Position numbers and translations under genes: made by a program. Positions 1-64,000 of a stretch of DNA of 64,000 nt are shown here, piece by piece. This stretch comes from a virus (taxonomy: Duplodnaviria; Caudoviricetes), in IMG/VR virus record IMGVR_UViG_3300030420_000007, positions 358-64,357 of that record; one strand, 5' to 3'. Positions within the stretch are counted from its first letter, which is position 1. Each line of letters begins with the position of its first letter. The notes below the pieces were generated by a model that did no database searches, was not told where the DNA came from, and saw nothing but the letters and a program-made list of their open reading frames with translations.

Positions 1-698
1 GCTCGGATGATCAGAGGGTCAGGGAGCCCGGCTTCGCGGAACCCTTCGGCGCGGAGCAGGGTGGCATGATCATGGCCCACCGGTGGGTACTGCCCATCGT
101 AGGCCGTGTGGGTGAAGGCCAGCAAGGGGTAGGAGCCCTGCTGATACATCTCGACGATGGCCTGCGCCTTGGTCTTCCGGATCAGCGGGGTGTCGATGAT
201 CAGAGGCATCACGGTCACACCACGGCCCAGGGCTGCGTTAATAGCGGCCTGCTGGATCAGAATGAAGTCGAGGCGGCAGTCCGGGTAGTTGGCGTTGTCC
301 TGCTCACAGACGCCGGTGACCATGTGATCGGCCTCCAGGCACACGGCCCGGTTGGCAGCGATGGTCAGGAACAGGGCATTGCGCATGGGCACGAAGGTCT
401 TCTCGATCCGGGAGCCGATGACCTCGTCCATCTGCTTGTAGTCCTGGTACTGCTCCAGGACCACTTCCTTGTTGGTCAAGGGGCTGGTGCCTTGCAGGAT
501 GCCATCACCCAGGTTGATGATCTCGTGGTTGGTGACTCCCATCAGCTTGGCCACGGCCTTGGCGGCCTCGATCTCGCGCGCATGGCGCTGGCCGTAGTTG
601 AAGGTGATGGCGGCCACTTCATCGTAGAGTTTGACGGCCCAGGCAAGGCAGTAGGTTGAGTCCTGGCCGCCGGAGAGAATGACAAGTGCTTTATTCAT
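1..698 (-). CDS. queC: 7-cyano-7-deazaguanine synthase QueC (3' end runs off the window; absent from the ORF track)
   Basis: Manual translation from ATG at 698 (RBS AGGAG): MNKALVILSGGQDSTYCLAWA...ITFNYGQRH..EIEAA...TFVPMRNALFL...GVCEQDNANYPDCR..., i.e. the SGGxDS, YGQRH, VPxRN and YPDC motifs; frame open to the window edge. Confidence 0.93.
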   Translation of the reverse strand, partial: MNKALVILSGGQDSTYCLAWAVKLYDEVAAITFNYGQRHAREIEAAKAVAKLMGVTNHEIINLGDGILQGTSPLTNKEVVLEQYQDYKQMDEVIGSRIEKTFVPMRNALFLTIAANRAVCLEADHMVTGVCEQDNANYPDCRLDFILIQQAAINAALGRGVTVMPLIIDTPLIRKTKAQAIVEMYQQGSYPLLAFTHTAYDGQYPPVGHDHATLLRAEGFREAGLPDPLIIR

Positions 699-726
699 GA
701 GGAACTCCTGTTTGAAAGGGGAAAAG

Positions 727-766
727 AAAAAAGGCCCCGGTAGAGATATACCAGGGCCTTTTTATT
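727..766 (-). terminator. Rho-independent terminator (possibly bidirectional)
   Basis: AAAAAAGGCCCCGGTA-N6-TACCAGGGCCTTTTT; fully paired on the minus strand with one G-U, followed by a U-rich tract; lies just after the 786-1757 gene. Confidence 0.7.
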
Positions 767-785
767 GCTTTAGGCCGGGATCAGA

Positions 786-1757
786 TCACAGCTTGAGCAT
801 CTTGCGTTCTTTGAGCACGTCGAGGAACTTGTGGCAGTCCTTGAAGTTGAGGCTCAGGGTGTTATCGCGGAACTCCAGGCCTTCCTTCTTGAGCAGCTTG
901 GCAATCGCCGCTTCATCGGCGCTGGGGTTGTCAGCGATCAGCTCCTTGATGCGAGTGCCGATGCTGATGCCGGGGTTGCTGCTGCGCTTGCTCTCGCCAG
1001 CGTCCTTACCCTTGGACTCGGTCTCGGCCGAAGCACCACGGCGGGTCGACTTGGGTTCGTCCTTGGCGGCCCCCTTGACCGGCTTGATGGACTCGACGCG
1101 CTCGCGGGCGAACTCTTCTTCCTTGCCGCTGACGTCGAGAACGATGACCTCGTCATCCAGCTCGACGATCTTGCCCGTGACTTCCTTGCCACGCTTGGTC
1201 GTGACGGTGACTTCGGCCCCCACCTTGACGGGATCGCCAGCGGGTTCACCATCATCGTCGCCGGACTTGCGGCGGCCGGAGGACTTGGCTTCAGCCAGGG
1301 TGGTCATCTTGGCGATGCGTTCGAAGTCGAACTCGACTTCATCGCCGTTGCCCAGCTTGATGGCCACCAGGCTCTTGGTCACTTCAATCACGTGGCCCGA
1401 CTCTTCCTTGCCGCGCTTGGTCGTGATGGTGACGGGCATGCCATCCTTGAGGTCCTTGGTCGTGATTTCGATGACCCCCGACGTGGTCTCACCAGCCGGC
1501 TCCTCGGCGCCACGGCGGCGGGTCGACTTGGGCTCTTCCTCGGCCTCGACGAGATCGGGGATTTCCTTCTTGGCGTTCTTGGCGTCGGCCGCGTTGTTGT
1601 ACCAGTCCTGAGCATCCTTGCTCAAGGAGTCCCAGTCTTTGTCGGCCAGTTCGGCCACAGCGACCACCAGGCGGTTCAGGAAGGCTTGGCGGTCCTCGCC
1701 ACGTTTGGTCGACAGTTCGGTCACTTCGACCAGTTCTTTTTGGATTGCAGCACTCAT
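786..1757 (-). CDS. Lys/Glu-rich protein with two tandem Sm/SH3-like beta domains and a C-terminal helical (wHTH-like) domain
   Basis: 323 aa ORF, phage-typical codon use; duplicated units VTITTKRGKEESGHVIEV..VAIKLG...EVEFDFERI and VTVTTKRGKEVTGKIVELDDEVIVLDV...EEFARERV; duplicated linker EPKSTRR. Confidence 0.8.
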   Translation of the reverse strand: MSAAIQKELVEVTELSTKRGEDRQAFLNRLVVAVAELADKDWDSLSKDAQDWYNNAADAKNAKKEIPDLVEAEEEPKSTRRRGAEEPAGETTSGVIEITTKDLKDGMPVTITTKRGKEESGHVIEVTKSLVAIKLGNGDEVEFDFERIAKMTTLAEAKSSGRRKSGDDDGEPAGDPVKVGAEVTVTTKRGKEVTGKIVELDDEVIVLDVSGKEEEFARERVESIKPVKGAAKDEPKSTRRGASAETESKGKDAGESKRSSNPGISIGTRIKELIADNPSADEAAIAKLLKKEGLEFRDNTLSLNFKDCHKFLDVLKERKMLKL

Positions 1758-1804
1758 TTGGATTGACTCCGGTTGGTTAATAAAGCATGTAGCCGGTACG
1801 GCTG

Positions 1805-1835
1805 GGAAATTATACGGGGGCTCCGTAAATTGCTA
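1805..1835 (-). promoter_or_regulatory. Putative promoter (-10 TATAAT at 1814-1809) inside a small inverted repeat
   Basis: Minus strand CCGTATAATT upstream of the 1757 start; plus strand AATTATACGG-GGGCT-CCGTAAATT is an imperfect inverted repeat; no clear -35. Confidence 0.4.
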
Positions 1836-2384
1836 GCGTTTAGGGTTAAGGTACTCCTCCGTGAGTTTGAGGACGTCGAGGTCTGGTGGCAGACCCAACA
1901 TCTGGTTAATCTTCCTACTGCCACCCGTCTTGCATCGCTTGTCCCGTCCGTTCCAAGAACCCAGGGCCACTTCAATGATCTCCTGTGGCGCAGATAGGAA
2001 GAGGTTGAGGACCATGTTGACTTCGCGCGGGGCCTCACGCAGGAGAACGGCGAGGTACCCATCGTTGTCAAGAGCCCCCACCGGCTCAAGCTCTACGTAG
2101 TCATCATCAATGCGGACCCTTGGCATCTCCGTGATGATCCTGCTGGCCGTGTCTGCGTTGGCGAAGTCGGTAAATTGGCGGCTCCACGCAGTCTTGAAGA
2201 GGGCCATGAAATGCTTGGCCGTATCAATCTCCGGGTACTTGCGCTGGCACCGCAGGAAGACCAAGTAGGCCTCCTGCATCACGTCATCCCGTCCCATGGT
2301 CCCAGCTACGCGCCAGTACTGGGTTTTAAGCTGGTTGACCACCCAGCCCTCGATTGGACCCTTGAACTCAGGCTTGTAGGACAT
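1833..2384 (-). CDS. Sigma-70/ECF region-2-like transcription factor
   Basis: DDVMQEAYLVFLRCQRKY...HFMALFKTAW resembles sigma region 2; start taken at MSYKPEF (ATG 2384, GGAGG upstream). Confidence 0.55.
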   Translation of the reverse strand: MSYKPEFKGPIEGWVVNQLKTQYWRVAGTMGRDDVMQEAYLVFLRCQRKYPEIDTAKHFMALFKTAWSRQFTDFANADTASRIITEMPRVRIDDDYVELEPVGALDNDGYLAVLLREAPREVNMVLNLFLSAPQEIIEVALGSWNGRDKRCKTGGSRKINQMLGLPPDLDVLKLTEEYLNPKR

Positions 2385-2745
2385 TGCGCCTCCGGATCGG
2401 CAGGGGTTGCTCATCGGCCACCAGGAGCTTGCGTCGGGTCGGGGGCGGGGGCTCAGGCTGGCCAGGACCGTCTAGGAGCAGTTTTTTCCGGCCGCCCGGG
2501 GGTTGGGCCCTGTACGGGGCTCCGCCCGCCCTGACATCGACGATTAGCTGTCTGATGTTGATGCGAAAGGGATCGCCAGCCACCGGGGCAATCCACTTGT
2601 CGGTGCCATCCGAGACCCCGACTGCGTCGTCATGCCCGGGCACCGCATAGACCTTGACCTGACGGTTACGGTAGGGGTCGAAGACCTCGGCCAGCAGCTT
2701 GCACGCGGCGAAGTCATTGTTGAAGTAGGTGTTGAATCTGTTCAT
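2368..2745 (-). CDS. Hypothetical protein with Pro/Arg-rich tail
   Basis: 125 aa ORF with RBS AGGAG; tail repeats RKKLL, RRKLL, RRRNVL. Confidence 0.7.
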   Translation of the reverse strand: MNRFNTYFNNDFAACKLLAEVFDPYRNRQVKVYAVPGHDDAVGVSDGTDKWIAPVAGDPFRINIRQLIVDVRAGGAPYRAQPPGGRKKLLLDGPGQPEPPPPTRRKLLVADEQPLPIRRRNVLQA

Positions 2746-2757
2746 GGTGGCTCCTTG

Positions 2758-3777
2758 TTATAAATTTCGGGCCCAGTTGATGACCTCAGCCGGGGTTAAA
2801 TCGCCAGCGTCCTTAGCCCCGAAGGGGACCGCAGACACTGAGATGTTGGGAAGGAAGTGCAGCGCCTGCTTCATCCTGATCGAGTCGATGATGCCAAGCT
2901 GAGTTGCGTTGTCGAGCATCACAATGACCTGGTCGAAGGCCTCGCTCGCCCCTTGCAACAGAAATGACTGGACTTCCTTGATGCTGTTGGTTGATAGACC
3001 CACGGCTCTGACGCCGAATCGCTTGCCGTAGAAATCGAGCTTGAGGACATCTAAGGGGCCTTCAACCAGGACCAGGGCTTTGCCTCCGGCTGCGATGCAA
3101 TCGAAGTTGAACAGGGTCTCTTTTGGTGGCAGGATCGAATCGTCGATGCTCAGGTCTTTGTACCTGATGGTCGCCGGTCCGATGGCGCGGGCTGTCCAGG
3201 TGACCAGCTTGTGGTCCTGGAAGTAAGGGATGATGATCCGATCAGACCAATACCCGATCACGCCGGCCATCAGGCCATACTCATCAGCCAGGGCTCCCGG
3301 GTCGCTCTCACGCCGATTGAAGCCCCTGGCGGCGTAGAGGTAGTTCCAATGCTTACGGGTTCTTGACTTGTCCGAGATGAGCTGGAAATCAGGGTCGAGC
3401 GTAAGGAAGCGCCGATCCTGGGTCCCAGGTCTGGCGGTCTCTTGATTGCCGCGCCCCAGGATCCGAGCAGCCACCGCATCGAATCCCTCAGGATCAACGT
3501 AATCCTCGCCCAGGCCTGCGATCTGACGTGCCCGGTAGTACGGGACGTTGAGCAAACGCATGAGCAGGCGCAGCGGAGACTTGCCACTGTGCTCTGATCG
3601 ATTGCGCCAGCACGACCACCAGCCGGTCTCAAGGTTGAGTCCCATGTGCTTGCTGGGGTCAGCCGACCCACAGAAGGGGCACTGGATGGCCAGCTCGCCG
3701 CGCTTGACGTTGGCCCCGCTCTCAATAAAGGCGATGTGATGATCCTGGAGGATCTCGCGCCAGTTGATGGTCCTCAT
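2758..3777 (-). CDS. DNA primase (Zn finger + TOPRIM)
   Basis: N-terminal CPFC...H..CW.C zinc ribbon; RIIIPY; LVEGPLDV and MLDN TOPRIM motifs. Confidence 0.85.
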   Translation of the reverse strand: MRTINWREILQDHHIAFIESGANVKRGELAIQCPFCGSADPSKHMGLNLETGWWSCWRNRSEHSGKSPLRLLMRLLNVPYYRARQIAGLGEDYVDPEGFDAVAARILGRGNQETARPGTQDRRFLTLDPDFQLISDKSRTRKHWNYLYAARGFNRRESDPGALADEYGLMAGVIGYWSDRIIIPYFQDHKLVTWTARAIGPATIRYKDLSIDDSILPPKETLFNFDCIAAGGKALVLVEGPLDVLKLDFYGKRFGVRAVGLSTNSIKEVQSFLLQGASEAFDQVIVMLDNATQLGIIDSIRMKQALHFLPNISVSAVPFGAKDAGDLTPAEVINWARNL

Positions 3778-3785
3778 GACCCAGC

Positions 3786-3947
3786 TCAGACGAAGCTGAC
3801 TGAAACCTGCTTGCGGCCTTCGATGAGGAGCTGGCGCATCCGGTAGGTTGCGAGGCTCCAGGTGTGGTGCTCTTCAGCTTGCTTGACTCCCGAGTCGTCG
3901 TACCAGGTGACGACGTAGGGTCCAGTGTTGGGGTTCCTGACTTGCAT
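3786..3947 (-). CDS. Small hypothetical protein (53 aa, MQVRNPNTGPYVVTW...)
   Basis: Manual translation; strong RBS AGGAGA and an upstream TATAAT; preferred over the overlapping track ORF 3722-4012. Confidence 0.6.
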   Translation of the reverse strand: MQVRNPNTGPYVVTWYDDSGVKQAEEHHTWSLATYRMRQLLIEGRKQVSVSFV

Positions 3948-3994
3948 GGTGATCTCCTGTGGGTTGGGAACGGTGGAACGATGACGCTGATGGC

Positions 3995-4003
3995 ATTATA
4001 TAA
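3995..4003 (-). promoter_or_regulatory. Putative -10 element (TTATATAAT)
   Basis: Minus strand GTTATATAATG upstream of the 3947 start; same motif at 11470 and 13292. Confidence 0.4.
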
Positions 4004-4008
4004 CGACT

Positions 4009-5580
4009 TCACTCCCTGAGAAAGAAATTTTTAGAGAGGCTGGTCCTGGCGTTCACTACCTTTTCGTACAGATCAATCCCCGCCTGGATGTCTTCGAGGA
4101 TGCCCCTGTCAAGACTCCGCCGCATGACCAGGTCGTAGATGAACGTCCGCTCGCGCTGGCCAGGCCGGTCAATCCGCTTGAGAGTCTGCTTGCGGGTGAT
4201 CGGCGGCGTCGGAGATTCGTAGAAGACCAGGTAGCGCGCGACCTTCTGGAGGCCATCAGTGCCCGTGCCTCCGGCCTCGCTGTTCATGAGAAACACCCGG
4301 CACTTGGGATCCTCCATGAATCTGCGCTTGCTGGCCGGCTTGTCTTTGGTGCCACCGTAGAACCACTCGAAGGGGATCCCCGATGCCTTGAGCCTGGCGG
4401 CGATCAGCTTGGCAGTCTCCGTGTAGTCGTATGCCACGATAACCTTGGAGTCACCCATCCCGTCAAGCAATGATTCGAGGAGGTCAAGCTTCGGATTGTG
4501 CTTGAAGGGCAGCACGTGATGGCCATGATCATCCTTCCAAGCAAGGTAGCCGCTTACGATCTGCCGCATGCGGAGCCAGGCTGCGTCAAGCTCGCCCAGT
4601 TTGCCATTAGCGTTGATGAGCCCTTCGAGAGCCCGCATGTAGTGCTCGCGCTGCTCGGCTCCCATCTCACAAGTCCTAACACGCATGGCGCGCTTGGGGA
4701 CATCGACCTCGGGTACCTCGTCCTCGTCATAGCGGATGCTGCGGTGCTGGAGCATCCGATGAAGCTGGCGATCCATCTTGGGATCGAAGGTAAAGGTCTG
4801 CCCCTTCCAGGGATTCATCTTGACCTGAAAAAGGCTCTTGCGGAAGATGCCCAGATTCTCACCAAAGGTTTCGCCACGGTCGACGAGGTAGAACTGTGAC
4901 CAAATATTTTCGACATCCGAGCCGAAGAGCGTACCCGTGGTGGCGTAGCAGAACTCGGCCTGCTTGGTGATCTGGTTAATGATGCTGAACCAGAGGTTGT
5001 CATGGTTGCTCAGCTTGTGACTCTCGTCGATGCCGATGAAGTTATATTGCTGCTGCACCCTCCGGATCAGCTTGTCGTCTTTGACCAGGCGTTGCTTACC
5101 CTTGAACTTCTCCTTCTTGCTCAGAGCGAGGTGGAGGCCGGCGTAATCGATCAGGGTAACGTCACCCTTGGGGTTTAGGAGCCGCTCACGCTTCTCCTCA
5201 ATATCCGAGACCCCGCAACTCCACGGCTCAAGGTCTGAGTGGACGGCAAGGTCTTGCTCCCAACTATCGATGTTGATGAGCCTGGGGACGAAGATCAGAG
5301 CCCCTTCGAGCTTGCGTTCTCTTTGGCGCTGCCTGATCAGGTCTGACAGGATCTTGGTCTTACCCAACCCCATGTCCAGAAGGAAGAGGAAGCGCGGCTG
5401 GCAGAGCCCGATGTAAAAGCAAACGAGCTGGTGCAGCCAGGGGTTGGTTTTGAACTCAGGCTTGACTCGAAACTGCCGAAGCTCCTCCAGGATGGTCTCA
5501 CGGGGGAGCCGCTTCATCCAAGCGAAGCTGTCGAAGTCTCGGTTGAGGTAGACCCGGACTGCCTGACGTGAGATCAGCAT
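4009..5580 (-). CDS. SNF2/SF2-family helicase
   Basis: LDMGLGKT (Walker A), GIDESH (Walker B), ATTGT (motif III), GGTGTDGLQ, QTLKRIDRPGQ (motif VI). Confidence 0.9.
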   Translation of the reverse strand: MLISRQAVRVYLNRDFDSFAWMKRLPRETILEELRQFRVKPEFKTNPWLHQLVCFYIGLCQPRFLFLLDMGLGKTKILSDLIRQRQRERKLEGALIFVPRLINIDSWEQDLAVHSDLEPWSCGVSDIEEKRERLLNPKGDVTLIDYAGLHLALSKKEKFKGKQRLVKDDKLIRRVQQQYNFIGIDESHKLSNHDNLWFSIINQITKQAEFCYATTGTLFGSDVENIWSQFYLVDRGETFGENLGIFRKSLFQVKMNPWKGQTFTFDPKMDRQLHRMLQHRSIRYDEDEVPEVDVPKRAMRVRTCEMGAEQREHYMRALEGLINANGKLGELDAAWLRMRQIVSGYLAWKDDHGHHVLPFKHNPKLDLLESLLDGMGDSKVIVAYDYTETAKLIAARLKASGIPFEWFYGGTKDKPASKRRFMEDPKCRVFLMNSEAGGTGTDGLQKVARYLVFYESPTPPITRKQTLKRIDRPGQRERTFIYDLVMRRSLDRGILEDIQAGIDLYEKVVNARTSLSKNFFLRE

Positions 5581-6218
5581 GGACTTGAGGACGCAGGCAC
5601 TGCCTGTAGGGGTGGGGATGCGTAGAGCTTCGTTCCTAATGGCAGCGTCACGGGATCGCCATTGAGCTTTAGCAACCCACTAAAGCCAACCATCACCACC
5701 GGCTCCCCGCCCTTGCTCTGTTCCGACTCCGCCAGCACCTCCAGAATCTTGCCATCTTCGTCCTGCCGCGTGACGGCTACGATCTGGCCTGATTCGTTCT
5801 TGGTGATGACGACCTCGCCCCCGGGCTGCTTGGCTAGTGCAATTTCAAAGGCCTTGGCAACCTCTCTGCCGATAAGCGGCGTGCCAATGCGCCACCGATC
5901 CGGGCTATTTTTTGCTAGTGCAACCCAGCTATCCTCAGGCGGTCCGCTCATCCACTCAGATGCTGGTAGCCATACCGAACCTTCCTTTTTCATCAACCTG
6001 CGCAGCTCGACCGGCTCCACGCCCCGCTCGGCGAACTCTTCGATACCGTTTGCAATTCTGGCGTCGAGCCGCAGGAACTCGATCACTGCCGGATGTGATG
6101 CCAGCTTGGCGATGATGGCTTGCTCAACGGCGCGGGCAAATTGCAATGTTTGCCCGGGTTTCCCATCGCCTAGTCTGTAAATTTCCGCTTCCGTCAGCAA
6201 AGTCTCAGGCTTGTTCAT
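5574..6218 (-). CDS. Hypothetical protein (cassette array)
   Basis: Starts MNKPETLLTE after the repeated AGGAGCAACCA leader. Confidence 0.65.
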   Translation of the reverse strand: MNKPETLLTEAEIYRLGDGKPGQTLQFARAVEQAIIAKLASHPAVIEFLRLDARIANGIEEFAERGVEPVELRRLMKKEGSVWLPASEWMSGPPEDSWVALAKNSPDRWRIGTPLIGREVAKAFEIALAKQPGGEVVITKNESGQIVAVTRQDEDGKILEVLAESEQSKGGEPVVMVGFSGLLKLNGDPVTLPLGTKLYASPPLQAVPASSSPC

Positions 6219-6229
6219 TGGTTGCTCCT
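6191..6229. repeat. 39-bp leader/5'-coding direct repeat, copy 1 (copy 2 at 7760-7798; partial copies 6442-6459 and 8064-8093)
   Basis: CCGTCAGCAAAGTCTCA[GG/AT]CTTGTTCATTGGTTGCTCCT, 37/39 identical between copies 1 and 2. Confidence 0.9.
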
Positions 6230-6447
6230 TTGCGGCGCTTCCACTCGTATACCAGCGCGAAGCCGATACCATCTCGGCGCACCACCAACCTGTGGGCTGA
6301 CCTCGCTGCTTCTATTTGGGATGCAGTCATTTCCGAGGTACAGACAATCGCGCTGCCGGGATGGTCTGGTAACTTTCCGGCAAGTAGGGACAGCCCCGCG
6401 CCGACTGCGGTTTCATCAAGGATGACGTCTATCAGTTCTTCGTTCAT
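6205..6447 (-). CDS. Hypothetical protein (cassette array; start could be 6519)
   Basis: MNEELIDVIL... after the same AAGGAGCAACCA leader. Confidence 0.55.
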   Translation of the reverse strand: MNEELIDVILDETAVGAGLSLLAGKLPDHPGSAIVCTSEMTASQIEAARSAHRLVVRRDGIGFALVYEWKRRKGATNEQA

Positions 6448-6515
6448 TGGTTGCTCCTTCACCGTTCGCGCTGTCCCAACGTGGCGGTCTTCTCCGCGCA
6501 GGTATCTGCCTACGT

Positions 6516-7157
6516 TCATTTCCCGCTCTCCTTCATGGCTGCGCTGGTGATTTTGTAGACAGCTTCGGCACTACCGGCGCTGTCTTTTGCCGCGAGTAGC
6601 GCCTTCTCCAACTGCTCCACCCGTGCCTGCAACTCTGCTGCCTGCCCATCGAGCGAGAGATAGCACAGGGCTTGCTCTTGAATCTTGGCCTGCAACTCTT
6701 TGACAAGCTGCTGATGCTCACGGATAGAGTCGTATGCACCTTCGAGCTTTGCCTGCATCTGCTCTAGCTTCGGTTCAGACATTGACGGTACGCCATAATC
6801 TGGTAAGTATTTGATCCACGCCTGTTCAAACGCTTCCTGTCCAAGGCAGGCGGCTTGCAGCACGTTGCGTAACGAGTGGATCTCACGGCGGCCTTGATCG
6901 TTCTGCGCCTGCATGATGGCGATGGCTTCGCGGGACTCTTCGGCAAGACACAGCCGCGTCCCGCTCAGTCCCTTCCAAGACTTCGGCATCACCACCGACC
7001 CTGCGGCCAGTTGCTTGATGACTTGCTTCTCCACTAGTTCGGCAAATTTCGAGAACGCCTTTTCCTGCTCTTTGAATGCTACGGCTACAAAATCAGGGGC
7101 TGCGAACTCGGCCCACGCTTTCTCAGCCAGCGCCACGGCTTGTTTTGTTGTGATCAT
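6516..7157 (-). CDS. Hypothetical coiled-coil protein
   Basis: MITTKQAVALAEKAW..., heptad-rich C-terminus, RBS CAGGAG. Confidence 0.65.
   Translation of the reverse strand: MITTKQAVALAEKAWAEFAAPDFVAVAFKEQEKAFSKFAELVEKQVIKQLAAGSVVMPKSWKGLSGTRLCLAEESREAIAIMQAQNDQGRREIHSLRNVLQAACLGQEAFEQAWIKYLPDYGVPSMSEPKLEQMQAKLEGAYDSIREHQQLVKELQAKIQEQALCYLSLDGQAAELQARVEQLEKALLAAKDSAGSAEAVYKITSAAMKESGK
7120..7141. repeat. 22-bp direct repeat (second copy 7320-7341)
   Basis: TTCTCAGCCAGCGCCACGGCTT exact in both, encoding the AVALAEK segment at the N-termini of two adjacent genes. Confidence 0.9.
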
Positions 7158-7366
7158 TTCAGGCTCCTGATTTCCGCTGCACTCAAGCCGCCGCGCTGGT
7201 CTGCAATCTTCTCCAGTTGCTCGATGATCTGCTGGCGGTGGTCGGCAAGTGCGCCCAAGAACCATTGAGCGTCTGCGTGGCCCAAAAGCAGGGCTGAGCG
7301 CAAGCCGTGCTGACCATGCTTCTCAGCCAGCGCCACGGCTTTCTGTTCGGGAGTGGGGTTAGTCAT
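7154..7366 (-). CDS. Small hypothetical protein
   Basis: MTNPTPEQKAVALAEKHG...; coupled overlaps with both neighbours. Confidence 0.55.
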   Translation of the reverse strand: MTNPTPEQKAVALAEKHGQHGLRSALLLGHADAQWFLGALADHRQQIIEQLEKIADQRGGLSAAEIRSLK

Positions 7367-7787
7367 GTTTCTGCTCCCATCCGGGAATGTTGTGCGAGAT
7401 GCGCAAGTGCGCGTCGCTAGTGTGATCTTCGTACCATTGAACCGCCTCACGCGCTGCTTCATAGAAGTCCGCATCGCCCACTTCAAAATCCCGCATGGTG
7501 TGCGGATCAAAGCCGGTTTGCCTTTCGTACAGAAGGCACCAGTCCCATTGCTCTGGCGTGTACTTGCTGCGGTCAAAGCCTTCTAGATATTGGGGCTTCT
7601 TTGCTTTGCTCACGATGCGCTCCCCCTTGCTGGCTGCGATTGCGGCGCGGACGGCGGTGCATAACTCGTTGTAGCTAATGCGATTCTTTTCAGCAAAAGC
7701 ATGTAGAACTGCGTAGTCGAGCTGTTTCTCCGCAGCCACAAGCAGGCTTTCCTGCTCATCCGTCAGCAAAGTCTCAATCTTGTTCAT
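7359..7787 (-). CDS. Hypothetical protein (cassette array)
   Basis: Starts MNKIETLLTD after the repeated leader. Confidence 0.65.
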   Translation of the reverse strand: MNKIETLLTDEQESLLVAAEKQLDYAVLHAFAEKNRISYNELCTAVRAAIAASKGERIVSKAKKPQYLEGFDRSKYTPEQWDWCLLYERQTGFDPHTMRDFEVGDADFYEAAREAVQWYEDHTSDAHLRISHNIPGWEQKHD

Positions 7788-7798
7788 TGGTTGCTCCT
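7760..7798. repeat. 39-bp leader repeat, copy 2
   Basis: See copy 1 at 6191-6229. Confidence 0.9.
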
Positions 7799-8081
7799 AG
7801 CAAGGGGTAAATACGCCATCGGTTAGATACCCGTGCCATCCGCAGGGCCTGTGCAGAATAGATGGGCTCAGCGTAGGTGAATCGGTCGGGCCGGTCAGCA
7901 CCCACCCATGGGTGCCGTTGTCGATATTCAACCAGTCTTCTTGACCGCACCTTGGACATCGGTAGGCATAGCCTCCCGGCGATCCATCAGGAAAGGTCCG
8001 GAACTCAATGTCCCCTGGCTGCGCGTCTGTCGAGCGAATGTCGGTCACAACGCGAGCTTTCGCAGTCTCAGTCTTGTTCAT
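7797..8081 (-). CDS. Small Zn-binding protein, DUF6527-like
   Basis: CPRCG...PTLSPSILHRPCGWHGYLTDG...C pattern. Confidence 0.65.
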   Translation of the reverse strand: MNKTETAKARVVTDIRSTDAQPGDIEFRTFPDGSPGGYAYRCPRCGQEDWLNIDNGTHGWVLTGPTDSPTLSPSILHRPCGWHGYLTDGVFTPC

Positions 8082-8328
8082 TGGGTACTCCTTCGCTGAT
8101 CTGATTCATTGCGTCAAGGTAGCCCTCGCCGTAACCAGCCACGAATGCGTGCTGCTCCTTCGTCATATTCTTTCCGTCAGCGCGGGTGGATACCATCGCC
8201 ATATGAAAGATGTTGTAGTTTGTCTCCAGCTGGACCCCGAAGCACTTCCTTGCGAATGCGGCGTTGAGCCGATCAGCGAAATTGTCATTGACGCGCAAGT
8301 AGCACGCCTCAATTTTGGTCTTTCTCAT
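8068..8328 (-). CDS. Hypothetical protein (86 aa, MRKTKIEACYL...)
   Basis: RBS AAGGAG upstream of ATG 8328; C-terminal part of track ORF 8068-8634. Confidence 0.6.
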   Translation of the reverse strand: MRKTKIEACYLRVNDNFADRLNAAFARKCFGVQLETNYNIFHMAMVSTRADGKNMTKEQHAFVAGYGEGYLDAMNQISEGVPNEQD

Positions 8329-8371
8329 GGACCGTTCTCCTTCATGGCGGGTTCGGTTGTGCTGGTCATGG

Positions 8372-9826
8372 TTAATCCTTTCCTTCGTCCTCAGCTTCGC
8401 GCCGGCGTCTCCGGCTTCCAGGTCCCATCGGGGCTTTGTCAGCGAGCAACGTCCAGTAATCCATATCAAGGCGAATTGAGTCAAGGCAGAACTGGCCGAT
8501 GGCGTAAGCCTGGGTAACCAAGATGACCTGCTTCGCCTCCTCGTTCCGCGCCTTCTCAACAAATATACGGGCCAGCCCCAGACTATGTTCCTCGGGAGTC
8601 TGACTGTAGGTGAGCATGGTGTCAGCCGTGGCAAGTACGCTGATGTCCTCAGCCGCCATCGATCCGGTCACCATGGTGGCTTTCTCAGACTCCCGGTTGC
8701 CCTGACCCACAATGACCACCGCGCAGTTACGTTCGACCGCAATGCCTCGGAGCCCGGCCACGATCGAAGCCAACTCGACCCGCAGGTTCTTGGGATCGAT
8801 GTCCATCAGCTGGGGGTAGTCAAGGCAGATCAGATCAGGGGAGAAGCCTTCGTACCGCTCAAGGCCGTCCAGGTAGGCCTTGAGCTGGGTGATGGTCAAC
8901 GAGTGGGTTGGGAACTCTTTGATACGGAACGGAGCACGGCGGCGGAACTCACGCTTGGCCCGACTCATCAGGGTCTGCTTGATGCCGTCATCCTTCATCG
9001 TTGGCCGGGTCAGGCTCTCCTGAATCAGATCATCGAGCCCATGCCGTCCTTTGACGAAGCGTGACACCTTGACCTCAGCGTGCCTCCGGCTGATCGAGAA
9101 GAATGACTGGAGCATACGAGCCCCGTAGCGGCGCTCCGACATCTCAAGCGTAACGATCAGGGCCGACCACTTCTGGAGTAGCGCCTGCTTACAGCAGTGG
9201 GTGATGAACCACGACTTACCCTTGCCACGTGCGGCCAGCAATGACAGAAGCTCCTTGCGCCTGGGGATGACCCCCATGTTGTCAAGCTCGGGGATGCCCA
9301 GGTCGAAGCCCTCTTCCTCGGGTGAGTCAATGATTGACCCGACATCCTCAGGCTTGCTCAGACTCAGACCGGCTTCAAAGGATACGACCTGGGTGTCGAG
9401 CCCTTTCTGTAGTTCAATCTCGGCCTGGTCAATCCGGCCTGCCTCAAGTGACTCCACCGCCTTGATGACGGCCGACTTGAGGTTCTGTTGCCGAACGAAT
9501 TTGTGGAGTTGCTTGATGACGTAGTCACCGTTGACGCTCTCCCGGCTCTGGAAGAGGTTCTCAACCAACTTCTCGTAGGTAGCCGCCTTGCGTGCGTCAT
9601 CACCTTTGAGGATGCCTTCCAAGTGATCAGGCAGGTGGTCCTTGATGGCCTCCCCGTACTGGTCAATGAAGTCGATGGCGTGCCCGGCCACCTCACGGAA
9701 GACCGCCGATTCAAACAGCTGGGGCGAGACCGCCGCCCTGACCATCTTGCAGTTGAGGTCGTCGAAGCAGAGCAGCGTGAGGATGTTCTCCTGCAGCGCC
9801 CCGCTCAGTCTCTCTTCATTGTTCAT
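8372..9826 (-). CDS. DnaB-like replicative helicase
   Basis: AARGKGKS Walker A, VTLEMS, ICLDYPQL, QGNRES, EKARN motifs. Confidence 0.88.
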   Translation of the reverse strand: MNNEERLSGALQENILTLLCFDDLNCKMVRAAVSPQLFESAVFREVAGHAIDFIDQYGEAIKDHLPDHLEGILKGDDARKAATYEKLVENLFQSRESVNGDYVIKQLHKFVRQQNLKSAVIKAVESLEAGRIDQAEIELQKGLDTQVVSFEAGLSLSKPEDVGSIIDSPEEEGFDLGIPELDNMGVIPRRKELLSLLAARGKGKSWFITHCCKQALLQKWSALIVTLEMSERRYGARMLQSFFSISRRHAEVKVSRFVKGRHGLDDLIQESLTRPTMKDDGIKQTLMSRAKREFRRRAPFRIKEFPTHSLTITQLKAYLDGLERYEGFSPDLICLDYPQLMDIDPKNLRVELASIVAGLRGIAVERNCAVVIVGQGNRESEKATMVTGSMAAEDISVLATADTMLTYSQTPEEHSLGLARIFVEKARNEEAKQVILVTQAYAIGQFCLDSIRLDMDYWTLLADKAPMGPGSRRRRREAEDEGKD

Positions 9827-9829
9827 GGG

Positions 9830-10684
9830 TCAATCTCGTTGGGTTTTGATTTGCTCGAATGCGCGGACCATCGACATGGTGGTGTCGATGTCATAGAAGC
9901 CGAGTGATCTATACATGGCCCGCTCATCAAAGCCGCCCCGGTACTTGGGGAGCTGAGTTTCAAAGGGGAACCGATCATGGGGCAGCTTGATGATCTTCAA
10001 GTTGCGTTCGATGATGTCGGAGTGCTTGGCGCGAAGCTCCCGCATCTTGCCTGGGTCGAAGATGGCCTGCTTCGCGGTCACAGGTCCCACGCGGTTGATC
10101 CCTGGCACGTCATTGTGAGTGCCAGTGATGGCCGTCATCAGCATGAACTGGTCCGGGGTGAGCCCCTGGTTCTTCATCAGCATCTCGCCGGTCATGACCT
10201 CGCTGATGCCCTTGGAGTAGATGCCGAAGTTGGGAGCCCACAAGAGCTGAAAGAGGTCGCTGTCATTGCTCGCCGCGTAGATCATGTCGAAGCGGTGGCG
10301 GTACTTCATCACGCAATGTCCTATGAGGTCATCACTTTCGAATCCGTCGAGACCCCATCCCTCATGTCCGATGTCAAGCAATGTCTGCTTGACCAGGGTC
10401 ATGGACTGCTGCTGCATTTTGTACAGCTCTTCATCCCGGCTTTGCTTGCGGAAGGCCTTGTACAGTGGGAAGTCGAGGCTGCGCAGGTAAGGCTTGCGGT
10501 CCTCACAGAACACCACGTGGGTGGCCTTGGTCTCCCTGATGATCTTGGCGACGGTGGTGAAAAAGCCGTAGAGCCCTCCGGTGAAGACTCGACGGCTGGT
10601 CAGCATGGGGTGAGCCGCGGTAGCCCGGTAGACCTGGTAAGACAGGTCCACAGCCAGCAGCACCCGTTTTGGTGGGTGCATCAT
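9830..10684 (-). CDS. 5'-3' exonuclease / flap endonuclease
   Basis: VDLSYQVYRA, YK..R, FESDDLIG, SNDSDLFQL, GTHNDVPGI..VGP.TA helix-hairpin-helix. Confidence 0.9.
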   Translation of the reverse strand: MMHPPKRVLLAVDLSYQVYRATAAHPMLTSRRVFTGGLYGFFTTVAKIIRETKATHVVFCEDRKPYLRSLDFPLYKAFRKQSRDEELYKMQQQSMTLVKQTLLDIGHEGWGLDGFESDDLIGHCVMKYRHRFDMIYAASNDSDLFQLLWAPNFGIYSKGISEVMTGEMLMKNQGLTPDQFMLMTAITGTHNDVPGINRVGPVTAKQAIFDPGKMRELRAKHSDIIERNLKIIKLPHDRFPFETQLPKYRGGFDERAMYRSLGFYDIDTTMSMVRAFEQIKTQRD

Positions 10685-10685
10685 G

Positions 10686-11405
10686 TCAAGGCACGTTGAT
10701 GATCTTGTGCACCTGGAGGCTCAAGCGATAGCCGTGCTCCATGCAGAGGCGAACAGCCAGCTGCTGATTACGTGCGTTCAGCTCGGGTACCTTCTGATCG
10801 CAGGGAGACACCCACACCACATCGTCCGGCCGACCAGGAGCCCGGTAGAGCGGCTGGAACGAGCGCATGTTGTTGATCTGGGTGCCCACGCCAGGCAATC
10901 CATCCCAACCGGCACCACCATCATCGATGATCACGTACTTCCAGTGACGGCACCACGTGATGATGGCCGGGTTGACCTTGGGGGTCTTGGGGCTGCACAC
11001 AATCATGACTTGGCCCGATTCGATCAACTCCTCCAGGCCGGGTTGCCACAGGGTGCCCGCGGTCTCGATCTGAACCAGCTTGGTGCCGGTTTCCAGCAGG
11101 CTCTTGATCAGCAAGCTGATGTCCTGGCGCAGAGGCTCACCCCCGGTCAAAACCACCAGCTTGCGTTGCATCTCCGGGAAGACCAGGATGTGGTCCATGA
11201 CGGTGGCCAGCGGCTCGACCTGATCGGCCTTGGTCTCGAACTGGGTGTCACAATAGTGACAGGCCAGGTTGCAGCCGGCCATTCGGATGAACAGTGCTGC
11301 TTGCCCAGACAAGGGTCCCTCACCTTGGATGGTGTAGAAGATGTCCTCGACGCTGAGTTGCTCGGGATGGCTGGTCTTGGATCGGATGGGATTCTGGCCG
11401 AACAT
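10686..11405 (-). CDS. queE: 7-carboxy-7-deazaguanine synthase QueE (radical SAM)
   Basis: IFYTIQGEG..SG..ALFIRMAGCNLACHYCDT (CX3CX2C), VLTGGEPL, IETAGT, SPK, SLQVHK; start at MFGQN (RBS AGGAG). Confidence 0.93.
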   Translation of the reverse strand: MFGQNPIRSKTSHPEQLSVEDIFYTIQGEGPLSGQAALFIRMAGCNLACHYCDTQFETKADQVEPLATVMDHILVFPEMQRKLVVLTGGEPLRQDISLLIKSLLETGTKLVQIETAGTLWQPGLEELIESGQVMIVCSPKTPKVNPAIITWCRHWKYVIIDDGGAGWDGLPGVGTQINNMRSFQPLYRAPGRPDDVVWVSPCDQKVPELNARNQQLAVRLCMEHGYRLSLQVHKIINVP

Positions 11406-11437
11406 GTTGATGCTCCTGGGTTGATGACGGACAGGCA

Positions 11438-11478
11438 ATTATACGGAGGGTTTGCCTTTTACAAATTCTTTATATAAT
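11438..11478. promoter_or_regulatory. Overlapping divergent sigma70-type promoters at the main strand switch
   Basis: Minus: TTGTAA(11464-11459)-N15-TATAAT(11443-11438); plus: TTGCCT(11452-11457)-N15-TATAAT(11473-11478); AT-rich island between divergent operons; spacers are short, so -35 picks are uncertain. Confidence 0.55.
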
Positions 11479-11512
11479 CGTGACGTTCATCAACCAACCA
11501 AAGGAGTCTCAA

Positions 11513-11896
11513 ATGAACACGAGCAAGATGATGACCAGCAAGGAAGTGGGCGAAGCCCTGGACGTGAGTCACATGACGATCTACAACTGGCGCGAGCAGA
11601 AGCAGCTGAAGAGCCACAAGGACAAGGGCTCGCGCCTCGTCTTCTTTGACCCCAAGGAAGTGGTGGCCCTGGCCAAGTCACGCGGCGTGAAGCTGACTCT
11701 GACCCAGATCGCCCAGATCATCAGCACGCGTGCTCCGACCAAGCCTGGACCGAAGGCAGGAACCAAGACCTCGGCCAAGGTTGCCGTCAAGCGTCGGGTC
11801 AAGGCCTCGATGAAGATCGCCGCGGACAAGGCTCAGGCTCACCGCCGTCGGGTCAGCGTCGCCAAATCCTCGCCGTCCAATCACGTCGAGGGTTAA
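11513..11896 (+). CDS. MerR/excisionase-type HTH DNA-binding protein with basic tail
   Basis: MTSKEVGEALDVSHMTIYNWREQKQL...FDPKEV; Lys/Ala-rich C-terminus; RBS AAGGAG. Confidence 0.8.
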   Translation: MNTSKMMTSKEVGEALDVSHMTIYNWREQKQLKSHKDKGSRLVFFDPKEVVALAKSRGVKLTLTQIAQIISTRAPTKPGPKAGTKTSAKVAVKRRVKASMKIAADKAQAHRRRVSVAKSSPSNHVEG

Positions 11897-11922
11897 CGTA
11901 ATCCCAATCAAGGGAGGGCAGC

Positions 11923-12579
11923 ATGAAGCGAGTCACACTAACCAGACCTCTACGTAAGAGTCCAGCTTACGTAAAGTCAAAAGAATCCGGGGTCCCAACC
12001 TCCCCCCTCCCCCCTCCCTATAGGGGAGGGGAGGGGAGGGGGGTCCCCCTGGAAGTGTTAGTTAAGGAAGAAAAAAATAAGGTGGGCAGTCTCCTTGACC
12101 AAGCAAGTGAGCTGAGTGCTACGGACCGCAAGCTGCTCCTCGCCAAACTCTCACTAGGCCTACATCACAGCCGCAGCGATGATCCCCGTGACCTTGACAT
12201 GTGGGTAGCAGCGGTCTACGAGGGTCTACAAACTGCGTTCGGGGCTGGGGATGGGGCAGGGGTAGGCCCAGCCGCCGTAAAGCGAACATTGGGCTCTCCT
12301 GCCTGTTGGGGTCCCGTGGCTGAGTTCATGGGCTTCAGTAAGCTCGACCAGCTCAAGGTAGCCGAACGCCAAAGTGTCTACCAACTCCTAGCCGGGCTGG
12401 TCATCAAGCACGCGCGCTACGTATCTAGCCACAGCGGAGCCCCGATGTCTGCCAAGCTGGTGGGCTCCGTGTCGGTCAACATCGCCGGCATCTTTGATCA
12501 GGCCTTCCCCGGCTACCTGGCTTCGGGCCTGGCGAAGATGGTGGCGACTCGCCTGGTCAGGCAGAGGGAGGTAGCATGA
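11923..12579 (+). CDS. Hypothetical protein (contains the G/C-tract element near its 5' end)
   Basis: 218 aa ORF, RBS AGGGAGG, ATGA-coupled to the next gene. Confidence 0.65.
   Translation: MKRVTLTRPLRKSPAYVKSKESGVPTSPLPPPYRGGEGRGVPLEVLVKEEKNKVGSLLDQASELSATDRKLLLAKLSLGLHHSRSDDPRDLDMWVAAVYEGLQTAFGAGDGAGVGPAAVKRTLGSPACWGPVAEFMGFSKLDQLKVAERQSVYQLLAGLVIKHARYVSSHSGAPMSAKLVGSVSVNIAGIFDQAFPGYLASGLAKMVATRLVRQREVA
11989..12047. other. Polypyrimidine-TATA-polypurine element with G-quadruplex motifs
   Basis: CCTCCCCCCTCCCCCCTCCC-TATA-GGGGAGGGGAGGGGAGGGGGG, flanked by direct repeats GGGGTCCC (11989-11996, 12040-12047). Confidence 0.8.
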
Positions 12580-12869
12580 AGATACCCAGCACGATCTATG
12601 GCGCCTTTTTCTTGGCTTGTCTGTTGGGCCCTTACATCATCATGTCGGAGCCCAAGCCCCAGCCCCCTTCGGGATGCGCGGGGCTTACGCCGATCCCTCT
12701 GTCCTCCGCCAAGCGATCCCCGGAGCACCAGCTGTGCTTCGACACCCTTGCCAGCTACAGCTGTGGTGGTCCTGAGGGCAGCTGGACCGAGATTGAGTCA
12801 GGGATCATTCAATGCAGGACCAAGCACTCACGGCCGGTCGGCAAGCCTGTGGCCATCCTCAGCAAATGA
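12576..12869 (+). CDS. Hypothetical Cys-rich protein with N-terminal hydrophobic segment
   Basis: IYGAFFLACLLGPYII membrane-like stretch, several Cys. Confidence 0.6.
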   Translation: MKIPSTIYGAFFLACLLGPYIIMSEPKPQPPSGCAGLTPIPLSSAKRSPEHQLCFDTLASYSCGGPEGSWTEIESGIIQCRTKHSRPVGKPVAILSK

Positions 12870-13180
12870 ACTCGACGCTGACCGGGTATCTCCTCTACCA
12901 CCCACAACTGGGGGTCTACCTTGGGCATGATGATCGGCAGCACTATTGGTCAAAGGTCAACCCGGGATCACTGACGATGGCCATCGTCTTCCCTGAGATC
13001 GACGAGATCAGGGCCTTCGTTGGTGGTTGGCCCATTGCTGCTGCTGCAGTGGCCATCCCGATCACATCTGACCGTCAGGTTGGCATCACGCAGTACGCAA
13101 CGATGGGGCGCTGCGTTGAGGCCGGGGTCACCCTGGGTTGGCTGGGGCGCTCGACCCCCTGCCTAGGCCCGATTCACTGA
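12866..13180 (+). CDS. Hypothetical protein
   Basis: MNSTLTGYLLYHPQLGVYLG...; ATGA overlap with the previous gene. Confidence 0.6.
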   Translation: MNSTLTGYLLYHPQLGVYLGHDDRQHYWSKVNPGSLTMAIVFPEIDEIRAFVGGWPIAAAAVAIPITSDRQVGITQYATMGRCVEAGVTLGWLGRSTPCLGPIH

Positions 13181-13271
13181 GCCCGGGCTTGGTTTTGCTT
13201 AAAAATTAGTCAAAATCGGCTAATTTTGCTCCCCTGGGTGAGTCTTTTTGGCAATTTGGCGCAGAAATCGC

Positions 13272-13300
13272 TGTACACCACCGTAAAGTGTTTATATAAT
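13272..13300 (+). promoter_or_regulatory. Sigma70-type early promoter
   Basis: TGTACA-N17-TATAAT; upstream inverted repeat AAAATTAG-N10-CTAATTTT (13202-13227) could be an operator. Confidence 0.6.
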
Positions 13301-13348
13301 CTCTCCAACGCCGCTGATTTCCACCGGCGTAACCTAGGAGAGACTATC

Positions 13349-13846
13349 ATGGCTACCACCTCTAAGCAATCCCGCAACGCCCGCTTCCAAGAAGGCTCTG
13401 GCGTCTACGTCTGCCGCTGCTGCAAGCACAACACCCGCTCGACTGGTGGTGATGGCGCCGGCGTCAGGCTCTGTGACCTTTGCTTTGAGTTGGCCGGCGA
13501 AGAAAATAGCGTCGCCGACACCGGTGACTTCTACGAATCCGTTGATTGTGTCAAGGGGCTTCTCACGGCCCTCGATCAACGCAATGGGGCTGGAACGGCT
13601 CTTCGCTGCTTCCCGGCCTTGATGTCTGTGGCCTACCCGGCTCAGGATGAGCAAATCATCCAAGGTCCGAAGGTTCAGATTCAAATGAGCTTGAAGCAGG
13701 CCGCGTTCCTGTCTCAACTGGCTGCGTACGCGGCTGATCACATGACCATGCTGCCTGAAACCCGCGAAGAAGCCCGTCTGATGTCCGGCATGCTAGAGCC
13801 TGAGATGCTCGTGCTTGAAGGCACTCTCAACGACTTCACTGCTTAA
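13349..13846 (+). CDS. Hypothetical Zn-finger protein
   Basis: CRCCK...CDLC motif; RBS AGGAGA. Confidence 0.7.
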   Translation: MATTSKQSRNARFQEGSGVYVCRCCKHNTRSTGGDGAGVRLCDLCFELAGEENSVADTGDFYESVDCVKGLLTALDQRNGAGTALRCFPALMSVAYPAQDEQIIQGPKVQIQMSLKQAAFLSQLAAYAADHMTMLPETREEARLMSGMLEPEMLVLEGTLNDFTA

Positions 13847-13856
13847 GGAGATGATC

Positions 13857-14036
13857 ATGTACGACTTTGAAGTTGCCTCCCAGCTCCTCCCCTTCATCAT
13901 CGTGGTCATCACCGACGCCGGTGAGCGCCACGAATTCGATGGGCTCTATCTGACCAGCATCGACGCCCAGGTCGACGCCATGCGGAGATTCCCCGGCGCT
14001 CGCCGGATCGAGGTTAAGCCCCACCCAGCCGGCTGA
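13857..14036 (+). CDS. Small hypothetical protein
   Basis: RBS AAGGAG; 59 aa. Confidence 0.6.
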   Translation: MYDFEVASQLLPFIIVVITDAGERHEFDGLYLTSIDAQVDAMRRFPGARRIEVKPHPAG

Positions 14037-14042
14037 TGACCA

Positions 14043-14074
14043 AGCCTGGAGCCTCACGCGTGGGGCTCTGGGCT
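14043..14074 (+). other. Intergenic RNA hairpin (about 14 bp, 3 G-U pairs)
   Basis: AGCCTGGAGCCTCAC-GC-GTGGGGCTCTGGGCT pairs fully only on the plus strand through G-U wobbles; no U-tail. Confidence 0.5.
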
Positions 14075-14115
14075 AGGAATCCCTCCTAGCACTTTAACCT
14101 ATCGGAGATTTCAAC

Positions 14116-15447
14116 ATGTCCAAGCAAACTGCCAAGAACCACGCCGGCGCCGCAATCGCCGCCGCCGCAGCCAGCAGCAAGGTCACCACCCTCGCCGCTG
14201 CCCCGACCACCCCCAAGCATGGCGCCATCGTCAAGCATGGGAAGCACTTCATGGTGCACGTCGGCAGCAATTACTACAACCTCTTCGCAGCCTCTGACAA
14301 AGAGAAGAAGAACTGCCTGGCCTCGGGTGTCACGCTGGAGAAGGCCAAGGCCCTGGCGGACGGTCTGGTTGACCTGGGTAACGCCCAGCAGAAGCCCCAG
14401 GAGAGGGCCCAGGAGGCCGTAAAGCCGGCCGCCCCTGTGGTTCCCCCTGTCCCGGCTCCCAAGCCCGCATTCGACGGTATCCCGAGCCCTGAGAGCGTGG
14501 CCAAGCGCGCCGAAGGTCTGGGGGTCATCAAGCGCACCAACGCTTACTTCATCGACCCCAAAGCCTTGACGCGGCGCGAGGGCTGGAACCCCCGTTTCGA
14601 CATGGGTGAGATCGACCAGCTCGCCAAGAGCCTGAAGGCGAACGGCATGCTCAACCCGATCCGCGTCAAGCGCCTGACGGTCAACAAAGACAACCAGTTC
14701 GCCTTCGAGCTGATCGATGGTGACCGCCGCTTCACGGCCATCGAGTCGATGGTCAAGGATGGCACTTACGCCAAGGCCTTTCCCGATGGCATCCCGGCGA
14801 TCATCGTGGACAAGGCTCAGGACGACATGACCTCGCTGTTCCAGATGTTCGAGGCCAACAGCGGCAAGGCATTCCTGCCCTTGGAGGAGGCGGCGGCCTA
14901 CCAGCGCATGCGCGATGGCGACAAGGAAGCCGGGATCAAGGGGCTGACCATCAAGCAAATCTGTGAACGCGTCGGTCGCAAGCAGGTCCACGTGGTCGAG
15001 ATGCTCAACCTGCTCAAGGCTGACGCTGAGGTCCACGACGCGGTGAAGTCTGGCGCCATCGGCAAGACCATGGCCAAGCGAATTGCCACTGACGCCAAGG
15101 GCGACGCCGGCAAGCAGAAGCAGCTCGTGGCCGCCGCTAAGAGCGCCGGCAAGGACAAGGGCTCGAAGGCCGGAGTCAAGCGCCAGCTGGACACCGCTCG
15201 CCGCGCCAAGGCAGCGACCAAGGGCAAGACGCTCAAGATCCGCGCCCTGGACAACCAGGAGCTGTCGGCGCTCGGGGCTAAGGTGGCCTCCTCGATGGCT
15301 GACAAGATGGTGCTCGCTGACCTGCCGCTTGAGTCTGACCTGCGCAAGTGGATCCAGGGTAACCCGGACCTGGCCCTGGCGGCATCCTTCGGCGCTCTGG
15401 AAGCACTCAAGCGCGCCGCAGGCATGGACCTGAGCCTCGAATTCTGA
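14116..15447 (+). CDS. ParB/Srx-domain protein with HTH (Spo0J/RepB-like)
   Basis: NPRFDMGEIDQLAKSLKANGMLNPIRV...LIDGDRRFTA; LTIKQICERVGRKQVHV HTH. Confidence 0.85.
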   Translation: MSKQTAKNHAGAAIAAAAASSKVTTLAAAPTTPKHGAIVKHGKHFMVHVGSNYYNLFAASDKEKKNCLASGVTLEKAKALADGLVDLGNAQQKPQERAQEAVKPAAPVVPPVPAPKPAFDGIPSPESVAKRAEGLGVIKRTNAYFIDPKALTRREGWNPRFDMGEIDQLAKSLKANGMLNPIRVKRLTVNKDNQFAFELIDGDRRFTAIESMVKDGTYAKAFPDGIPAIIVDKAQDDMTSLFQMFEANSGKAFLPLEEAAAYQRMRDGDKEAGIKGLTIKQICERVGRKQVHVVEMLNLLKADAEVHDAVKSGAIGKTMAKRIATDAKGDAGKQKQLVAAAKSAGKDKGSKAGVKRQLDTARRAKAATKGKTLKIRALDNQELSALGAKVASSMADKMVLADLPLESDLRKWIQGNPDLALAASFGALEALKRAAGMDLSLEF

Positions 15448-15473
15448 TCATCATCACTCAAGGAGAAATCAAC

Positions 15474-16523
15474 ATGGCACATGAACTCACCATTCGCGCC
15501 TCCGGGCGCGCTGAGATGGCCTTCGTTGGGGAAACCCCCTGGCATGGCCTCGGCCAGAACGTCACCAAGGGCGCGAGCATCGGGGTCTGGCAGAAGGAGG
15601 CCGGCATGGATTGGACCGCGGAGGAAAGCCGCGTCAGCTTTCATCCCGTGGTCAAAGGAACCAAGGCCACCGGCTCCCTGGTCGTTGGTGGCTACAAGGC
15701 GATCTACCGGAGTGACACCCGGGACCCCCTCTCCATCGTTGGCCAGGGATACCAAGTGGTCCAGCCGAAGGATGTCCTCGAATTCTTCCGTGATCTGACC
15801 GAGGTCGGGGGCTGGCATATCCACACGGCTGGTACGCTGCGTGGCGGCCGCAAGCTCTGGGCGATGGCCAGCCACCACGAGCAGGACGACGTGGGCAAGG
15901 GTGACCGCATCCACAACAACCTGCTGCTGGCCACCAGCCTCGACGGCTCGATGAAGACCACGGCCATGCTGACTGCTGTGCGCGTGGTCTGCGCCAACAC
16001 CCTGGCCATTGCTCTGCACGCGCCGGGCTCCGAGAATGAACGCGCGGTCAAGGTCAGCCACCGGAGCGTCTTTGATCCCAGCGGGATTAAGCGGGCTCTG
16101 GGTGTGGCTGCTGACTCGTTCGAGGTGTTCATGCAGCAAGCCCGTGAGTTGGCTGATACCCCGATGGCGCTGGACCAAGCACGCGAGATCATTGCTTCGG
16201 TGTTCGTCAGCCAGAGTCAGAGCCGGGCGGTTGACACCTCTTGGATGGGTGACCTGGCCAGCTTCAAAGCCGGTGACCCCGATCAGGAGGAACCGAAGGA
16301 CAGCCGCTCGGTGGGGCGTATCCTTGATCTCTTCCAGGGGGAGGGCATGGGCTCTCAGCTCGCCACCTCGCGTAACACGGCCTGGGGCCTGCTCAACGCG
16401 GTCACCCAGTTCGTTGATCACGAGATGGGACGGACTGATGACACCCGGCTGGACGGCGCCTGGTTCGGGCGTGGCCAGCAATTCAAGCAGCAGGCAATGA
16501 GTTCGTTGCTCGCAATCGTTTAA
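15474..16523 (+). CDS. DUF932/DUF945-family phage/plasmid protein
   Basis: MAFVGETPWHGLG, YQVVQP, TAGTLRGGRKLW, LLLATSLDGS, RVVCANTL, TAWGLLNAVTQFVDH, WFG. Confidence 0.85.
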   Translation: MAHELTIRASGRAEMAFVGETPWHGLGQNVTKGASIGVWQKEAGMDWTAEESRVSFHPVVKGTKATGSLVVGGYKAIYRSDTRDPLSIVGQGYQVVQPKDVLEFFRDLTEVGGWHIHTAGTLRGGRKLWAMASHHEQDDVGKGDRIHNNLLLATSLDGSMKTTAMLTAVRVVCANTLAIALHAPGSENERAVKVSHRSVFDPSGIKRALGVAADSFEVFMQQARELADTPMALDQAREIIASVFVSQSQSRAVDTSWMGDLASFKAGDPDQEEPKDSRSVGRILDLFQGEGMGSQLATSRNTAWGLLNAVTQFVDHEMGRTDDTRLDGAWFGRGQQFKQQAMSSLLAIV

Positions 16524-16545
16524 CGTTTAAACCAAGGAGAACATC

Positions 16546-17043
16546 ATGAAGAAACTTATCATCACCCTCTGCCTGCTGCTTGCGGGCTCCCATGCCATCG
16601 CCGTTGACTTCAGTGACCGGCTCAAGACGGAGTTCAAGGAGGCCGAGTACGGTCTGCATCTGATCTCGATGCACGTCCCCAACACCTCCACCAACAACGG
16701 CAACCTCGGCGCGTATGTGATCACCAAGAACCGGTACGTGCTCAACACCTACTACAACTCCTATCACACGATGGGCTTCACGGTGGGTTGGCAGACCCCC
16801 GAGTTCTACCGGTTCAGCGCCACGCTGGGAGCGGTGTACGGTTACAAGCAAGTCAGCGGCCTTCTGTGGACCCCGGCGATCATCCCGATGATCCGCGTGG
16901 CCACCTTCGAGAAGCCTTGGGCGGGAGTCGACGAGTTCAACGTGCGTGTGACGTTCGCGCCCAACACCGAGAAGCTTGATTTCACGAAGTATGGTGGAAA
17001 TGCCATCGGGCTCTGGCACCTCGCCGTTGGCTTTAAATTCTGA
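16546..17043 (+). CDS. PagP-like outer-membrane beta-barrel
   Basis: Sec signal (MKKLIITLCLLLAGSHAIA), SMH...NNGNLG.Y, YYNSY, LGAVYGY, alternating beta strands, terminal GFKF beta-signal. Confidence 0.65.
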   Translation: MKKLIITLCLLLAGSHAIAVDFSDRLKTEFKEAEYGLHLISMHVPNTSTNNGNLGAYVITKNRYVLNTYYNSYHTMGFTVGWQTPEFYRFSATLGAVYGYKQVSGLLWTPAIIPMIRVATFEKPWAGVDEFNVRVTFAPNTEKLDFTKYGGNAIGLWHLAVGFKF

Positions 17044-17065
17044 TTCGAGCCGGGCTCGTATATCT

Positions 17066-17090
17066 AGGGGCACTTCGCCCCTTTTCTTTT
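17066..17090 (+). terminator. Rho-independent terminator
   Basis: AGGGGC-ACTTC-GCCCCT then TTTCTTTT. Confidence 0.6.
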
Positions 17091-17102
17091 GGAGTATTCG
17101 CA

Positions 17103-17564
17103 ATGAACTTTCTCTATCGTTCCACCAAGACCTTCGGTCATGACATCGGGCTCTCCGCCGCTTTCCGGCAGTGGCGGGCTGACAGTCATTGCCGCTTCAT
17201 CCACGGCTACGCCCTGGCGATCCACCTGGAGTTTGAGTCCTCTGAGCTTGACATCCGCAATTGGGTGGTCGACTTCGGGAGCCTGAAGAGCCTCAAGCAG
17301 ATTCTTCAGGACACCTTCGACCACAAGCTGCTGGTGGCAGAGGATGACCCGATGCTCCCGATGCTCCAGGCTCTTGACACGGCTGGCGTGGCCGAAGTCG
17401 TGGTGGTGCCAGCCACGGGCTGCGAACGCTTTGCTGAGATGATCGCTGAAGTCGTTGACATCTGGCTCAAGGACAACGGATACTCACCGCGGGTCATTCT
17501 TGCCAAGGTCGAGGTCCGCGAGCACGGCGCCAACAGCGCCATTGTCATTCCCCTGCCCTTCTAA
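17103..17564 (+). CDS. queD: 6-carboxy-5,6,7,8-tetrahydropterin synthase QueD
   Basis: SHCRFIHGY, WVVDFGSLK, FDH, TGCE, V.VREH..NSA motifs. Confidence 0.92.
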   Translation: MNFLYRSTKTFGHDIGLSAAFRQWRADSHCRFIHGYALAIHLEFESSELDIRNWVVDFGSLKSLKQILQDTFDHKLLVAEDDPMLPMLQALDTAGVAEVVVVPATGCERFAEMIAEVVDIWLKDNGYSPRVILAKVEVREHGANSAIVIPLPF

Positions 17565-17588
17565 TCAACCTCAACCAAGGAGTTCAAC

Positions 17589-18449
17589 ATGTGGTTCAAA
17601 ATCATTGAGTCGATCAAGACCCAGCAGCGCAGCATCGCTCTCCAGGCCATCGCAACCAACAGCCTGTTCGTGGTAATCATCATCGGCATCCTCGTTCACC
17701 AAGGGACCCCGCTGACTGGTGGGCTTGGCCTGGCTTTGATTGCCATGGTAGTCACCCCGGTCGTCTTCTTCTGGGTCATGTACAGCATCCCGGGCTACGT
17801 CTTCCGTGAGGCACGCAAGCTCTACGGTGACCGACTCGCTGGTGAACCTGAGAACAACGACAACCCCTGGGACTTGCAGCGTGATCTGATGAAGGCCTCC
17901 GGGCAAGCGTGCCCGCCCCTCCCCAGGTTCACCAACGGGACGGTCTTGTACTCCGCACTCATCATGGAAGAGGTGGGCGAGACCTTCATGGAGATCAGTG
18001 ACATCCTGAGTGCTTATGCTTCATCCCCCGAGTTCGAGAAGGCCCTGGGGGGTGGTCGTGCCTCGATCCACCAGCTCATCGTCCACCGCAATCAGTTCGC
18101 CGACCTTGCGGCCCAACTGAATAAGACCTCGGTCTCGATCAGGACCAGCCTTCAATCAACCACGTATGACTTCGATCTGACCCAGGAGCAGGCCAAGCCT
18201 CTGCTTGATGGCACGACCGACGTTGCTGTGGTGAACTGCGGATTCGCCTTGGCCACCGGGCTCCCTGGCTCTGCCGCCTACCACGAGGTGGTGACGTCGA
18301 ACCTGAGCAAGCGCAATCCCGCCACTGGCAAGATCGACAAGACGCCCGACGGCAAGTGGATCAAGGGCGTTAACTACCAGCCCCCGAACCTTGACATCGT
18401 GCTGTACGCCCAGCGCGCCGGCTTCGAGTGGAACGCTGATCGGGTATGA
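17589..18449 (+). CDS. MazG-like NTP pyrophosphohydrolase with two N-terminal transmembrane helices
   Basis: EEVGE...LLDGTTDVAVVNCG...EVVTSNLSK...DGKWIKG.NYQPPNL; hydrophobic helices at about aa 16-36 and 43-66. Confidence 0.75.
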   Translation: MWFKIIESIKTQQRSIALQAIATNSLFVVIIIGILVHQGTPLTGGLGLALIAMVVTPVVFFWVMYSIPGYVFREARKLYGDRLAGEPENNDNPWDLQRDLMKASGQACPPLPRFTNGTVLYSALIMEEVGETFMEISDILSAYASSPEFEKALGGGRASIHQLIVHRNQFADLAAQLNKTSVSIRTSLQSTTYDFDLTQEQAKPLLDGTTDVAVVNCGFALATGLPGSAAYHEVVTSNLSKRNPATGKIDKTPDGKWIKGVNYQPPNLDIVLYAQRAGFEWNADRV

Positions 18450-19114
18450 CCGAGCACCAGCCCTTGTTCGAGACCTCGCGGGAGGCTCTGACATTTGCCC
18501 TCAACACATCGGCCGTCATCCCGCGGCCGATGTTTAACCGGGCGATGGCGGAGACTCCCAGGTCCAAGGCGATCCAAAGCCCGGAGGAGATCGAGGCCGA
18601 ACTAACCCAGGCGGCCCGCCAGCTAAACACAGGACCGCGTAGGACATCGCTGAGGGGGCTGGAGGCATCAGCGCAAGCCGGGATGATCCTGCTGCACCTG
18701 GGGCGCATTGATGAGCACCAGCACGTTATCCTGACCGGGCTCTTGAGCCACCCTTGGGACCCCTGCGCCTGCGGAGCACCCTGCTGCTCAGGCAAGCGGA
18801 TCACCAGGCGCTACGCTGAGGCCTTCAAGCGCACTTGCGAGATCGTCGACGAGGCCGGGGAGATGCTGCGCCGGGATGGGAAGAAGCACCCCATGAGCCC
18901 ACAGCCCAAGCTGCGCAAGCTCCTCGTTGAGCAATTCCTGTGTGGCCAGACAGCAACCCTCACTGACATCGCCCATGAGGCAGAGGTCAGCATGGCCACC
19001 GCGGCCAAGCACCGTGACTGGGTGATGACCCTCCTAAGCCAGATCGAGGATGAAGCCTGGCTGGCAATCGACCCCATCCTGGTGGGCGCCGGCATCGTGG
19101 GAGACCTGGGGTAA
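18446..19114 (+). CDS. Putative late-gene regulator (Q-antiterminator-like; Cys cluster + C-terminal HTH)
   Basis: EALTFAL, GLEASAQAGMI, CACGAPCC, TLTDIAHEAEVSMATA HTH; sits directly upstream of a terminator and the late operon. Confidence 0.55.
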   Translation: MTEHQPLFETSREALTFALNTSAVIPRPMFNRAMAETPRSKAIQSPEEIEAELTQAARQLNTGPRRTSLRGLEASAQAGMILLHLGRIDEHQHVILTGLLSHPWDPCACGAPCCSGKRITRRYAEAFKRTCEIVDEAGEMLRRDGKKHPMSPQPKLRKLLVEQFLCGQTATLTDIAHEAEVSMATAAKHRDWVMTLLSQIEDEAWLAIDPILVGAGIVGDLG

Positions 19115-19170
19115 TACCCTGGGTTTTTAACCAGGTATTGATTAACCGGCCTCTGGGGCGCTTTTACGCG

Positions 19171-19186
19171 CCTCTATATATAGAGG
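19171..19186. promoter_or_regulatory. Perfect 16-bp palindrome
   Basis: CCTCTATATATAGAGG is its own reverse complement. Confidence 0.7.
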
Positions 19187-19322
19187 GACCCCCGGCCTGA
19201 GATCGTGGCGCCTGGCTCGATCTGGGCGGGCTCCCGGGCCTGTTTGCCACCCCAGTTTTGCCCGTGTGTAAAAATCAGTTAATATTCCCCTCCATCAATT
19301 AGTGGTGGAAATCCCGTCAGGC

Positions 19323-19353
19323 AAAGCCCGCGCATCGTATGGCGGGCTTTTTT
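19323..19353 (+). terminator. Rho-independent terminator (tR'-like position)
   Basis: AAAGCCCGC..CAT-CGT-ATG..GCGGGCTTTTTT. Confidence 0.8.
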
Positions 19354-19399
19354 GTTGTCTGAGGCACACCAAGGGTCCCCGGCCAAGCCTGTGCGGCCT

Positions 19400-19802
19400 G
19401 GGTGGTCCATCAGGGTCCTAGTAGGACTGGGGGCGCTTGTCTCCCACTCCCAGTCCCTTGGCCTCGGCCATGACTGTTGGAAGTTGCCCTGATGGTCTGC
19501 TTTGCCAAGCCCCCGACCTCCTCGGTTGGGGGTCGGGGTCGTTTTGGGATCCCACCAGCATTGACCAAGCCGCTTGAAGGCAGATAAGACCAGACAAGAC
19601 ACTACTGCTGAGTCCCACCCTTTAATGCTTCGCCACCCGCAGGCGGCTTGGTCAATGCAAAGTTTTGAGGCATCCGGTTCTTACGTAGTCGGGACAACGG
19701 GTTAGCGCCGTCGTCTGGTCCTGATGGAATCTCCTCTCGGGGTTAAGTGGAACGCCAACGCTGCTTCATGCGAGCCGGCCACCAACAGACCCGGATGCCT
19801 CA
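19400..19802 (+). ncRNA. Candidate structured non-coding RNA (family unknown; strand inferred)
   Basis: Perfect 16-bp helix 19558-19573/19643-19658, 12-bp helix 19666-19677/19791-19802, 9-bp helix 19407-19415/19487-19495, inter-domain complementarity 19588-19595/19713-19720; no convincing ORF. Confidence 0.55.
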
Positions 19803-19823
19803 CCCCGATCAGCAGGAGACCCC

Positions 19824-20348
19824 ATGCTGGATGACACCAAGTGGAACGCCGACTTCATCGGCAAGGCCATCGCCTACCAAATCTTCAAGCGCGCCGACCT
19901 CGTAGTACCCAACTGCTACTGGACGGGCAACGAAACCGACCTCCTAGTCATCGAGCGTAAGGGTCTCCGCATCATCGACGTCGAAATCAAGATCAGCAGG
20001 TCAGACCTGAAGGCCGATCTGCGTAAGGACAAGTGGTGGGTCAAGCGACCGTGGTCACGTAGATCAGGACAACCGACCCGGCTTGAGTGGCCAGCCAAGG
20101 TCTGGAAGCACTACTACGTAATGCCCGCCGAGATTTGGGATCCCAAGCTCTACGACGACATCCCCCAAGCATCGGGCATCGTTACGTTAAAGCACCAACG
20201 TAGCAAGACCACACCGATCTCAGCAGTCCTAGTACGTAGGGCCAAGCCCAACAGGGAAGCAAAACCAATAAGCCCGCATGACGCCATAGACCTAGCAAGA
20301 CTAGCTACCCTCAGGATGTGGGCGGCTTTAACCAAGGAGAAGCAATGA
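19824..20348 (+). CDS. MmcB-like PD-(D/E)XK nuclease-fold protein
   Basis: ETDLLVI...DVEIKISRSDLKAD..K...HYYV.P. Confidence 0.75.
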   Translation: MLDDTKWNADFIGKAIAYQIFKRADLVVPNCYWTGNETDLLVIERKGLRIIDVEIKISRSDLKADLRKDKWWVKRPWSRRSGQPTRLEWPAKVWKHYYVMPAEIWDPKLYDDIPQASGIVTLKHQRSKTTPISAVLVRRAKPNREAKPISPHDAIDLARLATLRMWAALTKEKQ

Positions 20349-20588
20349 ACGGAATCCAACAACACCTTAACATCGTGATCTGCCAAGACGCAGCGGATGC
20401 CATCGATCAGGGCTACGTCTACCGTGATCCCATCAAGGCAATCGAGATTCACCAAGGTCGTCGTGGTCAAGCACGGCACGCAAGCAGGATTGCCTACGGT
20501 CGACATCCTCATGAAGGATGAAGCCGGCAACCAGTACGTAGTCATGCTGACAGCTGCACTCTTGCGGAGCCTCCCGCTGGATCCCTAG
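20345..20588 (+). pseudogene. Small gene interrupted by a +1 frameshift near 20448-20450 (or a sequencing indel)
   Basis: Frame 0 MNGIQQHL...IKAIEI continues plausibly in frame +1 as TKVVVVKHGTQAGLPTVDILMKDEAGNQYVVMLT...; GAGATTCACC differs from GAG ATC ACC by one extra T. Confidence 0.6.
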
Positions 20589-20769
20589 GTTGACCACCAC
20601 CCGGTCTAATCAAATTGACGAGCCTTGCGTAATGGGAACAATCAAACCCCATTACTTGAGGTAGTTAAGAGAGCCCCAGCAAATGGCCAATGCTTTGCGT
20701 GCGTAACCACGTTAAGGCAGACACTAGCTAGGGTCTTACCACGCACCGTAGAGACGGAGAAAAAATATC

Positions 20770-21228
20770 ATGGAATCACCCACACCACGTAAGCAACTCA
20801 AGGTAGCATCAGGACAAGGTGGCTGGCGCCCAGGAGCAGGACGCAAGCCCAACTCCACTAACCGCATGAGCGCTGAGGCCAGGGAGAAGGCCAGGCTCAC
20901 CGGATTGCTGCCCCACGAAATCCTCCTAAGCATTGCTAGAGGCGAGCCGCAGGAGGAGATCGACGTCGAGGCAGAGACTGGTCGTCAGACCACGCGTCTC
21001 GTCCCGATCAGCGTAGAACGTAGACTCGATGCTGCCAAGGCGGCCGCTCCCTACTACGCTCCGAAGATCAGCACCGTGGAAGTTATTAGTGGAGTAGGTG
21101 ACCATGACCTCGATCAGCTCATTACGCAGCTTGCCTCCGAAGCAGGCGTTAGTCTTAGCGCTGGCGGAGAGAGCCCGCAGGGAGAAGGCACGGAGAAACC
21201 GCGAGACCGCGTTAAGCTCAAATCCTGA
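20770..21228 (+). CDS. terS: Terminase small subunit
   Basis: [27 protein letters not shown] motifs; immediately precedes terL. Confidence 0.8.
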
Positions 21229-22588
21229 CGTACGTCCTGAGTTCAAGGATGGCCCGAGCCTGGTGCTCAACAAGAGCCACCCACTGAGCAAGCTCTACTA
21301 CAAGAAGAAGCGCTACAAGATTTTCTGGGGTGGCCGGGGCTCTGCGAAGTCATGGGGCATTGCGGAGGCACTCATCCGCCTTGCGGCTGGCATGCCCTTA
21401 CGTATCCTCTGCACGCGTGAGTATCAGAACTCCATCAAGGACTCCAGCCACAAGCTGCTGAAGGACACGATCGAGCGCCTGGGCATGGAGACTTGGTTCA
21501 CCGTAACTGACAGCTCGATCAAGTCACGCGTCGGCGCTGAGTTCATCTTCAAGGGCCTGCACAGCAACGAGGAGGGCATCAAGTCTACGGAGGGCATTGA
21601 CATCTGCTGGGTGGAGGAAGCCCAGACCGTGACCAACGCCTCGTGGAAGTCCTTGACGCCTACCATCCGTGGTGATGACGCTGAAATCTGGGTGAGCTTC
21701 AACCTGATCACCGAAGACGACGCGACCTTCCAGCGCGTTGTGGTCCGGCCCATGAAGCGGGCAGCTGAGGAGATGGGGGAAGAGTTCGACATCAACGACG
21801 CCCTGACCATGGACTCGTTTGAGGATCGCCGCTACTTGATCCACAAGATCAACTACGACAGCAATCCCTACTTCCCCCAGGTCTTGCGCGAGGAGATGGA
21901 GGAAGATCGGGAGACCGACTTCCACATGTACGAGCACGTCTGGCTCGGCCTGCCCCTGAAGGTCAGCAATGCGATCGTGCTCAATGGTAAGTACCGAGTC
22001 GAGGAGTTTGATGATGACCTCTGGCGCCAGGCGGAGCGTCTGCACTTCGGTGCTGACTTTGGCTTTGCTCAAGATCCCAACACCCTTATCCGTTTCTTCG
22101 TTATCGAGCGTGGACGCAAACGCAGTCTGTACATCGAGTACGAGGCCTACGGCACGGGGGTCGAGCTCGACGACATGGCGGAGTTCTACGACTCCGTACC
22201 CGGCTCCCGAGACTGGCCGATCAAAGCTGATTCGGCTCGACCGGAGACTATCAGCCATATACGCCGGCGTGGGTTTGCAATCTCGGCTGCGGAGAAGTGG
22301 GAGGGCTGCGTAAAGGATGGGGTCACCCATCTCCGTGGCTTCACTGAAATCATCATCCACCCGCGCTGCGTCAAGACCGCCAGGGAAGCAAGGCTCTGGA
22401 GGTACAAGGTCGACAAGAAGCAGACGGATGAGCATGGCCAGCCCATGGTCTTGCCAGTCCTCGTCGACAAGGACAACCACTGCTGGGACGGCGTGCGCTA
22501 TGGCCTCGACGGGTATATCCAGCGTAGCGGCGCCATCGGGGTATGGTCCAGGCTGGGGGAAGACAAGCTCCCCACTCATCAACACTAG
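21104..22588 (+). CDS. terL: Terminase large subunit, PBSX-like
   Basis: [52 protein letters not shown]. Confidence 0.95.
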
Positions 22589-22598
22589 GAGTATCAAC

Positions 22599-22865
22599 AT
22601 GACGAGTAAGACCCCGACTGCCAAGGCGGTCGAGCAGGTGGCGGAGGCCACCGTGGCCACGGCACGCAAGAGCATGCCCAGCGCACCCAACCTCAAGAAC
22701 GCGGCTGCGATGTCAGCGGTGGCCCAGATCAAACGGGCCTCCACCTGGGTGCCGCATCACGCAGTCACGGAGATCAGCAGGGTGCGCGTGATGCATCTCC
22801 ATCCCCAGGTCGCGGTCTACAAGACCGAGATGCTGGAATACTTCTCGACCCGCCTGGAGGCCTGA
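22599..22865 (+). CDS. Hypothetical protein
   Basis: RBS AGGAG; 88 aa. Confidence 0.65.
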   Translation: MTSKTPTAKAVEQVAEATVATARKSMPSAPNLKNAAAMSAVAQIKRASTWVPHHAVTEISRVRVMHLHPQVAVYKTEMLEYFSTRLEA

Positions 22866-22867
22866 CC

Positions 22868-23497
22868 ATGAGCAAGAGCATTCACATCCACGTCCATACG
22901 CGCGACGCCGGTGAGTTCAAGGAGAGCGACCACCCCCGCGCAAAGAACGGTCAGTTCGGCTCCGGTGGCGGCGGTGGTGGTGGTGGTTCTGCCAAGCCTG
23001 CTGCGAAGTCGGCTCATGCCAACGCTGCCAAGCCCAAGACCTTCCGTGAGGTCCTCGACAATCCCGAGCACCGCAAGATGGTCAACTCCATTGAGGAGTA
23101 CATCAGTGACTTGCGTCACCAGCCAGGCCGCAAGGAGCACATCGAAGGATTGCAATACGCAGTCAAGGAGCTGGAGAAGGCATCAGGCTTCAAATACGAC
23201 GTTGACCCCGAAGTGCTCAAGCCCGCCAAGACCGGCAGCACCTCGATGTCACAGAAGGCGGCCGCCAACAAAGAGTTCCACGCAAAGCAAGCAGCGGCCG
23301 AGACGAAGGCCCACGCTGATCTGAGCAGCCATCCCAACTACAGCAAGGCCGACCACAACTACCTCAAGGGGAAGGGCTGGACCGCGGGTGAGATCAAAGC
23401 CCGTTGGGATGAAGAAGCCAAAGCAGGGCACAAGGCCCAGCAAGGCAACAAGCATGCGAAGCCAGGGGAACCGGGCTACATGAAAGCCCGCCCATAA
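22868..23497 (+). CDS. Putative internal head (cargo) protein with HIHVH-TRD leader and HPRxxNGQF motif
   Basis: MSKSIHIHVHTRDAGEFKESDHPRAKNGQFGSGGGGGGGG...; between terminase and portal. Confidence 0.7.
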   Translation: MSKSIHIHVHTRDAGEFKESDHPRAKNGQFGSGGGGGGGGSAKPAAKSAHANAAKPKTFREVLDNPEHRKMVNSIEEYISDLRHQPGRKEHIEGLQYAVKELEKASGFKYDVDPEVLKPAKTGSTSMSQKAAANKEFHAKQAAAETKAHADLSSHPNYSKADHNYLKGKGWTAGEIKARWDEEAKAGHKAQQGNKHAKPGEPGYMKARP

Positions 23498-23509
23498 CAA
23501 GGAGCCGTC

Positions 23510-25090
23510 ATGGCAAAAACATCTGTCAAGGCTTTGGTGCGTGACGCCAAGGCCCAGGACACCCGCGTCCGACGTGAACTCCATACGGGGTCGAGCATCA
23601 GCGGGGTCACCAACGACAGCTTCGTCAACTTCGCTCAGAAGATCGGCATCGGCGCAGACAACGCCCTGTCATCGGGCTCATACGGCTACAACCCCATCAC
23701 GCGCAACCGGACCCTCCTTGAGTGGATCCATCGGGGCTCGTGGTTGGGTGGCGTGGCTATCGATCTGATAGCAGACGATATGACGCGCGCAGGGGTCGAC
23801 TTCACCACGGAGATGCCACCCGATGACTCCGAGGCAATCGAGTCCGAGATCACCAACATGGGTATCTGGGATGCGACCAACGAGACGATCAAGTGGGGCC
23901 GCCTCTACGGTGGCTGCATCGGCGTGCTGCTGGTTGATGGCCAGGACATGAAGACACCCCTGCGCCTCGACACGGTGCGCAAGGGCCAGTTCAAGGGGGT
24001 GCTCCCTCTGGACCGCTGGCAGATCGAACCCAGCCTGGAAGACCTCGTCACGGATTTTGGTCCGCACATGGGGCTCCCGCGCTACTACACGGTGCTTGCC
24101 AGCGCCCCGGCTCTGCGTGGCGTGATCATCCACCACAGTCGCCTGGCCTTCCGCATCGAAGGCATCAAGCTGCCATTCCAGCAGAGGCTCACGGAGAACC
24201 TCTGGGGCATCTCAGTGCTTGAGCGGCTCTACGATCGCATGGTGGCCTTTGACAGCGCAACCACTGGGGCGGCTCAGTTGGTCTACAAGGCTTACCTGCG
24301 GACCTTGAGTATCAAGGGGCTGCGCGAGCTTGTGGCCACCGGAGGCAAGCCCATGGAAGGGCTAGTTGCTTACACGGAGATCATGCGGCGCTTCCAAGGG
24401 ATGGAGGGCATTACGCTGGTCGATGGCGAGGACAAGTTCGAGGTCCAGGGGCACAGCGCCTTCTCGGGTCTCAGCGATGCGCTTGTCCAGTTCGGGCAGC
24501 AGTTGTCAGGAGCCCTCCAGATACCTCTGGTGCGTCTGTTCGGTCAGAGCCCCGCGGGTCTCAGTGCGAGCGGCGAATCCGATCTGCGGACCTACTACGA
24601 CAACATCAACCAGCGCCAGGTCAAGGACCTTTTCGTTGGCATGACCACGATCTACAAGCTCACCGCGCAGAGCATGGGCATCAGCTTGCCCAGGAACTTC
24701 GCCATCGAGTTTGCCAGCCTGTGGCAGCTTGACGACACGGCCAAGGCCACCAACGCAAGCACGGTGGGCAGCGCGGTCACCGGAGCCTATGAGGCAGGCC
24801 TGATCGGACGCAAGACGGCTCTGCGCGAGCTGCGCCAGGTCAGCAAGTCAACGGGTATCTTCACCAACGTCACGCAGGAGTCTATTGAGGCAGCGGACGA
24901 CGAGATTGCACCACCCGGTGGTGAGGGCTTGCTAGATTCCCTGGGTGGTCCTCCCCTGCCGGGCTCAGAGCCTGGCGCTGGTGAGGTCGACCCGAGTGAG
25001 AAGTTGCCAGGAGATGAAGATGCCAAGACTGGACCGAACGGGCAAGCGCGCCCGATGGCTGGAGGCACGCCGCGCCGAAAGCTCATATAA
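23510..25090 (+). CDS. Portal protein (DUF1073-like)
   Basis: YGYNPITRNR.LLEW, RLYGG, LENLWG.SVLER, QIPLVRLFGQSPAGL.ASGESDL..YYD. Confidence 0.9.
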   Translation: MAKTSVKALVRDAKAQDTRVRRELHTGSSISGVTNDSFVNFAQKIGIGADNALSSGSYGYNPITRNRTLLEWIHRGSWLGGVAIDLIADDMTRAGVDFTTEMPPDDSEAIESEITNMGIWDATNETIKWGRLYGGCIGVLLVDGQDMKTPLRLDTVRKGQFKGVLPLDRWQIEPSLEDLVTDFGPHMGLPRYYTVLASAPALRGVIIHHSRLAFRIEGIKLPFQQRLTENLWGISVLERLYDRMVAFDSATTGAAQLVYKAYLRTLSIKGLRELVATGGKPMEGLVAYTEIMRRFQGMEGITLVDGEDKFEVQGHSAFSGLSDALVQFGQQLSGALQIPLVRLFGQSPAGLSASGESDLRTYYDNINQRQVKDLFVGMTTIYKLTAQSMGISLPRNFAIEFASLWQLDDTAKATNASTVGSAVTGAYEAGLIGRKTALRELRQVSKSTGIFTNVTQESIEAADDEIAPPGGEGLLDSLGGPPLPGSEPGAGEVDPSEKLPGDEDAKTGPNGQARPMAGGTPRRKLI

Positions 25091-25775
25091 CACCAGGCTG
25101 CGCCAGGTTGCCAAGCAGATCGGGGTGATCGTCAAGGGGTTCGCCCCCAACGGGGTCCTACCACTTACCCGCAAGGATGAGTTGGTCAAAGCCCTCGACG
25201 ATTACTCTAGGCTCATTGGTCCCTGGGCACGCTCGGTGGCTGAGTACATGGTGGCAGACGTCGCCAGGCGCAACGCCAAGGCCTGGCGCGAGCAAGGCGC
25301 TGAGATGAGTAGGGGGCTGCGCGCCGAGATCGAGCAAGCCCCCATTGGCGCCGTCTACCAGAGCTTGATGGCAGAGCAGGTCGATCTGATCACCAGCCTC
25401 CCCAGGGATGCGGCAGAGCGGGTCAACCGGCTGGCCACCGAATCCATGATTGACGGTGAGCGCTCCGGATCGATCCAGGAGGAGATCATGCGCACGGGCC
25501 AGGTCTCAGAGAACCGCGCCCGCATGATCGCTCGCACGGAGGTCTCCCGCGCTGCCACTACCCTGACCCAAGCCAGGGCCACCTACGCGGGGAGCGACGG
25601 CTACATTTGGCGCACCGTGGGAGACCTCGACGTGCGTCACACTCATCGCAAGATGGAAGGCAAGTTCGTCCGCTGGGATAGCCCTCCCAAGACTGACGCG
25701 AGCCTTGCACCTTATCACGCAGGGGCAGGACCGAACTGCCGCTGTTTTCCTGAACCTGTTTTGCCTGATCTGTAA
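25020..25775 (+). CDS. Head morphogenesis protein (Mu gpF / SPP1 gp7-like)
   Basis: RARMIARTEVSRA, YIWRTVGDLDVR.TH, G..PNCRCF; RBS CAGGAG; overlaps portal 3' end. Confidence 0.88.
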   Translation: MPRLDRTGKRARWLEARRAESSYNTRLRQVAKQIGVIVKGFAPNGVLPLTRKDELVKALDDYSRLIGPWARSVAEYMVADVARRNAKAWREQGAEMSRGLRAEIEQAPIGAVYQSLMAEQVDLITSLPRDAAERVNRLATESMIDGERSGSIQEEIMRTGQVSENRARMIARTEVSRAATTLTQARATYAGSDGYIWRTVGDLDVRHTHRKMEGKFVRWDSPPKTDASLAPYHAGAGPNCRCFPEPVLPDL

Positions 25776-25791
25776 CGCAACAAGGAGTTAG

Positions 25792-26355
25792 ATGATGATG
25801 AATGAAAAATTGACGGCCGTGGCTAGCGCTACTGCCTCCATTGGCATCGGCGCTGGCTTGGACGAACGAGCAGAGGCGCACGGCGTCTACGCGGTCACGT
25901 GCACCGGCATCGACGGCAAGGTCAAGTGGACCGACACGATCGACAACCTCGTGACCACGGTCGGCAAGAACGACGCACTGGACAAGTACCTCGCCGGCTC
26001 TGCCTACACCGCCGCATGGTATCTCGGTCTGATCGGCGCGACCAGCTACACCACTGGCCCGGCCGTTGGTGACACGATGGCCACGCACGGGGGCTGGGTC
26101 GAGGATCAGCAATACACCCAGGGCACCCGTCCGGCTGCAACCTTCGCTGCGGCCAGTGGTGGTAGCAAAGCCACCAGCGCTGCATCGGCCTTCTCCATCA
26201 ACGCCACGACCACCATCAAGGGCTGTTTCCTCACCTCGGTCAGCACCAAGGGTGGCACCACGGGCATCCTTTACTCCGCCGGCACCTTCACCGGTGGCGA
26301 CAAGATCCTGGGATCCGGCGATACCCTCAACGTCAGCTACACAGCATCGCTGTAA
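25792..26355 (+). CDS. Virion fibre/decoration subunit (beta-rich)
   Basis: NLVTTVGKN, WYLGL, Y..R...F.AA, GCFL, LYSAG.F, GDTLNVSY; Gly/Thr/Ala-rich. Confidence 0.65.
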   Translation: MMMNEKLTAVASATASIGIGAGLDERAEAHGVYAVTCTGIDGKVKWTDTIDNLVTTVGKNDALDKYLAGSAYTAAWYLGLIGATSYTTGPAVGDTMATHGGWVEDQQYTQGTRPAATFAAASGGSKATSAASAFSINATTTIKGCFLTSVSTKGGTTGILYSAGTFTGGDKILGSGDTLNVSYTASL

Positions 26356-26366
26356 GGAGAACGACC

Positions 26367-26552
26367 ATGCTGAAAAAAGATACTCCCGTGACCATCAAGC
26401 ACACGACCCTCACCGGCGTCGTGCTGCGCCCCGTGGTTGTGCAAGACGAAGTCCAGTACCTCGTCGAGTACAAGGACAACGAGGGTGAGACCCAGCAGCG
26501 CGTCTTCACTGATGCGCAGATCGAGGCCATCCCCCCGAAGACGGAGGAGTAA
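26367..26552 (+). CDS. Small SH3/KOW-like protein
   Basis: RBS AAGGAG; 61 aa all-beta pattern. Confidence 0.65.
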   Translation: MLKKDTPVTIKHTTLTGVVLRPVVVQDEVQYLVEYKDNEGETQQRVFTDAQIEAIPPKTEE

Positions 26553-26555
26553 TCC

Positions 26556-27191
26556 ATGTCCTTAGCCAACGACTCGATCACCGTCACGCCAGGCGCTGGG
26601 GCGACCGTGGCGACGCAGCTTGCGGGCGGGAAAGAGCATCAGGTGATGATGCAGGCAGACGTGTCGGGCCACATCATCGGGTCGTTGCCTGTCTACACCT
26701 ACAACATCGCCTCGCAGGTCCACGTCGCCGCAGCGAACACGATCCACTGGGATTTGTTCAACGCGGATGCCGCGCTGATCGTCCGGGTCAAGTCCATCCG
26801 GCAGATACCGGACATCGTGACGGCGGTGACGGGCATCGCGTTCGCGTGGCAGTTGCAGCGCACCACGGCAGTTGGCACGGGCGGCTCGGCACAGACCGCC
26901 GCGCTTCGTGACCTCAGCCAGACAGCGCTCGACGCCGACATCACGTGCCGCAGCAAGCCAGCCGGTGGTGCGACCGCAGGCGTCACGCTCCGCAACTATC
27001 AGATCAACAGCGAAGAGACAAACGCTGGCACGATCATCCTCGCCTCCCTCGGCGGGTTAGAGCTTCTGTCGGACTCACAGAAGGCTGCCGGTGGAATCAT
27101 TCTCCGACAGAATCAGGGTCTGCGGTGCATTCAGGTAACGAATAGCGCCGCAGGCAATACAGGTTGGCTCATTGACTTTGAAGTGGAGTAA
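26556..27191 (+). CDS. Putative virion beta-sandwich protein
   Basis: 211 aa, RBS GGAGGAG, jelly-roll-like composition. Confidence 0.65.
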   Translation: MSLANDSITVTPGAGATVATQLAGGKEHQVMMQADVSGHIIGSLPVYTYNIASQVHVAAANTIHWDLFNADAALIVRVKSIRQIPDIVTAVTGIAFAWQLQRTTAVGTGGSAQTAALRDLSQTALDADITCRSKPAGGATAGVTLRNYQINSEETNAGTIILASLGGLELLSDSQKAAGGIILRQNQGLRCIQVTNSAAGNTGWLIDFEVE

Positions 27192-27194
27192 ATC

Positions 27195-27608
27195 ATGAAA
27201 TCCTTTTCCCGCGCTTTCGTTCTTTTGTTCGCCTCGCTGCTGCTGAGTGCTTCGGCACTGGCCAGCGACTTCCGTCTGTGGACCGGCAATGACAAGGTCA
27301 ACCCGGCGATCAACACCGTGCTGGTTACCAGCGGCTCGATCAACGAGCAAACACCCAACGGGGCCATCCTCCGAATCAAGATCGTCATTTCCTCGACGGC
27401 CACTGCGGGCTTTCAGCTTCAGCTACGCGATGCATCGCAGGTCGTGGTCTGGTCGCTGAAGTACGGCGTCGCGGCGAACAACCCGAGTGATCTGCTGGAC
27501 TTCGAGATCGACGTGCCCAACAATCATTCGCTCAACGTGGTCAACTCGGCGGCCATCACCGGCACCGTTCACGCTCACATCCTTGCCCGCGTGACGCAGG
27601 GCTACTAA
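27195..27608 (+). CDS. Beta-sandwich protein with Sec-type signal peptide
   Basis: MKSFSRAFVLLFASLLLSASALA|S leader. Confidence 0.7.
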   Translation: MKSFSRAFVLLFASLLLSASALASDFRLWTGNDKVNPAINTVLVTSGSINEQTPNGAILRIKIVISSTATAGFQLQLRDASQVVVWSLKYGVAANNPSDLLDFEIDVPNNHSLNVVNSAAITGTVHAHILARVTQGY

Positions 27609-27632
27609 CTGCTCCAGAGGGCTGGGTAAGCT

Positions 27633-29066
27633 ATGTCATTGATTCTGCTATTCCTGCCCTCTGGGTCAGCCCCCCAGTCTGCTGATGTCACGGAAGCGGC
27701 AACCGCGGGAGACTCAAGCAGTGTCGTCGTCATCCGGGCTGCGGCCTCTACCGAGCCAGCAACTGCCGCTGATTCATCGTCAGCCATCATGTCGTCGGCT
27801 CGCAGCGCCACAGAGGCCGCGACTGCATCCGACCTGCAAACGGCTATTGCCACTACGTCGGCCAGCATCAGCGAGACCGCGACTGCGTCCGAGACGCAGG
27901 CAGGGGGTGTGCTGCAGAGCGCAAGCACTTCTGAGCCAGCCACCGCCAGTGAGGCGCAGACCGGGCTACGTACCACGAGTGCGAGCACGACAGAGCCCAG
28001 TACCGCGCAGGATCAGCCCAGCGCCATTGCCACCCGAGGTGCAGGCGTAACCGAAGCGGCCACCGCTGTCGAAGCATCGACTGCCCAGGCTCTTGCGGTT
28101 GCGAGCGCCACGGAGACAGCATCAGCCTCTGAGACCTCTACCGGGCTCAAGACGACCGCATCAGCGGCATCCGAGGCTGCGACCGCGGTCTCCGCGGAGA
28201 GTGCCGTCATGCTGGCAGGAGCCCAGGTCACGGAAGCAGCAACGGCATCCGAAACCCAGGATGGGGCATCATCAGGAGGGGCACAGACAGCTAGCCAGGC
28301 AGAAGCGGCTAGCGCGACTGAATCACCATCCGCAAGCATGGTGGTCGGGGCTGGGTTGGTTGAAGCTGGGAGCGCCGGGGACTCATCATCCGCAATCAAG
28401 GTGCTTGCGGCGGGCACCACTGAGGTGGCCACCAGTTCTGATTCAGCAAGCGCTGGTACGGTGGCCCTGGGTTTAAGGGTTGAGTCGGTTACGGCAATCG
28501 ATTCAGCCAGTGCTGCGACCTTGGCCCTGGCGTCGAGAGTTGAGCCTGCTGTGGCCACCGATTCAGTCACAGCCGTGGCCTCGACCTCAGCATCAAGGGT
28601 TGAGGCTGCTACGGCGACCGATTCAGTGAGCGGTGGGCTTTTGGTCCCAGTTGCTAGCGTTGAGCCTGCTACGGCGACTGACCAGTCCAATGGGATCAGA
28701 GAAGTTGGTGTCGGCGTCATCGTTGAGACCGCCAACGCCACAGAGGCTAGTTCGAGCCTGGGGAGCACGCTCTTCGTCAATGTGCATGAGGTTGCTAACG
28801 CCACTGATGTAGTCAGCGTGACTTGGACGACCCTGGCTATTCAGCTTGAGCAGGCCAACGCTACGGATTCGGTGCGGTTCATGGGACCCGAGGTCATCTT
28901 CGCAACCCTGACCAACGCGAAGCGGTACTGGGTCATATCGAATCCCGAGGTGGCCGAACTTGACGTCATCCCTGATCAACGGTCTTTCACCCTTGTGGGT
29001 TCCAAGAAGGATCTGACCATCGCTCAAGCTGCGCGGTGTTGGACGATTACAGATATTGAAAGGTAA
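27633..29066 (+). CDS. Ala/Ser/Thr-rich repeat ('rope') protein, about 20 repeats of about 20 aa
   Basis: Recurrent [TSV]ExA[TS]A[STG][DE] every ~20 residues (VTEAATAGDS, STEPATAADS, ATEAATASDL...). Confidence 0.8.
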   Translation: MSLILLFLPSGSAPQSADVTEAATAGDSSSVVVIRAAASTEPATAADSSSAIMSSARSATEAATASDLQTAIATTSASISETATASETQAGGVLQSASTSEPATASEAQTGLRTTSASTTEPSTAQDQPSAIATRGAGVTEAATAVEASTAQALAVASATETASASETSTGLKTTASAASEAATAVSAESAVMLAGAQVTEAATASETQDGASSGGAQTASQAEAASATESPSASMVVGAGLVEAGSAGDSSSAIKVLAAGTTEVATSSDSASAGTVALGLRVESVTAIDSASAATLALASRVEPAVATDSVTAVASTSASRVEAATATDSVSGGLLVPVASVEPATATDQSNGIREVGVGVIVETANATEASSSLGSTLFVNVHEVANATDVVSVTWTTLAIQLEQANATDSVRFMGPEVIFATLTNAKRYWVISNPEVAELDVIPDQRSFTLVGSKKDLTIAQAARCWTITDIER

Positions 29067-29069
29067 ACA

Positions 29070-29372
29070 ATGCCAACTCAGATCGGACCCAAGGACATAG
29101 CGGAGAGTCGACTTGTCCGCTTCGACTTCACGAAAGAGCTGGGCACTGGTGAGAACATACTCAGCGCCACCGTCACCGCTGCTGTGGTCTCGGGTAATGA
29201 TTCGTCACCCGCTGCGATCCTCAGCGGGGCACCAGTCATCAGTTCACCATCGGTCACGCAAAGGATCATTGGTGGTCTGAGCAATGTCAGTTACCACCTG
29301 CGATGCGTTGCGGTGACTGACTCAGACAATACCATCACGGTGGCCGGCACCTTGCCGGTGGTCACGCTTTAA
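29070..29372 (+). CDS. Ig-like fibre adaptor-type protein
   Basis: GPKDIAESRLVRFDF..EL..GE.I.SATV...Y.L.C...T. Confidence 0.65.
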   Translation: MPTQIGPKDIAESRLVRFDFTKELGTGENILSATVTAAVVSGNDSSPAAILSGAPVISSPSVTQRIIGGLSNVSYHLRCVAVTDSDNTITVAGTLPVVTL

Positions 29373-29387
29373 GAAAAGGAATCAGAA

Positions 29388-29801
29388 ATGAACCCCTACC
29401 GCCCCACGGCTCCCTCTCCCATCCTTCAGGAGCTGCTCAACCTCGGCGTTCTCCGGGCTGACAGTGAGAACAAACAGATTCTGCTGCCCAGCGGGGTGAC
29501 GATGGGCAAGCCCAAGGCCGTGGTGAACAATCAGGCCTCCGCGAGCTACACGATCCCCGAAAGCACCGACTACGTCGGCTTCACTGGGACGCAGCAAGCA
29601 TCCTTGACGATCAACTTCCCTGCGGCCTCGGCTGGAAATGATGGCCGGGTGATCGTGATCTACACGCAGGCCGCGGTGGGCACTGCCCTCACCCTGGCTT
29701 CGGCCGGGGCCACCTTCAACAACGCCCCGGCAACCCTGACCGCGGGGCAGGTGATCCGTTACATCTACGATCATGCCACGCTAAAGTGGCTCCCGACTTA
29801 A
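29388..29801 (+). CDS. Putative head fibre/decoration protein
   Basis: LTINFPAAS...DGRVIVI...LTAGQVIRYIYD...W beta domain. Confidence 0.6.
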   Translation: MNPYRPTAPSPILQELLNLGVLRADSENKQILLPSGVTMGKPKAVVNNQASASYTIPESTDYVGFTGTQQASLTINFPAASAGNDGRVIVIYTQAAVGTALTLASAGATFNNAPATLTAGQVIRYIYDHATLKWLPT

Positions 29802-29828
29802 CAACCACGATTTTGGAAGGAGAAGGCA

Positions 29829-31445
29829 ATGACTCAATTGCGGAAGAAGCTGATCCGTTCGGCCACCAATGACCGGGGTCCCCCCACCCACGACAAAGCA
29901 GCCTTGGTTGCTGATGGCATCTACGTGGCTGAGGAGATCGGCCCCAACATGAAGAAGCTGCCGAACGGCAACTTGCTTTGCCTCAACGTTCCGATTGCTC
30001 GGATTGGTTGGATGATGTACGGCCCCAACGAGACGCCCATTGAAGTTGGGACCGAGGGGGTTGCCTACGTCGAGCGTCGTGAAGAGGACCTCTTCAATGA
30101 CGTGACCATCGGGTCGATCAAGGGTGCGGCAGTCACTGACGAGCATCCTGACGATGACGTGACCCCGACCAACTGGAAGGTCCTGAGCCGGGGCTTCGCC
30201 ACCACCAACATCCGCAGGGGTGAGGGTGACGAGGCTGAGGTCTTGCTTGGTGATCTGATCATCACTGAGGCCCAGCTGATTGAGCAGGTCCTCGGGGGCA
30301 AACGGCAGGTCAGCCTCGGTTACGACGCTGATTACCAAGAAATTGCTCCGGGCGTTGGTCGTCAGACCAACATCCTTTGCAACCATATCGCGCTGGTCGG
30401 AAAAGGTCGCTGTGGCCCGCGCTGTGCAATTGGCGACAGCGACTATCAACCCCTCACGGGAAAGGAAGATGAAATGACGACGAAACGCGTGAAGATCAAC
30501 ACGGGGGGTGGCCCGCGTCGCGTCCCGCTTGCTGCGCAGATTGCCTCTGCACGCCAGCGTGTGACCGATGCTGAGTCCGAACTCGAAGCTCTGGAGTCCG
30601 GCAAATCTACCGACGAGCTGGAAGAAGGCGGCGAGGGTGGTGCCACTCACATCCACCTGCACGTTGACACCGGCAAATCCCACGCCGGCAATGTGATGAC
30701 GGGTGACGAGAAAGATCCCGACCCCAACCTGGAGGAGCCCGATCCCAATCCGGATGCCGGGACCAAGACCCTCGACGACGAGACCGAGGCCCGGTTCCAG
30801 AGCCTCGAAGCTGGCCACGCTGCCATCATGGACGACTTGAAAGGCATCAAGGATGTCCTGTCCAAGTTGGCTGGTGGTACCGGTGACGCCGATCCCGACG
30901 AGGAAGAGGAAGAGAAGAAGACCGACGACGCGGACCCCGACGAAGAGAACAAGGACGGCGAGATGCCCGATCAGTTCAAGAAGGGCAAGACCGGCGACTC
31001 CGCCTCCAAGGGCCAGGACAGCCGTGCGCTGGAAAACTCGTACCAGAACGTCCTGGCTCAGGCCGAACTCCTGGTCCCTGGCTTCCGCATGCCCACCTTC
31101 GATGCCGCCATGTCGCGCGCCAAGACCATCGACCGCATGTGCAATGCGCGCCGCTCTGCTCTGACGGCCTGCTACGCAACGTCCGATGGTGCCACGCTGA
31201 TCTCGACCGTGACCGGCAAGAAGGACCTCGATCTGATGGGCATGACCTGCCCTGACGTGGCCTCGGTCTTCAAGGCCGCTGCCGGCGCGAAGGCTCTTCT
31301 CAACAACGCCGCTCAGACCCGTGACAGTTCCGGGCTCCCCAGCGGTGGCAAGCGGGTTGGTGGCGAGCAAGGTGGTATCACCACGCTTGCCGACATGAAC
31401 CTGGCCAACCAGAAGTATTGGGAGGAGCAGTCGAAGAAAGTCTGA
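29829..31445 (+). CDS. Prohead protease-scaffold (DUF2213-like)
   Basis: NGNLLC.NVPIARIG, VTDEHP, SLGYDA.Y, NHIALV..GRCG..CAIGD; long acidic scaffold region. Confidence 0.9.
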   Translation: MTQLRKKLIRSATNDRGPPTHDKAALVADGIYVAEEIGPNMKKLPNGNLLCLNVPIARIGWMMYGPNETPIEVGTEGVAYVERREEDLFNDVTIGSIKGAAVTDEHPDDDVTPTNWKVLSRGFATTNIRRGEGDEAEVLLGDLIITEAQLIEQVLGGKRQVSLGYDADYQEIAPGVGRQTNILCNHIALVGKGRCGPRCAIGDSDYQPLTGKEDEMTTKRVKINTGGGPRRVPLAAQIASARQRVTDAESELEALESGKSTDELEEGGEGGATHIHLHVDTGKSHAGNVMTGDEKDPDPNLEEPDPNPDAGTKTLDDETEARFQSLEAGHAAIMDDLKGIKDVLSKLAGGTGDADPDEEEEEKKTDDADPDEENKDGEMPDQFKKGKTGDSASKGQDSRALENSYQNVLAQAELLVPGFRMPTFDAAMSRAKTIDRMCNARRSALTACYATSDGATLISTVTGKKDLDLMGMTCPDVASVFKAAAGAKALLNNAAQTRDSSGLPSGGKRVGGEQGGITTLADMNLANQKYWEEQSKKV

Positions 31446-31502
31446 TCCACCAACCCTCTCCAAGAACCCATTCCTCAATTTCCCTTAACAAGGAATCTCG
31501 AA

Positions 31503-32117
31503 ATGAAATCGACCTTCAAACTGCAACCCCTGGCGGCTGCGGCTCTTGCCAGCATCGCTCCCATCACGCGCGCACGCACGCGTGATGTGGCCTTCACCTA
31601 CCGCATGGGCGCCGGCTTCCCTGGCGATGTCAACCGGACTCATCCGGCCAGCATCGTTCCGGGCCTGCAGGACACCAACGATCCGGTTCGCCTGTACGGG
31701 GACCCGGTGCTGTTCGATGCCACCGACAACACCTACCGTGGCTTCACCACGGCCGACACCGGTGACGCCCAGCTGATCGCCGGGGTTCTGGTGCGCCCGT
31801 ATCCCACCCAGCAGCAGTCCGGCGGCATGTCGGCGACCCTGGGTGCCGCGGTCCCTCCGACCTCCGGTGTCATCGATGTGCTGGACGATGGCTTTGTCAT
31901 CGTCAAGTGCAACAACTTCGGCGCCAACCCGCCGAAGAAGGGTGGTGACGTCTGGGTGTGGGTGGTGGCCTCGACTGGCAATCACGTCATCGGTGGCTTC
32001 GAGGCTGCTGAAGACGCCACGCCGGCCAACACCAGCAAGGTCCTCAACGCACAGTGGGTGAGCCCGCCTGACGCGGCCGGCATCGCCGAGATGCGCGTGT
32101 GGCCGGGCAATGCCTGA
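31503..32117 (+). CDS. Head decoration / minor capsid protein
   Basis: FTYRMGAGFPGDVNR, GVLVRPYP; position between protease and MCP. Confidence 0.8.
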   Translation: MKSTFKLQPLAAAALASIAPITRARTRDVAFTYRMGAGFPGDVNRTHPASIVPGLQDTNDPVRLYGDPVLFDATDNTYRGFTTADTGDAQLIAGVLVRPYPTQQQSGGMSATLGAAVPPTSGVIDVLDDGFVIVKCNNFGANPPKKGGDVWVWVVASTGNHVIGGFEAAEDATPANTSKVLNAQWVSPPDAAGIAEMRVWPGNA

Positions 32118-32160
32118 TCCCAGGTAACCACAACAACCCGATCATCAACCTGAGTTAGGA

Positions 32161-33306
32161 ATGACCAACATGAAACGCATCCTCTCGGCCTTCCCGGCCA
32201 TCATCCGCGCGCGTACGCTGGATCACCAGACGTTCGACTCGATCTCCACCGGTCAGCAGGCGATCAACGCCATCGGTGACCAGCGGGGCAAGACGCTCGA
32301 TCACGCGTACAAGACCTACGACGGCAAGCGCACCGTCGACTCCACCGGCGCCTTCCTGGTCGGTGAACTGGAACGTCTCGACCAGACCCTGCACATGCCC
32401 CTGGCCGCGGTGACCTGGTCCCGCGACATCGACCTGCGCGAAGACGTGACCATTGCTGACGAGGCCTCCAGCTTCACGCTGACGACCTTCGGCAGCGCCA
32501 GCAACCTGGGCGCGGGCCAAGGCATCCGCAATGGCAAGGCCTGGATTGGCAAGGCGACCGATCAGATCGGTGGCGTCGGCGTGGATACGGGCAAGTACCC
32601 GCAGCCCCTGACCCCGTGGGGCCTGGAGATCAAGTACTCCATCCTCGAACTGGAATCGGCCGCCAAGATGGGCCGCCCCATCGATGCCCAGAAGTACGAA
32701 GCCCTCAAGCTGAAGCACCAGATGGACACCGACGAGCAGGTGTACGTGGGTGATGCCAACATCGGTGTGACCGGCTTGGTCAACAACGTGCTGGTGACCA
32801 ACGTCTCGAACCTGCCGAACGGTGCTGCGGCCTCTCCCCTGTGGGCCAACAAGACACCGGCGGAAATCCTGGCCGATGTCAACGCCATCCTGCAGAGCTC
32901 GTGGACTGCCTCCGGTTACGCTGTGATGCCCACCCATATCCTGATTCCGCCGAAGCAATTCGGTGCGATCAGCACCCAGGTGGTGTCCACGGCTGGCTCG
33001 GTCTCGATCCTGAAGTACCTGCTGGAGAACAACATCGTGACGGCTTCGGGCAATGGTCGGATCGTCATTCAGCCGGCCAAGTGGAATGTGGGTGCTGGCT
33101 CTGGCGGCACGATCGGCACCGAGGGCACGGTGGATCGCATGGTGGCCTATTCGAAGAAGAAGGAGTACGTCCGCTTCCCGATGACCATGCTGCAGCGCAC
33201 CCCGATCCAGTACGACTCGATCTACCACAAGTCGACCTACTACTGCCGCATGGGCGTGGTCGAGGTGGTGTATCCCGAGACCGTGGCCTACCGCGACGGC
33301 CTGTAA
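32161..33306 (+). CDS. Major capsid protein (DUF2184-like, HK97 fold)
   Basis: GAFLVGELERLDQTL..PL..VTW.RDI.LR, GL.NN, P.TML.RTP.Q. Confidence 0.92.
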   Translation: MTNMKRILSAFPAIIRARTLDHQTFDSISTGQQAINAIGDQRGKTLDHAYKTYDGKRTVDSTGAFLVGELERLDQTLHMPLAAVTWSRDIDLREDVTIADEASSFTLTTFGSASNLGAGQGIRNGKAWIGKATDQIGGVGVDTGKYPQPLTPWGLEIKYSILELESAAKMGRPIDAQKYEALKLKHQMDTDEQVYVGDANIGVTGLVNNVLVTNVSNLPNGAAASPLWANKTPAEILADVNAILQSSWTASGYAVMPTHILIPPKQFGAISTQVVSTAGSVSILKYLLENNIVTASGNGRIVIQPAKWNVGAGSGGTIGTEGTVDRMVAYSKKKEYVRFPMTMLQRTPIQYDSIYHKSTYYCRMGVVEVVYPETVAYRDGL

Positions 33307-33335
33307 TCACGGGCTGAAGCATTTCGCAAGCAAAC

Positions 33336-33372
33336 AGGGAGGCCTTACGGGGCCTCCCTTTTCTTTCTTTTT
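33336..33372 (+). terminator. Rho-independent terminator after MCP
   Basis: AGGGAGGCC-TTACGG-GGCCTCCCT then TTTTCTTTCTTTTT. Confidence 0.85.
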
Positions 33373-33386
33373 TAGGAGCGCATGAC

Positions 33387-33746
33387 ATGGCAACCAACAA
33401 CGCCAAAGCCCAGACCGCGGGCAAAGCCGGCACGAACAAGCAAGGTGAGGATCCGCGCAAAGCGTCCACCACCAATGATGAAGCCAAGGCCACGGGCCTC
33501 GGTCGTCGTCAACTCCTCGCCAAGAACGAGGTTCCCACCCCCATGCTGGACAAGGCTCACCAGACCTCGCCCGGTGACTCCGACCTGGTGACCGCTGTGG
33601 TCCCCAAGGCCTTCCGCCTCACCTGCGATGACAACACGGTGATTGACTACGGCGTTGGCATCCAGGACATGCCCAAGTCTCACGCGACCCACTGGTTCAG
33701 CAAGGCCCAGGGTGTCCAGGTCAAGCACGACGCGGCCGAAGATTGA
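33387..33746 (+). CDS. Small head-associated protein
   Basis: VPKAFRL...YGVG.QDMP...ATHWF; position after MCP. Confidence 0.7.
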   Translation: MATNNAKAQTAGKAGTNKQGEDPRKASTTNDEAKATGLGRRQLLAKNEVPTPMLDKAHQTSPGDSDLVTAVVPKAFRLTCDDNTVIDYGVGIQDMPKSHATHWFSKAQGVQVKHDAAED

Positions 33747-33780
33747 ATCAGGGGCCGAGGCCTACTAGAAGGAGATTCTG

Positions 33781-34236
33781 ATGGCATTCACAGTAGCAGC
33801 TTTCCGGCAGGCCTTCCCCGCTTTTGCCAACGCAACCACGTATCCCGAGCCCCAGGTTCAGTTCTGGGCCGATCTGGCGGCGAAGCTCCAGAACTCGGAG
33901 CGCTGGGGCGATCTTTTCGACACAGGCGTTCAGCTCTTCGTGGCTCACCAGCTCGTGCTTGAATACCAGTCCAACAAGGCTGGCCCTCTGGGGCAGAAGC
34001 CGGGTCAGATCGAGGGCGCCGTTAACTCGGCCTCGGTTGACAAGGTCAGCTACGGGCGGGATGCTTCCTCTGTCATGGAGCTTGACGCCGGCCACTGGAA
34101 TCTCACGACCTACGGTCTCCGGTACATCAGGCTGCTCAAGATGCTTGGGGCTGGCCCCGTCCAGGTGGGCGTCCCCCTGGGTGGTGATTTGCCGGGCTGG
34201 TATCCCCAGGCCTGGCCAGGCCCCTACGTGAACTAG
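33781..34236 (+). CDS. Head-tail adaptor (DUF4054-like)
   Basis: FRQAFPAF...YP, LFVAHQL, SASVDKVSY, WNLTTYG. Confidence 0.85.
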   Translation: MAFTVAAFRQAFPAFANATTYPEPQVQFWADLAAKLQNSERWGDLFDTGVQLFVAHQLVLEYQSNKAGPLGQKPGQIEGAVNSASVDKVSYGRDASSVMELDAGHWNLTTYGLRYIRLLKMLGAGPVQVGVPLGGDLPGWYPQAWPGPYVN

Positions 34237-34244
34237 GAATTGCC

Positions 34245-34874
34245 ATGGGTATCTTCGGGGCAGGCGGCCCACCAAAACCGCGCAGGAGCTTCGATGGCAA
34301 GAACGGGGTCAAGATCATCAAGGGCGAAGAAAAACAGCTCCTGACCGCGTTAAACCAGCTTGCCGACGTCGAAGTGCTGGTCGGATTCCCTGAGAGTGGC
34401 GCCGGGCGTGATCCTGGCGTGGATGGGGAGGGTGGCGAGATCACAAACGCTGCCCTGGCTTACATCCATGACAACGGGGCTCCTGAGCAGAACATCCCGG
34501 CCCGCCCCTTCATGCTCCCGGGCATTGAGAGCGTGCAGAAGCAGCTTAACGCCAAGCTTAAGCAGGTGGGGGCGGCGGCCACTCGTGCTGGCTCCCCTTC
34601 CAACTTGGTTGAGGTGGGTCTGACCCAGGTTGGGCTAATTGCCCAGCTTGGCATCCAGCGCTACATCAACTCAGGGGTTGAACCACCCCTGAGTGACAGG
34701 ACCTTGCAAGCTAGAGCCAGGCGTCAGAGGGGCGGCAAGTCGGCTAAGGCCGAACTGGCCGCACGCAAGCGCGGCGAAGCCCCCAGCGCATCAGGAGCCA
34801 AGCCCTTGATTGACACCACACAGATGCGCGACGCAGTGACCTACGTCATCCGCTCGCGCAAGAGGAGAAAGTAA
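34245..34874 (+). CDS. Neck / tail completion protein
   Basis: VLVGFPE, ALAYIHDNG..NIPARPFM, KPLIDT.QMR. Confidence 0.8.
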   Translation: MGIFGAGGPPKPRRSFDGKNGVKIIKGEEKQLLTALNQLADVEVLVGFPESGAGRDPGVDGEGGEITNAALAYIHDNGAPEQNIPARPFMLPGIESVQKQLNAKLKQVGAAATRAGSPSNLVEVGLTQVGLIAQLGIQRYINSGVEPPLSDRTLQARARRQRGGKSAKAELAARKRGEAPSASGAKPLIDTTQMRDAVTYVIRSRKRRK

Positions 34875-35257
34875 TGCCGGATCTTGACGTCTCGTTTGTG
34901 ACCTGTGACCCCATGCTAGCGGACTCCTTCGATGTGATTCGGCGGACCGACCCGGTGGGGAGCAACGGTCGAACGATTCCAACAGCGGAGGAGTCCTTCC
35001 CCAGCTTGACCGGGGTGGTGACCCAACAGGATCCCGCTGATCTCATGCGTCGCGATGACGGGCAGATGGTTCCCCGCATGATCTTCGTGGCCAGCGTCTT
35101 CGCCTTTCGCAATGCCTCAGTTGGGTACCAACCCGATCAGATCGTGTGGAACGGGACGACCTACACGGTGAAGCAGGTCTACCCGTACTCGCGCTTCGGC
35201 CCCGGCATGTACGAGGCTGTGGCAGAGTCGATGAACGCAACTGACGCCCCTAGCTAG
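34874..35257 (+). CDS. Head closure protein
   Basis: Position and PD.I.W.G..Y.V pattern. Confidence 0.7.
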   Translation: MPDLDVSFVTCDPMLADSFDVIRRTDPVGSNGRTIPTAEESFPSLTGVVTQQDPADLMRRDDGQMVPRMIFVASVFAFRNASVGYQPDQIVWNGTTYTVKQVYPYSRFGPGMYEAVAESMNATDAPS

Positions 35258-35265
35258 GAGATCAG

Positions 35266-35853
35266 ATGGCAACCACCTATTTGCCGCCAGGCGTCAGCCC
35301 CGCTCCGCTCTACGATGACGCTCTGGCCGATGTCTTCCAGACCAATGTAGTGGGGGTCACCGGGGTCACTGGCTCTTTGGTCAGACCCCGTTGGCAACCT
35401 GAACCACCCAACCAGCCCGACTTCACCACCAACTGGGTGGCCATCGGGGTCACCGTGATGGAGGGTGACAAGTACGCCTACAAGAACCACGACCCAAGCT
35501 TAAACGGGGGTCTTGGAGGTGACTACCTGGAGAAGGACGAGCGGATCGAACTCGTCATGTCTTTCTACGGTCCCAATGCCTCTGGCCTTTGCAAGAGGTA
35601 TGAAGACGGCCTCCAGATTGATCGTAACCGGGATGACCTCCTTGGATACGGCATCAAACTGACTGAGGTCCTGCCCGCGCGCAACATCCCGGCCTTGTTT
35701 AAGAACAAGTGGGTGACTCGCGTGGACATGACAGTTGTTTTCCGCCGCCGCATCAAGCGGGTCTACGGCATCCCGTCAGTGGTGGGGATCCCCAACAGTC
35801 TGCTCAACAACGAGCAGTACGAGTCCCCGATAACTCTTCCCCCAGCTCCTTGA
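35266..35853 (+). CDS. Tail terminator / neck protein
   Basis: VRPRWQPEPP.QP....W.AIG, FYGPNA; precedes sheath. Confidence 0.7.
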   Translation: MATTYLPPGVSPAPLYDDALADVFQTNVVGVTGVTGSLVRPRWQPEPPNQPDFTTNWVAIGVTVMEGDKYAYKNHDPSLNGGLGGDYLEKDERIELVMSFYGPNASGLCKRYEDGLQIDRNRDDLLGYGIKLTEVLPARNIPALFKNKWVTRVDMTVVFRRRIKRVYGIPSVVGIPNSLLNNEQYESPITLPPAP

Positions 35854-35865
35854 AAGGAACACATC

Positions 35866-37350
35866 ATGCAACCGACTCTTCCCGTCAATCAGATCGTCAA
35901 CGTCGGCGTCCAGCTGACTCCTGCAGGAGCCCAGGCGCAGAGCCTGAGCAACTTGCTGGTCATGGGCACCAGCACCGTGATCGACACCGTTGAGCGTTAC
36001 CGCATCTACGGTGAGCTGTCTTCCGTCGCGGCCGACTTCGGTACGTCTGCCGAAGAGTACTTGGCAGCCCAGAAGTGGTTCTCGCAGAGCCCCCAACCCA
36101 CCAACTTGATCGTGGGTCGCTGGATGAAGCTGGCGGCTCGTGGCGGCTTGCGTGGTGCAACCCTGAGCGCCGCGCAGCAGGCCATGACGGTCTGGAACGC
36201 CATCACCACGGGGTCCTTCAAGATCACCAAGGATGGTGGGGCTCCCACTGACATCACCGGGCTCAACTTCAGCGCGGCCGCCAACCTCAACGCCGTTGCC
36301 GCAATCATCCAGAACGCAATGACCGGGATCACCTGCGTGTGGAATGCCAACTACCAGCGCTTCGAGTTCGAGAGCACGACCGCAGGCCCCACCAGCAGCA
36401 TCGGCTTCCTCGTCGCAGCAGCCACCGGGACCAACATCAGCTCGATCCTTGGTTGTGCTTCCACGTCGAGCGGCGCGTACCTCTACGTGGGTCAGGCTCT
36501 GGAAACCGCGGTTGCTGCCACGACCCTGATGGACGGCGAGATCGGCCAGCAGTGGTACGGCCTGGTCATCCCCAGTGCTGTCAACGCTGATCACCTGGCG
36601 GTGGCGGCCTACATCGAAGGCGCCACGGTCAAGCACGTCTACGGCCTGACTTCGACGGAGGCTGCAGCTCTCGTCGCAGCAGCCACCACCGACATCGGCT
36701 ACCTGCTGAGTGAATTGGGCTACAAGCGCACGATGTACCAATACAGCTCGTCGGATGCAGTGGCGGTGGTCTCGGCGATGGCCCGGATCATGACGACCAA
36801 CTACAACGGCAACAACACTGTCATCACGCTCAAGTTCAAGCAAGAGCCTGGAGTGGTCGCCGAGTACCTCAACGTCACCCAGGCGGCCGCGCTCAAGGCC
36901 AAGAACTACAATGTCTTTGTCAACTACGCCAATGACACCGCCATCATCCAGGACGGCGTGATGGCCGATGGCACGTTCGTCGACATCGTGATGGGGACTG
37001 ACTGGCTGGCGGTCACGATCCAGAACGAACTCTACAACCTGCTCTACACCAGCACGACCAAGATTCCGCAGACCGACTCCGGCATGCAGCTTCTGACGAC
37101 GGCCTGCGAAGCGGTTTGCTCGCAAGCGGTGCTCAACGGCCTGCTGGCCCCGGGTCAGTGGAACGCTGGTGGCTTCGGTCTGCTGGGGCAGGGTGACTAC
37201 CTGCAGAAGGGCTACTACATCTACAACGCTCCGGTCTCGTCCCAGTCTCAGTCGGACCGGGCGTCTCGCCTGGCCATGCCGATCCAGATTGCCGCCAAGC
37301 TGGCCGGTGCCATCCACAGCGCTGACGTGCTCGTGACGGTCAACCAATAA
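35866..37350 (+). CDS. Contractile tail sheath protein (DUF3383-like)
   Basis: FSQSPQP, TLKFKQEPGV, GTDWL...QN.L, KIPQTD.G, AGAIH. Confidence 0.9.
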   Translation: MQPTLPVNQIVNVGVQLTPAGAQAQSLSNLLVMGTSTVIDTVERYRIYGELSSVAADFGTSAEEYLAAQKWFSQSPQPTNLIVGRWMKLAARGGLRGATLSAAQQAMTVWNAITTGSFKITKDGGAPTDITGLNFSAAANLNAVAAIIQNAMTGITCVWNANYQRFEFESTTAGPTSSIGFLVAAATGTNISSILGCASTSSGAYLYVGQALETAVAATTLMDGEIGQQWYGLVIPSAVNADHLAVAAYIEGATVKHVYGLTSTEAAALVAAATTDIGYLLSELGYKRTMYQYSSSDAVAVVSAMARIMTTNYNGNNTVITLKFKQEPGVVAEYLNVTQAAALKAKNYNVFVNYANDTAIIQDGVMADGTFVDIVMGTDWLAVTIQNELYNLLYTSTTKIPQTDSGMQLLTTACEAVCSQAVLNGLLAPGQWNAGGFGLLGQGDYLQKGYYIYNAPVSSQSQSDRASRLAMPIQIAAKLAGAIHSADVLVTVNQ

Positions 37351-37376
37351 ACCCCCATCAACTCAAGGAGTAGTCC

Positions 37377-37817
37377 ATGTCTCAGACTTACAGCTTTCTC
37401 GACGTCAACGCGGGCATCGTTGGCCCTGGTGGCGCTTTCTCCCTCGGCAACGGCGCGGGGGCCGCTGAGGAGGGCATCAGCATCTCCCCCACTGGTGACA
37501 TCGGGGGCATGTTGATCGGCGCCGATGGCAGCGGGCAGCACAGCCTCTACGCTGACAAGAGCGGCCGCATTGTGGTGCGCCTGCTCAAGACCTCCCCGGT
37601 CAACCAGCTGCTCTCGGCCATGTACGCCTTCCAGACGTCAACGTCTGCGGCTTACGGGCAGAACACGATTGCCATCAACGACTCGCAGCGTGGTGACGTG
37701 ATCACCTGCCAGCAGGTGGCTTTCGCCAAGGCCCCCGACCTGAGCTACGCCAAGGAGGCGGGCACGGTCGACTGGGAGTTCAACGCAGTCAAGATCGAAC
37801 GCACCCTGGGTGCTTGA
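37377..37817 (+). CDS. Tail tube protein (DUF3277-like)
   Basis: TYSFLDV, EEGI, GADG.G.HSL, LLKTSP.N. Confidence 0.85.
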   Translation: MSQTYSFLDVNAGIVGPGGAFSLGNGAGAAEEGISISPTGDIGGMLIGADGSGQHSLYADKSGRIVVRLLKTSPVNQLLSAMYAFQTSTSAAYGQNTIAINDSQRGDVITCQQVAFAKAPDLSYAKEAGTVDWEFNAVKIERTLGA

Positions 37818-37840
37818 TCTAAGCAACCGGAGACCAAAAC

Positions 37841-38272
37841 ATGAATCAGACTACAGTGAAAGTCAAGGGCATCAACTACCGGATTGGTAAGATGCCCGCG
37901 CTTGCTCAATTCCACGTGAGCCGGCGCCTTGCCCCCATCCTGGCGGCAATGGGCATCACGATGTCCATGCTCAAGGGAGATAAGGACAAGCCCCCGACCT
38001 TCGAGGACTTTGCCCCGATCCTGGCACCGGCCACCGAGATCCTGTCACGCATGAGCGATGCCGATTCCAACTACGTTATCTTCACGTGCCTCCAGGCGGT
38101 GAGCCGGGAGCAGGGGGAGGGTCGCTTCGCTCCTGTCTCGTCTGGCACCAACTTGATGTTTGATGACATCGACATGGTGGCCATGATCCGGTTGGTGGTC
38201 GAGACCTTGAAGGAGAACCTCTGGGATTTCTTCGAGGGGCTAGGCGAAGGGACTCCCTCGCAAAGCTCCTGA
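37841..38272 (+). CDS. Tail assembly chaperone
   Basis: Y.IGKM.AL.QFHV.RRLAP; between tube and tape measure. Confidence 0.8.
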   Translation: MNQTTVKVKGINYRIGKMPALAQFHVSRRLAPILAAMGITMSMLKGDKDKPPTFEDFAPILAPATEILSRMSDADSNYVIFTCLQAVSREQGEGRFAPVSSGTNLMFDDIDMVAMIRLVVETLKENLWDFFEGLGEGTPSQSS

Positions 38273-38304
38273 CTTCTCCCACATCTGGAGTCAACTACAT
38301 CACC

Positions 38305-38490
38305 ATGGTCGAGGAGGAGGACTGGCTGTTCCGGCCGGTCCTCCGGGGCATGATCAAAGGTGAGAGTTTGGTTAACGGGGAGGTTGATCTTGCTTACATC
38401 GCTATGCTGAACGAGGCCATTGATGTGGAGCTAGAGAACCAGCACCGTTACCGCGCCCATCTCAAGAGCAAGGAAGGACGTCATGTCTGA
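38305..38490 (+). CDS. Tail assembly chaperone C-terminal ORF (possible -1 frameshift extension)
   Basis: DWL.RPV..G...DL..IA..NEA.D; this frame is open back to 38167. Confidence 0.7.
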   Translation: MVEEEDWLFRPVLRGMIKGESLVNGEVDLAYIAMLNEAIDVELENQHRYRAHLKSKEGRHV

Positions 38491-39868
38491 TCAAGCAGTA
38501 TTGCGGGAGTACCTGGTATCTCTCGGCTTCAAGGTAGACGCCCTGGCTCGGTCGAAGTTCAACCAGGGCCTCGGGCAGATGGACAAGACTGCCGGCAATC
38601 TGGGGAAGACCATCCTCGGGGTGACCGCGGCAGCAACTACCATGACCGCCGTCTTCGCCAGGGAGATGGAGAAGCTCTACTACTCAAGCCGGCGCGTCAA
38701 GTCTTCCGTTGGCAACATCCAGGCGCTGGAGTTCGCTGGTGGGCAGATTGGTCTCGGCGCCGACAAGATGCGTGGGGCGCTCGAATCGATGTCCAGGGCC
38801 CTGCGCGCCAGCCCTGGCTTGACCGCGCTTCTAAACCAGTTAGGAGTCAAGGTCGAGGGGCGTGACCGGGCTGATGTCCTGACCGACTTCGTGACCCAGC
38901 TGAAGAAGATGCCGCCATACGTGGCGGAGCAGTACGCAGCGCTGTTCGGGATCGACCCTGATACCCTGTTTGCTCTGCAGGATGGCCTCGACAAGCTGAA
39001 GGAAGCCCAGGACCTCCGCAAGCGCCTGGCGGCCGAAGCCAACATTGACCTGGATAAGGCGGCAGAGGCTGGCATGCGTTTCTCGAACTCCATGAAGGAG
39101 GTCTGGGAGCGCCTGGGTCTGATCGGAGCACGCTTGAGCACTGAGATGCTTCCGAGCATGCAAAAGTTTGCCAACTTCCTCAATAACAATCTGGATTCGC
39201 TAAACCGGTGGCTGGGCCAGCACAAGAGCATCCCTGATGCCATGCTCTCACCATTCAAAGAGGAGACGAGCCGACGCACGGGTCCTCCGAAAAGCCTGTT
39301 CGACTGGATCTTCACGCATCGCGTCGATCCTAAGCAGCCGGGTGAGGGCAAAGGATTTGCCAAGCCTGATTCTGGCAAGACTCCGGGAGCCCTGTTTGAG
39401 TCGCTGGAGAAGCAGTACGCGCTGCCGCCTGGCTTGCTGGGCAAGATGTGGAAGAAGGAGTCAGGTGAGGGCACCAACATGGTGAGCAAGAAGGGGGCTC
39501 TCGGCCACTTCCAGTTCATGCCCAATACGGCCAAAGAGTACGGCGTCTCGAATCCCTATGATCTGGAGCAATCGGCGAGCGGCGCGGCGCGTTACATGGC
39601 AGACCTCAGCAAGAAGTACAACGGGGACATCCAGATGGCCCTGGCTGCTTATAACTGGGGGCAGGGCAACCTCGACCGGCAGGGGCTGGGGAGGGCTCCC
39701 GCTGAGACGCGTGATTACGTGAGCAGTCTGAGTGGTGCTCCCATCCAGCAGACCAACAACTTCATCATCAACGGGAGTGATCCGCAGCAGACGGCAGAGC
39801 GAGTAGCTGCCCAACAGCGCCAGGTCAATGCAGACCTGACCCGCAACTTCACACCGAGGGTTCAGTAA
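38483..39868 (+). CDS. Tape-measure protein with C-terminal lytic transglycosylase (SLT) domain
   Basis: LREYLVSLGF N-terminus; KESG...GALGHFQFMP.TA...ALAAYNWG.GN. Confidence 0.9.
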   Translation: MSDQAVLREYLVSLGFKVDALARSKFNQGLGQMDKTAGNLGKTILGVTAAATTMTAVFAREMEKLYYSSRRVKSSVGNIQALEFAGGQIGLGADKMRGALESMSRALRASPGLTALLNQLGVKVEGRDRADVLTDFVTQLKKMPPYVAEQYAALFGIDPDTLFALQDGLDKLKEAQDLRKRLAAEANIDLDKAAEAGMRFSNSMKEVWERLGLIGARLSTEMLPSMQKFANFLNNNLDSLNRWLGQHKSIPDAMLSPFKEETSRRTGPPKSLFDWIFTHRVDPKQPGEGKGFAKPDSGKTPGALFESLEKQYALPPGLLGKMWKKESGEGTNMVSKKGALGHFQFMPNTAKEYGVSNPYDLEQSASGAARYMADLSKKYNGDIQMALAAYNWGQGNLDRQGLGRAPAETRDYVSSLSGAPIQQTNNFIINGSDPQQTAERVAAQQRQVNADLTRNFTPRVQ

Positions 39869-40536
39869 TGTCAAATCAATTGACGGGGCTGGCGATCCAA
39901 GGAGCGCAGCTTGGTCTCCAGTCCATCCTCTTCAAGCCACCGCGCAAGATTGCCACCTTCGCGGCTCAGGTCACGTTGGAAGAAACGCACGTCGACGAAC
40001 TGGAAATCACCAGCCACCCGGTTGAGCAAGGGGCCAGGATCAGCGATCACGCTTACTTGCGCCCGGCTGAGTTGACGATCAGGGCTGGGTGGAGCAACAG
40101 CCCACAGAGTTCAAGCTTCCTGCAGGGCCTGGCCGGAGCAGCCACCCAAACCGTTGCGGGCGTCAACGACATCATCAGCGGCACGGGATTGGATCAAACG
40201 CTTAACGTCTACCGCAAGCTGCTGGAACTCCAGACCTCGCGCCTGCCTTTCTCGGTGGTGACCGGTAAACGGACGTACGACAACATGCTTTTCAAAAGCC
40301 TGCGGGTCGAGACGAACAAGGAGACTGAGAACTCCCTGCTGGTGACGGCTGTCTTGCGTCAACTCATCATCGTCAAGACTCAAGTCATCTCAAGCTCAAC
40401 CCCGGCGGAGAATCAGGCTACGCCTGCCTTGACTCAGGCCCCCACCGAGTTGGGGCAGAAGCAACTCCAGCCAGCTCCTAACTCCAATCTGGGTGACATT
40501 GAAACGACGATTGAGCCTGGAGGTACCACACCATGA
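39868..40536 (+). CDS. Baseplate/tube initiator (Dit-like)
   Basis: E.H.D.LEITSHPVEQGA.ISDHAY..P, VTGKR.Y.NML. Confidence 0.8.
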   Translation: MSNQLTGLAIQGAQLGLQSILFKPPRKIATFAAQVTLEETHVDELEITSHPVEQGARISDHAYLRPAELTIRAGWSNSPQSSSFLQGLAGAATQTVAGVNDIISGTGLDQTLNVYRKLLELQTSRLPFSVVTGKRTYDNMLFKSLRVETNKETENSLLVTAVLRQLIIVKTQVISSSTPAENQATPALTQAPTELGQKQLQPAPNSNLGDIETTIEPGGTTP

Positions 40537-40841
40537 CGCCGTACGAAATCCCCCTGAGCCCGCAGCCCCAGGTATTTCAGATCGAGCTGGCCGGGGTTTC
40601 TTATCGGATGACGGTGTCATGGAACCCACTCACGGAGAGCTGGATTCTTGACATCAGGAGCATCAGCAACGTGGACATCATCCTGGGGATCCCCATCGTC
40701 ACGGGGGTCGACCTGCTAGCCCCGTACCCGCACCTGGGTTTCGGTGGTGCGTTGGTGGCCCAGACCGACAACAACCCAAAGGCGGTCCCGACTTACGACA
40801 ATCTGGGTGAGGCGGGCCACCTCTACTTCGTGATCCTGTGA
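40533..40841 (+). CDS. Baseplate protein
   Basis: EIPL.P.PQ.F.I.L, W.LDI, TGVDLL.PY..LG. Confidence 0.75.
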   Translation: MTPYEIPLSPQPQVFQIELAGVSYRMTVSWNPLTESWILDIRSISNVDIILGIPIVTGVDLLAPYPHLGFGGALVAQTDNNPKAVPTYDNLGEAGHLYFVIL

Positions 40842-41815
40842 TGACAACCAAACCCTTTGAAGGGATCCCCGAAGGATCCCAGTACGGGCGCCGTGCTTCA
40901 CTCTTCCTGACTGACGAGACCGGCGTCAATCTGCTTGATCTGTCTGAAATGCATTTCCGATTTCAGACTGCTCAAGAGGACGCAGAGAGTCCTAACAATT
41001 GCGCCATCCGCGTGTTCAACCTCAGCGAAGAAACGCTGCGCAAGGTCAAGAGGGAGTATTCAAGGGTCATCCTCCAGGCTGGCTACTACAACGGCCCCTT
41101 TGGTGTGATCTTTGATGGCACCATCAAGCAGTACCGGATCGGCAAAGAGCAAGACGCCGTCACCACCTACCTTGACATCCTGGCAGCGGATGGTGACCTC
41201 GCTTACAACTTTGCTTTGGTCAATAAATCCCTTGCGGCGGGCTCAAGTGCCGGGGATCGGATTGCAGAAGCGGTGGCGGCCATGTCCAAGCTCGGGGTCA
41301 ACTCGGGGACCAACCTGATACCCAACACTGGGGGTACGCTGCCCAGGGGCAAGGTCTTGTTCGGTCTAGCTAAGGGCATCCTGCGTTCGGAGGTCCAGAC
41401 CAATGGGGCGACTTGGTCGATTAACAACGGCAAGGTCAACATCATCCCACTGGAAGGATACCTCCCAGGTGAGGCTGTGGTCCTAACGGCGCAGACCGGA
41501 TTAATCGGGCGTCCTGAGCAGACTGCGGAGGGCATCCGCTGCCGGGTGCTCCTAAACCCGAAGATCATCGTTGGTGGGGCTGTCCAGATTGACAACAAGA
41601 GCATCAACCAACTGCAGCAGCGTGATCCGGGTGCGGCCCCGCTTGCTTACAACAAGTGGTCGAGTATCCAGTACCTGGCCACGGTGACTGACGATGGCCT
41701 CTACAGGGTCTACGTCGCTGAGTACGTCGGTGATACTCGGGGGGAGGATTGGTACGCCGACTTGATCTGCTTGACCATCAACCCGGTGACCAACACCTGC
41801 AAGAAGTTCGGCTAA
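40838..41815 (+). CDS. Baseplate hub protein
   Basis: I.VFNLS, LQAGY, IFDG.I, GLIG.P.QT..GI, GDTRG.DWY. Confidence 0.8.
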   Translation: MMTTKPFEGIPEGSQYGRRASLFLTDETGVNLLDLSEMHFRFQTAQEDAESPNNCAIRVFNLSEETLRKVKREYSRVILQAGYYNGPFGVIFDGTIKQYRIGKEQDAVTTYLDILAADGDLAYNFALVNKSLAAGSSAGDRIAEAVAAMSKLGVNSGTNLIPNTGGTLPRGKVLFGLAKGILRSEVQTNGATWSINNGKVNIIPLEGYLPGEAVVLTAQTGLIGRPEQTAEGIRCRVLLNPKIIVGGAVQIDNKSINQLQQRDPGAAPLAYNKWSSIQYLATVTDDGLYRVYVAEYVGDTRGEDWYADLICLTINPVTNTCKKFG

Positions 41816-41825
41816 GGAGAACACA

Positions 41826-42542
41826 ATGCTCAGACAAGAGCGAGCGGGAATGCCCATGTCGGCGTTCCTTGCAATGATGGCTGGTTTCCAGGCTGGAATC
41901 TACACGGCTCTGCCTGGCATCGTCCAGAGCTTCAACGCAGCCAAGCGCACAGTAGTCGTTCAGCCGGCGATCCAGGCCCGGGCTCAGAACCCGGATGGTT
42001 CCTACGTTTGGGTTGATCTGCCTTTGCTCTTGGATTGTCCCGTGGTCTTCCCCAGTGGTGGGGGCATGACCTTGACGTTCCCGATCTCAGCAGGGGATGA
42101 GTGCCTGGTGATCTTTGCTAGCCGTTGCATCGACGCCTGGTGGCAGTCAGGTGGTTACAAAAACATCCAGGCCGATCTGCGAATGCATGATCTCAGTGAT
42201 GGCATTGCTCTGGTGGGTATCGCATCGCAACCTGAGGTCATTGCCGGGATTAGCACGAGCAAGGCTCAACTCCGCAATGACGCTGGCACCACCTTCATCG
42301 AGGTCGACCCAGCGGGCAACGTCGGGGTTGTGGCCTCCGGCAACATCACGGCGACGGCAGGGGGCGTTGCAACGGTCACCGCCCCCTCCATCAACTTGAC
42401 GGGCAATGTTACGATCACCGGGAACTTAACGGTGTCTGGCTCTCTGCTCAATGCCGGAACCAACGTGGGCAAGACTCACGTTCACAGCGGCTCACCATCG
42501 GCCCCGAATGGCCCGGTCAGTAATACAGGAGTGCCAACATGA
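41826..42542 (+). CDS. Baseplate central spike (gp138/gpV-like)
   Basis: LLDCPV.FP.GGG..LTFPI..GDECLV.F..RCID.WW, HDLSD, terminal H.H iron-binding motif. Confidence 0.88.
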   Translation: MLRQERAGMPMSAFLAMMAGFQAGIYTALPGIVQSFNAAKRTVVVQPAIQARAQNPDGSYVWVDLPLLLDCPVVFPSGGGMTLTFPISAGDECLVIFASRCIDAWWQSGGYKNIQADLRMHDLSDGIALVGIASQPEVIAGISTSKAQLRNDAGTTFIEVDPAGNVGVVASGNITATAGGVATVTAPSINLTGNVTITGNLTVSGSLLNAGTNVGKTHVHSGSPSAPNGPVSNTGVPT

Positions 42543-42880
42543 GGTACCGCGCATTAGATGCCAACGGGGATTACCAGTTCGGGGCTTCAACGCCCTGGCT
42601 CATTAACCGCCCCCAAGCTGTTGCCCAGGCCATCCAGACCCGCCTCAGGTTGATCCGCGGGACCTGGTTCCTTGATGATCGGGTTGGTTTCGACCTTGAT
42701 CTGATCCTTGGATACGGCACCCAAGTGACGCGCGACCAGGAGGTCCAGCGCGTGATCTCTGAGACGCAAGGAGTCTTGAGCCTCACCAGCTATTCAAGCT
42801 CCGTGACTGATCGTGCTTTTCAAGTCACGGCCACGGTCGAGACCATTTACGGAACGGCCGTTATCAACCAGGAACTCTGA
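42539..42880 (+). CDS. Baseplate wedge protein
   Basis: MRYRALDANGDY.FG, TRL.L..G.WFLD, TIYG. Confidence 0.8.
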   Translation: MRYRALDANGDYQFGASTPWLINRPQAVAQAIQTRLRLIRGTWFLDDRVGFDLDLILGYGTQVTRDQEVQRVISETQGVLSLTSYSSSVTDRAFQVTATVETIYGTAVINQEL

Positions 42881-42882
42881 AC

Positions 42883-44070
42883 ATGCCCACCTTCCCCCTG
42901 ACCACCTTGGGACCGACGATCTCTCCTGCTGGCATCTCGGTCCCTCCCTACGCCGACATTTACCAATCCCTCCAGGCCAGCTTCCAGGCGATTTTCGGAA
43001 GTGACGCATACATCGATCCGGACAGCCAGGACGGGCAGATGCTGGCGATTGTGGCAAGAGCCATCTCCGACTGCAACAACTCGGCGGTGGCCCTCTACAA
43101 CGCATACTCACCCCAGACCGCCCAGGGGAACGCGCTGTCAAACCAAGTCAAGATCAACGGGATGGTCCGCAACATAGCCACGCCCTCAACCGTGCTCGTC
43201 CAGATCGTCGGTCAGGTCGGAACCACCATCACCGATGGTGTGGTTGAAGACACCAATGCGGTCAAGTGGAATCTGCCGGCATCAGTGGTCATCCCTCCGG
43301 CTGGCTTCATCCTGGTGACCGCCACTTGTCAGGAGGACGGAGCCATCGGGGCGGATGCCGGAACCGTCACCAAGATCGTGACCCCGACGCTTGGCTGGCA
43401 AACCGTGACCAACCCTGACGCAGCGAGCCCAGGAGCGCCTGTCGAGTCTGACGCTGACCTGAGGCTCCGCCAGGCCCGTTCGACCGCCCTGCCCTCGCAA
43501 ACCGTGCTTGCCGGGGTTGTTGGGGCCATCTACTCCTTGGATGGGGTGATTGAGGTCAGGGGCTACGAGAATGACACGGGGAGCCCTGACGTCAACGGCC
43601 TCCCAGCGCATTCGATGTCCATGGTTGTCCTAGGGGGCAATTCGGCTGACATCGCTGAAGCAATCTACCTCAAGAAGACCCCAGGCACTTACACGCATGG
43701 TGATGTCACGGTTCCCGTGGTGGATTCTTTCGGCATCATCAACCAGATCCGCTTCTTCATCCCCGATCCGGTGGTGGTCATGGTGTCAATCACTGTGGAT
43801 GCTTTGACTGGTTACACCACTGCTGTGGGTAACGAGATCAAGCAGTCAGTGGCTGACTACATCAACGCTCTGGGGATCGGGGTAGGGGTCATGGTTCCCA
43901 AGCTCTACCTGCCGGCACAGCTCAACGGGGGACTCAACTCGGAGACCTTTGACCTGACCTCCATTCAAATCGCGGTATCACCGGGACCGGTGGGACCGGG
44001 CAACATCACGGTGGCCTTCGACGAGATAGCCACTTGTGTGGTTGCTGACATCAACTTGATCGTGACTTGA
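42883..44070 (+). CDS. Baseplate J-like protein
   Basis: PDSQDGQ, SP.TAQG..L, ESDA.LR.RQ, YENDT. Confidence 0.9.
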   Translation: MPTFPLTTLGPTISPAGISVPPYADIYQSLQASFQAIFGSDAYIDPDSQDGQMLAIVARAISDCNNSAVALYNAYSPQTAQGNALSNQVKINGMVRNIATPSTVLVQIVGQVGTTITDGVVEDTNAVKWNLPASVVIPPAGFILVTATCQEDGAIGADAGTVTKIVTPTLGWQTVTNPDAASPGAPVESDADLRLRQARSTALPSQTVLAGVVGAIYSLDGVIEVRGYENDTGSPDVNGLPAHSMSMVVLGGNSADIAEAIYLKKTPGTYTHGDVTVPVVDSFGIINQIRFFIPDPVVVMVSITVDALTGYTTAVGNEIKQSVADYINALGIGVGVMVPKLYLPAQLNGGLNSETFDLTSIQIAVSPGPVGPGNITVAFDEIATCVVADINLIVT

Positions 44071-44072
44071 TC

Positions 44073-44741
44073 ATGGCGAACACCCAAGATTACGTAGCCC
44101 TCGTAACAGGGCAGCACCAAGACAAGCCCAAGTTCGCGGCCGTAATTGAGGCCCTGACCGCGGGCTTTGTTGACATCAACAACGCCAATCAGAGCAATAC
44201 GACCATCTTTGATTTGGACACCGCTACCGGGTCAGCTCTTGATTGGATTGGTCATTGGATCGGGATCACCAGGTATCTGGAGGGTCCGCTGGTTGGCGTT
44301 TACTTTGAGTGGGACGGCCTCACAGTTCTGACCGGATGGGATTCTGGCTCATGGAAAGCCGATCTGGATCCTGCTGTGGGAGTGACGGTCCTACCTGATG
44401 ATGCCTACCGCTCATTGTTGACCGCGGTAGCGGTGGCTAATTCGTGGGACGGAACGATACCCGATGCCGCAACCACCTGGGACGCAATCTTCACTGATCA
44501 GCTCGTGGTGATCCAAGATAACCAGGACATGACGATCGTTATTGGTTTTGTTGGTCCCCCCTTGACAGCGGTCCAGCAGGCTCTCTTAGTCGGGGGATAT
44601 GTGCCACTGAAGCCGGTGGGAGTGCGGGTTGCCTACTACGCGGTCCCCATCAATGACGGCCCCATCTTTGGATGGGATGCCGAATCCGAATTGTTTGCGG
44701 GCTGGGATTCAGGATCCTGGCCGCAACTGTTGTCTTCCTAA
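44073..44741 (+). CDS. Baseplate wedge protein (DUF2612-like)
   Basis: FDLDTA.G..LD.IG.WIG..R, L.DD.YR, DNQDMT, KPVGV. Confidence 0.85.
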   Translation: MANTQDYVALVTGQHQDKPKFAAVIEALTAGFVDINNANQSNTTIFDLDTATGSALDWIGHWIGITRYLEGPLVGVYFEWDGLTVLTGWDSGSWKADLDPAVGVTVLPDDAYRSLLTAVAVANSWDGTIPDAATTWDAIFTDQLVVIQDNQDMTIVIGFVGPPLTAVQQALLVGGYVPLKPVGVRVAYYAVPINDGPIFGWDAESELFAGWDSGSWPQLLSS

Positions 44742-44762
44742 CTCACAACCAAGGAGCTATAC

Positions 44763-45791
44763 ATGGCTGGAACGAATGACTTTCTGGGATTTGGTGGCAC
44801 GGCCACCAATATCCTCACGCAGGTTGATTACGCCGCAGACGTGCAACGAAACACTGGCAATCAACCTGGGGTGGCAAGATCCCCACTGGTCAACAAGGCG
44901 CTGCGCCAGGCCTCCTTCATTGCCTCGGCGGTCGCATCCTTGATCGCCAAGGTGACCAACCAGAACGTGGTGGACGCCGGCACTGATTCCAGTGCCATTG
45001 CCTCGCAGCTTCTTTCTGCCACCATGATGTGTGGTTACGCGGTCCAAGCAGGCACGGCTACCGCTTACACGATGACGCTTGATCCGGCCCCTGCCGCCTA
45101 CCTGCCGGGGATGGGCATCAAGTTTTTTGTGGTGAATGCGAATACGGGGGCGGTCACCATTAACGTCAATGGTCTTGGCGTGGTGCCCCTGGTCAAGCCG
45201 AGTGGTGTTCTCACCTCGGGTGACTTGACCGTCGGGTTGCCGGTCGAGGCGATTTGGAATGGCACTTCCTTCATCATCACCTCCTTCCTGCCGGCCGCCG
45301 CTGGCTCAATGGCGGTTGGTACCATCTTCCATGTGCCAGCTAATTCGGCTCCGGCTGGATCCGTCAAAGTCAATGGCGCCCTGCTGTCACGGACCTCGTA
45401 CGCCGCTCTCTGGGCCTACGCACAGGCAAGTGGCAATATAGAAGTTTCCGACGCAACCTGGTCGTCGAACGCGACGGCGAACGGCACGAACGGCAAGTTC
45501 TCTCCCGGTGATGGCAGCACGACGTTTCGCATTCCTGATTTGCGGGGTGACTTCATCCGCGCGTTGGCGGATGGGTCATCGGTGGACTCTGGTCGGGGGA
45601 TCGGCAGCTTCCAAGCTGATGAGCTCAAGAGCCACACGCACACCTATAACCTGGCCGTGGGTGAGTCTGCGGACAGCAGCAATATCAACGGGACCAACGG
45701 CAGCAACGCGTACACAAACACGACTCTTGAGACCGGTGGGTCTGAGACTCGGCCGCGCAACACCGCTTACCTGACTTGCATTAAATTCTGA
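44763..45791 (+). CDS. Tail fibre protein with tail-collar domain
   Basis: GVARS..VNKALRQ N-terminus; VGTIF...APAG.VK.NG..LSR..YAAL, TTFRIPDLRG.FIR, ETRPRN.A. Confidence 0.88.
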   Translation: MAGTNDFLGFGGTATNILTQVDYAADVQRNTGNQPGVARSPLVNKALRQASFIASAVASLIAKVTNQNVVDAGTDSSAIASQLLSATMMCGYAVQAGTATAYTMTLDPAPAAYLPGMGIKFFVVNANTGAVTINVNGLGVVPLVKPSGVLTSGDLTVGLPVEAIWNGTSFIITSFLPAAAGSMAVGTIFHVPANSAPAGSVKVNGALLSRTSYAALWAYAQASGNIEVSDATWSSNATANGTNGKFSPGDGSTTFRIPDLRGDFIRALADGSSVDSGRGIGSFQADELKSHTHTYNLAVGESADSSNINGTNGSNAYTNTTLETGGSETRPRNTAYLTCIKF

Positions 45792-45800
45792 GGACCCAGC

Positions 45801-46307
45801 ATGACCAAGATCGTTTCTCAACTCGACGGCGCCGGCTACTTTGTTGGACCGGCCATCGCTGACCAAGACTCCATGGACCCGGAAGAGTATCTCTTGCCTT
45901 TCGGATGCGTTGACGCTGAGCCTCCGGTAATCCCGGAGGGGAAGCGTGCTCGCTTTGTCGACGGAGTCTTCGTTCTCGAAGACATCCCGGCGCCTCCCCA
46001 GGCCCCCGCAGCGGCGCCTCCCACGCCCCAACAGATCCAGGCAAGCATCACCGCCGAAGTGCAGGCTCGTCTCGATGCCTTTGCGCGTCAGCGTGAGTAC
46101 GACGGGATCATCAGCCTGTGCAGCTACGCCGGGGACCCGGACGCCACGCTCAAAGCCGAAGGGACCCTGGGTATGACCAAGCGTAGCCAGACCTGGGCGA
46201 AGATGAAGCAGATCCGTGCTGCGGTGCTGGCCGGTACTCGGCCCATGCCTACCAGCATCGCCGACATCGAGGCCGAGCTGCCCGCGCTTAACTGGCCGGC
46301 CAGCTGA
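45801..46307 (+). CDS. Tail fibre assembly protein (DUF4376-like)
   Basis: SQLD..GYFVG...AD, VQARLDAFA..R.YDGI.S.CSYA. Confidence 0.75.
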   Translation: MTKIVSQLDGAGYFVGPAIADQDSMDPEEYLLPFGCVDAEPPVIPEGKRARFVDGVFVLEDIPAPPQAPAAAPPTPQQIQASITAEVQARLDAFARQREYDGIISLCSYAGDPDATLKAEGTLGMTKRSQTWAKMKQIRAAVLAGTRPMPTSIADIEAELPALNWPAS

Positions 46308-46813
46308 TGTTAATCGCCCTTTACATCGGCGGTCACGCTAACGACCGCTTGAGCGTGCGCCTTGGCCGCTGGCTCACCCTGGTAACGCAAAAGGGCGGGT
46401 CAAGGGTCACCCACGCTGAGGCCATTGTTCAAGAGCATGCCGATGGCGCTGTAGACCTTGCCAGTGCCACGTTGCGCAAAGAAGCACCAGGCGGCAAGAC
46501 GGGTGTGCGCATCAAGAAGCACGTTCGGCTGCAGCCAGGCAACTGGCGCATTGTGGACGTTCCGCAGATCAATGCGGCCGCTGTGCAGTGGTGGTTCATC
46601 CTGCACGAAGGTGATGGCTATGATGCGCGCGGTGCCTTCGCCAGCGTGCTGCCGATCTGGTGGTCAAGCAAGGGCAAGTTCTTCTGCTACCAAGCAGTGT
46701 GCACGTCTGCCGGCATTGCCCACGGAGAGAGCTTCACCGGCCCTTCGTTCGAAGCTATGGTGCTCAGATTCGGGCAGGACGTGACCGATTCATTTTTCAG
46801 TTCAAGATCATAG
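46307..46813 (+). CDS. Permuted papain-like (NlpC/P60-related) protein
   Basis: THAE (His) precedes GYD..G and FFC (Cys), the permuted order. Confidence 0.6.
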   Translation: MLIALYIGGHANDRLSVRLGRWLTLVTQKGGSRVTHAEAIVQEHADGAVDLASATLRKEAPGGKTGVRIKKHVRLQPGNWRIVDVPQINAAAVQWWFILHEGDGYDARGAFASVLPIWWSSKGKFFCYQAVCTSAGIAHGESFTGPSFEAMVLRFGQDVTDSFFSSRS

Positions 46814-46825
46814 GAGCCCATTCCA

Positions 46826-47140
46826 ATGCCCAACTTCAATCAGTGGCTTACCACAAACCTGGAGAAGTTCGCAATCTATGTAAGCGGCCTGGCCATTGCC
46901 GCATGTTCCTACATGGTGTGGGACAACTACAAAATGAACCAGAAGCTTGCTCAATTGATCGAGATGCAGGACCAACGGATTGCAAGACTTGAGTCAGAGC
47001 AAGCAACCATCAAGGCGCAGATGGTCGGCTGGGACACGCTCAAACGAATCGAGCTGTACCTTGTTGCGTTGGAGCCGCAAAGGGCAAGATCGTCGTTGGC
47101 CGATGCGCTGCGACTGGAACGTGAGTCCCGCGCAAAATGA
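46826..47140 (+). CDS. Membrane-anchored coiled-coil protein (lysis accessory?)
   Basis: Hydrophobic segment FAIYVSGLAIAAC (lipobox-like IAAC) then heptads. Confidence 0.65.
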   Translation: MPNFNQWLTTNLEKFAIYVSGLAIAACSYMVWDNYKMNQKLAQLIEMQDQRIARLESEQATIKAQMVGWDTLKRIELYLVALEPQRARSSLADALRLERESRAK

Positions 47141-47286
47141 GCGAGATTGTCGTCCCCGCAGAGGCCGCGCAGTATCTTGAGGTTGTGCAGGCATTGCTCT
47201 ATCTCGTTGGAGTAGCCGGTCTGTGCTTATCTGCGGTGGCGGTGGCCTGGCTTCTCAAGGTCTTGTTCTCTGGAGGTCATTCATGA
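47137..47286 (+). CDS. Small membrane protein, 49 aa (absent from the ORF track)
   Basis: MSEIVVPAEAAQYLEVVQALLYLVGVAGLCLSAVAVAWLLKVLFSGGHS; ATGA overlaps at both ends. Confidence 0.65.
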   Translation: MSEIVVPAEAAQYLEVVQALLYLVGVAGLCLSAVAVAWLLKVLFSGGHS

Positions 47287-47681
47287 GCGATTACGTCACT
47301 GACTGGAAGCCATACGCTCCGTTCTTCGCGCGCGATGAGTTCGCGTGTAGCAAGACGGGGCGCTGCAACATGCGCAAGTCTACGATGGACCGGCTGCTGG
47401 CCGTGCGCAAAGAGTTCAACCGACCGATGAACGTGAGCAGCGGGGACCGTGACCCGTCTCACCCAATCGAGGCGGCGAAGGATGAGCCTGGCGTTCACAC
47501 CACAGGCAGTGCGGTCGATGTGCTGGTGGCTGGGGGCGACGCCCTCGATCTCCTCATCATCGCCCACAAGCACGGTTTCACCGGCCTCGGCGTCCAGCAG
47601 AAGGGCGCCAAGCGGTTCATTCACATGGACGATTACGAGGGCAACGCCACAACTCCCCGCCCGTGGCTTTGGAGCTACTGA
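47283..47681 (+). CDS. Endolysin, peptidase M15 family
   Basis: F..DEFAC, SSG.R...H, H.TG.AVD, FIHMD; no signal peptide. Confidence 0.88.
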   Translation: MSDYVTDWKPYAPFFARDEFACSKTGRCNMRKSTMDRLLAVRKEFNRPMNVSSGDRDPSHPIEAAKDEPGVHTTGSAVDVLVAGGDALDLLIIAHKHGFTGLGVQQKGAKRFIHMDDYEGNATTPRPWLWSY

Positions 47682-47682
47682 T

Positions 47683-48237
47683 ATGGACTGGAAAGATGTA
47701 GGTGACTGGCTCAAGGGTAATGCCACCGGGACCGCGGCTCTGGTTGGCAATCTGCTAGTGGGCAACGTCGGAGGCGCCGTTGCTGCGGGCATAGGGCTCG
47801 TTAGCAGCGCCACGGGTACCACCGACCCAACCAAAGCGTTTGCGGCGCTCCAGAACGATCCTGCCACGATGTTGCGCCTGCAGGAGTTGGCCAATGCCAG
47901 CGAGGCCGATATCAGGCGCCACGTTGAGCGCATGGAAGAACTCAGGATCGCCAACGAAGCCGCCGCCCACAAGGAGCAGCAAGAAACGATCCGAGGCGGC
48001 GACAACGCAGAAGACCCGTATGTGCGGCAGACCCGCCCGCTCCTCGCCCGGCAATCGTGGTACGGCGCCTTCGGCTTTATCGCTGTCGCCGAGATCGCCA
48101 AGGCGGCGGGCTACGGCTCGGGGGCTTCCTTCGAGCTGGCGGCGCTGCTAGCCTCACCTGCCCTTGCGTACATCGGCTTCCGAAGCATCTTCGACAAGGG
48201 CGGCGTCCTCGGGATGTTTGGGCGCGCGAAACAGTGA
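47683..48237 (+). CDS. Holin-like protein (3TM holin type)
   Basis: MDWKDVG..., D.YVRQTRP, two C-terminal hydrophobic helices. Confidence 0.7.
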   Translation: MDWKDVGDWLKGNATGTAALVGNLLVGNVGGAVAAGIGLVSSATGTTDPTKAFAALQNDPATMLRLQELANASEADIRRHVERMEELRIANEAAAHKEQQETIRGGDNAEDPYVRQTRPLLARQSWYGAFGFIAVAEIAKAAGYGSGASFELAALLASPALAYIGFRSIFDKGGVLGMFGRAKQ

Positions 48238-48245
48238 CAGGCAAC

Positions 48246-48273
48246 AAAAAGGGGAGGCCGTTAGTGCCTCCCC
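48246..48273 (-). terminator. Terminator between convergent operons
   Basis: GGGGAGGC-N7-GCCTCCCC with AAAAA on the left (U-tail on minus strand). Confidence 0.75.
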
Positions 48274-48296
48274 GTTCTCTGCTCCAGATCCTGGAT

Positions 48297-48638
48297 TCAG
48301 TCAGACGTGATTACCCGACGACGCGCCCGCGCTTGGTCAAGGTTGTACGGGTAACCGCCGGGAGCTGGGGCCTTCAGTCCCCGCCACTTGAAGGCGGCCA
48401 CCTGGGTCAGGTAGTCAGGCCACTGACCTGACTTGCGATCGTAGAAGTGCCGGACGATCTTGCCTTCACCGTCAAAGGTCTCCAGCACATCCCAGTACCC
48501 ACTCGAAGGGGGCTCCTTCGTATCGGGGAACCAATCGGTTTCCCCGGGCTCATCAGCCACCGCAACCTTGCTTGCGGCCTCGGCTACCAACGGCACCCGC
48601 TTTCGCGGTATGCCCTCCAACTCCAATTGCTTTCTCAT
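48297..48638 (-). CDS. Hypothetical protein
   Basis: 113 aa; WFP...PP..GYWDV...W..L pattern. Confidence 0.65.
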   Translation of the reverse strand: MRKQLELEGIPRKRVPLVAEAASKVAVADEPGETDWFPDTKEPPSSGYWDVLETFDGEGKIVRHFYDRKSGQWPDYLTQVAAFKWRGLKAPAPGGYPYNLDQARARRRVITSD

Positions 48639-48661
48639 TCTCTCGTCTTCCTTTCTGCTGC

Positions 48662-48889
48662 TTACTGCAACTCAACGTACAAAACTGTTCCAGGCGGCAC
48701 CGGATCATGCTTCCACTTGATCAGGGCTTCAGGTCCCATCGAACTATACCCTTCCCTGAGGACATGGGCTACCGGGGTGAAATGCCTGGGTGTGAGCTTG
48801 AGCGCGGTTCTGTTGACGACGCCTGGGGGCTGACCCTCTTTGGCGTAATCCCGCGCTTCAGCCTCGGTGGTCTCAAGTGATTCGGACAT
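48662..48889 (-). CDS. Hypothetical protein
   Basis: RBS AGGAG; 75 aa. Confidence 0.6.
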   Translation of the reverse strand: MSESLETTEAEARDYAKEGQPPGVVNRTALKLTPRHFTPVAHVLREGYSSMGPEALIKWKHDPVPPGTVLYVELQ

Positions 48890-49346
48890 GGTGAACTCCT
48901 TTCTTTTGCTTCTTGGTCAGGGGTGTTTCTTGGGCCCCTATCCAGGAGGGGATCAGTTTGAACTTTGGGTCACACGCTGTCTGGCCCAGCTGGTAGATGC
49001 GCATGGCCCGGGTCTTCGAGGTCATGAGGTCCTGACGCACCCCAGTGCAGCACCACACCTCGTCGTGATCTCGCAGATGGAAGAACATGCCCTTGAGTGA
49101 CTTACTCAGGGGCATGACCTCGACGGAGCCAATACCTGCGGCGTACTTGATCAGGTTAGAAACCGAGATTGGAAGTTCCTCATGCGTTGGCTTTTCTGAG
49201 AACCCAAGCACTGTGACCTTGACTGGACGTTCACTCTGCAGGGCGTGGGCAATGAACTTGAGCCGGGCCTTGATCTCGGCGACCTGGGCGTCATTGAGCC
49301 CGACCCGGTTGACGACCAGGCCGACGTGGTACGTTTTAAGATTCAT
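48873..49346 (-). CDS. Hypothetical protein
   Basis: RBS AGGAGA; ATGA-coupled to the SbcC-like gene. Confidence 0.65.
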   Translation of the reverse strand: MNLKTYHVGLVVNRVGLNDAQVAEIKARLKFIAHALQSERPVKVTVLGFSEKPTHEELPISVSNLIKYAAGIGSVEVMPLSKSLKGMFFHLRDHDEVWCCTGVRQDLMTSKTRAMRIYQLGQTACDPKFKLIPSWIGAQETPLTKKQKKGVHHVRIT

Positions 49347-51256
49347 TCTCCTGCTCCTTTGCTTGTTGCGATGAGTTTTGAGCCCTGCTTGGTCTTGACC
49401 ACGGTCACACCACCAGCAAAGCCCCCGAAGTCATACGTCCGGTGATCAACCAACCAGATCATGCGCTGTTCCTGCTGGGCCCTGGTTGCAAGTGACTCAA
49501 GAAGGTCCTGCACCCCCTGTGGGCTCAGATCACGCGTTGGTTCGTCCCAGACCTCAAGTTCGAGTTCGGTCCCACTGCGCGAGCGGATCAGGTTGGAGAG
49601 GCCCATCGTCCCAGCCAGGCGCAACCGCTGAGCCTCACCACCTGACCACGATTCCCAAGGCACCAGGCTCTCGTTCCTCGGGGACTTGACCAGGACAGAG
49701 AAGCCGCGCTGGATGTTGCCCCCTTTGGTTTCCCGGTCGACCTGGAAGCGCAGCTCCCAATCAAGCAGCCCAAGAGCCGCCACGCAGCTGTTCACCTCGA
49801 TCTCCAACTCCGTCAGGGCCTCAGCGATCAGCTGGAGCCGGAGTTCCTTGAACCCCCTGACCCAGTACGACAGGATGCTGTAGCGATAGTTGGAGTCATC
49901 AAGCTTGCGCTGCGTGCCTCTGATCTTCTGGGTCAGCTCCTGGCGGTCTTCCAGGGCCTTCTTCTGCATGGCTTCGTAGGGGTTGGCCTGGCCCTCGACT
50001 TCTTCGGATTGCTCCTCAATTCGGTCAAGTTCTCGGTTGAGGGTCGAAACCTCACGCCTGGCGGCCGCCAGATCACCCAGGAGGCCGTCCAGCGTGATCT
50101 GGGCGTCAAGGTGTGCCCCCTCTGCCGTTTGAAGCTCCTGCGCGGTCCTGGCAAGCTTTGGGGCGTCTTTCTTGATCTGATCCTCTGCCACGTCAACCCT
50201 GGCTTTGGCTTTTCGCCATTTTGCCCGGACTTCGCTCACGTGGGCTTGGTAATCAGCTTTGGGCAGACGCTGCTTGCAGGCCGGGCAGACCTCGTGGTCC
50301 TTTAGGTGGTCAAGCTGGTCATTCAGCTGGTCGAGATCACGCTGGTCCCCGGCCAGCATCATCCGGTAATCGCTGATGCGGGCCTCGATCTCATGTGAAT
50401 CACGCTTGAGGTCTTCCACCGGTTCGCGCAGCTTGGCTACCAGGGCTCGTTGGTTCTGGGTCCGCTCGTCCAGATCGACGACCTTGTCCTGCTCTTTCTT
50501 GAGCTTATCAAGTAACCGGGCGTATTCGGCCTCTAGTTCGTTGAGCCTGGCTTCCCGCTTGGTCTCCCATTCCTTGGATGAGTCAGCCAGATCATCACCG
50601 GCCAGCGCCTCAAGCTGCCCCCTGGCTCGTGACAGCTCGCTTTCCAGGACGCGCGAGATCGAGTCCTGCGCGCTTGCTTTGGTCGAGGCGGCCCCGGAGT
50701 ACTCCAGCCATCGATCCAGCCCCATAACGTCGCTAAACAGGGTTGCCTGGGCGTCGGCCTTTTGATCCAGGAACATGGGCTGACCCTGGGCCATCAGGAT
50801 GCAATTCAGGAACGGGGAGAATTCCAGGCGCAGACAGGCCATGATCGGATTGCTCGGATCCTTGGCTAGATCGTACTCATCATCGAAGTCACCCTGATTG
50901 CCGATGACGTCCCGAACTCTGACCCGCCAGCTGATCGGACCCCAAGTGCGGGTGGTTGTGTATTCGACTCCGTTGAGGTCATGGAAGACCAGCACGACCC
51001 GGGTCCCCTTCTTCGACTCCCAGTTGCAGACCTCCCCGGCCTTGAGACCGCGGGGGGTCTTGCCGAAGAGGCACCAGGTAAGCGCATCCCAGATCGTTGA
51101 CTTACCAGCCCCGTTAGCCCCGAGTCGGGGCTCTACCTCGTTGACCCCCTGCATGAAGTAAAGGCCTGGCTCCCTTGGGAAGACAAACACCTGCTCGCCG
51201 GCGAACGATCGGAAGTTGGTAATGGTGATCGAATCAAGCTGCACTGGGAGCCTCAC
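49343..51256 (-). CDS. SbcC/Rad50/gp46-like ATPase
   Basis: GANGAGKS Walker A, MAQG Q-loop, CPAC zinc hook, WSGGE signature, VWDE Walker B, VDH. Confidence 0.92.
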   Translation of the reverse strand: MRLPVQLDSITITNFRSFAGEQVFVFPREPGLYFMQGVNEVEPRLGANGAGKSTIWDALTWCLFGKTPRGLKAGEVCNWESKKGTRVVLVFHDLNGVEYTTTRTWGPISWRVRVRDVIGNQGDFDDEYDLAKDPSNPIMACLRLEFSPFLNCILMAQGQPMFLDQKADAQATLFSDVMGLDRWLEYSGAASTKASAQDSISRVLESELSRARGQLEALAGDDLADSSKEWETKREARLNELEAEYARLLDKLKKEQDKVVDLDERTQNQRALVAKLREPVEDLKRDSHEIEARISDYRMMLAGDQRDLDQLNDQLDHLKDHEVCPACKQRLPKADYQAHVSEVRAKWRKAKARVDVAEDQIKKDAPKLARTAQELQTAEGAHLDAQITLDGLLGDLAAARREVSTLNRELDRIEEQSEEVEGQANPYEAMQKKALEDRQELTQKIRGTQRKLDDSNYRYSILSYWVRGFKELRLQLIAEALTELEIEVNSCVAALGLLDWELRFQVDRETKGGNIQRGFSVLVKSPRNESLVPWESWSGGEAQRLRLAGTMGLSNLIRSRSGTELELEVWDEPTRDLSPQGVQDLLESLATRAQQEQRMIWLVDHRTYDFGGFAGGVTVVKTKQGSKLIATSKGAGE

Positions 51257-51443
51257 GTGCTATTGCAGCTGCTTCTTTAAGACAGTCAGTGCAGATCGTC
51301 ACCCCGCTTGGTGGGGTCCGCTTGTCAATGAGGAGGCGGGGGACTTCTTCCTGCATTCTGTGGCAGAAAGAACAAAACAGACCACTGGGGGGTAACCCCT
51401 TTGCTTTTTTAGGGAGCAAAGCAATCCGGCCGGCAGACGTCAC
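51234..51443 (-). CDS. Stand-alone ClpX-type C4 zinc-finger protein
   Basis: FCSFCHRMQEEVPRLLI...VTICTDCL matches the ClpX N-domain pattern CSFC....EV..LI.....IC..C. Confidence 0.75.
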   Translation of the reverse strand: MTSAGRIALLPKKAKGLPPSGLFCSFCHRMQEEVPRLLIDKRTPPSGVTICTDCLKEAAAIAREAPSAA

Positions 51444-51682
51444 TTTTTCTTCTCCTCAATAACGTGCCCGAGGTTGCGGGGGCTGGATTCTTGGAATCCA
51501 GCGGTGCTGGTAGAACGGAACCAGCGGTCCAGCAGGATGCGGAAGTCCATCTCAGCCTTTCGCATCGCCAACTCTTTTCCAACGCCTGGGGATTTCACAA
51601 AATCACTTAATGCGTTCATTGCGACGTGGTGCGCCTTGAGCAGCTCTTCGCGCCCGTTCGGCTTGGTGTGTTCGGTAGTCAT
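51440..51682 (-). CDS. Hypothetical protein
   Basis: 80 aa, coupled overlaps. Confidence 0.6.
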   Translation of the reverse strand: MTTEHTKPNGREELLKAHHVAMNALSDFVKSPGVGKELAMRKAEMDFRILLDRWFRSTSTAGFQESSPRNLGHVIEEKKK

Positions 51683-52707
51683 TTCAACTGCTCCTTAGCT
51701 TCTACGATCTCCAAAGCGACGTCGAGGGCTTCCCCACCAAGTTCCTCAGCCTCGACGAAGCGGCTGACTGATGCTGCCGGCGTAACCCGCTGCGGTCGGC
51801 TGGTGGTCTCGTCCAAAGATATACGGCGATTCACCTTACTGACGATCAGCTCGACCCCGGCCACCACCACTTCTGACTCACGTAGGATGGCCACGGCTTC
51901 GCGGCGGATTCTTGACCAGTCATGCTTCTCGGCCTCTGAGAGCTCCACCCTGAGCTTGACTTGATCCCCTGGGTTGAACCGCTTGCGCCGGAGGTCACGG
52001 AGGCTAGATACCTTCAGCGTGATACGACTGATGGTCTCGAAAGGGAGATCATGCGCTTTGCGGTCGGCGTCGATGAGCACAGCGCGGGGCTTGAAGGCAT
52101 CACCGAAGTGAACGTGGTAGGGTGAGCCCACGTACTCGACCCCTTTGATGATCTGGGGCACGTGGATGTCACCGCTGTAGACCTTGGCCGCGTTGAGTGG
52201 GGGCAGGGCCTCCCCCTCCATCTCCTGGCCGTTGCTGCTGATGGCCCCTGAGATCGTCTGATGCATGAAGAGGTAGTCGTAGTGGGAGAAATCTAGGCCC
52301 TCCCAGTCCTTGATCGGGTTCTTGGAGTATGGCAGATAGAACGCTGAGACGCTGCGCGGGCCTCCGCCAACCTCTTGGTCCTCTTGGGGGCTCGTGATGA
52401 ACTTGACGTTGGGGATGACGTTGAGGAAGCGGAAGAACTCATGCCCGGCTTTCAGCCAGTCATGGTTGCCCACCAGGATGTTGATCTGGATGTGATCGGG
52501 GAAGCCCTTGATGGCCTTGACCACGCGGTTGGTCAACTCGGCGCTATGGTTGTCCTTGGCGTCAGTGAGATCACCGAGGATCAGGACGGTCCTGATCTTC
52601 AGATCCTTGCAAACCCGGTAGAGCCAGGGGAAGAGCCCCCACCGGTACTCACAGGAGACGTCGTCGACTAGATGAAGGTCCGAGACTAGAAGTGCTGGGA
52701 GTTGCAT
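51679..52707 (-). CDS. SbcD/Mre11/gp47-like metallophosphoesterase nuclease
   Basis: SDLH, LGDLTD, GNHD, HQT, SGDIH motifs. Confidence 0.92.
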   Translation of the reverse strand: MQLPALLVSDLHLVDDVSCEYRWGLFPWLYRVCKDLKIRTVLILGDLTDAKDNHSAELTNRVVKAIKGFPDHIQINILVGNHDWLKAGHEFFRFLNVIPNVKFITSPQEDQEVGGGPRSVSAFYLPYSKNPIKDWEGLDFSHYDYLFMHQTISGAISSNGQEMEGEALPPLNAAKVYSGDIHVPQIIKGVEYVGSPYHVHFGDAFKPRAVLIDADRKAHDLPFETISRITLKVSSLRDLRRKRFNPGDQVKLRVELSEAEKHDWSRIRREAVAILRESEVVVAGVELIVSKVNRRISLDETTSRPQRVTPAASVSRFVEAEELGGEALDVALEIVEAKEQLK

Positions 52708-53269
52708 GTGGCACCATTGCGAGGAGTCGTTGAAATTCTGGGGTAGCTATACCCGCCATAACTGTGGCCATAGCATCGGCAAGGTGTTCGTTGTCATTGA
52801 TGATTCGGCCGTCAATCTTGCCCCGGTCTCGAAGCCAGGGGGCACCAGGCCAATGCCTGACAGCCCACTTGATGATGTCGGCTTTGTTGGCCTTGGTCTT
52901 ACGATTACCGGAGACCGCCACCTTCACCTCCATCGGGCTGACCTCAATAATCGGGATAGGACAGCTAGCCAGGACCCCCACTGCTATACCAAGGGCTCGG
53001 GCCGCAGAGGCCGATTGTGACCCGCTGGGGACTTCTACAAACGCGAAGGAAGCCCCAGCGCAGTAAGCAACCAGGGCCGCGTTCAGCTCTTTGGCTCGCC
53101 GCAGCTCTTCGCTGCTTTTGCGTACGGTCTTGTGGCCATCCGCCTGGGTGCTGACCAGCTTGAGGTCGAGGCAGGCAACCCTGACCCCCTTACCATCGGG
53201 GTTAGGATCGAGGCGTACGCGAGCGAAGCCCATGTTGGCAAAGGCCGCGTCAATTCCAACGGCGATCAT
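52649..53269 (-). CDS. RuvC-like Holliday junction resolvase
   Basis: VGIDAAFANMG, FVEVP, P.EVK.AV.G...A.K, EHLADA. Confidence 0.85.
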   Translation of the reverse strand: MIAVGIDAAFANMGFARVRLDPNPDGKGVRVACLDLKLVSTQADGHKTVRKSSEELRRAKELNAALVAYCAGASFAFVEVPSGSQSASAARALGIAVGVLASCPIPIIEVSPMEVKVAVSGNRKTKANKADIIKWAVRHWPGAPWLRDRGKIDGRIINDNEHLADAMATVMAGIATPEFQRLLAMVPHATPSTSSLGPSSSRRRLL

Positions 53270-53415
53270 TACTTAATCCCAGTGCTTGCCGGAGTCTTAC
53301 GCACAATGTGCGTGGTCTTCTTGAAGTGCTGGGCATCTCGGTACGCCATCAGGATGACGAAGGCGATGCCCAGCACGATGAAGATGAGAAAGATGATAAC
53401 GGCAGTTTTACTCAT
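53269..53415 (-). CDS. Small single-TM protein, 48 aa (absent from the ORF track)
   Basis: MSKTAVIIFLIFIVLGIAFVILMAYRDAQHFKK...; overlaps both neighbours. Confidence 0.6.
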   Translation of the reverse strand: MSKTAVIIFLIFIVLGIAFVILMAYRDAQHFKKTTHIVRKTPASTGIK

Positions 53416-53627
53416 GGTGCTGTTCTCTTGATGTAGTTGATGTACTTCTTGCGGAAGTCTTGGTCAGTCATGGAGAGTCGATCCTGGTGGATGACGTCGG
53501 CCAGCTTTTCTCGTATGGCTCCAAGAGGCTCCTCCGGTCCAACTGTGATGAACTGGCCCGCCGCATCAGCGTTCATGATCTCATTGTGAATCCAGAGTTT
53601 GACAATCTTGATGGGGGGCCTGCGCAT
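53412..53627 (-). CDS. Hypothetical protein
   Basis: RBS AGGAGA; 71 aa. Confidence 0.6.
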   Translation of the reverse strand: MRRPPIKIVKLWIHNEIMNADAAGQFITVGPEEPLGAIREKLADVIHQDRLSMTDQDFRKKYINYIKRTAP

Positions 53628-53635
53628 AGCTTCTC

Positions 53636-54715
53636 CTAGTTACCGTACTTCGATGCTTTGGGCAGGAAGTCCACGTCAATGGCCTGCCACTCGTCGTGGA
53701 TGATCTGACGCAGCTTGTCCCTGATCTCGGCGACCTCGGCCCCACCTTTGTCACGCAGGTTGTTGATGCGCACCTTGTAGCCGGCCTTGCTCATGCCCAG
53801 GTCTTCCAGGCGGTGGTCCCGCTTGACCTCGATCAGCCACTCAACCCCGGCCGTCATGTCGTCGATTCCGTAGCCGAAGATGATGGGGTACGAGCACTCA
53901 CGGAACGGGAGGCCGACCTTATTCTTCTTGACCTTGACCCTGACGTTGACGCCGGTGACTCGCTTGACGCCGTTGATGGTCTTGTCGATCTTGCCGATCT
54001 CGGCTAGCCACACGATGTGACTCGCATAGAAGTCAAGAGCCCGGCCGCCGCTGCGTGTCTTGGTCTCACCGAAAGTGACATTGAGCTTGTCACGAATCTG
54101 GCTGACCACGATCAGGAGCACGTTCAGCTTCTCGATGCGGTCAATCAGCTTGCGGAACAGCTCCCCGCTCTTCTTGGCCTTGGCGCCACCGTATGACCCC
54201 TTGTCGATCTCTCGGTCCATCTCGGCGTCATCGCTGAGGGCGTCAAGAGAATCGAGGATGTAGAGGCCAGGGGCCTTGTCCTTCTCGCACTTGTCGAGGA
54301 ACGCTTCCAGATCGTTGTACCAGTCCTCGACGGTGCGCATGGCGCGATCCCTGCCGAAGTCAATGGCGTCGGTGGGCATCCCCAGGGCTTCGGCATAGCG
54401 TTCGTCGAAGGCGGACTCCGACTCAGCGTAGCGGATGTGACCGTGAGTATACACTCGGTGGAAGTTGGCGCTGGCTTCGATGGCGAGCAAGGTCTTGCCC
54501 GATGATCGGTCACCCACGATGTTGGCCACGCGCCCCAGAACCCAGCCCCCACCGAGAGCTGCATTCATGACGTCGCAACCGGTTGATACGAAGTTGAGGT
54601 CTGACTTCTCGGTGAACGATGCGAAGTAGGAGGAAGACGTCTTGCTGGGCTTGAGGCTGACGCGCCCCGACTTCTTAGCCGGGGCGGCCTCGGCCACCTT
54701 CTTTCTGGTGGCCAT
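53636..54715 (-). CDS. recA: RecA/UvsX-like recombinase
   Basis: VSTGC..MN.ALGGG...GR, GDRSSGKT, ILDSLDAL, SQIRDK, GGRAL.FYAS, KNKVG.PFR. Confidence 0.92.
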   Translation of the reverse strand: MATRKKVAEAAPAKKSGRVSLKPSKTSSSYFASFTEKSDLNFVSTGCDVMNAALGGGWVLGRVANIVGDRSSGKTLLAIEASANFHRVYTHGHIRYAESESAFDERYAEALGMPTDAIDFGRDRAMRTVEDWYNDLEAFLDKCEKDKAPGLYILDSLDALSDDAEMDREIDKGSYGGAKAKKSGELFRKLIDRIEKLNVLLIVVSQIRDKLNVTFGETKTRSGGRALDFYASHIVWLAEIGKIDKTINGVKRVTGVNVRVKVKKNKVGLPFRECSYPIIFGYGIDDMTAGVEWLIEVKRDHRLEDLGMSKAGYKVRINNLRDKGGAEVAEIRDKLRQIIHDEWQAIDVDFLPKASKYGN

Positions 54716-54718
54716 GTT

Positions 54719-55897
54719 TTAGCCCTCCCTGCGGTTACGCATCTCGCGCAGGCGATCACGTGAGGGGGAGTCACTGTCACCACCAGAGCTTGCGCGCCGC
54801 TGGGTTTTGGGAGCCGGCTTCTCGATCTTGAGCTCTTCGCAAATCCAGTCGGCCAGATCGTCATCGTCCTTGGCTTCGCGCGGGTCGATGTCGATCTTCT
54901 CCTGATCGACCAGGTCTTCCAGCTCGTTGCCCGTCATCGCGTGGATCGATTCCCAGGACAGCTCGGGCTCGGAGGGCTTGCCCCTGCCGGTGCGATCATC
55001 ATCACGGTCACGGTCACGATCACGACCACCGCGATCATCATCACGGTCACGGCTGCTCTTCTGGGCTCCTTGGCCACCGAAGACCTTGGCGATGTGGTCG
55101 TAGTCAAAGTAGTTGAGTTGCTCGGGCAGCGGATGCTCAACAGCGTGGTCCAACCAATCTTCCTTACCCAGGGGCGAAGAGCGCCGGGCAATCGAGACGC
55201 CAAGGTACTCGGTGCGATCCTTGGCCCCCTTCTTCTCGAAGGTCACGTCGTAGCCGTCTTCCGGGTGGTCGATTTCCAGAACTTCCCCGGTGGTGCGGTC
55301 CTGCATGACCTTGACGATGTCCCGGTCCAGGGTCCAGGGCATCGACCACGCCTGTACCCCTTCCTTCTCGTTGTCGCGGTCGATCAGATAGACCAGCACG
55401 CGGCGCTTCGCTTCCAGCTCCTTGGCGTACTTCTCGTCCTCGTCACGCCGGGCGCGCTCATGCTCCTCGGCGATCGGATCGGGCTCACCCCTCATCTTGC
55501 TCAGACACAGGTAGCTCTGGCGATCAGGGCCGACGCCGTAGTGCACGTAGATGTCGAGGCCGAAGTGCTTGGCGCCTTCCCATGTTGGAGGCAAGATGCG
55601 GATGCGGTTGTCCCCATCGTTGGGTTTCCACATCTTGACGCCTTCCTTGAGGATGCGGTCAAAGTCGTTGGCCCCCTTGTTGGCCCGGCTCTTGGCATCA
55701 TCGGGGTTGCGGCTTTGGTACTCGTAGTGACTGCGCTCACGACCACCACGTTCCCGGCCACCCCGGGCGTCATCACGATCACGATCACGGCTACGACCAC
55801 CGCGATCATCATCACGACTGCTGCGGCTTGAGCCGCGGTCATCGTCCCGGCTGCTGCGAGAGCCGCGGTCGTCATCGCGAATTCGATTACGTTCCAT
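54719..55897 (-). CDS. Single-stranded DNA-binding protein (gp32-like) with RD-rich disordered arms
   Basis: K.WKP..G.NRIRILPP, HYGV, E.D...A..L..K.R, D...GYD..FEK.G...TEY; flanking RDDDRGGR repeats. Confidence 0.8.
   Translation of the reverse strand: MERNRIRDDDRGSRSSRDDDRGSSRSSRDDDRGGRSRDRDRDDARGGRERGGRERSHYEYQSRNPDDAKSRANKGANDFDRILKEGVKMWKPNDGDNRIRILPPTWEGAKHFGLDIYVHYGVGPDRQSYLCLSKMRGEPDPIAEEHERARRDEDEKYAKELEAKRRVLVYLIDRDNEKEGVQAWSMPWTLDRDIVKVMQDRTTGEVLEIDHPEDGYDVTFEKKGAKDRTEYLGVSIARRSSPLGKEDWLDHAVEHPLPEQLNYFDYDHIAKVFGGQGAQKSSRDRDDDRGGRDRDRDRDDDRTGRGKPSEPELSWESIHAMTGNELEDLVDQEKIDIDPREAKDDDDLADWICEELKIEKPAPKTQRRASSGGDSDSPSRDRLREMRNRREG
55022..55045. repeat. 24-bp exact direct repeat (second copy 55793-55816)
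   Basis: ACGACCACCGCGATCATCATCACG, encoding RDDDRGGR on the minus strand. Confidence 0.85.
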
Positions 55898-56027
55898 GAT
55901 TCGATTCCTTTTCGTACTGTTGCTTGGACTTGAAGAAGGCCGCGCTTGCTAGGCGCGCCACCAAATAGATTACCACCAGTCCAAGAAATATAGTGGCAAC
56001 GATCTGACCGAAGGACCACTCACTCAT
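55887..56027 (-). CDS. Small single-TM protein, 46 aa (absent from the ORF track)
   Basis: MSEWSFGQIVATIFLGLVVIYLVARLASAAFFKSKQQYEKESNHGT; ATGA overlap with the UvsY-like gene. Confidence 0.6.
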   Translation of the reverse strand: MSEWSFGQIVATIFLGLVVIYLVARLASAAFFKSKQQYEKESNHGT

Positions 56028-56587
56028 GTCAGGGTCCTCCGGCTGGGTTTGGATTGATTCTCCGGCTCCGTAGAGCGACGCAGGCCCTCACGACTATCGG
56101 TCATGGTGGTCATGTGACTGGTGCGCTCCTGGCGCTGATATTCCCCTTGCTGGGCGATCCGCTCCCTGGTCTTCTGATTGCTGCCCGTGTAGTCAACGGA
56201 GAAGTACTGAGCTTGGTAGAGATCGGACAGGGTCTTGAGCGCAAACCCCTTCCCCTTCCAAGCGTCGAGGAGGCCGACCCAGTCCTCATGCGTAGCCCGG
56301 GCCTCCTGATACTTCTGCCAAGCGCTGATGCGCGCAGGACTCCGCATGATCTTGGCATTGATCATCTGGACCGTGATCTTCTCATCAGAGTCCTTGTAAT
56401 CCAGGAGGAGCCTGGCTTCCAGCTGGGCCAGGTCTTCCTTAGCCTGGAGCATCCGCGAGTTATGAATCACCACCTGGGTGGCAATCCGTTGCATTACCTG
56501 GGGTTGTATTTCCAGTTCATCGTCGAGGCGGTGCTTGACGATCTGGAGCATGGCCCGGTATCGGTCGATGCTGGTAGCGTCGGTCAC
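56024..56587 (-). CDS. UvsY-like recombination mediator
   Basis: L.I....LD.EL..QP, helical coiled coil, AW..KGF.LK.L..LY...YF; next to SSB and RecA. Confidence 0.7.
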   Translation of the reverse strand: MTDATSIDRYRAMLQIVKHRLDDELEIQPQVMQRIATQVVIHNSRMLQAKEDLAQLEARLLLDYKDSDEKITVQMINAKIMRSPARISAWQKYQEARATHEDWVGLLDAWKGKGFALKTLSDLYQAQYFSVDYTGSNQKTRERIAQQGEYQRQERTSHMTTMTDSREGLRRSTEPENQSKPSRRTLT

Positions 56588-56856
56588 GATTTGCTCCGGC
56601 GGATTTTGCTGTTGGAGACAACGGGCTTGTGCTCGTGGTGGGGGCTCCCGCGCTCGCCCTTGGCGTTGATGCGGTAATACATGCCATCGGGTCCAACGAT
56701 GAAGTTGCTCCCGGCCACGCTGACGATTTGAACTGGGGTGACGCCAAAGCCCTGGAGGACTTTGACGGCGTGGTCAAACTTGCGTTGCTTGTAACGGTGA
56801 ATGATGTTGGTCCAGATGCGGTTAAGCATGGCCAGCTTGACGGTGGGTTGTTCCAT
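56584..56856 (-). CDS. Hypothetical protein
   Basis: RBS AAGGAG; 90 aa. Confidence 0.65.
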   Translation of the reverse strand: MEQPTVKLAMLNRIWTNIIHRYKQRKFDHAVKVLQGFGVTPVQIVSVAGSNFIVGPDGMYYRINAKGERGSPHHEHKPVVSNSKIRRSKS

Positions 56857-56892
56857 GGTGGGCTCCTTTGCTGCGATAGATATACAGGGGAC

Positions 56893-57870
56893 TCAGGGAT
56901 AGAGGAGGCGGCCGAACGAGATGAGCAGGGGCGCTGTCTTGTCGCTGGGGTTGCAAGGCTTGGAAAAGCATTCGAGGATGTCGAGGAGCCGGGTGATCTC
57001 GGAATCCTTCTTTGCCCCCATCAGAACCACGTTAAGGTAGTTGACAATGAGGATGCGGATGGTCTCAGCCGGGATGTCGCTGAGCGCCTTCAGAAGCCTG
57101 GTGACCTCGGCCCAGTCAAGCTGTCCCCGAATCAACCCCCGGCAGAGTTCAATGACCTCCGCGCTATCGGTGGGCATCTGGAGGAGAGTGGCGGCCTCCT
57201 GCTCGTCATCGCAGTCATGCACCTTGGCCAGCATGGTCAAGGCAGCACGGGGGCTTCCTTCGCAGGCGTTGGCCACCTGGCGCAGGATGGGCATGTCTGT
57301 TTCGTAGCCCTCGGAGTCGCAAACCTTTTCCAGGAGGTCAAGCAAGTCGTCGATCTTGACCGGCTTGAGATTGAAGGCCACGCAGCGTGTCATCATCGCG
57401 GCCGGGATCTTCTCGGGGTTCGTCGAGCAGAAGAAGAAGTAGACGTGGGGCGGTGGCTCCTCGGTTGACTTGAGCAGTGAGTCCCAAGCCTGCTTGCTCA
57501 AGCCTTGGCACTCGTCGATGATGATTGCCTTGTTCGGGTGCTCACCAAATCCGTTGTAGCGCAGAGCCCCGGTGATCTTCCGCATGTCATCGATGCCCGA
57601 GTTGCTGGCGGCGTCGACCTCGATCATGCTGTCCGTCGAGCAGTTGAAGCGTGCAGCCAGGATCCGAGCCAGGGTGGTCTTACCAGTTCCAGCCGGACCG
57701 GTGAACAGGAAGGTGTGCGGGTGGGAACCCATCTTGAGCATGGTGTCCAGCGACTTGACCACTGGCCCCTGACCAACCACCTCGGTCAGGACCTTGGGCC
57801 GGTACTTGACGTGCAGGGGCGGAGAGGCCACCACTGTGGGCTCAACCTCTTTGTTGATTTGCTTTCTCAT
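56893..57870 (-). CDS. Clamp-loader AAA+ subunit (DnaX/RFC-like)
   Basis: LHVKYRP..L.EVVGQ, GPAGTGKT, IIDECQGL, LLKSTEEPP, TRC, GSPR.A. Confidence 0.9.
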   Translation of the reverse strand: MRKQINKEVEPTVVASPPLHVKYRPKVLTEVVGQGPVVKSLDTMLKMGSHPHTFLFTGPAGTGKTTLARILAARFNCSTDSMIEVDAASNSGIDDMRKITGALRYNGFGEHPNKAIIIDECQGLSKQAWDSLLKSTEEPPPHVYFFFCSTNPEKIPAAMMTRCVAFNLKPVKIDDLLDLLEKVCDSEGYETDMPILRQVANACEGSPRAALTMLAKVHDCDDEQEAATLLQMPTDSAEVIELCRGLIRGQLDWAEVTRLLKALSDIPAETIRILIVNYLNVVLMGAKKDSEITRLLDILECFSKPCNPSDKTAPLLISFGRLLYP

Positions 57871-57879
57871 GTTTGATCC

Positions 57880-60477
57880 TTATGCGTAGGGGTTAGGGGT
57901 TCCGAAAAGCTCATGACTGCGCACCACGGCGATTTCCTCAAGCTCATGCCAGCGATGGCCGACCGAGACTTCAACGACCAGGGGCACGTTAATGTAGTCA
58001 AACCTGGGCAGGCACATTTCCTTACTGATGATCGCAATCCGGCTTTCAAGGTCTGCGTCATTAATACGGAAGGTCAGATCGTCATGGACGTTGATGATGG
58101 GGATTAGGCTCACGTCGTCTTCCGCCAGGCCACGCTCTGAAAGCACATTCATGCCCTCGAACACGATGTCAGCAGCGGTCCCCTGGATCGGCATGTTGAT
58201 GATCTCGTTCTTGGTCATGGGACCACGACGACGCCGACCACCCAGGGTCTCAACGTAGAGGTTCTTGCTGTAGTCCCTGAGCAGCTTCTCCTGCCACTTT
58301 TTGACCACCCGAAACTCATCCCAGAACTCAGCGCCCAGGTCCTCGGCGATCCGCTCGGGGAGATGAAGCTGCTCTGCGCAGCTTCTGGTACTAGAGCCGA
58401 AGAGCTGGGGGAAGACCCAGCCGTTCTTCGCCTCCTGGCGCAAGGTCTTCAGCCCCTTTTCGTCCCAGTCAACACCGAAGGTCTCGACGATGTAATCCTT
58501 GATGGGACCGTACTCCTGAACCATGCGCTCGGCCCAGTACTTGTGGACGTCATATCCGGTCCAGCAATACTTGACGAGGTTGGGGTCCTCACTCGCCATA
58601 CCCACCACACGGAACTCGATCTGACCGTAGTCACAGGCCACCAACCACTGCCCATCCGGGGCGTAGGCCATGCCCCTGACCTCCTTGTGTTTGCGCTTGG
58701 GCCAGTTCTGGATGTTGGGGTCCTCCGAAGCTCCGCGCCCGGTGACGGCCACCATGCTTGAGTACTTGCTCCTGACCTTACCATCCGGACAGATGATCTT
58801 GCCGTCAATGATGGGCTTGAGGTAAGTCCCCATGAGTTTGGAAAGAGCCCGGTGCTCTAGGACGAGTGGAGCGCTTGGGACTTCCTTGACGGGGATCTTG
58901 CTGAGTGCCTCCTCGTCAGACGTGAACCTAACCGCTCCGGAGCGGGAATCCTCGACCCTGACTTCATCACGCTGGCAGACGTCGCGCATCAGCTTAAGCA
59001 CTTGATCGGGGTTGGTGGGCTGGAAAGACCCAAAGCGTGATTCGTAGTCCTTGACCTCTGGGCACCGCTTGAGCTTGGCTTCGATGGACTGCGTCTCAGC
59101 CGTCATCCGCTTGAACATGTCGGTGGCATAACCCACGTCGATGTCAACCCCGCGGGCCTCGGTTAAGACCAGGGTGGGAGCCAGACGGACCTTACGCTCG
59201 TACTCGTGCTGGTAGGCGGGCTCTGCCATGACGATGGGCTTGATCCTGCGCCGAAGCAGGTCGGTCCACTTGGCGTCCATGCCGCAATACCGCAGCGTGT
59301 CCTTGATCGGGTACTCAACGATGCGCTTGACATCAACGTTGCTCTGATCCTTGAGGAAGAACCCGAAGTGAATCCGGGTCTGCATGTCGAGGGACTTGGT
59401 GCCTGATCTTTCGTCAAGCGTATGGCATAGCGCCATCGTGTCATCCCACTCCGTCTGGCGCAGCAGCTTCCCCCCGAAGAAGAACTCGAACCACTCCATC
59501 TCCATCGCCAGGTTGTGCGCGGTCTTCCTGCCGCTGTTAACCAGGTACTGGCCGAAGAGGTCCCAAACCTTCTTACGCCTGGCGGCGGTGCCCCAGCCCT
59601 CGGGATGATCCAGGGGGAAGGCAACGGTTCGCTCGAAGGTGCCTACGGCCACCATCCAGATGTGAGGATCCTTGAGGAAGTAGGGGCGCAGTCCATTGGT
59701 CTCAATGTCGACCGATGACTCAGGCTCTGACGCTAGGTCAATCAAGGCCTGCTCAACGCGCTGGAGATCACCGGGCTCCTGCCCCGTAATGATCTCGATG
59801 CCCTCGTCATAGGGACCCGCGTAGAACTTGGGATTCGGCAGACCAGAATCGAGAAGCGTCTTCAGCCGCTTGATGTCATGCTCGAAGGCCAGCTCGTACT
59901 CTGATTTCCCGTACTGCTGCTTCTTGTGCAGGTAGTTGGGATAGAGCAGTTGGTAGTAGTAGCAGACATGGTTGCCGATCTTGGTAACGAACAGCGTCCC
60001 CCGGTGCGGGATGGAACTGCCCTCCACGCCGGTAGCCCAGTGCAGAGGCGCATCACCAACGCCCACCACGATCAAGGGCTTGGTAGCCTCGATGTCTGAG
60101 ACCACCCGGCCCCGGCAGCACTCAACCTCAACCACGGTTTGATCCCCGTGGCATTGGGTCACATGCCCGGTCCTGACCTCGCGCTCAAGAAAGCCCGCCC
60201 CGAACTTGCTCCAGATGTGATCCCCAAGCTTTCCACTCAGGGGCTGTCTAGAGCGATCATCGTCTTCCGTGGGGGCTGGCATCAAAAGGTAGATTTGCGC
60301 GCTCCTAGAGCCTCCTGGTGCCATCTTGGGGCTGTTTAGCCCCTTGTCCTTGTCCCTGGGGCAGACTGAGCACCCTAGCTGCCGCAGGCTATTGATCGGG
60401 ATGTCAGCGCGGCGCCCCCTGCCCACAGCCTTGGGTGCGGGGGCGGCCTTCTTCGTAGCGTTGTAGAAGAACGACAT
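57880..60477 (-). CDS. Family A DNA polymerase with N-terminal UDG-like domain and 3'-5' exonuclease
   Basis: DIET, HN, DTM, Y.GMDA exonuclease motifs; TGR.AS.DPNIQN, ACDYGQIEFR (A), R..AK...F...FG (B), NVHDD (C). Confidence 0.93.
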   Translation of the reverse strand: MSFFYNATKKAAPAPKAVGRGRRADIPINSLRQLGCSVCPRDKDKGLNSPKMAPGGSRSAQIYLLMPAPTEDDDRSRQPLSGKLGDHIWSKFGAGFLEREVRTGHVTQCHGDQTVVEVECCRGRVVSDIEATKPLIVVGVGDAPLHWATGVEGSSIPHRGTLFVTKIGNHVCYYYQLLYPNYLHKKQQYGKSEYELAFEHDIKRLKTLLDSGLPNPKFYAGPYDEGIEIITGQEPGDLQRVEQALIDLASEPESSVDIETNGLRPYFLKDPHIWMVAVGTFERTVAFPLDHPEGWGTAARRKKVWDLFGQYLVNSGRKTAHNLAMEMEWFEFFFGGKLLRQTEWDDTMALCHTLDERSGTKSLDMQTRIHFGFFLKDQSNVDVKRIVEYPIKDTLRYCGMDAKWTDLLRRRIKPIVMAEPAYQHEYERKVRLAPTLVLTEARGVDIDVGYATDMFKRMTAETQSIEAKLKRCPEVKDYESRFGSFQPTNPDQVLKLMRDVCQRDEVRVEDSRSGAVRFTSDEEALSKIPVKEVPSAPLVLEHRALSKLMGTYLKPIIDGKIICPDGKVRSKYSSMVAVTGRGASEDPNIQNWPKRKHKEVRGMAYAPDGQWLVACDYGQIEFRVVGMASEDPNLVKYCWTGYDVHKYWAERMVQEYGPIKDYIVETFGVDWDEKGLKTLRQEAKNGWVFPQLFGSSTRSCAEQLHLPERIAEDLGAEFWDEFRVVKKWQEKLLRDYSKNLYVETLGGRRRRGPMTKNEIINMPIQGTAADIVFEGMNVLSERGLAEDDVSLIPIINVHDDLTFRINDADLESRIAIISKEMCLPRFDYINVPLVVEVSVGHRWHELEEIAVVRSHELFGTPNPYA

Positions 60478-60479
60478 TT

Positions 60480-61577
60480 TCAGTGCGTGCAGTAGGCCAC
60501 CAGGTGAACGAACTGGGCCTCGGCGTCAGCCAGGACCAGCACGGATTTTGAGAACCCCATAAGAGCGCAGGCTTTCGAGGCCCTGGCCACGAGCGCCGGG
60601 TCAACGTGGAAGGGGTCGGAGGGTTCGTCGGACATCTCTCCTTTGTAGGGCAGCGTGTCATCGGCGTCACCCATGCTGGAGGTTGAGGACATCTTGAAGT
60701 TGCCGTCCCCGATGGTGATCTTCGTGGCCTTGTCGACCTCACCCCCCAGGACTAGCAGGGCGCGCGAGAAAGCCGAGTCAAAGCTGTCCGGGATTTCGGA
60801 CAACTGGTCCTTGAGGTTGACCTGTTTGCAATGCTTGGCCATGATGCGGGGGAAGTCGAGGGGCTCCAGATCAACGGGAGTCTTGGACAGGAGCCTTGCG
60901 TTCGCGCCGAACTCAACCAGGAGGGCGCCGGGGAGCATCACCAAGGCAATCTCGTCGTCGGCAAAAGCCTTCGACAGCGTAACCAGCTGCTCACAGAAGA
61001 AGCGGGGGAGGATGACCGGGGAGTCACCCGGCAATTTGATCTTGCTCTTGGTCTGGTAACGGGAGATCGTGAAGTTGTCGGTCGAGAACAGGACGGCGTT
61101 GCCCTTGTCATCGACGTCGAGGGTCACCCCCATCTGCGCCGGGTGCGTGGGATCCGTACCCACGCTGATCAGACATGCGCTGATGCCCTTGAGGATCGAG
61201 TGGTCCAGGATGATCTCGTCGTCACTGTCCTCGGGCCAGGCAAGGGGGAAGTCCTTTGGCGCCTGGGTGGGCATCTTGATCTTGCTCCGGCCACTGCTCA
61301 GGACCAAGCCGGCGTCGCCGTCTTCCTGGAACATGATCTGGTCGGCGCTAAACGAGCTGAGCGCCCGAATCAGCATTTCCCCAGGCAGGCACTTCTCGAT
61401 CTCGACCCCAGCGCGCACGGAGATGGCCGAGATGTCGTTGTAGGCCGTGGCGAAGCCCTTGTCAAACTTGATCGTCTGAAGAGCCGGAATGTAGGACTGC
61501 GTTGACAAGGCCGGCCTCACGAGCCCGGTGATCTTGATCAATGCTTCGCGGTCGATGGTCTGTTTGTTGGCGCTCAT
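60480..61577 (-). CDS. Sliding clamp (DnaN/beta-clamp-like)
   Basis: 365 aa; ATAYND, DFP, GV, LFSTDN..ISR, SK...DFP; adjacent to polymerase and loader. Confidence 0.85.
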   Translation of the reverse strand: MSANKQTIDREALIKITGLVRPALSTQSYIPALQTIKFDKGFATAYNDISAISVRAGVEIEKCLPGEMLIRALSSFSADQIMFQEDGDAGLVLSSGRSKIKMPTQAPKDFPLAWPEDSDDEIILDHSILKGISACLISVGTDPTHPAQMGVTLDVDDKGNAVLFSTDNFTISRYQTKSKIKLPGDSPVILPRFFCEQLVTLSKAFADDEIALVMLPGALLVEFGANARLLSKTPVDLEPLDFPRIMAKHCKQVNLKDQLSEIPDSFDSAFSRALLVLGGEVDKATKITIGDGNFKMSSTSSMGDADDTLPYKGEMSDEPSDPFHVDPALVARASKACALMGFSKSVLVLADAEAQFVHLVAYCTH

Positions 61578-61731
61578 GGAGTTTCTCCTTGATGGTTTGG
61601 TTCAGTTGAGAGAGTGAGGTAAAGGCTTTTGGATGATCGTAGAAGCTGACCAGTCCCGAGGTCTCCCCAGCCTCTACGATGGGTTGTCCCATGTAGAGGG
61701 GAGCAGACCCAAGGACGGCGTAGACCTTCAC
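61462..61731 (-). CDS. Small protein B, resembles the N-terminal beta-alpha-beta unit of TGT/DpdA barrels
   Basis: MKVYAVLGS...IVEAGETSGLVSFYDH; GTGA-coupled to the NDT-like gene; 3' part overlaps the clamp gene. Confidence 0.6.
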   Translation of the reverse strand: MKVYAVLGSAPLYMGQPIVEAGETSGLVSFYDHPKAFTSLSQLNQTIKEKLHERQQTDHRPRSIDQDHRAREAGLVNAVLHSGSSDDQV

Positions 61732-62135
61732 GGCTTGACCCGTTCGATCAGCTGGTTGATGGCCTGGTCGATGCCGCTGACGATCTCAGAGGCGTGGAAC
61801 CAAAGCCACGGGCTGATTGGTGTATAGGGGTTGGGTCGGGCATCAATCACAATGATCGGCTTCTCGTGCTGGTGAGCGTAGACGATCTCCATGCTGGTCC
61901 CAATGCTGGGGCGGTCATGGTAGACCACCACGCCGTCACAGACCTGGATGTCCTTGAGATCACCTTGGACGATGGCATGAGCCAGGCTGGTCGTCATCTC
62001 GTCGACCGTCCGGTAATCATGCCTCATGGGGTCGAGGCAGGCCCCGGGCCACTTGCTGGCGAACTCCGCCCGCCAGTTACGGCACTCGGCGTCAGAGCAG
62101 CCCGCAATGGGGCCTGACAAGTAAATCAGCTTCAT
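61728..62135 (-). CDS. Nucleoside 2-deoxyribosyltransferase / dNMP N-glycosidase-like protein
   Basis: IYLSGPI, DL.DI..CDGVV, SIGTSMEI.YA...KP. Confidence 0.85.
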   Translation of the reverse strand: MKLIYLSGPIAGCSDAECRNWRAEFASKWPGACLDPMRHDYRTVDEMTTSLAHAIVQGDLKDIQVCDGVVVYHDRPSIGTSMEIVYAHQHEKPIIVIDARPNPYTPISPWLWFHASEIVSGIDQAINQLIERVKP

Positions 62136-62338
62136 GGTTTGTCCTTCTTGGTGGTGGTTGGTGATAGAGCCCGACGGGCCGGGCTCTTGCGTTGCTGGAA
62201 AATGGTTGAGCGGTTCTTGCCGTTGTACTCAGCGAAGGTCACCAAGAGCCGCGTGTGCCCTCCCTGCAGAAGACCGTGGGAGTACCCGGCGGTCCCCTCA
62301 AGCTCAGAGGATGACTGGACCAGATAGATCAGTGCCAT
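62132..62338 (-). CDS. Small protein A, resembles the N-terminal beta-alpha-beta unit of TGT/DpdA barrels
   Basis: MALIYLVQS...LLQGGHTRLLVTFAEY; starts 10 nt inside the dpdA 3' end after GGGGGA. Confidence 0.65.
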   Translation of the reverse strand: MALIYLVQSSSELEGTAGYSHGLLQGGHTRLLVTFAEYNGKNRSTIFQQRKSPARRALSPTTTKKDKP

Positions 62339-63159
62339 ACATTCCCCCGGCGTGCCGCCTGCTTGTCGAAGGGGTGGACGGCCTTGGCCTCGCTGACCTT
62401 CTTGAAGAACATCACATTGCACGTTGCCCGATGGTAGTAGCTATCGGCGACCTCAGCGAAGGTCTTGCCGCAGATAGCCAGCCACCGGTCCAGCACCTTG
62501 CGCATGTTGGGGCTCAAACTGTTAGCGTGCTTCCCGTCGTCGTTCTTCTTCGGGTTGCGGTGGCTCACGGAGATCGTCGCCGGAATCTGATCGAAGACGA
62601 ACTCCCCATCTTTGTCAACGGCCGGCAGATAGATGCCACCGCTGGCCGTGATCTTGATCCAGGTGGTCGAGTCAACGCTGTACCAGGGGTAGCGGAAGAT
62701 CAGGGGCACCGAAGTCATCCCGAACCCGTGAGTCTTGATGATGGGCATCCCAGCATCATCCGTGATCCTGGCAAAGAGCCTGTCAAGCCAAACCCTGCGG
62801 TTGGTCCCGGGGATACCCACCAGCCCACCAACGCCGATGTATGGGCATCCGTAGTCCAGCATACGCTCCAGGTACTTGAAGTCTTCCCCGTAGTGAAAGA
62901 CCGGCAGGGGGTCGAGCCCCTCGGCCTTCATGTAGAGGTAGTTCTTCCAGGTGGTTTCCGCAGCCTGCTCACGCTCGGTGCTGGTGGCGCTTCGGCCCGG
63001 AGCCCCAGGGATGGCATCCAAGCAAGCGTAGACCTCGATCAGCTCAATGTTCGCCTTGATGAAGGCGATGTACTCATCCAGGTCGATCTCCGTCCCTCGA
63101 CTCCAGGCCGAGAAGGCCCCCGAGTCGAGGAAGAAGATGAACTCGTCAGGCTTGATCAT
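62329..63159 (-). CDS. dpdA: DNA-guanine transglycosylase DpdA (TGT fold), N-terminally short
   Basis: FLDSGAFS, LDAIP, PVFH.GE, YIGVGG, THGFG, SVDSTTW; next to folE. Confidence 0.88.
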   Translation of the reverse strand: MIKPDEFIFFLDSGAFSAWSRGTEIDLDEYIAFIKANIELIEVYACLDAIPGAPGRSATSTEREQAAETTWKNYLYMKAEGLDPLPVFHYGEDFKYLERMLDYGCPYIGVGGLVGIPGTNRRVWLDRLFARITDDAGMPIIKTHGFGMTSVPLIFRYPWYSVDSTTWIKITASGGIYLPAVDKDGEFVFDQIPATISVSHRNPKKNDDGKHANSLSPNMRKVLDRWLAICGKTFAEVADSYYHRATCNVMFFKKVSEAKAVHPFDKQAARRGNVWH

Positions 63160-63162
63160 TTT

Positions 63163-64000
63163 TCACGCCTTGGCCAACGACAAGAACTCAGCGCGAGCGG
63201 CTGGCTTGTCTTTGATGGCACCGCGCAGGGCCGACGTGATGGTCGTGCTGCCCTGCTTGTTGACGCCACGCGAGCACATGCAGAAGTGCTTGGCCTCGAT
63301 CACCACGCCCACACCCAGCGGCTGCAGGGTCTCCTGGATGCAGTCGGCGATCTGGTTGGTGAGCCGCTCCTGCACTTGGAGGCGCTGGGCGAAGATGTCG
63401 GTCACCCGGGCCAGCTTGGACAGTCCGACAATCTTCTTGTCGGGGATGTAGGCCACGTGAGCGACTCCGAAGAACGGGGCCATGTGGTGTTCGCAGTGGC
63501 TGTAGAGTTCGATGTTGCGGACGACCACCATCTCGTCGGTGCCCTCTGCGCCATCCTCGAAGGTCTTGAGCACGGCCACGGGATCCTGGTGGTAGCCTTG
63601 GCACCAGTGCTTCCAGGCCTTGGACACACGCGCCGGGGTCTCTATCAATCCTTCCCGGTTCGGGTCCTCGCCGATCCACTGCAGGATGCGCCGGATGTTG
63701 TCTTCGACCCCTTCATCACCAATACCGGTCGCCGAGACCTCCCAGGGGAAGACCACCCAGCCCAGGGAATCGACCGCATGCGGAGTTTTGTCAACAAGCG
63801 CGAAGAAAGGTTTGTTGAAGCGGCTGCGCGTGGCGCCGGTGTCAATGATGTCGTCGATGATGACATCAGCCTCGTTGGGATCACTCACCAGCACGACCTG
63901 GTTTGAGACTGTCGTGACCAAGTAGGCGGCCGGGACGCCGCCACGAGGTACCGGATACGCCTTGACGTGGCCCTTGTGGTTTCTGGACTTGGCCCACATG
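63163..64000 (-). CDS. folE: Type I phosphoribosyltransferase - GTP cyclohydrolase I (FolE) fusion; 5' end probably beyond the window
   Basis: PRTase: [24 protein letters not shown]; then in frame [41 protein letters not shown]. Confidence 0.92.

Follow-up and report, generated by a model that had tools for sequence, protein, structure and literature searches.

The locus and its gene neighborhood

The window analyzed here, a stretch of 64,000 nucleotides, is nearly all of a 64,357-bp virus record in IMG/VR (IMGVR_UViG_3300030420_000007; Duplodnaviria, Caudoviricetes), and the record carries terminal repeats. It includes a gene-free gap of 709 bp (19115-19823) that contains the stretch of interest, 19400-19802, flagged earlier in a sequence-only reading as a candidate structured RNA. 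Upstream of the gap we identified a DUF932 gene, genes for QueD-like and MazG-like proteins, and a gene for a 222-aa protein, referred to here as Q-like. Downstream are the gene for a 174-aa MmcB-like protein, whose counterparts in relatives carry PF06319, the terminase genes, which begin at 20770, about 1 kb beyond the gap, and the portal gene. The features of the region are collected in Table 1.

The gap itself gave no BLAST match among 50,697 GenBank phages. Relatives were reached through proteins. The 174-aa protein led to a metagenome contig (L029), and a protein collection yielded 10 further loci, on contigs of 60-70 kb, with identical gene order and a gap of 440-1200 bp at the matching position. 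A cultured relative, Edwardsiella phage vB_EpM_ZHS (ZHS), also has the identical gene order, around a gap of 608 bp. The succession of PTPS, MazG-like and Q-like genes, long gap, MmcB-like gene and terminase is thereby kept in more than 10 relatives and in the cultured phage. Two other viral contigs reached via the 174-aa protein (L002 and L003) have a gene order that is not syntenic with the window, and the Q-like protein used as a query gave no match to viral contigs. The closest terminase relative (L027) was left out of the gap comparison because its contig ends before the gap.

Table 1. Features in and around the gene-free gap, numbered by position in the 64,000-nt window
Feature	Positions	Strand	Details	Basis or conservation
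Gene for predicted 222-aa Q-like (AlpA/21Q-like) antiterminator, directly upstream of the gap	18446-19114	+		Family alignment, AF2 model, Foldseek, VIA-align
Terminator-like hairpin directly 3' of the Q-like gene	19118-19135	+		Scan; kept in L029
Perfect 16-bp palindrome	19171-19186	.	Centered on TATATATA	Self-match; core conserved in L029
6-bp inverted repeat 3' of the palindrome	19200-19205/19218-19223			
Putative late promoter	19258-19285	+	Weak -35, 19258-19263; -10 TAATAT, 19280-19285	Inferred
Conserved block at predicted transcript start	19292-19310	+	Ends in ...TAGTGGTGGAA	Near-invariant in 4 close relatives; core also in ZHS
Intrinsic terminator t1	19326-19353	+	6-bp GC stem, 19326-19331/19342-19347, then six T	Sequence
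Domain 1, lineage-specific structured leader element	19400-19500	+		Alignments of relatives
Domain 1 closing helix	19407-19415/19487-19495	+	9 bp	Paired substitutions among relatives, read by eye
Domain 1 central hairpin	19424-19433/19447-19456		Loop with invariant GUCUCCC, 19439-19445	
Domain 1 small hairpin	19459-19470			UUCG loop in L029 and L037
Second intrinsic terminator t2	19511-19548	+		Scan
Domain 2	19558-19658	+	Perfect 16-bp helix, 19558-19573/19643-19658, closing a 69-nt loop	Not conserved; no alignable counterpart
Domain 3, member of widespread P1-P2-P4 RNA family	19666-19802	+	Match covers 19685-19782	Covariance model R1
Domain 3 outer helix P1	19666-19677/19791-19802	+	12 bp	
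Domain 3 hairpin P2	19693-19700/19708-19715	+	Loop GUUAGCG, 19701-19707	
Domain 3 pyrimidine-rich linker	19730-19736	+	UCUCCUC	
Domain 3 hairpin P4	19759-19761/19770-19772	+	3 bp; loop UGCUUCAU, 19762-19769	
RBS and first gene after the leader, 174-aa MmcB-like protein	19814-20348	+	RBS, 19814-19819	phrog_2776 and weak MmcB-like match

A predicted antiterminator and a putative late control region

The 222-aa protein has no Pfam match, and the profile of its family found nothing significant among PDB sequences. An alignment of relatives shows an invariant cluster of four cysteines and a C-terminus that is helix-turn-helix-like. The AlphaFold (AF2) model has a pLDDT of 77.8, with low confidence in the N-terminal third, and its best Foldseek matches are the AlpA chains 7xyb_G and 7xya_G (E 1.4e-3, prob 1.0). 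In VIA-align, the model matches 7xyb_G with a Z of 11.6 over 158/168 residues, the next match reaching a Z of 6.3, and the 21Q complex (6jnx_P) gives a Z of 5.5. The modeling shows a predicted fold like that of the AlpA/21Q antiterminators for the product of this gene. In the Q/AlpA fold, an N-terminal segment that forms a ring is combined with a C-terminal helix-turn-helix. AlpA and the Q proteins join RNA polymerase while it pauses close to the promoter, after which terminators are ignored (PMC9371919).

With a gene product of this predicted fold encoded directly upstream, the gap resembles a late control region of the Q type. The arrangement in the window, from regulator gene to putative promoter, intrinsic terminator and operon, is kept in 12 relatives. 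A strict sigma-70 promoter scan found none in the gap. The -10 hexamer of the putative late promoter is invariant in the window, L029, L035, L037, L042 and ZHS, and the counterpart in L029 reads TTGACC-18-TAATAT. Upstream of it, the palindrome and the 6-bp inverted repeat are candidate protein-binding sites. The block at the predicted transcript start is a candidate site of pausing or of Q-like protein loading; inspection of its 19 nt by eye found no -10-like pause hexamer (NANNNT).

Both terminators in the gap are conserved. The stem of t1 has compensatory changes in L029, L035, L037 and ZHS, and compensatory stems followed by a T-run are found at t2 in L035, L037, L040-L042, L045 and ZHS. 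The sequence-only reading located the flagged stretch after the terminator and ahead of the first late gene; this location is correct, and the second conserved terminator falls inside the stretch. A further strong terminator on the + strand (33336-33359) lies directly 3' of the capsid gene, so read-through would be required further downstream too.

We consider it an even chance that the flagged stretch is the untranslated leader, about 470 nt long, of a late operon for packaging and head genes under Q-type antitermination, and that this leader is made of separate modules. The order would be late promoter, initial block, t1, domain 1, t2, domain 2, domain 3 and late genes. RNA polymerase modified by the Q-like protein, and only this polymerase, would read through t1 and t2, and the selective read-through would cause the leader to be made late in infection. 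We infer the transcription of the leader, its start site and the read-through of both terminators from the sequence. Among sequencing runs, near-complete matches to it occur only in the source viral metagenome and a sister library, and it was found in no RNA run.

The proposed region shares much with lambda PR'-qut-tR', phage 21/82 Q and Pseudomonas AlpA PalpB-tB (PMC9371919, PMC7969949). In these systems too the regulator gene is directly upstream of the promoter, and in Q-family regions a terminator within about 70 nt of the promoter is followed by late or lysis genes, as in the window. The predicted fold of the regulator is close to AlpA and 21Q, and its inserted cysteine cluster is as described for lambda Q. 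Unlike known members, the window regulator has no sequence similarity to any Q family. The leader differs as well, with two serial terminators, a conserved folded element between them and its length of about 470 nt, and no -10-like pause hexamer was recognized.

Modules with separate histories

The sequence-only reading had proposed a single RNA of three consecutive domains, each closed by a long helix. The three helices are exact in the sequence. Overall, the flagged stretch contains 7 separate perfect helices of at least 8 bp, compared with 1.31 +/- 1.17 in dinucleotide shuffles, and 0 of 300 shuffles reached 7. The excess consists of five nested local helices; the remaining two are the long-range kissing and switch pairings that had also been proposed. 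The MFE z-scores of the region are nearly equal, -3.97 for the + strand and -4.10 for the - strand, so the strand cannot be picked from folding energy alone.

Domain 1 sits between t1 and t2 and is kept, with compensatory changes, in the phage lineage of the window only, including the cultured phage ZHS. The stem sequences of its central hairpin differ yet pair in 12 relatives, and the loop core GUCUCCC is invariant. By these alignments, domain 1 is a real structure, specific to the lineage. A pairing of GUCUCCC in domain 1, or of UCUCCUC in domain 3, with the ribosome-binding site of the first late gene was considered and set aside, as the 6 bp possible in the window are unconserved in L029 and ZHS.

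The helix of domain 2 has no counterpart in any relative compared and is private to the window genome. At the corresponding position, L029, L035, L037 and ZHS have a strong ribosome-binding site and, after it, a mini-ORF made up of ATG, 0-2 codons and a stop; the window retains just a decayed look-alike around 19574-19592. Searched as a pattern, the 16-mer of the helix gave 23 matches in viral contigs, all by chance and without flanking similarity. Judged against its relatives, domain 2 is a lineage-private hairpin that lacks comparative support. Of the three domains, 1 and 3 pass comparative tests.

Domain 3 has another distribution again. A search with the covariance model described below shows that it is absent from the close relatives ZHS, L042 and L045. 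Since these relatives do without it, domain 3 is an optional module that is dispensable for the late operon of the window.

The three domains therefore have three separate evolutionary histories, and the proposal of one three-domain RNA, in which the loop of the 16-bp domain kisses domain 3 and the molecule alternates between long-range pairings, is very improbable. The complementary 8-mers (19588-19595/19713-19720) and the alternative pairing of 8-12 bp (around 19406/19728) do exist, and the entire stretch is probably one transcript. However, chance alone would give about 1.3 such helices in the flagged region, which puts both pairings at chance level. Domain 2 and both long-range pairings are missing in L029, L035, L037 and ZHS; with domain 2 replaced in relatives, the proposed kissing partner is lost there as well. 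In the window, the partner segment in domain 3 (19713-19720) shares positions with the 3' arm of P2, a helix that covaries strongly.

Domain 3 belongs to a widespread, covarying RNA family

A short block of domain 3 that recurs in distant relatives was the first sign of a family. The MFE fold of the window region recovers P1, P2 and P4 of domain 3, and family members have the same anatomy: the closing helix P1, the hairpin P2, a variable linker of 27-60 nt, and P4, with 3 bp and an 8-nt loop, UGCUUYAU. P2 is a covarying stem whose invariant 7-nt loop, GUUAGCG, is closed by two G-C pairs. The sequence of P1 is entirely different in each phage that carries the family, and its length is 8.6, compared with 2.2 in flank-swap controls. 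The family fold is a three- or four-way junction of 80-110 nt, closed by a long helix and bearing two invariant hairpin loops. The helices are mostly Watson-Crick, and a single-stranded DNA role is compatible with them.

We built a covariance model (R1) from 10 members, leaving the window out of the building set. On the window it scores 45.3 bits (E 5.7e-9) over the full model length, and this is the sole match within the 64 kb. The exact two-loop pattern occurs at 51 viral loci and has 12 matches in bacterial genomes, mostly Burkholderiales and Psychrobacter, and a looser version of the pattern occurs at 119 loci or more. The bacterial carriers include Curvibacter lanceolatus ATCC 14669, Parapusillimonas sp. 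JC17, Psychrobacter sp. WY6 and Variovorax sp. PvP013. R1 confirms 76 matches; among further new loci 70/74 match, with 74 matches in all. The family has more than 130 distinct members, occurs in well over 100 phages unrelated to one another and spans AT-rich to GC-rich phages.

Pairing in two family alignments is 90.5% and 93.8%, compared with 59-61.5% in shuffles and 27-50% in slid controls, although both alignments were fitted to R1, a procedure that raises the fraction of cells scored as paired. For the second alignment (73 distinct sequences), the shuffled value is 61.5% and 0 of 500 shuffles reach the observed one; 425 cells are altered on both sides, compared with 125 in shuffles. Changes on both sides are seen in 17 of the 19 family pairs. 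G-U combinations exceed A-C combinations 59:21 in one alignment and 110:25 in the other (about 4:1), an excess that points toward a function of the gene strand in single-stranded form. On the evidence of these alignments, domain 3 clearly belongs to a large phage RNA family that is strongly covarying and uncatalogued, and the earlier proposal of a non-coding region with conserved, covarying structure on the gene strand is supported.

The statement that the stretch fits no tRNA, ribozyme or riboswitch class also holds, as neither Rfam 15 nor ARAGORN returned a match. At the gathering score, Rfam 15 models match neither the window nor 10 domain-3 member loci. With E values up to 10 there is nothing on domains 1-3 of the window and just noise on the best family member. 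ARAGORN called 0 tRNA genes, both across the window and at the motif sites of 8 member loci.

The P1-P2-P4 family is new to the RNA catalogue, with no Rfam 15 entry. We found no description of it in the papers searched or in Rfam 15, and literature on the loop sequences GUUAGCG and UGCUUYAU turned up only tRNA D-arm look-alikes. Fremin et al. (2023) reported 8,495 candidate structured RNAs from IMG/VR (PMC10690425), which, like the domain-3 family, come from that resource and are covarying motifs upstream of phage genes. Their text contains no motif with the features of P1, P2 and P4, and no candidate matches through Rfam 15; the family may be among their unnamed candidates (PMC10690425).

Genomic habits of the family

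Family members usually lie 20-100 nt upstream of a gene on the same strand. The genes that follow are unrelated and encode MmcB-like, capsid and minor head proteins, terminase and portal, DNA polymerase, methylase, and RecT/ERF/SSB. No protein neighbor common to the family loci was found, and the Q-like family occurs near two of them only (L048 and L075). Two nearby copies are present in L055, L058, L067/68, L122, L148, L164 and L185.

Near-consensus sigma-70 promoters end 5-8 nt upstream of P1 in L056, L065, L061, L055, L059 and L088. A sigma-70 promoter ahead of P1 was rejected as a family rule, being clear in only about 7-9 of 40 lineages.

A terminator T-run abuts P1 in about 20% of members (background, 5%), and a T-run is directly 3' of P1 in about 22% (background, 3.7%). 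In certain phages, the element may be a small RNA in its own right, or P1 may also serve as the stem of a terminator.

Candidate functions

The most likely reading of the family, held tentatively and with well under even confidence, is that of a head-of-message module read by a host machine. At the 5' end of the transcript, or close to it, the module would form a stable closed junction. Its two invariant loops would be recognized by a conserved machine of the host and not by a phage protein, with the effect that the beginning of the downstream message is marked, shielded or processed. Two observations run against a role as message head or leader: some members precede genes on the opposite strand (L059, L088, L092 and L096), and 20-22% carry T-runs beside P1. 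Because of the T-run enrichment, a head-of-message module alone is insufficient as an explanation. Behind this reading we rank, in descending order, a put-like antiterminator, a ribozyme or RNase-processing signal, a riboswitch, and a DNA-level element.

The nut and put sites of lambdoid phages lie near promoters at operon heads. Members of the domain-3 family are found near promoters that head long operons, both recombination/replication and late, with no phage protein partner in common, more than one copy per genome and terminators enriched nearby; a strong terminator also lies inside the late operon of the window. These habits are shared by HK022 putL/putR (PMC9378689) and Tn916 canT (PMC11658703), folded RNAs at operon heads near a promoter that have no dedicated protein, occur more than once per genome and have terminators nearby. 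Domain 3 and its family might accordingly be a protein-independent, cis-acting antiterminator RNA like HK022 put, with loops that grip the elongating host RNA polymerase so that downstream terminators are ignored. The put RNA is at the extreme 5' end of its transcript, bound to the zinc-binding domain of the polymerase (PMC9378689). Nonetheless, we regard this function as unlikely. Compared by description, put consists of two adjacent irregular stems, lacks a closing helix and contacts the beta-prime zinc-binding domain through specific internal bulges (PMC9378689), and canT needs 340-450 nt (PMC11658703), whereas the family element is a P1-closed junction of 80-110 nt with two invariant loops. 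No sequence resemblance to put or canT was seen. In the window phage the element is downstream of t1 and t2, where the Q-like protein would already antiterminate, making a second antiterminator redundant, and the members that combine P1 with a T-run resemble a terminator more than an antiterminator.

Equally unlikely, in our estimate, is an RNA-processing signal that cuts polycistronic transcripts at the borders of gene blocks, either as a self-cleaving ribozyme with docked loops or as a mimic of a cloverleaf that RNase P or another RNase of the host would cut. The habits of the family are like those of small phage ribozymes, being intergenic, on the gene strand, sometimes in tandem and with no associated protein. 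The order P1, P2, linker, P4 parallels a cloverleaf, many P1 3' strands have a CCACCA-like run, and one bacterial copy (L102) lies 10 nt upstream of a tRNA gene. Most small ribozymes keep a conserved core in their junction strands, but those of the family are short, weakly conserved and A-rich, and the Rfam ribozyme and tRNA models and ARAGORN gave no match.

A ligand-sensing riboswitch that times the late genes, formed by domain 3 or by domain 1 with t2, is improbable. A P1-closed junction with conserved loops does resemble purine-type aptamers, the conserved fold of domain 1 is followed directly by a terminator, and the T-runs right 3' of P1 in 22% of the family would fit a switch of this type. 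Purine-type riboswitches, like the phage hammerhead, twister-sister and hairpin ribozymes (PMC3088659), are of similar size and have a closing helix, dockable hairpin loops and intergenic positions on the gene strand. The family differs from these aptamers and small ribozymes in that no Rfam model matches it and its conservation is in the two terminal loops, not in the junction, which in domain 3 is poorly conserved. No known riboswitch family matches. The invariant part of domain 1, a pyrimidine loop of 7 nt, resembles a site for pairing or protein contact more closely than a ligand pocket, and functionally unrelated genes in unrelated phages are atypical targets for a metabolite sensor. The sequence-only reading had suggested that preQ0 or preQ1 from a phage 7-deazaguanine pathway is sensed, and the phage has a QueD-like gene. 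This link found no support, as the domain-3 family precedes very different gene sets in very different phages.

The inverted repeats could instead act on DNA, as a packaging or terminal site, a signal for single-stranded DNA replication or priming (ssoA-like), or a recombination site; this too is improbable. The terminase genes begin about 1 kb downstream of the gap, Watson-Crick pairs make up the overwhelming share of the helices, and one member (L082) overlaps two DnaA-box-like 9-mers. G-T pairs are poorly tolerated in DNA, and the excess of G-U over A-C on the gene strand, about 4:1, rules out a double-stranded or cruciform role. The orientation of the element follows the genes, and its presence in phages with differing terminase types argues against a pac or cos site. 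The two invariant loops are partly like the ssoA boxes CS-6 and RSB, and the function of ssoA is strand-specific (PMC6395029). An ssoA origin, found on rolling-circle replicons, is a single long, imperfect hairpin that carries RSB low in its stem and CS-6 in its apical loop. However, these are look-alikes of only 5-9 nt, in the opposite order, and the pE194 ssoA sequence folds as one long hairpin with no junction. The hosts of ssoA are Gram-positive plasmids, whereas the family is in tailed phages mostly of Proteobacteria, and its many G-U pairs favor RNA, unlike ssoA.

Several further likenesses were dismissed because they are too short or have the wrong structure: the ops element of RfaH, boxA of nut and rrn leaders, the tRNA-Leu(UAG) anticodon loop, the T-loop, the integron attC core, and, as above, ssoA RSB/CS-6.

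Implications

To our knowledge, the timing of phage gene expression is mostly explained via proteins, and few leader RNAs (nut, put) have a known mechanism. The locus described here would bring Q/AlpA-type antitermination to a new sequence family, with Edwardsiella phage vB_EpM_ZHS as its cultured representative, and the leader of this family is unusual in having two terminators with a folded element between them.

The domain-3 family reaches beyond this lineage and is also in prophages of Burkholderiales and Psychrobacter. Such a widespread and well-conserved element, which has at least 130 members and two invariant loops but no fixed gene partner, should serve some general purpose, and its size of 80-110 nt suits direct assay of cleavage, polymerase binding, RNase processing and ligand binding. 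Possible, though in our judgment doubtful, is that it represents a new class of phage RNA that works without a phage protein, either reprogramming the polymerase as put does or acting as a self-cleaving or processing RNA. If this is true, the element would be plugged in at operon heads by hundreds of tailed phages that are unrelated to one another and infect mainly Proteobacteria, and in some cases it would be a stand-alone small RNA.

Candidate regulatory features of the late operon

The gene upstream of the late-operon leader encodes a 222-aa protein for which no Pfam family was found. Its predicted structure matches the fold of the AlpA/21Q antiterminators, and a PCxCxxPCCxG cluster is invariant. 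Judged by this modelled fold, the protein defines a Q-like family that is new at the sequence level. The cultured Edwardsiella phage vB_EpM_ZHS also encodes a Q-like protein of the 222-aa type (ZHS_98), annotated only as "DNA-binding protein". The palindrome and inverted repeat that follow the gene may be regulator-binding sites; the related contig L029 retains the cores of both.

In relatives, a strong ribosome-binding site occurs 3' of t2, an intrinsic terminator in the leader, and is followed by ATG, zero to two codons, and a stop. In the window, a decayed look-alike at ~19574-19592 is all that corresponds to this start-stop mini-ORF. Because a further terminator lies within the late operon, tail genes further downstream would require read-through.

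Features of the late operon and its leader in the window and other loci
Feature	Location	Position or basis
Gene for 222-aa Q-like protein	window 18446-19114	predicted fold and sequence family
Perfect 16-bp palindrome, centre TATATATA	window 19171-19186	5' of putative late promoter
6-bp inverted repeat near the palindrome	window 19200-19223	5' of putative late promoter
Strong two-way intrinsic terminator	window 33336-33359	within late operon, directly 3' of probable major capsid gene
Start-stop mini-ORF and ribosome-binding site	L029:2600-2640	
Start-stop mini-ORF and ribosome-binding site	L037:2425-2455	
Start-stop mini-ORF and ribosome-binding site	L035:2530-2560	
Start-stop mini-ORF and ribosome-binding site	L223:4688-4710	

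The domain-3 RNA family in other genomes

Some phages carry two nearby copies of the domain-3 RNA on one strand (L058:3815-4003, L055:3825-4502, and L067:2584-2893); those in L058 are in tandem, 25 nt apart, 5' of a DNA polymerase gene.

Neighbors of single members vary. One in a Castellaniella genome (L102:328-360) stops 10 nt 5' of the apparent start of a tRNA gene. Two perfect DnaA-box-like 9-mers spaced by 22 nt (L082:3478-3512, minus strand) lie at and just 3' of the 3' arm of the closing helix, P1, of a second member and with that member precede a major head protein gene. A Betaproteobacteria-1 RNA (RF02932, 87.6 bits; L094:5511-5640) occurs ~400 nt from another member, on the opposite strand.

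Across 73 distinct sequences outside the model-building set, P1 is nearly identical in many members from freshwater samples (e.g., L129, L138, and L153; 5' arm GUUGGUGG, 3' arm CCACCAAC), although the P2 stem varies among these members; GAUGG/CCAUC is favored in other lineages. P1 of this family may therefore have some sequence preference.

Follow-up and report, generated by a model that had tools for sequence, protein, structure and literature searches.

A phage DpdA core without its β1-α1-β2 segment and two downstream genes homologous to the missing unit

The window, the whole stretch of 64,000 nt analysed here (IMGVR_UViG_3300030420_000007, positions 358-64,357), belongs to a Caudoviricetes genome of 64,357 bp with direct terminal repeats. 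On its minus strand we located a gene for the catalytic core of DpdA, the phage 7-deazaguanine insertase, two small open reading frames (ORF A and ORF B) downstream of it and genes for preQ0 synthesis. The features of the locus are the following.

62329..63159, minus strand: DpdA catalytic core, 276 aa (PHROG 887, E 1e-52)
62204..62338, minus strand: unit part of ORF A (residues 1-45), predicted A-type cap (unit HMM, E 3.8e-14)
62132..62203, minus strand: tail of ORF A (residues 46-68), from pN/pS and alignment
61728..62135, minus strand: nucleoside 2-deoxyribosyltransferase (Ndt)-like gene, 135 aa, between A and B (PF05014, E 3e-7, above cut-off)
61567..61731, minus strand: conserved part of ORF B (residues 1-55), predicted B-type cap (unit HMM, E 7.8e-13)
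61462..61566, minus strand: tail of ORF B, overlapping the sliding-clamp gene in another frame, of variable length in relatives
63163..63999, minus strand: GTP cyclohydrolase I (FolE) with an N-terminal extension (PF01227, E 2e-75)
3..698, minus strand: QueC, 7-cyano-7-deazaguanine synthase (PF06508, E 1.6e-50, window's own record)

The genes for preQ0 synthesis lie beside the DpdA core: the stop of FolE (63163), the first enzyme of preQ0 synthesis, directly adjoins the start of the core, and QueC becomes the neighbour of FolE when the terminal repeats are joined. The order QueC-FolE-DpdA was also found in the related loci L003, L004, L005, L021 and L022. The Ndt-like gene is missing at the corresponding position in L004 and stands after both units in phage ZHS; we regard it as context, with a part in the enzyme that is only putative. 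The sliding-clamp gene starts at 61577 with a strong AAGGAG upstream, and in the matches of its product to PHROG 947 and PF00712 the alignment begins near residue 6-7 of protein and profiles alike.

The DpdA core begins with MIKPDEFIFFLDSG and starts 8 residues ahead of its FLDSG motif, as stated in the original prediction, all coordinates of which hold. A longer reading is impossible because an in-frame stop stands 9 codons upstream of FLDSG and the stop of FolE abuts the gene. An assembly artefact behind the short core was rejected, as L003 (87% identity) has the identical short start and five separate contigs have a core that lacks a cis unit. The core is a homologue of characterised phage DpdA (PHROG 887, E 1.1e-52), with 36-37% identity over 92% coverage to DpdA of the PaMx25/JG054/9g group (tblastn, E about 1e-41). 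It carries the motifs FLDSG (D12), ACLD (D48), IGVGGLV, THGFGM (H144) and VDSTTW (D163); among 148 homologues D48, H89, H144 and D163 are invariant and D12-S13-G14 near-invariant. The catalytic Asp after β3, the base-binding Asp after β4 and the nucleophile Asp after β8 were all found in the core (D12, D48 and D163, respectively), and from the motif order and the range of the structural alignment we infer that they correspond to D102, D156 and D280 of TGT. Reading of the 276-aa sequence revealed four scattered cysteines and no CxCxxC zinc motif. Absent from the core chain is the N-terminal β1-α1-β2 segment of about 52 residues before FLDSG; 50-60 residues had been expected there, and the canonical phage DpdAs (PaMx25, 9g-like, Dp-1, ART) indeed carry about 52. 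The core consists of barrel strands β3-β8 and the C-terminal subdomain, without β1-α1-β2, since the TGT alignment of a fused relative's model begins only at TGT residue ~91. With β1 and β2 missing, the single chain does not hold a complete eight-stranded barrel.

A search of PDB sequences with the core gave chance hits only (phmmer, E above 0.4), and a search with the 148-sequence profile (hmmsearch) found no relative, the similarity being too low; the link to TGT therefore had to rest on a fold model. At E up to 1, neither Pfam nor NCBIfam yielded a family matching the core, A, B or the permuted form. The fold was modelled with AF2 on a fused relative, 83% identical, and not on the window's own protein. 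The first model, built on 34 close sequences, was too weak in the unit (pLDDT 53-76) and was redone with 150 diverse sequences, which gave a pLDDT of 92, with 74-82 in the unit. By VIA-align, model residues 45-306 align with residues 91-371 of Z. mobilis TGT (Z about 15). ArcTGT (1IQ8) aligns from its residue 84 (Z 15.1, 222 aligned, rmsd 2.9), and the alignment with bDpdA (7UI4, Z 14.6) reaches back to model residue 22, in the β2 region of the unit. The model thus points to a catalytic domain that is TGT-like in fold, and the unit appears to have a defined place in the fused form. The unit strands were modelled as isolated one-residue bridges with the deep alignment and as two-residue strands in the first model. 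The TGT alignments do not extend over the unit, and VIA-align leaves its β1 uncovered in the model of the fused relative, so that a closed barrel is putative even for the fused form.

ORF A (62132-62338, minus strand; 68 aa counted from ATG) starts within the end of the core gene, with a 10-nt overlap in a different frame and a GGGGG run 5 nt upstream of its ATG, and its stop shares ATGA with the start of the next gene. It encodes the strand MALIYLV, a long loop and helix and then the strand RLLVTFAEY, a predicted β1-α1-β2 cap. Its tail is basic and poorly conserved (pN close to pS, 0.40-0.57 vs 0.62-0.75) and probably disordered. Translation of ORF B (61462-61731, minus strand; 89 aa) begins at a GTG that shares the sequence GTGA with the stop of the Ndt-like gene, behind a weak ribosome-binding site; the final 116 nt of the ORF coincide with part of the sliding-clamp gene. 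ORF B comprises the strand KVYAVLGS, a short loop and helix, the strand GLVSFYDH and then the helix PKAFTSLSQLNQTIKEKL, a predicted β1-α1-β2(-α2) cap. The earlier proposal of ORF B as a unit stands for the first ~55 residues, to which conservation is limited, and not for the tail: the length of the protein varies among relatives (61, 81, 88 or 89 aa), and the tail is probably a read-through into the clamp gene that is dispensable for function.

A unit profile derived from relatives was run against the window in six frames (1434 segments); it matched A (E 3.8e-14) and B (E 7.8e-13) and nothing else, the next best value being 0.24, which bears out the predicted resemblance of A and B to the missing unit and to each other. 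Profile-profile comparison (hhalign) linked A and B to the cis-fused N-terminal units (Prob 96.9%, E 1.8e-10) of fused relatives 60-83% identical and, with Prob 91% and E 1.1e-6, to the units at the C-terminus of permuted DpdAs, with reversed controls at Prob 1% or below. Such a comparison is needed for the latter link because the C-unit HMM gave no direct match to A or B (E 0.25-2). A likeness of A and B to the N-terminus of the Ndt-like protein (MKLIYLSGP) was rejected, since the unit HMM gives no match there. L003 and L005-L012 contain orthologues of A. Those of B, in which identity falls to ~47%, are present in L003-L006 and L008 and among additional database proteins; counted together, the orthologues come from more than 20 database entries on separate contigs of ~60-72 kb. 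Among related phage contigs, dN/dS was 0.13-0.16 for A and 0.17-0.20 for B, both at saturated dS (above 1), values that place A and B under purifying selection. The two ORFs are genuine coding genes, conserved and homologous to the β1-α1-β2 unit, of which each encodes a copy of ~40 aa, and they differ most in the β1/α1 and β2/α2 loops. The A-type is present in every genome of the window's clade; in the ZHS-like branch the second type is a different one and the B-type is absent.

The lineage survey covered 150 diverse representatives (cluster representatives) of a family of ~5,000 members, and fusions were counted in the 120 closest homologues. One unit is fused N-terminally in 34 of these 120. 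In several of them the position at which the short form begins is not occupied by Met, so these are genuine fusions. The fused homologues P0040 and P0065 carry two units each, P0013 three and P0109 an A-like unit. By HMM the unit stands at the C-terminus (residues ~280-335) in at least 70 of the 150 representatives, and in about a dozen more by eye; such chains are circularly permuted. The HMM of the clade's units had initially missed the C-terminal units; they came to light in the tails of long 'core-only' proteins when these were read, and an iterated HMM confirmed them. In the distant loci L013-L017 and L020 the clade's HMM detected no units. The C-terminal position of the unit in permutants explains why A and B lie downstream of the core. 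Edwardsiella phage vB_EpM_ZHS, a cultured relative, carries two small unit genes in addition to its cis unit. Cultured phages, including 9g, Dp-1 and PaMx25, have a single N-terminal unit each, and the C-terminally permuted form was not found in cultured phages or in the papers searched. The permuted gene order claimed by the original prediction is strongly supported by most uncultured relatives, which are single-chain with a C-terminal unit, and by other lineages split at the same point as the window, with the unit ORF(s) downstream. Separate split lineages are represented by L022, with a 269-aa core and a 70-aa unit ORF (E 1.4e-9), and L044, with a 281-aa core and three unit ORFs (E 2.5e-3, 1.2e-10 and 2.2e-8).

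Within the window's clade, all loci with sufficient flanking sequence carry one unit or more and none is unit-less; the number per relative ranges from 1 to 7 (seven in L004). A cis unit is missing in five clade loci (window, L003, L006, L009 and L012), and all five have downstream units, L012 exactly one. Across the 150 representatives the unit is nearly always in cis, N- or C-terminally, and where it is absent, a unit ORF comes next in the loci with DNA available (L018, partial; L022; L044; the window's clade). The fear that many DpdAs start at FLDS without partners was therefore not realised: many do start there, yet with a unit at the C-terminus or in a downstream ORF. Furthermore, L005, L008 and L028-L030 retain A-/B-type ORFs beside a cis-fused N-terminal unit, so that A and B are more than substitutes for a lost piece and may act on an already capped core. 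Fused, permuted and split forms thus coexist in the DpdA family, and, as in a split enzyme, the separate A and B genes have their homologues in adjoining segments of single-chain relatives. Our literature search found no paper describing a split or permuted DpdA, which agrees with the view that the arrangement had not been described before.

Overall, the observation behind the original prediction is confirmed, its core/unit homology and permutation are supported, and its interpretation is supported in part. We consider it probable that the phage makes a DpdA1/9g-type DNA guanine transglycosylase, predicted to insert a preQ0-type 7-deazaguanine, as a two-piece enzyme with A and B as caps. The core bears the three catalytic or base-binding aspartates and strands β3-β8 of a TGT-type TIM barrel, and A and B are each translationally coupled to the preceding gene. 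Either unit would dock between β8 and β3 and close the barrel, copying the single-chain relatives in which the unit is fused C-terminally (permutants) or N-terminally (canonical); it is from these relatives that we infer physical complementation of the core by A or B. The β1/α1 and β2/α2 loops lie on the substrate face of the barrel. Since it is here that the difference between A and B is greatest, their use as caps should yield two enzyme forms that hold DNA differently, most plausibly with respect to the sequence contexts of the modified G. A difference in specificity between the two forms is speculative; DpdA target motifs are known to differ between phages such as CAjan and iggy. More tentatively still, there may be one core for several caps: paralogous β1-α1-β2 mini-proteins might compete for a single DpdA core, each resulting form having another DNA-sequence preference or resistance to a different host inhibitor. 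In this way a larger number of restriction sites could be protected, or the phage could adjust to new hosts by gaining, losing or swapping 40-codon cassettes, and the enzyme would be a natural, evolvable split TIM barrel with a quarter of it serving as specificity module.

Several other explanations of A and B were weighed. The two could be regulators and not structural parts, the six-strand core being active alone or as a dimer and the small proteins, for instance, competing with a cis cap, setting the timing of activity or blocking it, or they could be decoys for a host TGT-fold protein. The persistence of A-/B-type genes where the core already has a fused unit would suit such roles, as would the moderate confidence and poor strand geometry with which the unit was modelled. 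However, the near-constant presence of the unit in cis among the 150 representatives, the unit ORF that follows where it is absent and the lack of any clade genome without units form the pattern expected of an indispensable part, and we regard regulation as unlikely. Quite unlikely, too, is a single working cap, the other being a drifting duplicate or having taken a new role. The cap at work would then most likely be A, which lies directly after the core and is universal in the clade, whereas the B-type is missing from the ZHS-like branch and B itself, besides extending into the clamp gene, starts with GTG behind a weak ribosome-binding site. Nevertheless, B is under purifying selection as strong as that on A (dN/dS 0.17-0.20) and is conserved down to ~47% identity, and multi-unit arrays recur independently (seven units in L004, 3-5 in L029, three in L044).

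A -1 ribosomal frameshift near the stop could join A to the core and restore a single-chain circular permutant: A lies in the -1 frame of the core, a frame without stops over the 28 codons that precede the ATG of A, and it overlaps the 3' end of the core gene; in addition, fused permutants occur among relatives. Such programmed fusion was rejected as very unlikely, because no slippery heptamer X XXY YYZ was found on reading the overlap; moreover, A has its own ATG after GGGGG, and other genes separate the A-type gene from the core in ZHS, L009 and L011. An origin of A and B as chance ORFs, or as remnants of duplication that code for nothing, is hardly credible. It would suit their shortness, the absence of a Pfam or NCBIfam family and the overlap of B with its neighbour, but dN/dS of 0.13-0.20 at dS above 1, the orthologues in more than 20 entries from separate ~60-72 kb contigs and the significant profile matches with clean negative controls all argue against it.

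The two-piece enzyme that we favour can be compared with several known systems. DpdA1 of 9g, the CAjan/Seurat group, PaMx25 and Dp-1 resembles the window's core (36-37% identity over 92%, FLDSG/LD/GG/HGFG/DS motifs), and in DpdA1 phages, as in the window, the gene is preceded by FolE and QueC and followed by the clamp and DNA polymerase A. While the DpdAs of PaMx25, the 9g-like phages, Dp-1 and ART are single chains with one N-terminal β1-α1-β2 (~52 residues), the window has the unit off the chain and encodes it twice downstream. The DpdAs of 340-440 aa from uncultured phages (such as P0127, P0128 and P0137) have the core-then-unit order of the window, with 35-47% core identity, but their unit is fused C-terminally, as in a circular permutant, and that of the window is separate and duplicated. 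The TGT-type TIM barrel is common to the core, to bDpdA of the Salmonella Montevideo Dpd restriction-modification system (7UI4) and to TGTs (Z 14.6-15.1). In bDpdA and TGT the catalytic aspartates stand after β3 and β8 (PMC10164549), and in the bDpdA crystal-structure paper the β1/α1 insertion contributes to the DNA-binding surface. bDpdA and TGTs are complete one-chain (β/α)8 barrels with a CxCxxC...H zinc site and large insertions, in contrast to the window's core without CxCxxC, and bDpdA requires the ATPase DpdB. HisF half-barrels and permuted glycoside hydrolases illustrate that a (β/α)8 barrel tolerates a moved or cut (β/α) unit and that fragments can reassemble. These cases are mostly laboratory constructs or single permutations, whereas in DpdA the fused, permuted and split forms are natural and the detached piece is multiplied. 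HsdS variants of Type I restriction-modification systems offer a functional analogy only, one catalytic module being combined with alternative modules encoded nearby; they have no homology to the DpdA caps, and their exchangeable part is a separate DNA-recognition subunit, whereas a DpdA cap would be an integral piece of the barrel.

The best-known family of phage 7-deazaguanine insertases thus comprises three architectures, with an N-terminal unit, circularly permuted and split, and the textbook N-terminal-unit form is a minority in uncultured phages. For genome annotation this means that short, 'truncated' DpdAs are not pseudogenes, that small neighbouring ORFs probably belong to the enzyme and that DpdA starts are mis-called, e.g. 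in phage ZHS. As the exchangeable unit bears two of the barrel's substrate-face loops, it provides a testable handle on the target motifs of DpdA. If complementation holds, this would be a rare natural TIM barrel to which a quarter-barrel fragment, multiplied into alternatives, is supplied in trans.

The virus record (64,357 bp) has direct terminal repeats and is rated complete, and the window covers nearly all of it. Among cultured phages, Edwardsiella phage vB_EpM_ZHS comes nearest to it (DpdA identity 69.5%); DpdA identities rise to 87% in the many uncultured contigs of 60-72 kb that are more closely related. The gene of DpdA, a 7-deazaguanine DNA-modification enzyme with a barrel of the tRNA-guanine transglycosylase (TGT) type, lies in the following row:

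63163-63999, minus strand: FolE
62329-63159, minus strand: DpdA core
62132-62338, minus strand: ORF A
61728-62135, minus strand: nucleoside 2-deoxyribosyltransferase-like gene (PF05014, E 3e-7)
61462-61731, minus strand: ORF B
60480-61577, minus strand: sliding clamp
57880-60477, minus strand: DNA polymerase A
3-698: QueC, adjoining FolE after joining of the terminal repeats

The FolE frame reaches the window end, and its extended N-terminus shows a phosphoribosyltransferase-like motif. In the distant but syntenic contig L021 a separate 145-aa PF00156 phosphoribosyltransferase gene stands between QueC and FolE, thus the FolE fusion joins genes that are neighbours elsewhere.

The 276-aa DpdA of the window starts with MIKPDEFIFFLDSG. 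An in-frame stop 9 codons upstream of its motif and the FolE stop abutting its start leave no longer reading of the gene, so it does begin just before FLDSG, as originally noted. Canonical phage DpdAs have ~52 residues in front of this motif, as seen in PaMx25, Dp-1 and ART and also in the 9g, Seurat and JenP2 group, whose alignment to PaMx25 begins at residue 1. The segment forms a strand-helix-strand (e.g. MNIFMAAV ... HILESYHY), which we take to resemble TGT b1 (FMPVGT) and b2 (NTYH), and the core motifs FLDSG, CLD, IGGLV, HGFGM and VDSTTW presumably follow the order of TGT b3, b4, b6, b7 and b8. A fold model was made for L005, the closest relative with this b1-a1-b2 piece (the unit) fused to its DpdA, which is 83% identical to the window core; with 150 diverse sequences it reached a pLDDT of 92. 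Its residues 45-306 are matched to 91-371 of Z. mobilis TGT and to 84-353 of P. horikoshii ArcTGT (Z ~15), its residues 22-305 to bacterial DpdA 7UI4 (Z 14.6, 242 aligned). The range of the TGT and ArcTGT alignments indicates that the core corresponds to b3 onward of the barrel, which together with the longer canonical DpdAs upholds the predicted lack of the N-terminal strand-helix-strand. The structural case for barrel closure by the unit is only moderate, since the unit in this model has a pLDDT of 74-82 and poor strand geometry, and its b1 is covered by none of the TGT, ArcTGT and 7UI4 alignments.

A ~40-aa unit profile built from relatives and run against 1434 six-frame segments of the window matched only ORF A (E 3.8e-14) and ORF B (E 7.8e-13), the next-best match having an E of 0.24. 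The two can be aligned to one another, to small ORFs in relatives and to the N-terminal units of fused relatives; they share the pattern M-x-[IV]-[YWF]-[LAM]-[AVG]-G, followed by a loop and helix and by L-x-[ST]-F. When stand-alone units were compared profile to profile with cis-fused N-terminal units, the result was Prob 96.9% (E 1.8e-10), against Prob <=1% for reversed sequences. Judged by sequence, A and B are thus copies of the unit missing from the core, a resemblance already suspected.

The ATG of ORF A, preceded by GGGGG, overlaps the core end by 10 nt, and its stop overlaps the start of the next gene (ATGA); ORF B starts with a GTG overlapping the preceding stop (GTGA). Orthologues of both are present in related contigs, with dN/dS of 0.13-0.16 for the A unit, 0.17-0.20 for the B unit and 0.08 for the core. 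The ORF A tail evolves near-neutrally. A-type orthologues in contigs L007-L011 are longer (86-100 aa), with a conserved acidic C-terminal motif (HMEELFDEG / HRELLREEDDE) absent from the window's ORF A. The conserved part of ORF B spans ~55 residues, and its last ~35 codons, variable among relatives, overlap the clamp gene by 116 nt in a different frame (overlap at 61462-61577, minus strand); this overlap also occurs in L003 and L004, not in L005 and L006, and the AAGGAG ribosome-binding site of the clamp falls within the conserved KEKL codons of B. The PF05014 gene, which lies between A and B in the window, follows both units in ZHS and is absent from the corresponding place in L004.

Among the 120 nearest homologues (63-87% identity), 34 have a single N-terminal unit fused in frame; several of these carry V, A or S at the start Met of the short form and are therefore true fusions. 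Tandem fusions hold two units (P0040, P0065) or three (P0013), and P0109 combines an A-like with a W-type unit. In ZHS and L005 an in-frame unit upstream of DpdA is unannotated or uncalled; in ZHS (OM621816) it is MILWPGGSPDYMKALRATREREVLRWLAPFSD at ~44848-44960, directly upstream of the annotated start; the 266-aa protein annotated there probably begins too late. Two genes listed as hypothetical, ZHS_62 and ZHS_63, encode units. The window, L003, L006, L009 and L012 carry no cis unit. Wherever the flanking DNA sufficed, clade loci contain 1-7 units, which without exception lie beside the core and on the gene strand; these counts are lower bounds, as HMMs miss divergent copies. L012 has exactly one, downstream of the core; L004 has seven (4001-6036, plus strand), three fused in tandem before the core, each starting with a Met that would permit internal initiation, and four in small downstream ORFs.

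Across the family, sampled as 150 representatives of 50%-identity clusters, ~100 begin <=20 residues from the DSG motif. Many DpdAs starting at FLDS without partners would have spoken against the original prediction, but many of these proteins hold the unit in the C-terminal tail (e.g. IKLIFAVG...RRLLSYYYL in P0127). With an iterated HMM, 70 of these 150 representatives showed it at residues ~280-335, and about a dozen more were recognised by eye; another 26 are extended N-terminally by >=38 residues, and in 31, of <=300 aa, there is no cis unit. The C-terminal-unit HMM also matches N-terminal units (P0236, P0195, P0125), and hhalign against stand-alone units gave Prob 91% (E 1.1e-6). The permuted gene order proposed for the window, core then unit, is thus the commonest single-chain order. 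The permuted form occurs in no cultured phage. The uncultured phage-like L021 (2831-6092, plus strand) encodes three full-length permuted paralogues in tandem (361, 363 and 363 aa). Each has a C-terminal unit of its own; this is another way of arriving at several enzyme forms.

Other lineages likewise have short cores that are split, as read from their gene layout. In L022 a 70-aa unit ORF (E 1.4e-9) lies downstream of the 269-aa core, and in L044 the 281-aa core has three such ORFs behind it (E 2.5e-3, 1.2e-10, 2.2e-8); three small ORFs lie downstream of the short core on the P0131 contig, and L018 ends in the beginning of a unit-like ORF. The three L044 unit proteins (2343-3346, plus strand) share a C-terminal tail motif, RL..YE.., resembling the post-unit tail of fused permutants, which suggests that a permutant's entire C-terminal part became separate and multiplied.

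Hutinet 2019, Cui 2023 and Gedara 2023 make no mention of a DpdA that is split, truncated or permuted; nothing relevant came from full-text searches combining DpdA with circular permutation or permuted, and no Pfam or NCBIfam model matches the core, the permuted form or the A and B proteins. The arrangement, as supposed, had no earlier description in these sources. Most likely the enzyme is made in two pieces, and A or B would complete the core's barrel. In the published bDpdA structure the b1/a1 insertion lies on the DNA-binding surface. A and B differ most in the unit loops, the b1/a1 loop having 16 residues in A and 11 in B, and it is therefore reasonable to propose two forms of the enzyme that would differ in DNA preference. 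Units have multiplied repeatedly in separate lineages, which argues for a benefit of having several. A complication is that relatives with a fused unit have not lost their A- and B-type genes; the small proteins may therefore act on an already capped core as well, by exchange, competition or regulation.
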